Below, one piece after another: positions 1-64,000 of a DNA stretch of 64,000 nt. Source of the DNA: Lama guanicoe (Eukaryota); NCBI GenBank assembly GCA_013239625.1, contig MU053873.1:74524-138523 (forward strand), given 5' to 3'. Positions within the stretch are counted from its first letter, which is position 1. The number at the start of each line of letters is the position of its first letter. The notes beneath the pieces were generated by a model, which worked only from the letters and a program-made list of their open reading frames with translations, was not told where the DNA came from and did not search any database. A program made the position numbers and the translations under genes.

Positions 1-129
1 CCCAGGCCCTGGCCATAGGGGCTCACAGAGGGCGAGGCCAAGGTCTCTACAGGCCATTAGCACAGCCTCCTCTGGGCAGGAGGCTCCCAAGCCGGCCCTA
101 GGGGGTCAGAGGCTACCTTGAGGGGGTGA

Positions 130-560
130 ACTAAGGGAGGAGTGGATTGTAGTCAGAGCGGGGTGAGTCGGCCTGCAGGAGGGGCTGAGGGAGGCTAGAA
201 GGGAGTGTCCCAGTTGGAAGGAGCAGTACATGCGAAAGCCCAGTCAAGAGAAACACGGGATTCAAGGAACAAAAGACAGGATAGCTGGAATGAAGATTTG
301 GGGGAGCGGTGTGGGGGACCATCCAGGTCACGCAGGGCTCTGAGAGCCACCGCAGGGAGTCTGGAGTCTGTTCTGAGCATTTTAAGAAGGGTTTGGCCAG
401 ATAGAGCAGCTTGGAGCGGGGCAAGCTGGAGGCTGCCGCCCTCATCCAGACCTGGAGGGGACAGATAGGAGATGTGGAGGCAGACAGAGGACTGGGAAGA
501 GAAGCTTTAGGAGCAAGGGGGAGCAGCCAGGGAAGAGAGGGGCCTGAGCCCAAGCACCTG
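130..560 (-). mobile_element. Degraded L2 LINE fragment (similar L2-like purine/pyrimidine-skewed tracts at ~2090-2480, 16690-17460, 25980-26080, 61620-62060)
   Basis: Strong GA skew; - strand resembles the L2 3' consensus (…CTCCAGACTCCCT…GCCCTGCGTGACCTGG…TGCTCCTTCCAACTGGGACACTCCCT). By eye only. Confidence 0.5.
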
Positions 561-3283
561 GCACTGGGGTAGCAGCCAGAGGTGGGAGGAAACCTGTCAT
601 CACTGTCAGCGAGCTGGGGAGGCTGCCTGGTATAGGAGGCAGAGGCTGGTCAGGGCCCGGAGAGGCAGGGACAGGGATGGGTCTGGGTGACAGCTGCCAG
701 GGACACCCTGGGACCTCCTACCTGCCAGGGCTCTTTGATGGGGTGGCTGGAGGGCTGGACAAGTTAACCTCACAACAGTCACACATACAGCTCAGGAGGC
801 ATCGTCCAGAAGTTCCCACCTAGCGGGAGGTCGAGGATGGAGCAGAGAAGGTTCTGCTTAAGTCAGTCCACCCGAGACCAGGGTGGGGGCAGGAGACCAT
901 GGGCCAGCCTGCATTTAATAATTTAAAAACATGGAGGCTGTAAAAGGTCAGTAACTGGCCCATGATGTCACAGCCAACAATCTGGGATTCGAACCTGGGT
1001 CTGCGTCAGAGTCAAAAGTCTCTATTCCCAACATACCTCATGCTACCCACTCCAGGAACTACTGCAGGAGGGTTGAGATCTTTGGCAAGTTAATCTGAAC
1101 CACAGGCAATTAAGCAAGGTCATGTACATCAGATGCAGGCTATAGGGTGGGGTGTGAGTACACCTTCACTGAACGTGCATCACCTGTTTCTGTCCCCATG
1201 GAAGGAACAGGCCTTCTTGGCAGCATCAGATAGGACCTTTGGGTCCCAGACCAGCAGCTGGCAGTGGACATAAACCTATGGTGACAGAGATGCAGGCCGA
1301 GGGATCTTTGGAAGGTGAGGAGTGAGGGGACCCAGACCCTGAGGGCACCTGCTTCCACTCACAGGAGTTAAGGCTGAAGTCCTCGGAGATCTCTCGGGAC
1401 AGGAAGCCTAGACACTCCAGCTCCGCTGCGCCCCTCAGAATCTCCCAGGCACCCCAAACTCCTGGCAGGCAGCCTGTCCCTACGGGTCTCACCAGTGGGG
1501 TGGAGCTACAAGCTTTGAGTGGTGCAAGGAAAACCACATAGCGAGGCGTGACAGGGACCAAGGAGGGAGTGCAGGTGCCAAGATGCAGGTGGTGGACATC
1601 AGGCTGGGATTCCTGCGTCACTGCCAGGAGGACATCTGTCTGATTACATTCCTGCAGGAGGCTGTCCTCTGGCAGTCTGACCCAGGCTGGCACGGCCAGA
1701 GAATGACCTCAGTGAGGACATGGCCAGCAGAGCCTGTCCAGAAACATCCTCCTGACCTGACCCCCGCCTTCAACCACTGCATCTCCAGGATGGAGCAGGG
1801 AAGGGGTATGTGTAGTGGGGGGAGCCTCTCTCCCCAAAGCCAGGCTGTCACAGACCTCATCCCCACCAGCCTGGCCTGAGGATGTCTATAAGCACCTTGT
1901 GTGAGCACCTACCATGTGCCAGACATCTGCAAACTTGCCCCCTCGTAATTCTTTACAAGGCAGGGCCACCAGTGGGACAGTCAAGGCTAGAGGGGGCCCA
2001 CAGCAGGGAAGAGCTAAGGGGCAACAACAGAAGGGGCCTTGGGGCTGGTCCTGAAGGATGCTCAGCTCTGGCCAAGATGAAAAGGATTTCCAGCTGAGGA
2101 GCAGTGGGAGGCATGGGAGGGCAGGTGATAGGGAGGGACACGAGGGCTGGGGCAGGGCTGAGAGCTTACACTCTGCCCTGGGTGGCTCCCAGCTTTAAAG
2201 ACGGCCCCAAGGATGGAAGGTGGAGAGTGAGTGAGCAAGGAATTGGTGGCAGAACTCAGGTGTCTTAGGGATGCAGGTATGGGTGTGGCCCTGGGGGGAG
2301 ATGGGAGGGTGCTGGGCTGGAGAGGAGTGAGAGAGAAGGCACAGAGGACTGGGGAGTGAGGGGGCTCAGAGAATTTAAGGGAGCCAGGGGGAGCATCAGG
2401 AGACTGGGCAGGAGGTCGGGGGGGCTTGGAAAGGGACCTTGCCTGTGTGGGGTGAGAAAGTGGCAGAGAAAGGCCCACCCCACCCCCTCATGGACCCCCA
2501 GCTCGGGGGCAGGCCATCAGACTTACCTTGCAGCTGCAGAAACCCTCAGAACCCCCATCCTGTCTCACCAGTGGTCCTGCCTGGCCCCTTGGCCCCCACA
2601 AATCCCCACCCAGGTACAGGGCAGCTACTGGGAAGAAGGGTGGAGTTAGACTTCCCGTCTGCACTTGGGCTGTGAGAGGCAGGGCTAGAACTGATCTGCA
2701 GCTTAGGGTAGGGCTGAGGGGTCCAGGTCTGCTTCTGCCCTGTGCTCCACACCCCTCCCCTCCTCCCTCCCTCCCAACCCTTGAACTGGCCCAGAATCCG
2801 GAGGAATGGCCCCCTCAGCACTCCCAGGCCCAGCAGCTCAGGAGAGGCTCTAAGGAGAATGGGTCACCCCCTCATCCCAGGGACAGCCCCTGGGTCACTC
2901 GTTTTTCTCCAGGACTGCTGGGTTCCCTCAGGAGAGTCCCATGTGATACTCAAATGGGGACTGTCTTCCTCTCGGGTCTCTTCAGGCTCAGGTGATATCT
3001 GCCCAACAGATTGCCACCCCCCCGTGGTGTGAATATTTTAGGAGGCTTGCGGGAAGAGGGCAGTACCTACCCCAAAGGAGGCTGGCAGCACCAAGGTGGA
3101 ATCCCAGGCATCTGCAGGGGAGCACTGGTGGGCGGGGAGGTACCTGACAGGCCCAGTGCTGGCCACTGTGAGTGATGTGGGGCAGAAGACGTCAGCCGCC
3201 ACCTCTGAGGGCCCCCAGCCCTGCTCCCCACCACATCCCAGCTCATCCCCAACAGAAAAAGAGAAAACTCAACTTCTTGAGGA

Positions 3284-3289
3284 TTTATT
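3284..3289 (-). terminator. Candidate MTFP1 polyadenylation signal (AATAAA)
   Basis: tttatt on + strand, ~540 nt downstream of the MTFP1 stop. Confidence 0.6.
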
Positions 3290-3825
3290 GGACCGGGAGC
3301 TGTCCTGCCTTCCAGCCAGGCCCCAGCAGCCCCTTCACCAGGAAGGGGCTGACAGAGACTCCATCCTCAGGGTCCTGCTACTGCATTCCTGCATTTCCCC
3401 CAGTGCCTGCTGCTCCTCCGTCAACCACGCTGCCACAGGGTGACCCGGCCCAGCTGGTGGGAGTCCTGGGTCCCCAGCTTGCAAGTGATCTTGGCCATAT
3501 CTCTTGCTTTGTCTGGACCTCAGTCTCCTTACCCTCCATGGGAGGATGTTACTTGCCTGTCAAAAGACAGAGCTGGGACCACCAAGAATCCAGTCCGGCT
3601 CAGTATCGCAGATTCCATGAAAGCAGATGGGGTTCAAGTCCTCTCTGTGAGTCACTGCAGCTGCTGCTCCGAGGTCCTTGTCTCTCAATTTCCATCCAGC
3701 TTAAACCCATTCAGGTGCCAGGGCTTCAGACCCCAGGGAGCCAGGCATCCACATCCCCTGGCAGGAGGAGGGAGTTGGAACAGAGCAGGGATGGGCCAAC
3801 CCATAGGCCAGGTACCAAGGTGGGG

Positions 3826-6391
3826 TCAGGAGGAGCTGGGCTTCTCCACTGAGGGGTAGAGCTTGCGCAGGCTGGAGTCCAGGAGGAAGTCCACTGACCT
3901 GTGGGGCAGTGGAGGGCCATGAGCAGGCGATCAAGGGATGCTAATGGGGGAATGGGAGGCAGGAGGTCAGGGCTAGGGAAGAGACTCCTGGACACAGGAT
4001 ACAAGTGCCATCCAGGTGGTAGCCATCATCCTCTTCTTTATTCAGTTGGGAAAACTGAGGCACAGGGAGGGTAAAGACTCCTGCAGGGCCTCAGGGTCAG
4101 CTATGTTCCCTTGGGGAAAGACTCCTCTTCCCACTCTGTTGGTCAGATTGGCCCCTTCTCTGGTACTAAGAGCAGGCACATGACCCAAGCCCGGCCAATC
4201 AGGAAAGGGAAACTTGTTCAAGGGTGGGCACCCAATCCAGGATGGACCAATGGCAGATTTCCTTGGGATTTTTGCTGTGACTATTAAGCTTCTTATGGGG
4301 TTTGCTAAACTGGTAGGAGGGAAGCTGGGAGCTGCTGGGAGCCACCTCTGCTCCCATAAAAGGAAAGTGAGTGAATCAAACATGGGGTGAGGTGGGGAGA
4401 AGGGCAGCAGGATGGGGAGACCCAGACCCCTAATGACATTATTTGGGAACCTAGATCCAGATATGCCTAAAAGTAGCATAACTCTAGACTTTGCAGTTTC
4501 AAGAAACAATTCTTATTTTACTTAACCCAGGTTCAGCTGGGCTTCTCTTGCCAAAACTTCCCCAAATCCACCCCCTCCAGGGTGCACCTGTTCCTTCCTG
4601 CCTCTGGTTGTTTTCTAAAACTGGGTTTTCCTTCTGGGAATGTACTTGTCCTGTATCTCATACTCTCAAGGCACCCCCACCTTTATTGCCAGAGCACCTG
4701 CCAGTTCATATATCAAGGGCATAGGCTGTCCTTTCTCCCTCAGGAGCCCCAGGTGCCAGCCCTGCCCCTGCTGCTATTGTTTTGTGAAAAGTGGGTACAG
4801 CCCACACCTCTCAAAGCTTATCTCCACCTGTAGGGTGGATGATCCCAAGGCTGGGAGGGGCACCTACCTGTCAATGGGGTGGATGATAATGGGGATGACC
4901 AGTAGCCCCAGTGCGGTGGTGGTCCACTTGCGGACAGCCAGAGGCCAGCGGGTGGCAGTGCCCAGGACGTAGAGAGAAGCAGCACACACACGGTTGATAG
5001 TGAAGCCTGGGATGGCCACAGAGGCCAGAGCCTGCCACATGAAGGTGTCCACCACGGCCACGGTCACCCTGGTGCTGCGGCCTGCCTCAGGGCTCGGCAT
5101 CTGGTAAGCACAAGAGACACTTCATCCAGAAGGGGCAGAGGTGGGAAAGCTTGTGGACAAGAGGCATGAGGCTGGACCAGGGGGAGGGAAGTGAAGGGGG
5201 TGGGGAGAGAGCCACACTAGTGTTGGGTTCTGGACTTGACCAAAGCAGGGCTGAGGGTGGACTCGTTCACAACCAGGACTGGGATAGAGACTATGCCACA
5301 TGCAGGGCGGGGGACAGGGTGCACCTTCTACATATGGGACTGGGGTATTGGACTGTCCCGCAGGGACTTAACCACATGCAAGGCTGTGGACTGACCACAG
5401 TGGGAGTGAACTGGGGTGGGGGTTGAAGGGCAGGTTAACACTCACATCTCTTGCCTTCTTGCCCTTGTCGATGGCATCGGCCAGCACATAGGAGCTGGAC
5501 ACACCATAGCTCAGCCACACAACAGCTGCTGGTACCAGGGAGCGGAAGGCCTCCCCTACTTCATTGGCGTAGCCTGGTGGGGAGGGGACGTTTAATTCCC
5601 AAGCCCGTGGGTTGTTCCACGAGGTGACACTGGAGGAGCTGGTTCTTAGCCTGCCAAGCAGTAACTGGGTGACCTTAGACAAGTGATTTTACCCCTCTAA
5701 GCCTTTCTCCTGGCCTATAAAATGGCACCCATGATGCCCACCCCGACTCTCCCCGTGTAGGAGAGTTGAGTACCGCCACCTTTCTCATCACTCACTTGCC
5801 TTCACAGACTGGGTTCTGGGAGCATCTGAGCTGATGGGAGAACAGGCAGTGAGAGAGACTCACTAAAGGCAGCCCCACTCACCATATGCCTGGCCTCTCT
5901 GCACCTTATCTCATTCTGCCCTCACGATCACTCAGTGAGAGAGACCCTGTGCTCATCCCTTTTTGCTAAGTTGGAAACTGAGGCTCAGACAGAAATAGGG
6001 AGAAGCCAAGAAGGGAGTCCAGATACCCTGACTCCACAACCACTGCCCGGGCATCCAGAGAGGGCAGTCAGCTCACCCTGTTCCTCCCAGCTGGGTTGCA
6101 GCTCCCGCCTGGGAGATAGACCAGCAGACCCGGAGGGCAGGGCTGGGTAGACCAGAGCTGCGTGACCTTGAGCAAGTCCAGAGACCTCTCTGAGCCCAGT
6201 CTCTGCCCTGGCTGAATGAAAACTAAGATCCTCCCACCTTCTCCAGGTCCCTGAGCGGCGTTTGGCAACCCCTCCTTCCCCAGCCACGTGATGTGGGGTC
6301 GCGGTGCCCCTCGCCAGCGCTCACCCAGGTACCGCACCCACGTGTCCCGGAAAAGGTCGCGCTCGGCCCCCCGCGGGGGCATCTCGGACAT
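3826..6391 (-). CDS. MTFP1: Mitochondrial fission process protein 1 (MTP18), 4 coding exons, 166 aa
   Basis: Exons 6325-6391 (67 nt, MSEMPPRGAERDLFRDTWVRYLG), 5446-5573 (128, YANEVGEAFRSLVPAAVVWLSYGVSSSYVLADAIDKGKK), 4868-5100 (233, DTFMWQALASVAIPGFTINRVCAAS...IIHPIDR), 3826-3898 (73, SVDFLLDSSLRKLYPSVEKPSSS*). All GT-AG and phase-consistent; 501 nt total. Protein recognised as MTP18 family. Confidence 0.97.
4110..4560 (+). mobile_element. Old MaLR (MLT1-type) LTR remnant in MTFP1 intron 3
   Basis: GCACATGACCCAAGCCGGCCAATCAG and CTAGATCCAGATATGCCTAAAAG...AACCCAGGTTCAGCTGGGCTTCTC motifs typical of old MLT1. Confidence 0.5.
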
Positions 6392-6560
6392 GGCGCTTCC
6401 GCTTCGGCCTCAGCCACTGCAGCGGGTCCTACCGCCTCGGCTTCCACCAGCCCTGCGGTCCGTGGCGGCGGGACCGGCCGAAGGTCCGGGACTGAAGGAC
6501 AGGTCGTGCTGTCCCCGCCAGCAGGGAGCGTCTGCAAATTCCCCCGCGCACTGGCACCCC
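6250..6560 (-). promoter_or_regulatory. CpG-rich MTFP1 promoter / first exon
   Basis: Dense CpG around the ATG at 6391; CACGTG E-boxes at 6285-6290 and 6339-6344. Confidence 0.7.
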
Positions 6561-7689
6561 TTTCCAAGGCTTGCGTTTTGCAGATTAATTTTCTTCATGT
6601 CTTCTCTGGAATTGAGTGATCCTCTTCCAGCACTGACTGTAGCGCTGGAGCCAAAGAGACAGAGGTTCAAATACGAGATGCTGCATTTCATAGCTGTGTG
6701 ACCTCGGGCAAGTCCGTACTTTTCTGAGCCTCTCTTTATTCATTTGTTACATGGGGAACAGGACAGGTTCATTCCTGGGATGGTTTCGCGGATTGATTAT
6801 ACAGTCATCATTTGTTGAGTTTATACTACTGGCCAGACTGTTAGCCAAGGACTCTAGTCGAATCTCTTCTTTAAACCCTCCCACCAGCGTGGGACATCCC
6901 CCGACCCTGCCCCATTTTATAGATGAGGAATAGAGACAGGAAAAATAGGTCACTTTCCTAAGACATACAACTGCTGAGTAGAGAAGCTGGCATTTGATTC
7001 CAGGTAGCGCTGCTCCAATTCCCATGCTCTTTAGGTGAGTTCAGTATATGAGGCTAGGGAAGCAAATGGTGAGCATCCTGGTGAGGTGGATGCTTGAATG
7101 CCCCTTCCTGGCAGGTGCCATTGCTCATCTGTCTAGCACGGGGGTTTAACTGGACCGAGCCTCTTGAAAAAAGAACTTTGAATGAATGAATAAATGAATG
7201 AGGCTGGGGTACAAAACTTGAGGAAAATGAGCAGAACAGAATGAAGAGACTTGGGGTTGATTACTAAAGAGGAAACTCTTCCTCTGCTGGACCTCAGTTT
7301 ACCCACTATAGCTCTGTGAATCCTTTGGGGGTATAGGCGAGCAAAGGCACGGCCTTTAATGACAGGCAGTCCTAGGTCCAAATCCCAGTTGCGTCGCTTA
7401 TTAACTGTCGGCCACGTCTGTGAAAAAATTAGAGTATCTAATATTTACTTAGCGTATACTTGTAAGCTAACTGCTCTGCATGATATTTCTTTGAATCTTT
7501 GCAATTACCCAAGGCGGTAAGCACAGGGCTTTTGCGTGGTACCCAGTACGCGCTCACTAAAGAAATTTATTATCATCAAATAAAGATCATAGGCTCCCTA
7601 CAGAGGGCCCTTGTTTGCAGCCCTGGGAGTCTATCTTTGTAAGATCCTGTAGTACAGCCAATTCATCGGTAATCTTGCAGGAAGTTGGG

Positions 7690-8230
7690 CTAGGGGGCCT
7701 AGGCGATCCCTAGCCCCGGAAACATTGGCAGTGCCTGCGCGTAATTAGGAGACGGTCCCTAACGCCACGTGATCGCCGCTTCTCTGCCACCCTCTTACTC
7801 CAGGCCCACCGCAGGCGCTGCGCGCGCTCGCTAGACCCGCGCTTATTAGCGCGCTTTGAGAAGCCGGAGTGGGGCGGGGCTTCCGCCCTAACCGTGAAGG
7901 CTGTCAGGAACACGCTTTGCCCTTAGCAAAGATGGCGGAAGACAGTCGACAAGTTAGGCCAATCAGGAAGCATGCTGGCGAGTAGCAGGTGGTTTCTGCT
8001 CATGCGCCCCGCTTATTGGCGGGTAGGCGCTGGGCTCCTGAGGCGGAAGTTTGGCCGAGTGAAGGACAAGCACGAGCAAGGCGGAAAGCATTGACTTCCA
8101 CTCCCTGCGCGCTGATCGTTGCTTTATTCACTGGTTAATTTTCCTAACAGACCATTGTAAACCGAAGTTAGGATGTCCTCCTGAGGAGTCTGGGAGAGCC
8201 CGCGCGGCCTCGTGCCCTCCTGTCAACGCC
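7690..8230. promoter_or_regulatory. CpG-rich promoter/enhancer-like element with clustered housekeeping motifs
   Basis: CACGTG 7766-7771, GGGGCGGGGC 7871-7880, YY1 AAGATGGCGG 7929-7938, CCAAT 7959-7963, ATTGG 7724-7728 and 8015-8019, ETS CGGAAGT 8044-8050, GCGC runs. Confidence 0.6.
8123..8128 (-). terminator. Candidate proximal SEC14L2 polyA signal (AATAAA); a distal candidate lies at 6735-6740
   Basis: tttatt on + strand ~1.5 kb and ~2.9 kb downstream of the SEC14L2 stop at 9610. Confidence 0.5.
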
Positions 8231-9609
8231 AGCCTTGCCCCTGCCCCCGCTCCTTCAGCTTCGCCAGCTCATCTCCCCAGGCTGGGCCAGGGCCTGGGTT
8301 TCAGAGGGGAAGGAATTTCCGCGAGGGCTCGGGTGGGGCCACTTTCCTGGGTCCCGGGCAGCCCAGGGCCTGGTGTTCGTTTGCAGGATGTGAAATTAGG
8401 TTGAGAGCTGATTGCGCACAGGGTCCGTGCCCTCTAGCCCCTGGTCGCTGAGCGCCTCCCCATGGCCATCCCTGCTTGTCACCGTGGACGGAAGGGCTGG
8501 GGGCCTGCGACGCTCTTTGTGGCTGCTCCCAGCCCCTGGTTCTGCCAGTTGCTTGCCTGGTCTTTGGCTTCCTGCCGGGCAGCCTCCCCAGCAGGCACCA
8601 GGAACCCACTGCACCCCTCATACGCCTCCCAGAGACGGGACTGCTAAGGCCTTGCTCGGGTCAGTCAGGAAGCGGGCTGTTGGCACCGTGGGAGACTCAG
8701 CCTGGGAAACTCCTCCACTGAGATCTACTGTCTTGATCCCCCTTGTCATTTTTGTGTAGGGTGCTGAAGTGGAGAGTTACTTGGTGAGAGGCAGGCAGTA
8801 CTGAAAACAGGAGTGGAAGCCTCAGGACTCAGACCCACCCCCCAGCCTCCTTGGCCCTTCACAGACCTGGGATCCCGGGAGGTAACTTCCCCGTGCTTTG
8901 TTTGCATTGGAGGACAGTGGCTGGGTACCAAAGTTCACTGCCCCAGGAAGCTCTGAGTCACGGACAATCACTAGTAATTAAAGAGGCAGCCAGAGAGACC
9001 CAGGAGTTGCTGAATTCCTCAAGGTGAGGGAGAGGTCTGCCTGTCTGCCTCTGAAAGGGAAGATCTATGCCGACTTGGGCCACCTCCCGAGACCTGGGTA
9101 AAGCCAAAAAAACCCAGCCTTGGTAGTAGGAAGTCCATAAGAGCCTCTGACCCCCACCATCATTAGCAACTGGCCATCTTGCTACTCCTCATTATGATCC
9201 AGACTTAAATGTTTACTAGGGAGCAAGTTCCTCCCCTGCAGCTGGCTTCCCTGAGGTGTTAGGTCTCAGTCTCTCCCCTTTTCCTAATTTCGTTCCTGCT
9301 GCCACCCCATGGTACCCCCTTTCCTGTCTCAACTGTCACTGGATAGGTGAAGTTGGCACAGCTTACAAGATAGACTCTGCCATGATGCCCAGCCCCACAG
9401 GAATCCTTAGTAATTTGAGAGGTAAAGAGACCCACTCCAGCTACTCTCCCTCTTCCTAACTCTGAAATGAAGGCTCCCCATATCCAGCCCGAGGTCTTTC
9501 TTCTAGCCCAGTTTCTCTGGGCATCAGAGTGCTGGGAAGATGACTGCTACAAGGGGTAGAAACTGACAGGGAGACACCGAGGGAGCCAGGCCTGCTGTGG
9601 GAGAAGGCA

Positions 9610-12600
9610 TTACTTTGGGGTGACTGCCCCCAGCTGTTTCATCTTCTCTTCTGAGGCTTTGTCTGGAAGCAGGACCTCCACAGTGAAACTGACCTTCTTT
9701 GCATGAATGAAGCTGTAGGTGTTGTCAAACCGCAGGACATCTGAGAGGAGGCAAAAAAAACCCGGATATTCAGGCAGTTCTGACAAAGAACTTAGAGACA
9801 GCGATTTCTGTTGAGCAAGGCAGTGTAGTAGGTAATGAGGATGAAGGTGGCATAAGCAATGGTCCTTCACCTTCTGACACCTCGTCTAGCTGGGTTATAA
9901 GATGTTCATGGAGAGAAAAAAATATAAGAACACGCCAAGTGCCAGATGAGAGACCGAGAAAGTCATAGCTGTAACAGCTCAGAAGGAGGAGGCCCTATAG
10001 ACAGAAATCATGTGAAAGGCTTTTTAAAGGAGTCAGAGCTTGAACCCAGTCTTGAAGGCGGCTGAGTGTTGAATGAGTAACGGCAATAATTGTCATAATA
10101 ATAATAGTAATGGTAATAATGGCTATTTATGTGTTTCAGCACTGGGTTGGCAATCTATATATGTCACTCACAAGAACTCTTGAGTTCAGCATTGGTCCTA
10201 TTTTATATAAAAAGGAAGTCACTGTGTCACACAGTGAGGAAGGAGGGAACTGGGATTTCCCTCTGGTCTGCACTGCTGCCTGACTTGGGCCCTGGAAAGC
10301 CCAGCTCTGTTCGGTTTCTGACAAAAGGTAAAATAGGCAAACATTCTGAATCAGGAATTTATCCCACAGAAGGAGAAATGGACAAAGATGCTCAATGCAA
10401 TAATAATAACAGATGCAGGAAAACTCAAATGTTCAAAGGAGAGTTTCTTTAAAAGTTTTCATTGCAATCCATATGATGAAATAGTATTCTGTATCAAAAG
10501 AAAGACGTTAGCTTCATAAGAAGTGCCAGGGCAACTGTCAACAACCCAGCCTTAGGCCAAGAAAGCAAGTTGCAGAACAATTTGTAAATAGTTTCTAATT
10601 TTTTTGTTAATATATGTAAAAAAAATTTGGCCTTTTCTATCTACACTGACAAGTTTTACAATTTCAAAATTCCTTCAAATATACACTGAATGACAGATAT
10701 AATTCCTATGAATGTAAATGTGTGTGTACATATCCTGTATTTTATGGAAACATGTAATGCTTCTAAAGGGACGGCAAATATTTGGTAGGGTAACAGACAA
10801 GACCTGTTAGTGGTTTCCTCTGGGGAGAGAAAATGGGCATGCAGTTGCTAGAGAAGGCTTCCAAGCCTTGGCCAAGGAACAGACTGCTTTCAACCTAACC
10901 TTTGTGTTTTTGAGAAGTTGTTCCATGTCAGTCAGACCCCCCTTCAAGAGAACAGAGTGTGAAAACGAAAACAGTAGGCCTGCCCCTTCCCTATCCTGGT
11001 CTTCTCTCACTTTTCCCAGCCCAAGACCAAAAGCCAAAAACACTGTATATTTAATCCTAAGACTTAATCCTTCTCCTTTTCTGCCCTTGGATAAAATGCA
11101 TAGTTTAGACTGAGAGTAGACACACCACCCACCCTGTCTTCACGGTGTGAAGTGAGGAATAGTCATTGATTTTCTCTCTGTGCCAAGGTCTTTCAGGGCC
11201 AATGGTGCCTCTGGAAAGAGGGAAGCTTCCTGTCTGCCCTGGATGACGGAGCGTTAGCAACCAGTCAGTCCTGCTAGAGGAGAAGTCTGAGCTCCTTGGG
11301 CCAAGCAGCAGGACTGCGATGGCTCTGCCTAGCGGGACAGTCTGTCCTCAGAAACAAGGAAGGGGCTGTTCTGAGGCCCATGCCCGAGGGAAGTGGCGTT
11401 CATGAACTGTGGAGGTTCGTTCTGACACTAATCATGTACTCAGAGACTCGGGGAGCCCCCGGAGATCCTCCAGGGCTCCTTCACTTTTGTTGGGGAACTG
11501 ATCCTCTTGAGAATCTGATGAAAGCATACAATTTCAGATTCCATGGAGCCCACCTTAGACCCTCTGGGGTAGTGGTTCCCGGGGGGAAAGCTACCATTCT
11601 GAAGAGACAGGTGCTGGTGTAACTCTGCCTTCTCATTTATGTCTTGAGAAAATACATATATATATATACTAAATTAGCTTCCTTTTATTTCTTGTTTATA
11701 TTCCAAGTAGGAGAGTATACTGACTTCTTAGTTATGTATGTAGGTGGGTTTTAATACCTGTGAATTTCGTTTCAGAATAGTAGAGACATGAAACACTATT
11801 TACTATAAAAGGGAGGTGTTTGGTCTTTAAGATTTAGTTATCACTGCTCTGGAGAGTCACAGACCCCGGATTAACATCTCCTGCTCTAGCTCACTCCCCT
11901 CGTTTTAAGGAAGAGAGCAAAATCTAATTATGTGGAGATACTTGTTCACTCGTAGAGTTACTGGCAAAGCTAGACTCAGAAACCAGGTCTCCCAGGGCCC
12001 AGCTGGGCTGTTCAACCTTCACACAGCGCTTCAGCTCCGCTAGACCACACTGTGTGCTCTTGGCAGACAAATTCTTGGCAGACAAAGTCCAGATCTCTTT
12101 TTCTGAATCTTTTTCTTTCCTAGCAGGGTATTCTACACTTAGGACCTCGGGAAATATTAGTTGGGAGAAGAAAAAGTGAAATCACTTCAAACTTTGGTTC
12201 TCCTCCTCAGTAACTGGGTGTGGTTGGGCCAGGACCAGAGCGGCCCTGGAGGGTTAAGGCGATCTTGCCACTGGAGACTGGTGCAGAGTTTTAATGTCTC
12301 CACTGGGTGATTATGTTCCACTTTACAGGGGGGGCGCCTCATTCAAGGGCATCACCGCCCTCACCCCCCACAAGTGAGCCTGTAACCTAACTCTGGGTGC
12401 TTACTGGGCTCAGGTCTAACCTGAGTCATGGCCCAGAGGACAGCCGATCCCACCTCACTGTCTACACCTGGGAAGGGGACATGGATGCTGGGGTCTGCCT
12501 ATGCTCTTCCTGAGAATGGACAATAAGCAGCTCCCAGGCGAGGCCCCGCAGGCAGATACACATTCCATTTGGGAATGTACCTGAGAGGAACTAAAATTTG

Positions 12601-15600
12601 GCATTTGCAAACATAAGCCTGATTATGCTAAAAGGTTCACGGTCCTACATGGTACTACAGAGACGTAGCAGGCAGTGCTGGAAAATGGATTGGACTTGGC
12701 TACTGATTTTGGGTAAATTACTTCCCTGGTCTGAGACCCCACTCTGTCCTCTGTCCCAACTCTCATATAGACTATGGCCAGGAGCTCCTGCACCAGGACC
12801 CTAGGATTCTCTCGTGTCTTGTCTCTTGGTGTCTGTGGATGCTCCATTGGGGGAGCAATAACATCCCTTCTCTATAACTCAGCTTCCCCACCCATTAACA
12901 AAGAGAAAGTGGAGCTTCTGTGGATGACAGTGTCTGGGCTGTTGCTAAGCTTTGCTCTCGATGAAGCCCACAGTACACGCCTTCTCCCTCAGGACCTGGC
13001 AGCTTGCCAATGAGAATACTTCTCCTCCATGGGGAGCCAGACCACAGAGCATCTGTGAGGAGGGGGCGGTAGAGACTGAAGGTTGCCTGTGATGTGGGGG
13101 AGACCGCAGGATCTGAGGCTGGGGTGATGGTGTGGACAAGTACAGAGGCTGAGACATTTGTGGGGCTGGTTCAGACCTCCTGGTGGTGCTGCCGTAGAAA
13201 TGCGGGGTGGGGCTTCTCGCATCTCTAGCCCTTCTCCTCCAGGTCTTGCCCTAACAATGACCACGCTGGCCACAGTGTGCTGAGTGCTGTCTGGCAGGCA
13301 TTACGCTAAGTGCTGCACAGACCTTATCACGTTTCATCATCAGGTGTCCCTGTGAGGTAGAGAATTTGATCCCCATTGTAGCAATCAGGGAACTGAAGCT
13401 CAGGGAGGCTAAGTCACTTGCCTAAGGACTAGACAGTGGTCAAGTCCATCTCAGATCAGTGATTTTCCATGCCTGGCCCCTTGGCTTGGACAGAAAGGAA
13501 ACCGGAGATTTGATGAGGGTTTCGTGTGTGTGTATATGGTTTTTCTGCCTATAATGTAGTACAAGATCTTTGTAAAATTAACTGTATTTGCAGAACCAGT
13601 AGAAAAATACAAAAGCCCTCTATAAGCCTCCTAACACCCTAGAGAGAACCACCATTAGTGTCAGCATAGAGTCCCCAGAATTCTTTTCCCTTTCTTGTAA
13701 CCAAAGTATACTATATAAGCTATGTCTCATGCCTTATTTTTTTTATAGCATATTAGTTTATTCTCTTTAATGGGTATATTGTATATTGTATTCCATTGTA
13801 TGGATGGGCCACGATTTATTTAACAAGACCTTCTTAAGACCATTTAGCTTATTGCCAGCTTCCCAAGCTCCTGGGAACATCCTTGTACCTGTATCTTTGA
13901 GTCTTTTTATAAATATTTCTGTAGGATAAATTTCCAGAGATAGAATTGCTGAGTCAAAGGGACTTTTAATCGATACTGCAAAGCAGAGCAAGGTTAAACA
14001 GCTTTCCGAATGCCGACTTGCCAATCGTTACTCCTCACGGGTAAACTTGCTGTTCCTGTTCTGTGCCCCTTTTTTGGATCAATCTGGAGATGAGTGAAGC
14101 TCAGCAGAGTCAAGGCTGGGCTTGTCAGCACTCTGCCCACCTGTGATCCCGGTGCCTGCCCAGCCAGTTCTGCCTCTCTGCCATCTGGGGAAGGGGCATC
14201 CTCAAGAAATGTCTGATGACAGTCACAGAGCCAGCCAGAGCTGGACCGGAGAGCAGACATTCTGAACCCCTGTGACCACCCAGCCCTGTGACTCACCTAT
14301 GCCAGGGAGTATCGCTCAGCGTCCTGCCCTGCTCTTGACTAACTCGGCCACCTTGAGCTGGTCATCTCACCTGTCCAGACTGAGGTGTCCTCATCTATGT
14401 AAGGAGAGGGTGGGGCTGATGGAGCTCCAGCCACTTCTAGTTCTAAGAGTCTGAGAGCCTAAATCCGTGGACAAAGAGGGACCTCTCAGGCAGACTGCTA
14501 GGGCAGGGGCTTCAAGCCAAGACAGAGGTACTTACAGATGCCAGGATCACTGCAGGTGAGGGTCCCATCCTCAGGGACGAGGTGAGCATTGTACCTCTGG
14601 TTGGCCAGCACCTCTGTCATCTCCCCAGCCCGCTGCCGCTCCCCCATCTTGGTCTTCAGGAAAACACCAAAGCCAATGTCTGCACCATCAGATGAGAACT
14701 GCCACCTGTGTTGGGGGAGGGACAGAGACAAGCTGCTGCTCAGTCTGACGGGTCCCCATCCCCAGCCCGCTGCCGCTCCCCCATCTTGGTCTTCAGGAAA
14801 ATCCCGAAACCGATGTCCGAACCATCCGACATGAACTGCCACCTGCAGGGCACACCCACCCATTTAGACCTGATTCTGTCTGCGTGTGCCCTCTCTGGGG
14901 TCCTGCCAAGAGGGCTTCCCCTACCCCAGCCCATCTACCAGAACCTATGGCTAGAAGGATCAGGTCCTCTGGAAGGGTCCAGAACCCTACCTGAGGACGC
15001 AGCCGGGGAAGAGGATCTCATACTCCACTTGGTGGGAGGAGCCCCGGGAAATCTGCACACTGTGCTCATACTGCTGCTTCACCTGGTCTCGCACGTAATA
15101 CTTCTTGGGGATGTCGCCCCCGTAGTTGATCTGGAAGCAGAGCATGGAGTGAGCCGGATGTGCACTTGAGCCAGGTGTCCCTGGTCACCTCCAGCCCCTG
15201 GCAGCCCATACCTTGGATTTACACTTGGGGTTTCCATCAGGGTCAGTCATGGTGCCCCCATACTCCACGGGCAGCTGGTCAGGGCTGACATATTTCAGTA
15301 AAACCTCCTTCCAGTTCGCTGGCAGGAGAGGGAAGGAGGGAGAAGAAAGAATCACCACAGGCAGAATTTCATCACAGCCCTGGAGGGCTGCACAAAACAG
15401 GCAGGAAAAAACCCTGTCCGCCCCTGCACACACAACACAGGCATTGGGAGCACATGGTGTACACAAACTCTGCAAGGGGGCTGGAGAGGAGCCGCCACCC
15501 AGGGCTGCCCTGCTCTGGACCAGGAAGCCGGAGACCTGGGGTCCTGTCCCCACGGCCTCTGGCCAGCTGATCAACCTGAGGCAAATCACTTCATTCTGAG

Positions 15601-18600
15601 ACTAGTGCCTCCTGCCCTGCAAGGTTACGGTGGGAGTGAAGTCAACTAAGTGTGTGAAGAGGGTGTTGTAAACTGTAAAGTGCCCTACCTGTATGAGAGT
15701 GTATTCTCACTCCCAGGAAGGTGATACAAACACCTGAAGTGCAAGCAGAGGGGACAAAGAGAGGGAAGGACATTCCACACAGAGGGAACAGCACATGCGT
15801 GCGGCAAGCAAGAGGACCTGAACCAACATGGTCTGCCTGAGTTAGACTGAATGTGACGGCACGATCGTGTGTCTCGTCCCCCACTGTCACCCACTGTGCC
15901 CAGTCATGATTTAATGAACTCATCACTGTAGAGTGACCCCTTAAACAGGGTCCCTTGGCTTTACCCCAGCCACAATTTCACTTCTGCTTTCGTTTGGCCA
16001 CCAGTGATTTGGCTCATTTTTAAATAACCAAGCCCTTTCCTGGCTAGGAGGGTTTGACTCAAGGGCAACCAATGCTGGCATCCACTTCTGTGCCATTCCA
16101 GATTCCTAAACAAGTATCAGCCACGGACAGTATTTCGATGCTGGAAACCTCTCCATGCTGACACAGAGACCAGATATGGGCAGCAGCTCCAAGTCCCGGA
16201 GTACCAGCCGCCTCCTCTGTGGCAGGTGCTGCCTGGAAACCCACAGGGATGGGCCAGGGTCTCCCAGCCCTTAGGTTTCTGGGGACCTGCGACCAGGCAA
16301 CTGCAGGGACATCGTGCCTCTTGTCTCAGGGTGCTTGCATCTGTGCTAAGCTCCAGTGACCAGCCCAAGGTGAATTTCTTCCTTCCTCTGTTGAAGATCT
16401 GTACCTTCCAAGCCCAAGGCGGGTTTGGTTGAAAGGGTTTCAGGTGTGGGTGGGGGAACAGACTGAACCTCCTCCGCAGCTTGGCTGCCAGGAAACCAAA
16501 CGCGCTCATGCTCGTGGTGGGTGGCAGCCTCAGAAAAGCCAAAACTCATCAGGGCCTTTCGCTCAGATTTTGTGTGTCATCCCCCAGCTCAGCTGGAGGG
16601 TTGGAACAAGGCCAGGAGGACTCCTCCCATCTTATAGAGAGAGGACTGAGGCAACAAGGGGCAGAACTTGCTCCAGAGCCAGAAGAGGTGCCCAGAACCC
16701 TGGGCTCTCCAGACTGCCTTGTGCCACCCGCAGGGCTCAGCACATATCTGGAAAACTGCTACTTTCAGTGCGGTGCCTAAAGGTGAACACTCAGAAACCA
16801 GAATTTCCTGCCTCCGAGTTCAACTCCACGGGTGGCGCTAAGCCGTCCCGGAGCTGGTCGCAATCTGCCTTTCTAGGCTTTTCTCCCACCACTCCATGTC
16901 GTGCTCCAGCAAACCTCGAATGCTGTCTGTCCCTGGCTGGCTTGAGTCCCGTGTGTCGTCTTCATTGGCTCTCCCTTGTCCCCTGATGTTCTCCTGGCTT
17001 CCCTGACTAGCCAATCCCTGTCCACCTGCTTCCCCGCCAACCTTGCCAGTCACTTCCCCTTCTCCCTCGGGGGGTTCCTTTTTCTCTGACTGCCCTCGAG
17101 CCTGGATAGCCCCCAGGTCCAGCCTCTGTCCTGTGGGTCTTATCTCCTCCCAAGGGTTTAGTTGCTGCCTCTCTCTGGTAACTCCCAAATCTCCAGACTG
17201 GAGTTCGCTCCTAAGCTTCAGGCCCAGATCTCCCCAGCTCACAGTATCTGTGCATCCCACGGACCCCTCAAACCCAACTTCAGGCTTATCCTTCGTTCCC
17301 CAGTCGAACTAACTGCATCAGTGTGACAGCAATAGTCACCCATGCCAGATACCAGGGAGCCATTCGAGATTTCTCTTCCTCCCTTCCCACATCCAGTCAA
17401 CTGAGCTCTGCTCCTCCGCTTCCTACAGAAGTCTGAAATCCATCTCTCCTATCCCTACCGCCCCCGCCCTGGCTCAGGCTGGCAACACCTGGTGCGTGGA
17501 CTGTGGCCAAGGTGTGCAAACTGGTACCTGTCCTTCACAGTCTCACCAGTACTCCCCGGCTCAGAGCTCTTCTCTGGTTCCCGGGGGCCTGCAGAGTCAC
17601 ATCCCAGCCTCCCAGCACAGTGCCCTGGACTCTCTGCGACCTGGCTCCTGGCGCCCGGCTCCCTCTCCATGCCATCTCTTTCCTCGCCCTGCCATGCATG
17701 CCAGCTGCCCATGCCACAGGGTGTAAGGTCTTTGCTCGAGGCTCTTCCTTCTGCCCAGTAGCTTCTTGCCTGGCTTCTCTTGCTGCCCTGCTCATTCCAG
17801 ATCTCTCAGCACCGGGAGGCCTCGCCCCCTCCCCAGGTCAGGCCGGGTGAGTTCCCTGGCTCAATGTTCCCACGCGCTTTCCGAGTCCTCTCTTTGACAC
17901 TGGACATCTCACGCTGATACACGTCTGTTTGTGTCTCCCTCCCCGAGAGGCCACGAGCTCTGCAAGGGGCCCCGTCTTAACCATTGCTGCCTCGGCACCT
18001 GGTCCAGGGCCTGGCAGACAGCAGGTGCCCATCAAGTGAAGCCATGCATCCTTGCCCCCACCTGAAAGTGACCCCTGCTCCTGTGACCTCCATGGCACCT
18101 GCTCTGTGCCACGTCTGTGCCTTTTCTAGAGTCCTAGCTTTCTCTCTAAAGGTCTCTCTCCCATTTCACTGCAGCTTCTGGAGGGCAAGGACTGGTGTTT
18201 CATTCATCTTTGAATTTCTTCCAGAGGGTCTGAGAGAAAGAGTTCTTAGGAAAACAGGCAGGAAGTCCCCTGCTCAGCCCCAGCCTGCTCCTGGGTCCCA
18301 CCGCTACCAAACCAGCAAAGGGAGCCTCCATCCGGGCCGCTGTGGCTGCATCTCTACGGCCATCCCCAGCTGGGCCCCAGGAGTCTGGGCTACTCACCCC
18401 CCAGGACCATGATCTTCTTACGAGTGTCCTCACTCAGGAAGGGTTTGATGAGGTTATAGGCCACAGGAAACAGCTTGGGGGCTGGAACAGAGACCAGGCA
18501 ACGTGAGGCCAGGCCCAATGCCCACTCTGTCCCCAGCAGTGTCCTCCACAGCCCCCCGCGTCAGGCCACACGCTCCCTTTCCCATCTGCACAGTGGGGAT

Positions 18601-21600
18601 GGTCCTCCTACCTCACCGAGTTGGGTGGCTCGAAGGAGGTAACAAATAATGGAACTTTGTGGATATAAATCGGTCTGCGTACGTCATGGGTTGGTCTTCA
18701 GAACGTGTCCTCAGACCCACCGCTCTGCCTGTGGCTCACTCTATTTCACTCTCCTGACTGTCCCAGTAGTACTTTTGGCCCCTCTTTCCCATCTGGCTTC
18801 ATCACAGGTTGTTCCCGACTTACCTTTAACAATAAAAAGACGCTTCAGTGTTTCGGGATAATTTTCCTCAAACATGCAGAGGAACTGTGGAAACAAAATC
18901 ACTAAGTCCAGCGGGCTCGGATCTCTCGGCTTCCTCTGGCTTCCCCCGCCGCCCGGGCCTCCCGGCAGAGGGGCCCACCCCGTCTCTTCCCTCCCACCCC
19001 ACGCCCATGCTGGCCCTCACCTCTCCATAGGCCTCCACAGCCGGCTTCCAGAGATGCTTGAGGCCAAGCCCCTCACAGTCGTAAATCAGGGTGATGGTCT
19101 CTATCTTCTTCCCTGTCTGCAGGGGACAGAGGAGCAGAAAGTCACACCAGGCTGCTCCCCCCGACCACTGCAGAAGCCCACCCCGCTTCAGGGAAAATGC
19201 TGATTATACCTCGCACCCCTGTTGCAACCAGATGTGTGCAGCGCCGGCCCTAGGATTTTCCAAATCAAGATAATTACCCCAGGCCGGAATTGTGGCCTAG
19301 ACAAGTCACGCGTCCCGTCTAGATCTCCATGTTCTTATCCAGTAAACAACTGGGTGGACCGAGATTACATCTGAGGTTCCTTCTGTTCTGCAGTTTGACC
19401 TGGCGGCCTCCCTCTTCCTCTGCACCCCTGCAGGGCTCGGGCCGTGGGGCCTCGTGAGGCCCTCATCTCGTAGGCACAGATGCTCTCTGTCCAACCTGAG
19501 CCCTTAGGGTGCACTCCTGTCTAATGCTTCTCTGCGTCCCCAGCCCTATGGGGCCTTGGCACACAGTCAACGTGGACGACTGTTGAAACGTCCCCAAGCG
19601 TATCACATCATTTCACTGGATCTTTACAACTGCTGAAGAGGAGGGAAGGAGACAGGACCGTGGTGGCTCCGGCTTGCTCTTCAGTCTGTTTTCAGTCTAA
19701 GAGAATCAGTGTCCTCATCTTTGTTTGTATACAGGATTAGAGGGGCACAGACTGTGAGCTCATCGACACCAGTCCAGCACCCAAATACTTGTCCAAGGAG
19801 AGGGCGGTCAGGGGCAGAGATTCCACTGGTGCCCAGATACATAAGGAAATAACAATACGTAGTATGTTTCTTATGAAGCTAAATTTTATTCAATTTAAAG
19901 GACTGCCCTTTATTCTGAGTTTATGCCATCCCTGTAGTTTGGGGGGTTAATTATGGCAGTGATAGCTGGTAAGTTTTTTCTAAGTCCTCACTTGAAAAAA
20001 TTAAAATTTGGCCACATATGTCAGTCTCTAAAACTGAAATTTCACTGGCCTGGGGCTTAGATCCCTGTGTGACATCCCCGCTCCTGCTTGAATGCCTCCA
20101 CTGTGCTTCACTTCTTTTCGACTGTGCAGGTCCACCCACCTTTTCCGTCTGGCGGGCACACTCCCGCAGAAGCAGCTCGCAGTCCCGCATCTTGGTCCTG
20201 AGTAAGTCCTGTTTGGAGGCTGAGAGGAGCAGACCCTTGGCATCCAGCGGTCCAATGATGTCATACCAGATCGGGCAGCCGTCCAGGTCATAGCCACACA
20301 TACCCCCGGACAGATACTGTTGGACCACCTGGGCCCAGACAGACAGGAGACACCTGGTCAGCAGGCCCAGGATGGCCACACCTTCCCCATGTCCAGGGCC
20401 TTCTTTGGGGTCCATCCTCCCCTGGGTGCCTGTGGATACCCACTCTGGGAACTGTGAGGGCTCACTCAACATTATCAGACCTTTCCTCTGAGGGTTCCAG
20501 TCCCGCAGTCCCAGGACCCAGACTGTGGGTCTAACAGACCTAACGTAGGGATGGGCGGGATAGTCGGTCCTCACCTCTGGAGGTTGCCAGCTCTCGATGT
20601 TGTCAACGTCCTTTTGCTTTCGGAACTCCACATGCTACAGACACACAATCAGGGCTTTAGACAAGCAGGGCCAGGGTGGTGGGGGTGGTCCTTAATAGGC
20701 ATCGAGCAGTGAGCAACAGCACGAACGGACCGCCAGACCACAGGTAAGTCACGAGAAGGCAGCTGGCGGGAGCGGAAAAGAAGGAACTGCCCGTTCTCCA
20801 GGCCTCAGCAGAGCAGGTTATAGTTTTTGGCTGGCCCAGAACTATGAAAGCTCTGTGTTTCCAGGGAAGGGAATGCCCTTTGTCCCAGAGGATAAGGCAG
20901 TAGGGGTCAGGTAATACTCAGATTTTTTGTCACATAAGCCACAGGCTGTGATCAGGGTGTGAGGGGTGGATAAGTCCAAGCGCGGGGTGATTCTCGGGGG
21001 CAGGGATGAGGCAGCAGTGGGTTCGGATCTCACCTTCCGAAGCATGGCCTCGGACTTCTGCAGGTCAAAGCTTCTTGCTGTAACAGGGAAAGATGGCCAG
21101 GGTTAGGCCAGCAGCCTGGGTGCCAGGGACGGGGAGACGTCCCTGTTCCCGTGCTGGGGCCCCAGCTGACTCTTAGATCACCCCGCATGCAGAAGCTAAT
21201 GTGAGGGCGTTCACTGAGGGCTTCTGGAAAACCACAGCCCCGGGGCTTGCAGGGAGAGCACGTTCAGGGCAGGTCAGGGCAGCACCACAAGTTCAGGGTC
21301 AAAAAAGTTTGACCCAAGTGGATGCAGTCAGGTTAAGGGTCTTATCACCTCTCAGGGAAAGCGAACCCTGGATCCCCTTATCACAGAGCCTTCTCCTTAC
21401 ACAGTTAACCGCCTGCACAGTCTAACTTCCAGTCCTGCGAACTTGACCTGCAGTTCAAAGATGAACACAGTTCCCCCATAATCTGGGGCAGAGCTGGCAG
21501 AACATCCCAGCAGGAGGGAGGGAGGGATGATGAGACTTGAGTCAAACTTGCCAGGTCCTCCTCCAGGACTCACACATAACCCCCGGGAACACAGAGGGCC

Positions 21601-24600
21601 TTCCGCCTCCTCTGGTTCCTGGGAGGTTCCAGAACTAGAATTCACCTGGGCTAGCTCGATTTTATGCACAAACTGCAACACACTGTCCAGCTCAGGCTCA
21701 AACACAAAGATTTCCCTGTCCCCCAACGCCACCTGCTCCCAGACAATCTGAGTTGCCATTTGCACTCAGCCCTCGTTGTACTGAGCCAAGACCCTCTCAG
21801 GAGACACGCAGAGAGGAGAAGGGCTTCCTCAGCCACGTGACCACCTTGCCACTCTAAGTCCCCGCTGTTACACAGCCCACCACAGACATCATCAGCCATC
21901 CTTCACAGCTTGGTTTCAAGTCCAAGCAGACAACTTCCCTTTGGATGTTTTCCAGTTTGCCACCGCCTCTCGAGTGTGCGGTCCAGAGCACAGGTGTTGT
22001 CTACCCTTCAATTAAATGCAAGAACTTTTTTGGTAATGGGCCAGACCCTTAACTCGGGTGACACAGTCAACTGAAACCCCCAAATCCTTTCCACCTGTGC
22101 TGCTGCGTGAGCTCTCTCCCAGATGCCATGAGGTGGTTTTCTGGATCTACCCCTGTCAGATTCCACCTTGTTACAGTCAGCTGCATTTCATCCCTTAGAG
22201 ACTTCCTGAGATCCAGATTGTGACCAATTTTGCCATCAGACCTATAAACTGTCCCTCCCAGCTGTTCATCCTCTGTGGATCAGACACCCAGATCTGCTGA
22301 CAGCTCTGGAACCTGAGCCAGACAGGCTGCCCTCTGGACTGTCACCGGTCCCTTAATCACTGCTCTCCGGGAGCGGCCAAGCGCATTCCCTGACTCTGCT
22401 ATCATGAAAAGCAGCCCACTCTCCTGTGTCCAAAGGGTGAATTGAGATTTGACCAATGCCACGCCCACTGTGGGTGCTAGACACACGTTTGCAGAAATGA
22501 GCAGCCTTCTGTCCTGGGGAGTACCTTCTGACGGCCACACCTCATGTGCCATGGTGGCAGCAGGGGACAGCTTTCAGAGGAATATAATCTGGTTATGCAT
22601 CTCAGCCTTCCCACTTTCTCCCTGTTTGACCTTGGACAAGATACTGCACATCTCTGGTCAGATCATCTAATGAGCTAGAAACACTTGGAAGATGTAGGGC
22701 ACCATGCTATGATGATGCAGGAGCCCATCTGGACCTGAAAGCGGGAATCTTCCACAGGAGGGTCATCCCCAACTGTGAGGAGTCATCTTCCTAGGGAACA
22801 AGTGTGGTGGTGAACTGTGAGCCCCCTTATCTCAGGGAAGCTCTCCAGTTGACCCTTATCTGCTGGAGTCCAACATCCAGGGTTCTCCAGGGCCCTCCCT
22901 GAGTTACCACTGCCCCCGGCAGTACCAGCCTGATGCCTCCCAAGGCCTGCTGAGTCAGACTTCTCCAGGGCTCCTGCCACCCTGGTCAGGGGCAGCTCGA
23001 AGCATGACTTAGGGCACTGCCAGAGAAGCCGGCCTGAGAGCAGCTGTCCTGGGTTCTTATTTGATCGCTTTCTAGTCCTGGAAAAGGAGACTCAGTCCTG
23101 CTCTGCCCCGCTCACAGGGTTTCCTGCACCTCCTTGTCTTATTCTCCCATCTGACCCTCCTTGCTGAGCTGCCAAGACTCAAGCACGGTCAGGGGGAGGC
23201 AGCAGAGATTTGTGGGGCTGCTCTCAGGCCTGGGGACCACAGAAGACTGAGCCCATGTTGGGGAAGGAGGAAGGGAGGAACCCAGAGCTCACTCACACCT
23301 ACGTTAGAGGAAGACGTTGGGCATGTGCCTTGCAAATGTTTTCTTTAGAAAGAAAAGGTTTCTTAAAAAAAAAAAAAAAAGGAAAAAGAAAAAGGGAAAA
23401 AACCAAGCAAGCAAAGCAAGGCAACAAAAACCCTAATTGAAATTCACAGTAGAGCGTGACCAGGCCTGAGCTCCTGCCCAGGGAAATGTGAGGCACAAAT
23501 TAAGAGATACCTCCTCTGCTGGAAGAGGCAGGGCTTGGCTTTGGGGGGTAGTGGGGGCTTTCTGGAGAGGACGCTGGCCTGGGAAGCAGGGGCCCTGGGT
23601 TTCTGCCTGATTCTGCTTTGCATTAGCTGTGTGCCCTCAGGTAAGTGCCCTCCCCTGTCTGAGCCTCAGTTTTCTCATCTGGCAAATGAGGATGACCACA
23701 CTCTTCCACATCCCTGCAAAGAGAGGGGTTATCCCAGGACTGGGGAGTTGGTGGTGCCCGATAAACCAACTGCCAGGGCCCCGGGCTGGCCTTCTCTTAG
23801 ATAAGAGAGAGCTGCAATGTTATTCAGTTCAGCAGCTCTCTGAAACCACACTTCCCCCCCAACAGTAGCCGAGGAGTTTACCTGATCATCTTGCGGCTGG
23901 CCCTTTAATGCAGCACAGTCTTCCCACTCTCCCCACCCACCCGCTTCTAGCCAAAATATCCTCCAGCTCTGGACAGACTCCACAGCCGCCCCCTCGCTGC
24001 CCCTCCACCCTCTCTGAGTGGGCAGAAGTGTGTGTGGGGGGGTCACAGCTTTTTGGGAGGAAAAGGGCAAGTGGCACCTCCAGAGGCACACAGGGCCCCA
24101 CGTGGCTCTCCTAGTAGCATCTGACCTGGGGCATCTGCTGGCAGCCTCTCAAGACCCTGACAGCGCTACTCAGTTCCTGGACAGAAAAGGAAAATACATC
24201 ACCTCACCTGTCCCAAGACTCCGAGGGTATGTATGTGTGTGTCTGAGTCTGTAAACAGTCAGCCATGATTTGTACTTTAGCATTTGGGACTATGATTCTA
24301 TATCATGATTTAACCTCTGCTAATCTAACACAGAGAAGGAATCTTCTCTATTATTTCTATGTCTGGCAATAAAGTGTCCAGAAAGAAAAAAAAAAAGTAT
24401 GTCACAAGAACTGGAGAGGGTGGCACGTGACTTGAATCCCAGGAGAGAAGAGAGAAAAGATAGGGAAGATTTCAGGAGTTGGGGCATGGGGTTGAGTTTG
24501 ACCCTGATGCCAGTACAGATATGTACACTTCATCACCATGGGCACAGCTCTGTCATGTCCCATCTCGCCATAGACAGGGCACCCTGTCTCATCCTGCTCT

Positions 24601-27482
24601 CCCAGAGAGGAGCCTAAGACAGATGTTCACTCCTGGCCCAGGTACCAGAGGCAGGCCAGGGCAGAGCTGGAATAGAAGTCTGGGCTCTGAAGCCAGATGG
24701 TGGCTTGAGAGGAGTTTCGCTACCTAGGTCGGGCCGAACCCCCGGCTCCCCGTGTTCTCCAGGCACTCTGTGCCTCCTTCAAGCAGCCTGAACTGCTGGC
24801 AGCAGGCGGCCTGCCCTCCCAACAGGCCACAGAGGGGCCCTGCCTCTCCCAGGTGCCAAGACTCTTGCTTCTAGGCTTGGCTCTGCCTCCAACTTCCCAC
24901 AAGCCTGGAGCCTTTCTCGGCTTTTCCTCAAGCCATGCCCCGCGTCCATTAGCAGAGTGGATTTATCGAGTGGATGGAAAGGGCACTGGCTGGGAGTCAG
25001 CTGAGCAGGGCTCTAGTCCTTCTCTGCCGGCAGTGCAACACTGTGTGACTTGGGGCAAGTTACTTTACCTCTCTGAGCCTCAGTATTGTTATCTATCCTA
25101 CAGGAGGGTTGAGATTGTATAATGGCCAAGAACTCTTTTGGTTCTACAGGTTGAATACTCCAGGTTCTGAGACTGCCAGGGGAAGGGTTTCCAGAGGGTA
25201 CCATTCTGTTACCCAGAACAGGCGAGCAGTCCCTGCCCCAGAACAAGCCTCCCACAGCCCCTCTTCCCTTACCTCGGAGCCAGCGCAGGAGAAAATAGTC
25301 ATCTGGATTCGGCAGGGTCGGCAGCACATCCTGGACATTCTCCCGAAACTGTAGGGAGAGGCAGTGGGGTGAGTGGCAGGTCCCACCCTGACCACCCTCT
25401 GCCCGGGACTCTCATAGGAGCCTTTGCCAGACCCCGGCTCAACATGGGTCAACTCTGCCAACACTGGCTGAGCCCCTGCGCTGCACAGGACCCTCTGTCT
25501 GTCGTGCTGCGGGGTGCTGGGTAGCAGGAGGAAGTGGGAAGGAAGTAAGACACTGCCCCTGCCTGGCTGTGCGCACTGACACACTCTGGAGTGATGGGTG
25601 GACAGATAGTCTGGTATGTGCTACAGTAAAATCTTCAGGTTTTTAGTCAGTTTACCAAGCATTCCTCGTGTGCCCAGCACTGAACTTGGCACTTCTTCAC
25701 TCCTCACTCAGAGTCTCTAGGGGTATGACTGCTCCCATTTTACAGGTGAAGGAATCAGAGCTCAGAGAGGCTAAGTAACATGCCCAAAGTCAAACAGCTA
25801 GTAAGCAGCAGAGCTGGGATGCAAACCTGGGTCTGTCCCAGGCCACAGCATGCACTTCCCACGTGGTATTCTGCCCCTTTAGTAATGGAATGGTGGGCAC
25901 TGTGCCCGGGGACCAGAGGGAAGGAAGAGCTTGATTCTGGCTGGGGCCAGGAAGAGGGTGGTCTCATATGACTTTATATTAAAAAATGGCATTTGACTGG
26001 GTTTGAAGGGCCCTAAAGGCAGCAGGGAAGGGGAGGAGGCAGTCCAAGTGGAGGGAACAGCTCCAGCCAGAAGCCCTGAAGGGGGAAGGTGCAAGGAGTG
26101 CCAAACAAGAGGTGGACAGTGACCCCAAGGATGGCCACGCCCACCTCCAACTGCTGGCTACCCAGTAGGTGAGCGCACCCCAACGTGTCCTCCCCAAGCC
26201 TCCTGCTCCCAGCCACTCACCTTTCCCTAGTCACTGACCCTGCGGGGCAGCCTCAGACAGGACCAATGGGAACCTGCCACCTCTGCCCCTTGCCTAGGTC
26301 AGCCAGGGACTCAAATCATCCAATCTCCCAAACAGCTCCCAGACCCCCAGGGAAACTGGCGTGAAGCCACCCCTCACCAAGGACCCTAGCCAGCCCCCGG
26401 TTTCTAGTTTAATCACCACCTAATCCCTTCTCTGCCTGACTTCCCCTGCAGGTCAGCAGTAAAATCTGAAACCTCCCTATCCAGCCTCCCTGGGATGGGG
26501 AGGCCCAGCCTGGGGCAAAGCCTTCACAGGGCTGGTGCCTCCGTCCCACTGCATAGCAGGAGACATCTGCCCCCACCCCTTCCCAGCTGTGGAGCCTCCA
26601 AACCTTGAGACTGGACTCAGTTGGCTCCAGCTCAGAGAACAGCAACCTCTCCTCTCCCCAAGGGCATCAGAGGAGATCCAGGTGGCAGGGAGAGGGCTGG
26701 GCTCTGGAACTATTGCCCCCTCCTCTGCCCAGGCGACAAGGCAAAGCCAGGCTTACATCCTTGCCTTCTGGAGAGCAGCATCAGCCCAAGTCCCCAGGCA
26801 GGGAGGGGCCTGGGTTGCAGGACAGGGGAAGACTGGTCTCAGCTCAAACTAACCCCAACCCATCGAGTCACCCGCAGGATCCCAGGCTTCGCACTTGAAG
26901 GTACCCCTTCAACATCATCTGGCCCAGTCTCCTCAATTCATTTCCTCAAGGAGCAAACGGAGAAGGACCGGTTTTGCCCAAGGTCGCAGGGAGCCATCCA
27001 AGTCTCCCAAGGAGCCCTCTGGGCCCTCCCCATCGCGCCCCTGCAAGAGGAAAACCTCCCGGAAATGGGAGGAAAACTGGGGCCCTGCTCCTGCCCCTGC
27101 CCCTGCCCCCAGGGCCCGGCTGAGAGCCCGGGGGATGAACGTCGCTTTTGTGCCCTCAGCTGCCTCCGTGGGCTTCCAAGCAACCGCTTCCTCCCAGGTG
27201 GCAGCGCCAAGGGCTCGCTCGGGACTGGGGCCGGGGCGGCCAAACTTCCCCGGGGCCCCCTCGGCGGCGGAGGGAGGGAGGCAGGGAGGGAGGGGGTGGC
27301 GGCGGGGAGCCCGGGGCCGCCGGGTGCTGCTGCCCCCGCCGCCCCCCACCCAGCCCCTTCCCCGCTCGCTGCCGCGGGAGGACTAGGGCCACCGCCCGGG
27401 GCGGGGCCGGGCCGGCGTGCGGGCTCACCTTGGCCAGTGCCTCCTTCTGCTTAGGGCTCAGATCGCCGACTCTGCCGCTCAT
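9610..27482 (-). CDS. SEC14L2: SEC14-like lipid binding 2 (supernatant protein factor / tocopherol-associated protein), CRAL-TRIO + GOLD, 12 coding exons, 403 aa
   Basis: Exons 27429-27482 (54), 25273-25348 (76), 21034-21077 (44), 20575-20634 (60), 20140-20328 (189), 19021-19116 (96), 18824-18884 (61), 18398-18481 (84), 15212-15318 (107), 14991-15130 (140), 14536-14705 (170), 9610-9740 (131) = 1212 nt. All GT-AG. N-term [29 protein letters not shown]-term [20 protein letters not shown] is SEC14L2-type. Confidence 0.96.
14759..14842 (-). pseudogene. Truncated duplicate of the 5' 84 nt of SEC14L2 exon 11 (pseudo-exon with own AG acceptor; in-frame TGA at 14740-14742)
   Basis: Aligns without gaps to 14622-14705 (offset 137 nt) with 11 mismatches; encodes [27 protein letters not shown] then DGDPSD*. 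Confidence 0.9.
25680..25860 (-). mobile_element. MIR SINE (representative; other MIR-like cores near 5630, 5870, 6660, 6910, 13300, 14290, 23570, 25000, 27750, 28260, 50330, 53600, 59560)
   Basis: MIR core text CCCATTTTACAGGTGAAGGAATCAGAGCTCAGAGAGGCTAAGTAACATGCCCAAAGTCA. Confidence 0.65.
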
Positions 27483-27740
27483 CGTGGCTCAGGCTCGGGC
27501 GCGGCGGTTGCGGCAGCAGATGGAGCACGGACTCGTTCTCCGCCGCCGGAGTAAAGTCCCAGCCTTTTGCCGGGGCCGCGGTGGCGGCCAAGCCCCGCCT
27601 CTTAAAGGATCCCAAGGCGCGGAGTAGTGAGAGATGCGCTGGGCGCAGCAGCCTCTGACGCGGGCCCCCTCCGCCCTCTTGAGGAGGACACCTGGGCGGG
27701 AGGCGAGCAGGAGTGCCACCCGGGCCGAGGCCAGTGTCCA
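27100..27740 (-). promoter_or_regulatory. SEC14L2 CpG island / promoter
   Basis: Very high GC and CpG around exon 1; GC boxes; TATA-like TTTAAGA on - strand at ~27600-27606, ~120 nt upstream of the ATG. Confidence 0.75.
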
Positions 27741-30700
27741 TCAGAAAAACAGGAAGCATAGGTTCCAGTCCCAAATTTACCCTTAGCTCACAGTGTGACC
27801 TTGGAGGAGACGGACACCTGAGCTCTCCGGACCTTAGTTTCCCTATCGAGATGCTATCTAATGAGTTCTAAGATTAGGTTCCCGCGGTGCAGGACCTCTC
27901 CCCCCAACACGGGAGGGAGCGTGCCTGGTGCCTCTGTAGGGGGCCAGGTTCCCTGAGTCTAGACATCGCCCTGCCTCCAGCACAGTCGTATTGGCCTTTT
28001 CTCTCTGGGCCCTTGCCCTCCTCCTGTCCTGCCAGTTTTTGGACCACTGCTGCCAACCCAGGTTGGGGACCTTTCGGTGTTAACAGCCTTTCCCCTCTAC
28101 CTGTGGGTCAGGCAGGCGCGCAGAGGGGCTCACGAGGCATAGACCCCATCGCTCCTCACCGGGGGGGGGGGGCTGTCCTCTACTTCTGACCTTCTCAGCA
28201 CTCCAGGAGAGGCTTCCAAGGTGCTCGCACCCCTGGCTGGCATGGAGGGGTGCTTCCTCCCAGGGAATCAGAAGACCTGAGTTTGAATCCTACATCTTCC
28301 ACTCCTTTTTATGAGACTTCACTCAGCAAGTGTCACCTCTCTGAATCCAATCTTCTTCATTCACTAAATGGAGGTGAGTAATCGATTTGGATTTCAAGTC
28401 AGCGTGAGAGGATAAAGCAAGCTCATATACAGAATTCACTCAGTGCAGTGCCTCACACAGCGTCCACCTCTGTGACCACCCGCAAGTCCACCATGCACAG
28501 CCTCCTTCTGCTGCCTGCCTGGCCTGGCCTCTGGGTGGGGATGGAAGAAGCCACAGTGAAAGCGATGGCCCCATGAAAGCTAGCCTCCTATCAGCTTATC
28601 TGCTTCCCCTGCTCACACCCAGGGGCTGGAGCTGTGGGTTCCCGTGTGGCTGCAAATCTGACTTGTGGGACAAGTGCCATCTGACTGTCCTGCCATGCCC
28701 CAGTCACAGCCCCTTCCCCATAGAATGAAGCCATTTCCTACTTTCCCAGCTCACCAGCCGTCCCCCTCTGCCGGGGTTCCCCCTCCCCACTCTAATCCTA
28801 CTTCCATGGCAGCAGCTGGTCACATGCCTTGGGCCATTTCTCCTCCTTCTGTGTTCCAGGCCCTAGGCGCTGCTCTGGAGACCCAGATGCCATCTTGACC
28901 TCCCAAAGGTAAGGCACAGGCACTATCAACTAGAATACAAGGGCAAGATACATGTCCCAAAGAGAGCCAGCAAGTGCCTGGGAGCTTAAAGGGGGAGAGT
29001 TTGCTTTGGGTGGGAAAATCCTAGAAGACTGCATGGAAGGAGTGGCATTGGAGCTGGGCCCTAAAATTCTGGGGTGGGAAGGAGACAGAAAAGAGATTCA
29101 CTTATTGCATGCAGGCACAATTGCACAAGCAAAGTTTTAGTGGTTGGTGGGAAGCATGGCTACAACCAAAGAGGAGGGGAGAGAGGGAGGAGGCCGGGAG
29201 GACCAGCAGGACCTCACCATGGCTCTGCTTAGTAGCATCTACCCTGCTAGACCAGGAGGTCCTTGGGCACGGGACCCTGTTGGACTCACCCTTGAATCCC
29301 CACAAACCCCCCTCCCCCAAGCACAGCATCTTGCACAAGGGGGCTGCTCAATAAATGTATGTTGAATGAATGAATGAATGCAAGAAACACTCCAGTAAGC
29401 ACAGAGCTGGGTGCCGGGGGCAGTCGGGAAGGAGGCTTAAACATAGATCATTCGGGGGTCAGGCAGCTCCTCTCACTTAACAGCCATAGAAACTGAGGCC
29501 CAAAGAGGTCATGACCTGCCCAAGGTCATCAGTGGCGTGACAGATGTGGAGAGCTTTGCCCCATGGCTTCCCTTTGCTGCCTGAAATTCATGCAGAATAA
29601 GGCCCAGGAGACTCTGAGCATCTCACCTCCCAGAGCACTGCCCCTGCCACCTCCGCACTCAGCCTCCAGGAGAGTAGAAGGCAGGCCATCCCCAGGCTCT
29701 CTGGGTTAGAAGGCAGAGGCAGCTGCAGCAGATGCTTGGGAGGATTGGCATGCCCTCCACCGGGCATGTCTGCCCGGGCACAGAGTGAGGGTCTTGGGTC
29801 CAGCCTGGTGACTGAGAGGCCCCCACCCCTGCGAAGAGTTTTCAGGAGGTCTTAGCAGCCCTGCCCTCGTTAATGACCATGGGCTTTGGATCAGGGTAGG
29901 GCATGGCTGCCTTCCTTACTGCGTGCATGGCTGAGGTCTTCCTTTAAGACCCTTCCAGGGGCAAGATGCTCTTGTCAGTGAAGGGCTTACTCCAAGGAGA
30001 ATAGAGGAACAGCCCCTTAGGTTGGTTTAGCACTTTACAGTCTACAAGGCACTTTCAGATCGAGCTTGTCATTTAAGCATGTGGTGACCTGCTAAGGTAG
30101 GCAGGCCAGATGACTTATTGAGGAATCTGAGGGAGAGAGGCAGTCACGTGAGACTGCATTTAGGGTTGTGACTTGAACCCAAGAGTCCAGCTTCCCAGCC
30201 AACCGCTCCCGGGTGCCCATGGGCTGGGATGTGGACTAGCCAGCGAGCTGCCTGCACAGGCTGTCCAGGAAAGCACCAGGAGAACATTCACCCAGGAGGG
30301 AGCTTTGATTTCAGTTGGAGAAGCTCCACGCTGTCCCTCAGATGTACCTCAGCCCTCTGGCCTCTTCAGAGTTGCTCCCCTCTCCTGTTCCCTCTTCCTG
30401 CCAGATCCTCCGGGCCTTCAAAGCCTGAGAAAATGCTGGTTTCCAGGAATCTCTCCCTGATCCACCCAACCCAATGTGACCTCTGCCAACCATTAGCCCT
30501 TTGCTCCTGGCCTTGACCCAAGGATTTAGGAGGCATGTGTGTCACAGTTTTAGTCTTGGGAGGTTGTGCCCCGGGGTTGAGATTCCTCTCAGAGGCTTCT
30601 CTGAGGCAGGAGCACTGGATGGGGAGTCCGGAGCCTGGGCTTTAGACCGCGTTCTTGAGGGAATGTGCTGCGGTGACTATTTCACAGAGAGCACTGTGGG

Positions 30701-33700
30701 GGGCCTGGCCAGGGCATCTGCCCTTGACCTCTGGGCCTTGAATGACTCTCCTCTAAAACAAGGATATTGACCTGGTGGTCAGAGGTCCCTGGGTGCCCTG
30801 CCCTCTGAGTCTGTGTCGACAACAGGGAAAGGGTGGTGCGGAGGTGGCATGGTGATTTGAGAGTTGGAGAGAACAGTCCTTTAAATCCTTCAGCAAATAT
30901 TTGTGGAACACTCTATTTCCATGGTGCCAAGAGAGCTGGAACTCTCTGGAAAGCGCTTGTGCTTGTGGGCCACCATGCAGAAAGGCCCTGCCTCTGAGCC
31001 TCCTCCCAGCCCTGCCACGTGCTGCCTTGAGTCTGTTTCCAACAATGTGGGGGAGGAATAAAGAAATCTGCCCCCTTCCCTGGGACTATGCTGTCTGGAC
31101 GGTGGATGTGGCAGAATGAGGGAGCAGTGGTGATGGACTGGCTCCTGTACCTGCCGCCCTACCCAGGTGGCCCAGGCTTCAGTCCTGAGCAGGGCTGAGT
31201 ATTTGTGTAGTGGGCATGGGGCCAGGCCCGGGGACACCTCAGAGAATGAGGCCTGCCAGTCCCTGCCCTCAAGGAGTGCCCGGTCTACCGGGCGACCGCC
31301 AAGGCAACAGGTCATTCCGGTACCGGGCATTATGGTGCAGATGGGAGCATCCTCATCAAGTCAAGGGATGGGGGCATCCTAGGTTCCCCAGAGACCTGAT
31401 GGCTGAGCAGGAGTCGGCCAGGCTGGAGGGAGCAGGAGACCTGGAGACCACTCATTCATTTATTCATACGTTCATTCATTCTTTCAGCACATGTTTAACT
31501 GAGCGCTGTGCTATTAATCATGGAGTAAATTACTGCCCTCGAGTAACTTACAGTACTGGGGGTGGGGCATGTCCAGACTGAGGTCAGGCTGCGGAGAAGT
31601 CAGAGTGGGTAAAGGGGGCGAAATAGCCAGGGCTTGGGGGTACCTGGATGTTGGTGGGCTGGGTGTCAGGAAGGACCACTGAGCAGTGAAGAGGAGCTAT
31701 TCTGGGATGCTGGAGCTGGGGGCGGGTGGTCTTTCTCCTTTGGGGGCCTGGTCATCCTTGGTGTTGAATGAGACTGACACGTCCATGAGGGTAAATTCAG
31801 GCTGTGGACGAGAGTGCCTTTGTAGGTTGGAGGGCCATACATGGATCTCCCCTGGGGGGAGGGGTATATATGGGGGAGGCGTGCGGGACGAGGAGCCCTC
31901 TTTGTAGACCCCTCTGGTTCCAGCCACAGCCCTGCCCTGCTGCCCAGAATACAGGATGGCAACCGTCTGTTTCCTTACTGCTTGTCTCCCCCACCCTGCT
32001 TTACCCACGGACCCTCCCCTCCGACATAAGGAGGCCAGGGGTCTTCAGGGACTTCAGTCCAGGAGGTGGCAGCCAGAGTTCCCCATGATGTCTGCAGCAG
32101 CTCCTGGACCCCCTGCTCTTGCCTCTCCCCCTGCATTGATGCTGTGAAAGCAGAGGAAGCAGTCCTGGACCAGGAGCTAATCCCCAGCTCCTCTGGTGGC
32201 AAAGTCACCTGCCTTCTCCGGGTGTCACTGGAGAGAAAAATAATCCTTGCTTCTTTCCCAGGGCTGCTGTGAGAATGCCAAGCAGAATAATGGCTGGGAA
32301 AGTAGTGGGTGCACAAATGGGAGGGATTATTAATACTATCATGTGTTATTTCTGAAGGAAACTAAGCCCGTCTGGCTCCTCCCACGGAGCCCACTTCCTC
32401 CTCACTTCCGCAGTCCATCCTGGCTTTGCGAAGACACAAATCCACTCCCCGCCCCACTCCCCACACCTGAACTCTGCTAATTAAGTCCCTTACCTTCCCG
32501 GGTATCATTGTCTAATCCCTAAGCCCTTTCTCACCAGTCTTCAGTTGTCTCTGGGAGTCAAATCCCTTTAGAATGAGGTGGCCCAGTTAGCTGTGAACCA
32601 AGAGGCTGGGGGCAGGGAGCAGGTATTTCAGGGCTCTCGGATGAGAGGGGAGGGGAGGGCAGGCGGGGTGCCGGAGACCCTGCCCCAGCTCTGGCACCTG
32701 CTGGCATGAGTCTGGAGATTTCCCTTGGGAGGAGTGGGTTCTCCTCACATTAGGTCGTTTCTACCCACATCTCCTGCATCCGAGACAGAATCCAGATTCT
32801 ACAGTCAGACCTGTTCATTCCGTGCTAGTGCCTGTAGGAAGCAGAACGAACGGCCCGAGGTAAGCCCACTGACTCTGCGTCTTCGTGCCCAGTGCCTCGA
32901 ACCCTGAAGGTGGTCGACATCTGTTTGTGGGCATGACCCCACATTCACTCTGCCCTCTGAGGGCTGGATCTTGACCACCCTGACCCCCTTCACTCTGCAG
33001 CACCACCCTCCTCACACCACAGTTTCACTGCTGCTCTGCACCTATCCTGTGCAATCTTAGGTGAGCCATCACCCCTCACTGGGCATCTGGGTGAGTGGAG
33101 GGAGGTGGCAACGAAACCAGGCAACCAAGAGACTGTCTAAGATTTTTCTGAGACAATTTGCTATGTGATAAGGCAAAGAGATCTCAGGGACCTCTGAGTT
33201 CTGAAAATACAGCCCTCCAGCCTAGCCCTCTGTCGTTGCAACTGGGCTTGAAGCCCCCATAGGTGGTGCGTTCCTATGAGCAAGGAAGGCATTGCCTTCC
33301 TGGAGACCAACACTGGGCTCCCATGTGATCCCATTCCCTGGGGACTAGTCTGCCACCTGGTGGCAGCTTGATCACATTACCCTGTTCCATCATGGAGGGG
33401 CCGAGGTTCGCACTTCCTGGAGCAGACACGTGTTCTTTATATGGATTTGCCCTCCCTGCCCTTCATCCTTTGGCCAGCACCACCATTCCTGGACTCGCGA
33501 AATGCCTGCCCATTTTAGGCGTAGCCTGGACTCACATCGAAGAATTCAATTCATGACAGAGGAAGAGCATCCCTGGACTCGTGCCCATGGACTTCGATAG
33601 CCTCACCACACGCCCCACTCCTGGTACTAAGTCTAAAATGTTTCCTTGCCCCGACCCCATTAGCTCTTGGGGAAAGGTACCTCACACTTTCTTCCTCTCT

Positions 33701-34002
33701 CCCTTTGCAACTTTGAGGGGATGAGGAAAGATGGGGACACGCGGGCCTCCTCCACACAGTCCACAGCCCAGCCTAGGGCCAGGAAACTTTTTATTCCAAG
33801 ACATAAGTCACTAGGGATCACAGCATGTCTGATGAAAGGACCTCCAAATTGTTTGGTCCAGCTCCCAGCTGGGTACACAGGTTAAAAAAAGGGAAGTGCA
33901 GCACCACCAATAAAAAGAAATAAATGAACAAATAAACCTAATTACCTCCTCCCCCAAACAAAAAATATATACTTTTTTTAAAACGATTGAAAAAAAAAGG
34001 CA

Positions 34003-34157
34003 GGGGGAGGATATAGCTCAAGTGGTAGAACATATGCTTAGCGTGCATGAGGTCCTGGGTTCAATCCCCAGTATTCCCTCTAAACATACGTAAATAAATA
34101 AACCTAATTACCTCCCTCTGCCAAAAATAAAAAAATTTTTAAAAATTAAAAAAAAAG
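34003..34157 (+). mobile_element. tRNA-derived SINE (camelid Vic-1-like), full length, preceded by a 5'-truncated copy at ~33900-33998
   Basis: GGGGAGGATATAGCTCAAGTGGTAGA (A box)...GGTTCAATCCCC (B box), body AAACCTAATTACCTCC, A-rich tail. Confidence 0.85.
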
Positions 34158-35723
34158 GAAAGCGGCTTGCCTGGAGGCACCCGGTGAGAACGTGACGGCT
34201 CTGTCCCTACCAGCTCCCTACCCTGCCCCAGAAATGAAGCAAACTGGGGTTTGGGGGTTTGGCTCCTCTGGAGGGGCCCACAGGACTGAGCATCCTGTCT
34301 GCCCATCCTTGGGCGTAGAGAGGCCTGAGGCTCAGTGCCAGGCTCAGTGACCCGCCTCCTCTTCCAATTGGGATCCCTTTCTTCCCTGTGGGGTCCTCCA
34401 GTCCCCTGTCTTTAGATGTTCTGCTCCCACGCAGGGCCTCTCCAGGATTTCACCTCCCTGCAGTCAGTCTCTAGTCCTTTGCTGCATGTTCCTGGGCTTC
34501 CATGCCTACCAGCAGCAGTGCTGACCTTCTCCTGCCCTCTACCGGCACCAACCCCACCCCATCCCACCCCACCCCACCCCTCCCAGCAGCAGAAGGGCCC
34601 CGACTGGGCTGGCCTGGCCTGCTACACCCTCCCATGCGGAGGCTATATCCTCAAGCTTTTGTCTCTTCCAGGATCGCCAGAGTCACCCCGTGGGAGGACA
34701 GACCACAGGGTAACTCTGGTTAGTTTACAGCAGCCCTCAGGCCCTCACTCATGGAAGGCTAGGATGTGGATATTTGTAAGGATGCAGAGATGCATTCTAG
34801 GTGGGGGTCAGTTGTGAGCAAGGAGCTGCATCTGGTAAGTGTGTGTGTGTTGAGGGGCAGGGAGGACCCCCTGCCTGGTGGGTGGGGTGGGGGTAAGGAG
34901 CAAGTAGTGGGAACAGGGATAGGAAGTCGGTGGAGCCAACGGCCTGGCTGAAAACAGGGTCTGCTCTTGCAACCTTGTCATTGGGTCTGACTGACAGGCT
35001 GGGACATCACAGAATCAGAGAAGCAAGGTAATCCGTGGACACTGAGGGGCCTCCACAGTACGTTTTGCAACGTAGGAAGAGTGATTTCCTACATTCAAAA
35101 GAATGTTAGTAACCTACGCAAAGAATAAAGAAACGAGCACTCAGGTGACTTAAAAAGCAGAACACCAATACTACTGGGGCCCCAGGGGGCCCCTCCCAGT
35201 TTCATCCCACTCTGGTGTGCTGATTTAATTCTCACTCGACTTCATTTGAGTTTTGTTACTGGTGAATACGTTCCTTTAAAGTATAGTCAGTCTTGCCTTT
35301 TGTTTTTTCACTGAGGTGAAATTCACACAACATAAAATTAACCATGTTCAAGTAAAAAATTCAGTGGTATTGAGCACATTCACAGTGTTAGGCAATCATC
35401 ACCTCTATCTAGTTCCAAAATGTTTCTGTCACCCCAGAAGGAAACCCCACACTCAGTAAGCAGTCACTTGTCATTTTCCCTCCCCTGAGCCACCAGGGGA
35501 GCCTCTGCTCCCTGTCTCTATGGATGTATCTTTTCTGGGCACATCATACAATGATATGTGGCCTTTTTGTCTGGTTTCTTTTGCCTCGAATAATGTTTTC
35601 AAGGTTCATCCACGTTGTCGTGGATGTCAGCCTCTCATTCCTATTTACAACTAAATAATATTCCATCATAGGGACACATCAAAATTTGTTTATCCGTTCA
35701 GCCATTTATGGACATTTCAATTG

Positions 35724-36249
35724 TGAAACCGTGGGGTCATGACTCAAACCCACTTCACCTGCCTTCACTCATCAAGGTCATTTTAGGACTCGAATGTTCT
35801 CCACGCAGCACGTGGCCTAAACAATAAGATGTTTGCCAGAGCTACTTTCCAGAAACTTAGAGTCAGCTGTGTCTAGTTGGAGCTGAGCTGGTTGAGACTG
35901 GGTAGGACCACTGACCCTCCAAGGAACATGCTGGAGCATGCAGTTCCGTGACCTTTGGATATCAAAGGGCTGGAAAGTCCACCCTCAGATCACGCGATGA
36001 ACGTGCAGAGGCCTGCAGCTTAGTTGCACCTGTGCAGAATGAAGATTACCTGCCCTTTCCCAATCACCCCACCCACGCCTCACCACTTGGCTGCTTTATT
36101 CCTCATCCCATGAATACGAGCCCCTTCAGAGAGGCAGATTTGAGACTTGTTCCTCTATCTTCTCACTTGGCCACCTTGCAGATTAAACCCTCTCTTTGCT
36201 GTGAACCTTGGCGTCTCAGTGGCGTCAAAAGGGACCTGGTTCGGTAACA
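35724..36249 (+). mobile_element. Solo LTR, probably ERV1 class
   Basis: Starts TGAAACCG, ends GGTTCGGTAACA, ATTAAA at 36182-36187, near 4-bp TSD (ATTG/GTTG), splits an L1 sequence. Confidence 0.7.
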
Positions 36250-36369
36250 GTTGTTTCTGTTGTAAGTGATGCTGCTATGAACACTGGTGTACAAACATCT
36301 GTCCGAGTCCCTGCTTTCAGTTCTTTTAGATACACACAGAAGTGGATCATATGGTGATTATATGTTTAA

Positions 36370-36455
36370 TTTTTTTAACGGAAGTACTGGCGATTGAACC
36401 CAGGACCTTGTGGATGCTAAGCACACACTCTACCACTGAGCTAGATCCTCCCCCC
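36370..36455 (-). mobile_element. tRNA-derived SINE (Vic-1-like), short form
   Basis: Reverse complement reads GGGGGAGGATCTAGCTCAGTGGTAGAG...GGTTCAATCGCCAGTAC followed by an A tail. Confidence 0.8.
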
Positions 36456-38539
36456 AGACCATCAATCCTATTCCATGTGCATGTCTCTCTCTATGCTAGT
36501 ACCATGCTGCTTTTGATGACTGTATCTCTTTTCCCTCTTTTTTTATTGACATATAGTCAGTTTACAATATTGTGTCAATGTCTAGTGTACAGCTCAATGC
36601 TTCAGTCATACATGAACATACATATATCTGTTTTCATACTCTTTTTCACCGTAAGCTACTACAAGATATCAAATATAGTTCCCTGTGCTATACAGAATAC
36701 ACTTGTTTATCTATTTTATATATACCAGTCAGTATCTGCAAATCTCAAACTCCCAATTTATCCCTTCCCATCCCCTTCCCCCCTGGTAACCAAGAGTTTG
36801 TTTTCTATATCTGTGAGTCTGTTTCTGTTTTATATATAAGTTCATTTGTCTTTTTTTTTCCAGATTCCACATATGAGTGATATCATATGGTATTTCTCTT
36901 TCTCCTTCTGGCTTACTTCACTAAGAATGACATTCTCCAGGGCTATCCATGTTGCTACAAATGGCATTATTTTATTATTTTTTATGGCTGAGTAGTATTC
37001 CATTGTATAAATATACCACAACTTGTTTATCCTGTCATTTGTCAATGGACATTTAGGTTGTTTCCATGTCTAAGCTATTGCAAATAGTACTGCTGGCTGT
37101 GAACATTGGGGTGCAGGTGTCTTTTTGAATTAAGTTTCCCTCTGGATACATGCCAGGGGTGGGATTGCTGGGTCATATGGTAACTCTATTGACTGTGCCT
37201 TTCTAGTGTGTTTTAAAATCAGGAAGTGTGAGTCTTCAATTTTTGTTCTTTTTTCAATACAGGCTATTCAGGGTCCTTTGCAAGCCCACATTTATTTTAG
37301 GATAGGTTTTCCCATTTCTTCAAAAAAGGTCATTAGAATTTTAAGAGGGATTGCATTGAATCTGTAGATTGCTTTGGGTAGTAATGCCATCTTGACAATA
37401 TTAAATCTTCAGTCCATTAATACTGATGTCTTTCCACTTCTTTAGGTCTTCTTTAATTTATTTCAGCAATGTTTTGTAGTTTTCAGTGCACAAATCTTTC
37501 AGCTCCTTGTTTGAACTTATTCCCAGGTATTTTATTCTTTTGAATACGATTGTAAATAGAATTACTATCTTAATTTCCTATGAGGATAATTCACTGCTGG
37601 TGTTTAGATACACAGCTGATTTTTGTATGTTGACTTAAGTTTTGATGTTTTTGAACTTAAATAGCAAGTATTATTTGGAGACTTGCTTTTTGTGCTAAGC
37701 ATTCTGATAGAATTATCCACGATGATACACGTAACTAATCCATTTATTTTTCTCTGTTGCATTGTATGCTATGAATGAAAATACCACAATGTCTCTCTTT
37801 AATGATGGTGAGTTAGGCTGTTTTCAGTCTTCTGTTCAGATGGGGATAGTCTGTGCATGCCCAGAAAATGGTTCTTAGCCAGGCTACACAGTAGAGTCAG
37901 CTGGCATGCTTGCTTTTTATCATTTCCAGCAACAAAGGTCCCAACCTCCAGAGATAAGAGTAGAGATTGGACATCAGTATTTTTTAGAAGATCCTGAAAT
38001 GATTCTAATGTTCAGTCTGTGCTGAGAACCATTATTCTAGAGTATACTGTACACGCAGAAGTAGAATTCCTGAGTGTATCCCTTTAGGTTTTTTTTTTCC
38101 ACATATAATTATTGCCAGCACGGCTGTACTGTACCAGTACAATCAGGCTGTATGCCCATCAGCAGGGTATGGATTCCGTTGCTCCACATCCCTATCAACA
38201 CTTGGCATTGTCAGACTTCAGATTTTTGCCAGTTGATCTCGCATATGACCTTCATTTGTATTTCCCTAATAAATGATTAGGTCGCATACCTTTTCATATT
38301 TAGTGCCCATTCTTGTTTCCCCTTTTGTCAAACACCTGTTTGTGTCTTGTGCCCGTATCATGTGTTTGTATATTCTGCATGTGAATCATTTGGTTGCAAA
38401 TACCTTCCCCCATTTTGTGCCTTGCCCTGCCATGTTATTGCAATGTTTGTATTCGCAGAGTGTTTCATTTTATTGTGGGTGAATTTTTTTCAATCTTTTT
38501 CATTATAATTTGCTTTTACTCAGTAAGAAATTGCTCCTG

Positions 38540-38880
38540 GGGGTGGGGGGAGGGGGGATTGGATGAAGGCAGCCAAAAGGTACAACAGCCTTCCAGTTAT
38601 AAGATAAATAAGTACTAGGGATGTAATGTACAACATGATAAGCATAATCAACACTGCTGTATGCTATATATGAAAGTTGTTGAGAGTAAATCCTGCGAGT
38701 TATCATCAAGCATTTTTTTCTATCTCTTTAGTTTTGTCTCTATATGAGATGAGGGATGTTCACTAAACTTACGATAATCATTTCATCACACATGTAAGTC
38801 AAATCATGATGCTGTAGCCCTTAAACATATACCGTGCTGTGTGTCAACTACATCTCCACAAAACTGGGAGAAGAAAAAAC
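38540..38880 (+). mobile_element. 5'-truncated LINE-1 3' UTR
   Basis: Typical L1 3' UTR text (CCAAAAGGTACAA...TTCCAGTTATAAGATAAATAAGTACTAGGGATGTAATGTACAACATG); imperfect flanking duplication ending CTCCTG. Confidence 0.75.
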
Positions 38881-39839
38881 CTCTCCTGATTTTGAATCAT
38901 GATATTCCCTTATTTTTTTTCCTAAAAATGTTTAGAGTATTACTTTTCATATTTGTCTTTAATCCACAGGGGACTGATTTGTGTGTGTCTGTGGTGTGCA
39001 GTAGGCGTCCAAGAATTTCATTTCTTTTCCTTATACTTAATCTGTTCTCTTAGCACAAGTTATCAAAAAGCCCATCATACCGACTCCTCCCCTCCCGTCA
39101 AAGGTAGCGCTTCCTCTGATGGAACCGTGCTCATGTGTGCGGGTCAGTTTCCAGCTTCTCCGTTTGACGCTCCGTTTGTCCGACTTGTGGGTCTGATATC
39201 ATATGTCTTCGTGTTATTCCTCAGGAGCAACCTGACGATTCAACATTGGTGGTTATACGGGTGTTCCCTGTAAAATTCTTTCAGTTTTTCTGCACGGCTG
39301 AAAATTTTCATAATATAATATTGGGGAAAAGAGTGTCATGGCTCCTCTGGCCTTTGCCCTTTTGTCACGATACAGTTTTTAAAAAGCCCAGTTTTCAGAC
39401 TAAGCCAGCTCCCAGCAGCGGCAACTCTGGGAGAAAAGGACAAGTTTTAGGACAGTCCGTGGAACTTTCGCATTCCGGTGGGCATCGGCGATGACTTGCT
39501 ACTGGTGCGGCAGTGCTAGTCGTATTCGTGCCCATTTCACAGCCCAGGAAAGTGATTTGCCTGAACACCCAGCCTCGGGCCCCACTGAGGAGCTGTGTTA
39601 GCCGGGCATCCCTGGCCCCTCTCTCTACCCCTCCAGGACCTTTGCTTCAATCTCCCCACTCCCCACCCAGTCTCTGGCTCGCTGTCTCGTGGAGAGATGG
39701 AGGCCCATGGAAGAAGTGCGGTGCGACTTGGCCAAATCGTGTGACCATCGGGCCGCTACAGAACAAAGGCCAGCCTCCAGACCCCCAGACGTTCTTCATG
39801 GCTGCCCTTCTAGGGTGCCTCCTCCTCCCCAGGTAGCCA

Positions 39840-44800
<4,961 letters not shown>

Positions 44801-45581
44801 CTGCCAGAGCTGGGTCTCTGCCCTTGGGAAAGGGACCCCCTGCCTGCACCCTGGCCCTCAACCTGGGTGCCTTGAACAGGACAGCAGAGGGGAAGGACAG
44901 AAAGCCCTGCGGGTGGGCGGGAGGAGGAACAGAGGCTGCCTCCGCTAAGGGACATGGCACCCCACCACATCCTCACGGGGAAGGAGGGGCCACGGCGCCC
45001 AGGCTGCGGATGCAGGGCCTGGACCCGGCAGGAAGAGAGGATGCTTTGGGGCCCTTCTTTGCCATCCTGGGGTGTCTGTGTGGTCCTCTTCAGACAGCTC
45101 CCAGGACCCCGGGCAGGGGTCTAGGGAAGAGGATGTGGGCAATGTAGCTGTTCCCAGGGCTCTGGGAGCTCCCTGGTCTGTCAGGGTGTCCTTGGGAGCT
45201 GAGGCTGCAGGGGCCGGGTTTTGTGCTTATTTATTGGGGGGTGGGCTGCGGGAGGAGCCTCCTGGCCTTGGGGGTGCCCTAGCCTGACCATCTTTCGGAA
45301 CACATCTTGGTCAAGGCTATGATACTAACCCTAGAGGCCCTCCCACTGCCTGCTGCCCTCGGTCCTTGGGCACTGGGAGCCGGAGGTCCCACAGCCTGTC
45401 CAGCCGGGCTCCCTTCCTGGGCCCTCCTGGGCCCAGAGGCCTTAGAAACCATCTAGTCCTGTGCTTCTCAGAGGGGCTACAGGTTGCTGACCAGGATACT
45501 TGAAGCCACAGGATAAATGTGGTACATCTTCCAGGGGCATCCTTCTTTTTTAGATTTAGGCTAGGGAAAGTTTAATATTAA

Positions 45582-45587
45582 AATAAA
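45582..45587 (+). terminator. Candidate RNF215 polyA signal (AATAAA)
   Basis: AATAAA ~780 nt after the stop, in an AT-rich patch followed by GT-rich sequence. Confidence 0.65.
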
Positions 45588-45744
45588 CATGGATATATTT
45601 TAACATAAGATGTAAAACTTGTGTGGATGCTTTAAGAGAAACAAGTCACCTTGGGGTCTACTGGCTGTGTGAGGTAGATTCTGGAATCCCTGAGTCCCCC
45701 AGCCTTGTGTAGTCCTGGAACTGGGACTCGGGTGGGTTTTACTC

Positions 45745-46215
45745 CAGTGACTAGGTTACGTTATAGGGCACAGCTGACCTTAATATGGGGAAAGTATCCA
45801 AGTGGGCCTGACCTAACCACATGAGCCCATCAAAAACCGAGTTTGCTCCAGCTGGTGAAAGAAGAGGAAGTCAGAAGTTTTAAGCATGGAGGGGATTCGG
45901 TTCATGAGAAATTCTCTGTTGCTGACTTGAAGATGGAGGGGGCCACGTGGCAAGGGAGGCAGACAGCCTCTAAGAGCCAAGAGTGGCCCTGGCTGACAGT
46001 GGCCAGCAAGGAAACGGACCTTAGTTCTGCAGCTGCAAAAACTGGAATTCTGCCAACAGTCAGGATGAGCCTGGCTTCTTCCCCAGTCCTCTGCGAGAGG
46101 AATGCAACCTGGCAGATGCTCTGACTTCCGCCTTCTAAGGCCCTGAGCAGAGAACCCAGCCACACAGGGCCTGGACGTCTGACCTACAGACCTGTGAGCT
46201 ATGAAATGGATGCAG
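45745..46215 (+). mobile_element. MaLR (MLT1-type) LTR fragment
   Basis: MLT1-like segments (GACTTGAAGATGGAGGGGGCCACGTGGCAAGG; CCCTGGCTGACAG..CCAGCAAGGAAAC; CCCTGAGCAGAGAACCCAGC; CTGACCTACAGA). Recognised by eye; subfamily uncertain. Confidence 0.7.
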
Positions 46216-47279
46216 AGAGGAGCTGGGCTGTAACTGGTCCTCCCCCTGCACTTGGGCCCAGGTCCCCTGCCTTGGAGCCCACCTGAGGGCTGGCGCTCAT
46301 CCGAGAGGGAACCGGTCCAGACATCCCAGGCCCCCTCAGCGAGCCCCCGGCTTGCACAGAAGCAGGAGTTGGGCCGTGCCCGTCAGCTGCACACACAGCC
46401 CCTCTGGACCTTTCTCTGTAAACTGAGGCGCTCTACTTGCTGGCTTCCTGACCAGGGAAAACCGTCACAGAAAGCCAAGAGCACCCCCTACCCCGACCCC
46501 CACCAGTCCTCTGTAAGGTCTTAGCACCTATCCTTCACAGATGAAGTGGTCAGGGCTCCCTCAGCCTCCCTGGAGGCTTCAGGAGGAAGACTGGACCACC
46601 ACGGGCCTGGTGGCTGGCAGCATCAGTACACCGGCCACAAGGTACAGGTCTGCGAAGGCCTGTCCCACTCTCTGGTAGGGTGAAGCCTTGCCTTGCCTCC
46701 CAGGGATCCAGCCTCCTAGATTTAGAGAAACCCTTTGTGACTCACCTTCTGGAAGGTGAGGTGTTCCTCAGTGAAAGGAAGGCTTGACTTTCTTGGGTCC
46801 TTAACGTCCCCATCCCCAGGTTCACAGCTGGGTGGCAGCTGGGTGGCCCCTGCCTGCCTGCCTGCCTACCTCCTTGAGCTTGAGCAAGGACCCCAGCCTC
46901 TGACTCCATCCTTGCCTCAGACGTCCTCACCAGGCCTACCCTGGTGGCTGCTTTCCTTAACCTGTGTCCCTCTCACCCTGACCCTGCTCTTCAGTGGTGG
47001 GGATCACTGGGTCCGTGTTACCCCTTGGGCTTTGCTATGGGGATCAAAAGACTGACTTTCATGTGGCCCAGGTGCTAGAAGCTTCTTTCTGCCCTCGGTG
47101 TGCCCTCTTCTCTCACTGCCCCATCAGGAGGCAGGCAGGAAGCTCCCATTTACTGAGGGTACACAGTGTGCCAGGCCTCTGTTGGCTGATGACCCCCAGA
47201 CTCAAGACGGGGAGGGGACTCTTTGCCCGCCTCAGCCAGTGACGTGAGGCCAAGGTCGATGTGGGCAGATGGCCCAGGC

Positions 47280-47285
47280 TTTATT
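47280..47285 (-). terminator. Candidate CCDC157 polyA signal (AATAAA)
   Basis: tttatt on + strand ~50 nt past the TAG. Confidence 0.65.
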
Positions 47286-47336
47286 ACATCAGGTGGGTTG
47301 CCAGCCACTTGCCCTCCATCCACACCCCACTGCAGG

Positions 47337-56059
<8,723 letters not shown>

Positions 56060-57756
56060 TTATCCAGAGCCACGTGGCTGCTGCTGGAGGAAGCTTCTGA
56101 AAACACCGATCTGCCCAGTTGCTCCTAGGCTGAAATCCAACCTAGACCCCAGGGAGAAGTCTGTTCAGGACCTGGTTGTGGGTGACCCACCCTCCCCTGG
56201 TCACCCATTGCCAATCCCATCAGTTCCCAAGGCCCTCCAAGGACCTGTGTGTGGCAGGCCCCTGCTAAATGCTGGATGGATACATCTGTGAATGAGGAGG
56301 TAACCTGCTATCCATCCCTCCCTGAGCAAACCATTGGACAGGAAACTGGCAGGAAAAGAGAGCTGGCACTACAGCATGACGGGAGTGCTGGACCACCCCA
56401 GGCCACTGTCGTCTCCCGCCTGGACCACGGCAGCAGCTTCCAGTGGGGCCATGGGCCTGTCCACTCCAATCTGATCCACTTTTGCTGTAGAGATCTGGGC
56501 CACACCTGTCTCTCCGCATCACAGGAGGGGCCTGGGAAACCTCCAGTCCTTCAACCTATTTCCACCTCCCACCTCCCTCATCTCAGAAAATGGGACTCCC
56601 CGCGGAGTGCACCCGAGCACTTCCTCGACTCCCCTTCCCATATCCAAGCACCCTGTGCTGCCAGTTCTACATCCAGACTGTACTGAGAACCCACCACCTC
56701 CATCCATCAACACCACACATCTCCCTAGACCTGCCACAGTCCCCGGGGGTTATCCTCCCCCTCTGCCCAGCACCACCTCATCCATTTTGTATGAGGCAGC
56801 CAGGCGATGATTTAAAGAGGCAACTCACTGCCCTGCCGAGAGCCCTTGAGTGGCTTTCTCAAGCACAAAGACTGGACACTTCCCTGGCTCTGGCCCTGTG
56901 AGGCCCCCCCCACCTCATGTGTCTCACTGCCCAGAATGCACCTTCTCCCCACACTTTGTCTAGGTAAGACGCCCCCTTCAGGACCCCGGGCCAGTGAGGT
57001 CCCGTTACACATCCTCAGAGCATCCTGGTCTCCCTCCCAGCACACACCACACTGGCAATGAATCATTGTTTGAGTAGTTATTTGCAGCTGGGAATCTGTC
57101 TCCCTGTGAGCACACAGACCGTTTTTGGAGTTCAATGTGGTATGACCCGGCCACCTGGGCCCAGGCACCTGAGGGCCAGCCTGTGCTCACAGGTGCAGGG
57201 AAGTTCAGAGACACCCAGGGATGGTTCCTGAGGGTGAGCCTCCCAGAGGACTGGGCCCTGGCCTCACCTCTGCACAGGTGCCTGCCGGTGGAGGTGGACG
57301 TCTGAGTGGGCCCGGCTCTCAGACTTGCCTGTGGGCTCTGGGGCTCAGGGTTAGAGGCTCATCCAGGTACCTGGCTTCCTGTGTCCAGCTCTTCAGTCCC
57401 TGGGAATGGGTGAAGGGACAGTGAGTGAGCAGGCACTCAGGGAGGGCTTCCTAGGAGGTGAAGGGCAGGGAGCAGGCTATCCCGGAAGTGGTGGGGGGTG
57501 TTTCAGGCTGGAGGATGGGGTGAAGGCAAGGGCAGGTGGGGTTTCCTGCCTTGAGCCTGAGCCCAGATGGGGTGCTTCAGCAGTGCTGGCTCTGACTACA
57601 GGACCTCCTGTGTGCCCCTTCCCGAATCCGCCTCCTTTATACACATGAAGAAATGAAGGCTCTGGAAAGTTAGGGGGCTAGGCCGGTGTCACTCAGGGAG
57701 CTGGGATTCTTGAGTCCAACATCTCAGCTCTGTCTTCAGACCATGCTACTTCTAGA

Positions 57757-58072
57757 GCAGCACTATCCACACGAAATATAATGCAGGCCACAAATGGGAT
57801 GTAAAATTTTCAACTTGCCACATTTAATGAAGTGAAAACAAACAAGTAAATTAATTTTGATAATATATATTATTTAATCTAATATACCCAAAATGTAATC
57901 ACTTCCATATGAAACCAATATAAAATTATTAAGTTTTTTTTTTTACAGTCTTCTTTAAAGTCTCAAAATCCAGTGTCTATTTGACACTTACAGCTCATCT
58001 CTGTTTGGACCAGCCACCATTTTCAAATACAGCACCACATGGGCTGGTGGCTACTGTATTGGACAGTGCAGG
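57757..58072. mobile_element. hAT-Charlie MITE (MER3/MER33-like)
   Basis: Ends CAGCACTATCCA...TGGACAGTGCAG form imperfect terminal inverted repeats; AT-rich core; GTGGCTACTGTATTGGACAG motif. Confidence 0.65.
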
Positions 58073-58915
58073 TGTAGAGGGTCAGATTCTGTGTTCAAAA
58101 AGCAAATGGTGACTGAGCCCTACTACAGGCTGGGTACCATATCAAGAATAGGGACAGAAAAGGGCACATGGAACCCTGTCCACTGGGAGCCACCATCTAT
58201 GTCTGAGGATCTCTGCAAGAAGCAAATCTTGAGTGTGTCAGCTCTGCTGTTCTACCCACAGGAGAGGCGATGAGGATCTGCCCCACAACACTCACACACA
58301 CAACACACACATGCGCGTGCGCGCACATGCTCCCATATCCCATGTACATGTATTGCCCCAGTGATGGCCTCTCATGTTGCCACCCATGACATATTATTTC
58401 CCCAAGGAATGAGGCAGAAACAAATAGAAAAAACTGACTGAGACATTCTGGGTTTCCTTCCTGGAATGGGAGGAAGGAAATAAAGCAAGCAAGAAATCCC
58501 ACTCTGGGAGGAGGGTTTTCCAGTGGCAAAGTACGTGGAACTCAGGAGCTAGCTTATGAAGACAAAGGAACACTGACCTGTTCACCCTCCAAGAACCACA
58601 GCTGCCATCTGGGGCCACCCGAGATACCAGCTCCTGTCATATTCTGATAAGCAGCAGCAAATACCAAAGCATCAAGTATATCCAGGCAGAAAACCCAACA
58701 TTGAAAAATATCTGAGGTTACCCTATGTCATTTCTTCTCAACAGTGGGGATTTGCAGATATAAGCATGGCTTGAGAATCACGTAGGTATGTGTCAAGTGA
58801 AGGAGCATTTGACATGGGCTTTCTTTGTAATTCCTGGGTCTCGAGTGGAACCCTTAGCCTGAAGCTGTTTCAGCCCTGCACTGTTCCTGAGATCACCTAA
58901 GTGATGGCACTAATT

Positions 58916-59013
58916 TATTTTTATTTTTTTCCCATTTAAAAAAATTGAAGAGTAGTTTATTTACAATGCTGTATTAGTTTCTGGGGTACAGCACAGTGAT
59001 TCATATATAAATA

Positions 59014-59065
<52 letters not shown>

Positions 59066-59178
59066 TATACACACATATTATTTTTCATTACAGGTTACTA
59101 CAAGCCATTGAATATAGTTCCCTGTGCTACACAGTAGGACCCTGTTGTTTGTCTATTCTGTACATAGTTTGTATCTGA
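58916..59178 (-). mobile_element. Short L1 3'-end insertion
   Basis: T-rich tail at left end; text similar to the L1 end at 36540-36740 (ATATAGTTCCCTGTGCTA); imperfect TSD TGATGGCACTAATT / TGATGTTGCTAATT. Confidence 0.65.
59003..59078. repeat. Compound (TA)n(CA)n microsatellite
   Basis: atatatat...acacacac directly visible. Confidence 0.95.
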
Positions 59179-60139
59179 TGATGTTGCTAATTAAGCCATC
59201 ACTACTCTGAGGGAGGAGTAGCAGCTAACTCTGTCTCTCTTCAGGTCCCTCAAGCCCAAGGTGGACTTTTGACTCGCAGAGAAGTGAAGGAGCCTTTCCT
59301 CCGCTTCCGTTCAACATTCGAGCCTCTTCCCCATCTTAAGCCCTAGGACCCTACCCCTCAGGTAAAGGTTATGCCTACCTCCTGGCCAGTGTACCCATGA
59401 AAACACTTTGGAAACTCTAAAACCATCTATATGGCAGTGTCAGTCTCTGACTCAGAACTGCTGATTGCTTAGATCCCTGGTGACAGTGAAGGACTCCCAG
59501 GAAGACAGAGGAGTAAGGAACTGCACTAGTAGAGGAGTAAGAATGGCCTGGCTTTGGATTCCCATGCCACCATGTGAACTGAGGATGTGAAACTCACTGT
59601 CCTTATCTGTAAATAAGTTGCTATAAGAAATAAAAGATGTAATGCATGTAGTGTTTGGCACGGGGTCTGGATCATGATACATCTTCAATAAATCCTAGCT
59701 ATCATTATAATTCAACATTAATAATAACAATGACATAGACAAGCTATGGTGTGTGTTTGTGAGGAAGAGAGCAGGGCAGGAGACTGGGAAGGGCCTCTTT
59801 TGCCATCACTCCCCAAGGGTTCAGAGCTAGCCCGCGTTCTGGAGTTGGGAGGGAGGGGAAAGAGGGGGAAGGAACCAGAGGATCTCAGGAAAGGAAGCGA
59901 AAAGGGCGGGAATCGAGGTGTGCAGGGGGAGGGGAAGGGGGAGGGGAGGGTGGGAAGCGAGGTAAGTGGTCCGCAGGGACCAACCCGCGGGCGTGAGGGG
60001 TGGAGCCTAAAGAAGCCTTGATTTGAGCGGGTTCTTTGGGTTTGAGGGCGGGACTATGGAAGGCAGGAATGGAACCTAGAAAAGGCAGGCAAAGGAGAAA
60101 GGGACCAACGGGTATCTGGAACTGAGATTTGGAAGGGGG

Positions 60140-60900
60140 TGTTGAGGAGGCGCGCCTGAAGCAAAAGAGGAGGCTGGGGAAATAGAGAGGCGGGGCTTTG
60201 GCCAAAGTGAGAGGCCAATGGGAGGGCGCGGGAGCCCTGAAAGGCAGGGGTCGGAGGGAGAGAGGAATTGTTTGGTGAAAGATCGGGGTCCAGGGCCGCG
60301 AGGTGCGTGCCAGGGCGGCGGGCGGGACGTAGATGTATGGATGTAGAACGTCTCACCAGTCTCCGGCGTGGCAGCCTCAGCCCCCGTGTATGGTCGGCTC
60401 ATGGAGCTGCCCCCGGCGAGCCTGCCGCTCCTGGGATACCCAGCAAACCTTAGCCGGGCTCCCGGGCCGCTGCCATGGCAACGGCGTCTCGCGCCGTTGG
60501 CTCCCGCGAGGGAGGGGCAGGAATTGACGTCACGGGGAAGGGGTGGCCCCGGAAGTGCGTCGCCTCGCCCCGTCGGCGACTCGCTCGGCCGCCGCCATCT
60601 TGCGGGCTTGTCGTACCGTCCGTGAGGCGACACCGCTTTGACGCCGCACTGCTCACTTACATCGAGGCGGACTGGCAGCCCTGAGCGTCGCAGTCATGCC
60701 GGCTGGACCCGTGCAGGCGGTGCCTCCGCCACCGCCCGCGGCCGCCGAGCCCAAACAGGTACCGTGACCTCCGCCCCTCGACCGGCAGCTCGAGTTTAGG
60801 CCTGGGCCCTCCCCTCCGGCACGGGCGTTCCTCACTTGGGCAGGAAGAAGCGGCCTCTTGGGAGGGTTGGAGGGACTCCAACTCCCAGCAGGCAGCGCGC
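60140..60900. promoter_or_regulatory. Bidirectional CpG-island promoter of SF3A1 (+) and CCDC157 (-)
   Basis: CpG island; CRE TGACGTCA 60525-60532, ETS CCGGAAGTG 60549-60557, YY1 CCGCCATCTT 60592-60601, X-box-like GCTGCCATGGCAAC 60469-60482; candidate minus-strand non-coding exon donor CTG|GTGAGA at 60357/60356. Confidence 0.8.
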
Positions 60901-62731
60901 TTCCCGCCGGCCTTCTGGTAGCGAAACCCGCTTGCTAGAACAACGGTTCTCAAAGTGTGGTTCGCGGACCAGTAGCGCAGCAGCATCACCCGGGAGCTTA
61001 TTAGAAATGCTGAGTTTCCACCCTAGTCTTTCTGAATCACAGTCTGCATTTCACTAAGATCCCAAGGCGATTCATTAAAGTTTGAGAAGCACTGATCAGG
61101 TGCATCCACCTGTTTTCTGTGGTAGTCGGGCCTACCGGCCCTCCAGCCTTTACCCAGGAATCCCTAATTTCCCGGCCTGCACGGTTCATCTTCGAACGTT
61201 AATTGTCAGCATCTGCTTTCTGCCCAGACACCATGCCAGGCGACGATGTTACTGGAATAAATGAAGCACAACTCCTGCTTTAGGGAACTCACAGACTAGT
61301 GGGGAGACAGAAGTGAATACTCTATAAATGTTTATTATCTCAACCACAGTAAATGATACAGTTCCAGCCAGCCCTTAGGTCTCAGCTAAAACGTGCATGA
61401 GTAATTACTGTGTGTTATGCCCTGTAGTAGGAGTGTCAAGTACAAAGGAGACAGAAATTTTAATCAACGTCGCTTTGTTGGGGTAGAGGGGAGGTTAAGG
61501 TAGGTGAAGCCCCCAGAAGTGAGAGGGAAATGGCGTTTAGAAGGATGAATTCATTCAGCAAACACTTATTGAGCATATACTGTATGCTGACCACTGCAAG
61601 TACCTATGTATCGTTGGTGTTTTCCCAGTCACTTGAGAAAACAAAGAACCGAATTTTGGGGACCCCTAACACTATAGGGTAGGAGGTGAAACAGGAGCCA
61701 GGAGAGAAACTTGAATGAAATGGTGAAAAAGGAAAGACGGGTAAGAATGGGACCTGGGAGTTGAGAGTTTTGTGAAGGGGTGGTCACTGGTCACATGGCC
61801 AGATAATCACTGGAGTTAGCTATAGGCTGTGGTTGTTGGCTTTTGTCAAGAGCACTTGAAATGAATGGGGACCAAATGGGACCTAATGCCAGGTGAGGAA
61901 GTGGAACAGCAAGACTGAGAGAGCTCAGGGTGTTTAGCTACCAGAGGAAGAAGGAGAGAAGGCTGTAGCAGAAAGAAACTTGAGAGCAGGGGAGAAGCTT
62001 TGTTTTTCTGAAATGAAATACTTGACCCTTTGTTTACTGAAAGAAGCTGGTGAGGAAAGAATATTGGAACTGAAGGGACAATTAATGTTGAGTATTCCAG
62101 TGTAGTGTCACAAAACATTTGAACATTGGTACTATGGTATGGTTACAGAGGGAAAGGGCATTCACAGCAGGAGTGGCCAGCAAGGAGTTTTCCATTTCTT
62201 TATTTAGCAAACAGTTGTTAAATATCCCATATCAGGTGCATCCTTGGGTGGGGGGAAACACACATGGCCTTCTGGATCCTGGAACATGGTTTCTCAGAAT
62301 ATGGTCAGATTTCTCCTTGTATCTGAATCACCTGAGCACTTAGTAAAAATGCAGATTCCCAGTGTCATTGAGAACTGAGACCGTCTAGCTGGGAGGAGCC
62401 AGGGCAGCTACTCTTCACTGATTCTTTGGGAGAGTCCCATGCAAGCACAGAGTAGTTAAGAGAACCATGCTTCTGGAGCAGAGGTTCCGAACTCAAGGAG
62501 AGTCTATGGGAGAGAGTCTGTATTCTCAATAATACACTAGAGGAGTTTAATGATGGGGATCCCGTGCCAAAACAGGCACTTCATGACCTTCTTTTTCCTG
62601 TTTTCTCAGCCCACAGAAGAAGAAGCATCTTCAAAGGAGGATTCTACCCCTTCTAAGCCAGTGGTGGGGATTATTTACCCTCCTCCAGAGGTGAGGAATA
62701 TCGTTGACAAGACTGCCAGCTTTGTGGCCAG
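60696..62731 (+). CDS. SF3A1: Splicing factor 3a subunit 1, exons 1-2 (gene continues beyond the window)
   Basis: Exon 60696-60758 (63 nt, MPAGPVQAVPPPPPAAAEPKQ) and 62610-62731 (122 nt, PTEEEASSKEDSTPSKPVVGIIYPPPEVRNIVDKTASFVAR, start of the SURP domain); GT-AG junctions. Confidence 0.96.
60941..61094. mobile_element. MER5-type hAT-Charlie MITE (similar remnants at ~37866-38035 and ~62284-62470)
   Basis: TIRs CAACGGTTCTCAAA...TTTGAGAAGCACTG; internal CAGCATCACC.GGGAGCTT.TTAGAAATGC. Confidence 0.75.
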
Positions 62732-63801
62732 GTAACATAGCTACTCCTGCTTGTGTGGGTGGATTTTGTCCAAAGAGATCCTGAATCCATACAAGAGTAT
62801 TACCTGGGATTTTAGAGTGGCATTGTCGAGTTAGGCCTGTTAATTTATGTAAAACCACAATGTGGTCTGAGGTAGACAGTGGGCAGAACTGGCGTCTGTG
62901 ACATAGAATGGCAGTGGCAGAGTACAAGTCCCACTCAGCTCCAGAGTCACTGGCAACCTGTGCTTCCACAATGGGCCTGAATCAGTGCCTGGTAAGCTGC
63001 TTTGTCGTGGGTAATGCATGTCTGTGTCTGAGCTGCTGGCCTGAAGAAGACAAAAAAGGGAGTTGATCATTCTCATTGTACAAGGACAGCATTCCTTTGA
63101 CCCATCTGCAAAATGGAATAACGTGCCACCTCAGTTTTTGTGAGGCAGGAGTGAGGTAATGGGACTGAATGAAATTCAGGTACATCATGTAGGTATTAGT
63201 TCAGATGACATAAAAATCAGTTTGATTTCCTCTTGTCCCTCCCCAGCATACTTATACACACTTTTTCTAATGGACTCGTCTTGATGACCACTTGACTCCA
63301 AAGGTCAACACATCCCTTAGTTTAGGACATTTCAAGTATTCCTTTGGCAGCCAGCCGGCCACACCCAGCCTACAGATCTTTTGTTTGTTCTCAGCAATGT
63401 ATTTTTTTTTTTAACTTTTGAATTAGTTGCCACTGTTTAGAGATGAGATTGCACAGTAAATCTGGATTTCTGGCTTCTCTTAACATACTGGACAGCTCCT
63501 TGCACAGAAGCAGTAGCTGGCCCTGAGCAGACTACTGCCCTCAGTCAGGATGCATGCTCTCCAGGGGGCCTCACCTTTAGCCTAAGGCAGCATCCCCATC
63601 ACAATACAACTTTTAATGGGTCCTTCCCTTCCCAACCTCCCTATGAAGTGAAGCATAGAAAGAGGTTACTCTGAGTGATTTCTTTCACTGTATCAGGTTC
63701 CATGCAGACTGATCTTATCACATTTCGAAGGCTTTGATTAACTTCGATATTGGGATAAACGGCTCTGTGCTTCATTGAACATTATCAGGCCATGTCTGAT
63801 T

Positions 63802-63940
63802 GGCTTGTATTGTTTGTTTTATGAGGGAGAGGTAATTAGGTTTCTTCATTGATTTCCGCTTGGAGGAGGTACTGGGTATTGAACCTAGGACCTCTTGGGT
63901 GCTGAGCATGCGCTCTACCACTTGAGATATACCCTTCCCC
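63802..63940 (-). mobile_element. tRNA-derived SINE (Vic-1-like) with 16-bp TSD, in SF3A1 intron 2
   Basis: A/B boxes on - strand (ATATCTCAAGTGGTAGAG...GGTTCAATACCC), AAACCTAATTACCTC body; TSD CAGGCCATGTCTGATT 63786-63801 / CAGGCCATGTCAGATT 63941-63956. Confidence 0.88.
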
Positions 63941-64000
63941 CAGGCCATGTCAGATTTAGGGCAGCAGGTGTTGTGTTTATGATAAGTTTGTTTTCTCATA

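Follow-up and report, generated by a model that had tools for sequence, protein, structure and literature searches.

A SEC14L3-like tract inside exon 11 of SEC14L2 in a Lama guanicoe genome assembly: indirect evidence leans towards mis-assembly

Three described systems come close to the arrangement reported here: false duplications and unmerged overlaps in assemblies, templated insertions at end-joined breaks, and interlocus gene conversion. For false duplications Ko et al. 2022 (PMC9516828) name as marks a low or halved read depth, discordant read pairs and gaps that separate the two copies. The locus under study, exon 11 of SEC14L2 in Lama guanicoe, resembles the false duplications and unmerged overlaps characterized in that paper in that the duplicate lies on one scaffold at the join of two pieces, the break sits at a repeat and the gene model is altered. 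Compared with the cases set out there it differs in two respects. The second copy is a paralog-derived extension and not the same locus or the other haplotype, the two copies differing at 11 of 84 nt, and instead of an N gap only one orphan base separates them.

For the second system, passages of PMC7407515 document both SDSA and the templated insertions that occur where breaks are closed by end joining. Our locus shares with the templated insertions of these passages an insert that is identical to its donor, one homologous junction, and a second junction with a 1-nt filler beside the 5-nt motif GGGGA. Unlike the insertions covered there, which come from experimental systems or are confirmed variants, the present one is known from a single draft assembly alone. 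The third system, interlocus gene conversion, has in common with our locus a short near-identical tract and a 3' flank at ordinary paralog divergence (74% identity), but in gene conversion the recipient sequence is replaced. Here 84 nt of the recipient are kept and a donor tract is added, giving a net gain of 137 nt; furthermore, the donor intron has no counterpart in the recipient. In the literature searched we found no account of gene conversion between SEC14L2 and SEC14L3, the term being absent among the matches listed.

The analysed stretch, referred to as the window, comprises 64 kb and corresponds to positions 74524-138523 of its scaffold (C1858). Using tblastn with SEC14L2 proteins we located SEC14L2 on the minus strand of the window, where 12 exon matches span positions 9613-27482. 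The exons encode the CRAL-TRIO and GOLD domains and are nearer to SEC14L2 than to SEC14L3 or SEC14L4. The affected exon is number 11 of 12. Its best match among solved structures is human SEC14L2 (E = 2.2e-31), followed by SEC14L3 (2.3e-29) and SEC14L4 (1.4e-24). In tblastn alignments the exon residues of the window equal those of Vicugna pacos SEC14L2 except for the three chimeric residues described below. The features of the region are as follows (window positions, in the order of transcription):

14991-15133, minus strand: SEC14L2 exon 10 (residues about 258-304), ending in ...CCTCAG followed by gtaggg; placed by tblastn with camelid and other SEC14L2 proteins
14843-14990, minus strand: native SEC14L2 intron 10, 148 nt, with its acceptor AG at 14843-14844 and a weak pyrimidine tract (45% C/T at -25 to -4)
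14759-14842, minus strand: copy A, the native SEC14L2-type start of exon 11, 84 nt, ending in ...GCTGGGGA; no difference from SEC14L3 over the 3' 43 nt (14759-14801)
14758, minus strand: orphan T at the join, which fits neither source
14607-14757, minus strand: SEC14L3-like tract, 151 nt, of which 150 match SEC14L3 in the blastn alignment (L002, positions 1501-1651)
14706-14757, minus strand: intron part of this tract, 52 nt, the tail of SEC14L3 intron 10, rich in pyrimidines and ending in ...AACACAG
14740-14742, minus strand: in-frame TGA encountered upon splicing to the native acceptor, with the exon end lying 204 nt downstream
14733, minus strand: sole mismatch to the SEC14L3 donor, G here and A in L002, 28 nt upstream of the imported acceptor; it adds an extra AG
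14607-14705, minus strand: exon part of the tract, the first 99 nt of SEC14L3 exon 11
14607-14664, minus strand: exact block shared by SEC14L2 and SEC14L3, 58 nt, a two-locus repeat that leaves the exact 3' end of the imported tract ambiguous
14536-14705, minus strand: copy B, the complete exon 11, 170 nt; its 5' 41 nt are SEC14L3-type and positions 14536-14606 SEC14L2-type
14534-14535, minus strand: donor gt of copy B (gtaagt); the acceptor of copy B is SEC14L3-type, with 77% C/T at -25 to -4

A repeat search in the 1.4-kb region around the exon returned a single direct repeat, 14622-14708 against 14759-14845, with a length of 87 nt, 87% identity and an offset of 137 nt without any gap. A match of this length and identity within 1.4 kb is far beyond chance, and the whole 64-kb window contains only three short-range repeat families. 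Within the exon, copies A and B differ at 11 of 84 bases. All differences fall within the first 41 bases (exon positions 10, 11, 12, 15, 22, 24, 30, 33, 36, 39 and 40), and the last 43 are identical. From copy A to copy B three codons change their residue, ATG to TCA (M to S), TCG to GCA (S to A) and ATT to GTT (I to V), which in the numbering of the human chain, aligned from W305 on, are M308S, S312A and I318V. Five further codons carry synonymous third-position changes (TCG to TCT, ATC to ATT, GGT to GGC, TTC to TTT and GGG to GGT). Repeat search and base comparison thus agree with the preliminary description of the exon, which had reported a 137-nt offset duplication without indels, the same count and placement of differences, five synonymous changes and the same three substitutions, all of which hold in the true frame. 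Its account of a broken upstream copy at 14759-14842, a spacer of 53 nt at 14706-14758 and a complete exon at 14536-14705 ending in ...TLTCSDPGI is likewise accurate.

To locate the source of the second copy we searched positions 14536-14900 against the same 2.05-Gb assembly. Besides the window itself, two places matched, one on the opposite strand at C1858:65557-65762 (93%) and one at C1858:17230-17386 (85%). The latter belongs to a SEC14L4-like paralog and its match is confined to the exon part, at only 82% identity. The former lies in a gene at 57591-66721 of the scaffold that best fits SEC14L3 protein, for example with 92% identity over residues 362-400 as opposed to 74% with SEC14L2. SEC14L3 and SEC14L2 are convergent on this scaffold, with their exons 11 located 23.5 kb apart. 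In the base-level blastn alignment positions 14757-14607 match SEC14L3 at 150 of 151 bases, and this includes 52 nt of intron. From 14606 on, identity to SEC14L3 drops to 57 of 77 bases (74%), which is the ordinary level between the two paralogs, their other exon alignments showing 70-84% identity. The longest exact run in each of these other alignments is 9-23 nt, against 58 nt in exon 11. The spacer bears no relation to the native intron-10 tail in the alignment.

On base identity, SEC14L3 is the donor of the tract including its non-coding leader, as had been proposed beforehand and is now borne out by the same-genome search. The paralog signatures on which that proposal was based, including a SEC14L2-type 3' half, also agree with human solved structures: SEC14L2 shows the signature WQFMSDG..GFGIF and reads WQFMSDGADVGFGIF, and exon 11 of SEC14L3 ends in ...LTCSEAGV. 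Judged by these signatures and by the alignment, copy A belongs to the SEC14L2 type, and copy B begins as SEC14L3-type and ends as SEC14L2-type. The 27 residues encoded by copy A are identical in the SEC14L2 proteins of Camelus ferus, C. dromedarius and V. pacos. Resolution within an identical block had been suggested for the 3' side of the tract. Such a block does exist, but with 58 nt, reaching to 14607, it is wider than the 43 nt originally given.

The other end of the tract, the join at 14758/14759, is of a different kind. In the native exon a G is expected at the position of the orphan T (the GAG codon for E; camelid proteins read ...RAGEMTEV), and in the SEC14L3 intron the donor has C. 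Before GGGGACCCG the SEC14L3 intron reads ...CCCCTC, where GCTGGGGA and a T would have been expected. The motif GGGGA flanks the join on either side, and the orphan T separates the two copies. Since both copies of the motif are retained, this is not a junction that keeps a single-copy microhomology, and the donor lacks the predicted microhomology before the tract. Entry through a short microhomology, the route put forward in the preliminary description, and with it a microhomology-mediated template switch, does not fit this structure. Non-allelic gene conversion, its second suggestion, does not agree with the join either: conversion replaces sequence without a change in length, whereas here the native 84 nt are retained upstream and the net insertion amounts to 137 nt.

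Taken together, the indirect evidence leans towards mis-assembly, which had been named as the main alternative, over a biological event. We put the probability that the 137 extra bases are an assembly artefact and absent from the animal's genome at about 70%. Such an artefact could have arisen at the exact 58-nt block shared by SEC14L2 and SEC14L3 in exon 11, where a short-read assembler would break its contigs. The left piece, carrying native intron 10 and the start of the exon, would stop 43 bases into the block. The right piece would have been extended leftward through the block with SEC14L3 reads, which would have carried it on into 52 bases of SEC14L3 intron. Instead of being merged, the overlapping pieces would then have been abutted, with a one-base gap between them filled by a T. 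We infer both this behaviour of the assembler and a true exon that is the uninterrupted native one. In this exon the 5' part of copy A would run directly into GATGACAGAGG...GGCCAACC, and ...TTCATGTCGG... of copy A would continue through the shared block straight into ...GAGGTGCTGGCCAACC.

Several observations on the join and on the scaffold point in this direction. Copy A breaks off inside the 58-nt exact block, after 43 nt of it, and the break thus sits at a repeat of the kind that ends contigs, since assemblers interrupt their contigs at repeats that exceed the word size. The orphan T, which agrees with neither source, points the same way. The scaffold is gapped and of short-read type; the 338.5 kb scanned contain 7 runs of N, each 47-9397 nt long. 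Within these 338.5 kb we detected three local direct repeats: an old 71-nt pair, the exon 11 case and a 511-nt duplicate. The copies of the 511-nt duplicate are perfect and exactly one orphan base lies between them. The first copy ends in a dispersed repeat, to which at least 38 other places in the genome match in part, and the second begins right after a (GT)n run. Both a (GT)n run and a dispersed repeat are typical contig break sites, which indicates that this assembly abuts overlapping pieces with one filler base; the 511-nt duplicate almost certainly consists of two overlapping pieces joined in this manner. The join in SEC14L2 shares its signature of a repeat-ended piece, one orphan base and an overlapping piece. 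The same signature is thus found elsewhere on the scaffold at a place where a biological origin is unlikely.

The length of the tract is a further point. The SEC14L3-identical stretch is exactly 151 nt long, a common Illumina read length, and beyond its end a SEC14L3 read would no longer fit SEC14L2. As this agreement was noticed post hoc, we give it little weight as a sign of an artefact.

Other features speak against mis-assembly. The SEC14L3 piece is used twice, SEC14L3 itself being intact at its own locus. A pure de Bruijn assembler would not use a piece twice, so that an artefact presupposes a read-based gap filler. The G/A mismatch at 14733 would need a heterozygous site or a read error. 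Furthermore, a single filler base is often also a product of end joining, which counts against an artefact. We also considered whether the start of the imported tract (-52 of the SEC14L3 intron) might be a de Bruijn edge between heterozygous sites; this was rejected, the candidate sites at -53 and -28 lying closer together than a plausible k.

To see whether the arrangement recurs, we compared the exon with other camelids and with sequence databases. All three camelid species retrieved (C. ferus, C. dromedarius and V. pacos) have an uninterrupted native exon 11 in their annotated SEC14L2. This native camelid exon consists of copy A continued by the final 29 residues of copy B, and it is also present in a 97-residue genomic ORF on an ENA metagenome contig (P0155). 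The other exons of the window agree with V. pacos at both residues that separate V. pacos from Camelus (Q18 and V67). The plain exon is therefore present, in a separate data set, in the same species or in one closely related to it. The protein evidence from other assemblies is at the same time compatible with a private or species-specific insertion.

The chimeric exon was not found among protein representatives (439 matches, best identity 95%), where the search covered representatives of 90% clusters and a three-residue chimera could hide inside a cluster. An ORF crossing the junction gave 92 matches, none of which spans the junction, the k=31 contigs searched breaking at the repeat. The junction pattern had 0 matches in metagenome contigs, a result that is uninformative on the animal's DNA.

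We also determined which share of 162 words sampled from the region is present in sequencing runs. Fourteen DNA runs from four organisms contain at least half of these words; their shares are 0.86-0.94, and five runs from two organisms tie at the top share of 0.94. Of 1471 words, 56 are attributable to the junction, the orphan T and the G at 14733 together, which corresponds to about 6 of the 162 sampled. A plateau at 0.94 is expected if such assembly-specific words are missing, but could equally be produced by about three private variants. Among six RNA runs, four show shares of 0.22-0.30 and two of 0.05; both splice forms hold about the same words, and these shares do not separate the two acceptors.

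The alternative that fares best is a real germline insertion, very young and private or species-specific, in which a break in SEC14L2 was repaired by copying SEC14L3. We regard it as unlikely, but as deserving serious consideration. In this scenario a double-strand break would have occurred in SEC14L2 exon 11 right after ...GCTGGGGA. The downstream end would have invaded the convergent SEC14L3, 23.5 kb away, by means of the 58-nt block, and about 93-151 nt would have been copied leftward into the tail of SEC14L3 intron 10 before dissociation. End joining to the upstream end with a 1-nt filler would have completed the repair. The product would be a templated insertion joined through homology at one end and without homology at the other, and two 3' splice sites would compete. 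Coupling of homologous and non-homologous repair was reportedly described by Richardson and Jasin in 2000.

The observed structure fits this path exactly, with a perfect-homology junction on one side and on the other an orphan-T junction beside the GGGGA of both partners. The donor is nearby on the same scaffold, the component processes of such a repair are established as outlined at the outset, and a single difference in 151 nt indicates that the event, if real, is young. However, all points in favour of an artefact count against it: the break sits at the exact inter-paralog repeat, and the scaffold also carries the 511-nt duplicate, which shows the one-base signature too and is almost certainly an unmerged overlap. 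The chimera and its junction are absent from the protein and run data reached. A homology of 58 nt is short for homologous invasion in mammals. Finally, a frameshift in a conserved gene would be selected against unless splicing bypasses it.

Whether splicing could do so depends on the acceptor. Taken at face value, use of the native acceptor would yield a 307-nt exon with a frameshift leading into the TGA at 14740-14742, and the transcript would join exon 10 to ...GTGGCAGTTCATG. Under the 50-55-nt rule for targets of nonsense-mediated decay this transcript would be such a target. With the imported acceptor, exon 10 would be joined to ...GTGGCAGTTCTCA, the frame would be kept and three residues changed. 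The imported acceptor has 77% C/T at -25 to -4 compared with 45% for the native one, which makes its in-frame use plausible and adds some weight to a repair origin. The G at 14733 (-28) removes an A that, as a matter of speculation, might serve as the SEC14L3 branch point.

An old local tandem duplication that diverged in place, or a pair of alternative or mutually exclusive exon 11 starts, is suggested by two copies in tandem that each have an AG acceptor, but it is extremely improbable and was rejected on the SEC14L3 donor match: copy B with its 52-nt leader equals SEC14L3 at 150 of 151 bases whereas 11 of the first 41 nt of copy A differ from copy B, the intron of a paralog cannot be regenerated by divergence in place, the spacer is unlike the native intron-10 tail, and only one exon is seen in three camelid proteins and in one genomic ORF. 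The preliminary view that the repeat is not a decayed local tandem duplication was correct in this regard.

If the insertion is real, it represents a clean natural case of coupled homologous and end-joining repair between paralogs, seen before decay. It would also be a natural experiment on acceptor competition and, through use of the imported acceptor, would yield a naturally occurring SEC14L2/SEC14L3 chimera of the GOLD domain. As such it would be of interest to specialists in DNA repair and splicing, without opening a new field. If, as we favour, the extra bases are an assembly artefact, the join with one orphan base provides a cheap mark for other such errors in this assembly. Gene models built on this assembly would receive either a false SEC14L2 frameshift or a false GOLD domain with three SEC14L3-like residues, and either might be mistaken for loss of the gene, for gene conversion or for an adaptive change in a camelid.

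Outside the window, the scaffold that carries it (C1858) contains a perfect tandem duplicate of 511 nt at C1858:244622-245644 (L022:6099-7121), in which a single orphan A separates the two copies. Copy 1 breaks off within a dispersed repeat that has at least 38 partial matches genome-wide, and directly before the start of copy 2 there is a (GT)n run. The duplicate very probably represents two overlapping contigs that were abutted with a one-base fill between them. Satellite-like sequence is found at the scaffold start, at C1858:1-2400 (L004:1-2400) and 13000-13800 (L005:3000-3800). Four N gaps here have 400-nt flanks that align with one another in many registers at 74–90% identity, a pattern indicative of a tandem array.

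The SEC14L4-like gene and SEC14L3 are located on opposite strands of the scaffold:

C1858:16043-27423 (L005-L006), minus strand, SEC14L4-like gene
C1858:47922-48063, N gap between the two genes
C1858:57591-66721 (L009-L010), plus strand, SEC14L3

In the human locus SEC14L4 and SEC14L3 share the same orientation. Because an N gap separates the two genes, both a scaffold orientation error and a real inversion are possible.

When protein representatives were searched with the chimeric SEC14L2 exon 11, the best E-value was obtained for a protein of the fish Prochilodus magdalenae annotated as “hypothetical, partial” (P0001; E = 4.1e-43, 64% identity). With 743 residues it is about twice as long as is usual in the family; one possibility is that two SEC14-like units in tandem were fused in this model, so that the exon is matched twice.

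The SEC14L2 isoforms X1 and X3 of C. ferus carry a tail beyond exon 11 (...[18 protein letters not shown]...). Just downstream of the exon, in intron 11 (window 13997-14460), an open frame ([19 protein letters not shown]) matches this tail with differences and frame breaks. The tail is annotated in Camelus as an alternative 3’ exon, which is perhaps not open in the window.

Within exon 11 itself, SEC14L2 and SEC14L3 are identical over a block of 58 nt (window 14607-14664, also 14759-14801), from which SEC14L4 differs at 3 positions. In each of the remaining exon alignments between SEC14L2 and SEC14L3 the longest exact run comprises 9–23 nt, at 70–84% identity. An older conversion tract is one possible explanation of the 58-nt block, and constraint at the nucleotide level is another.
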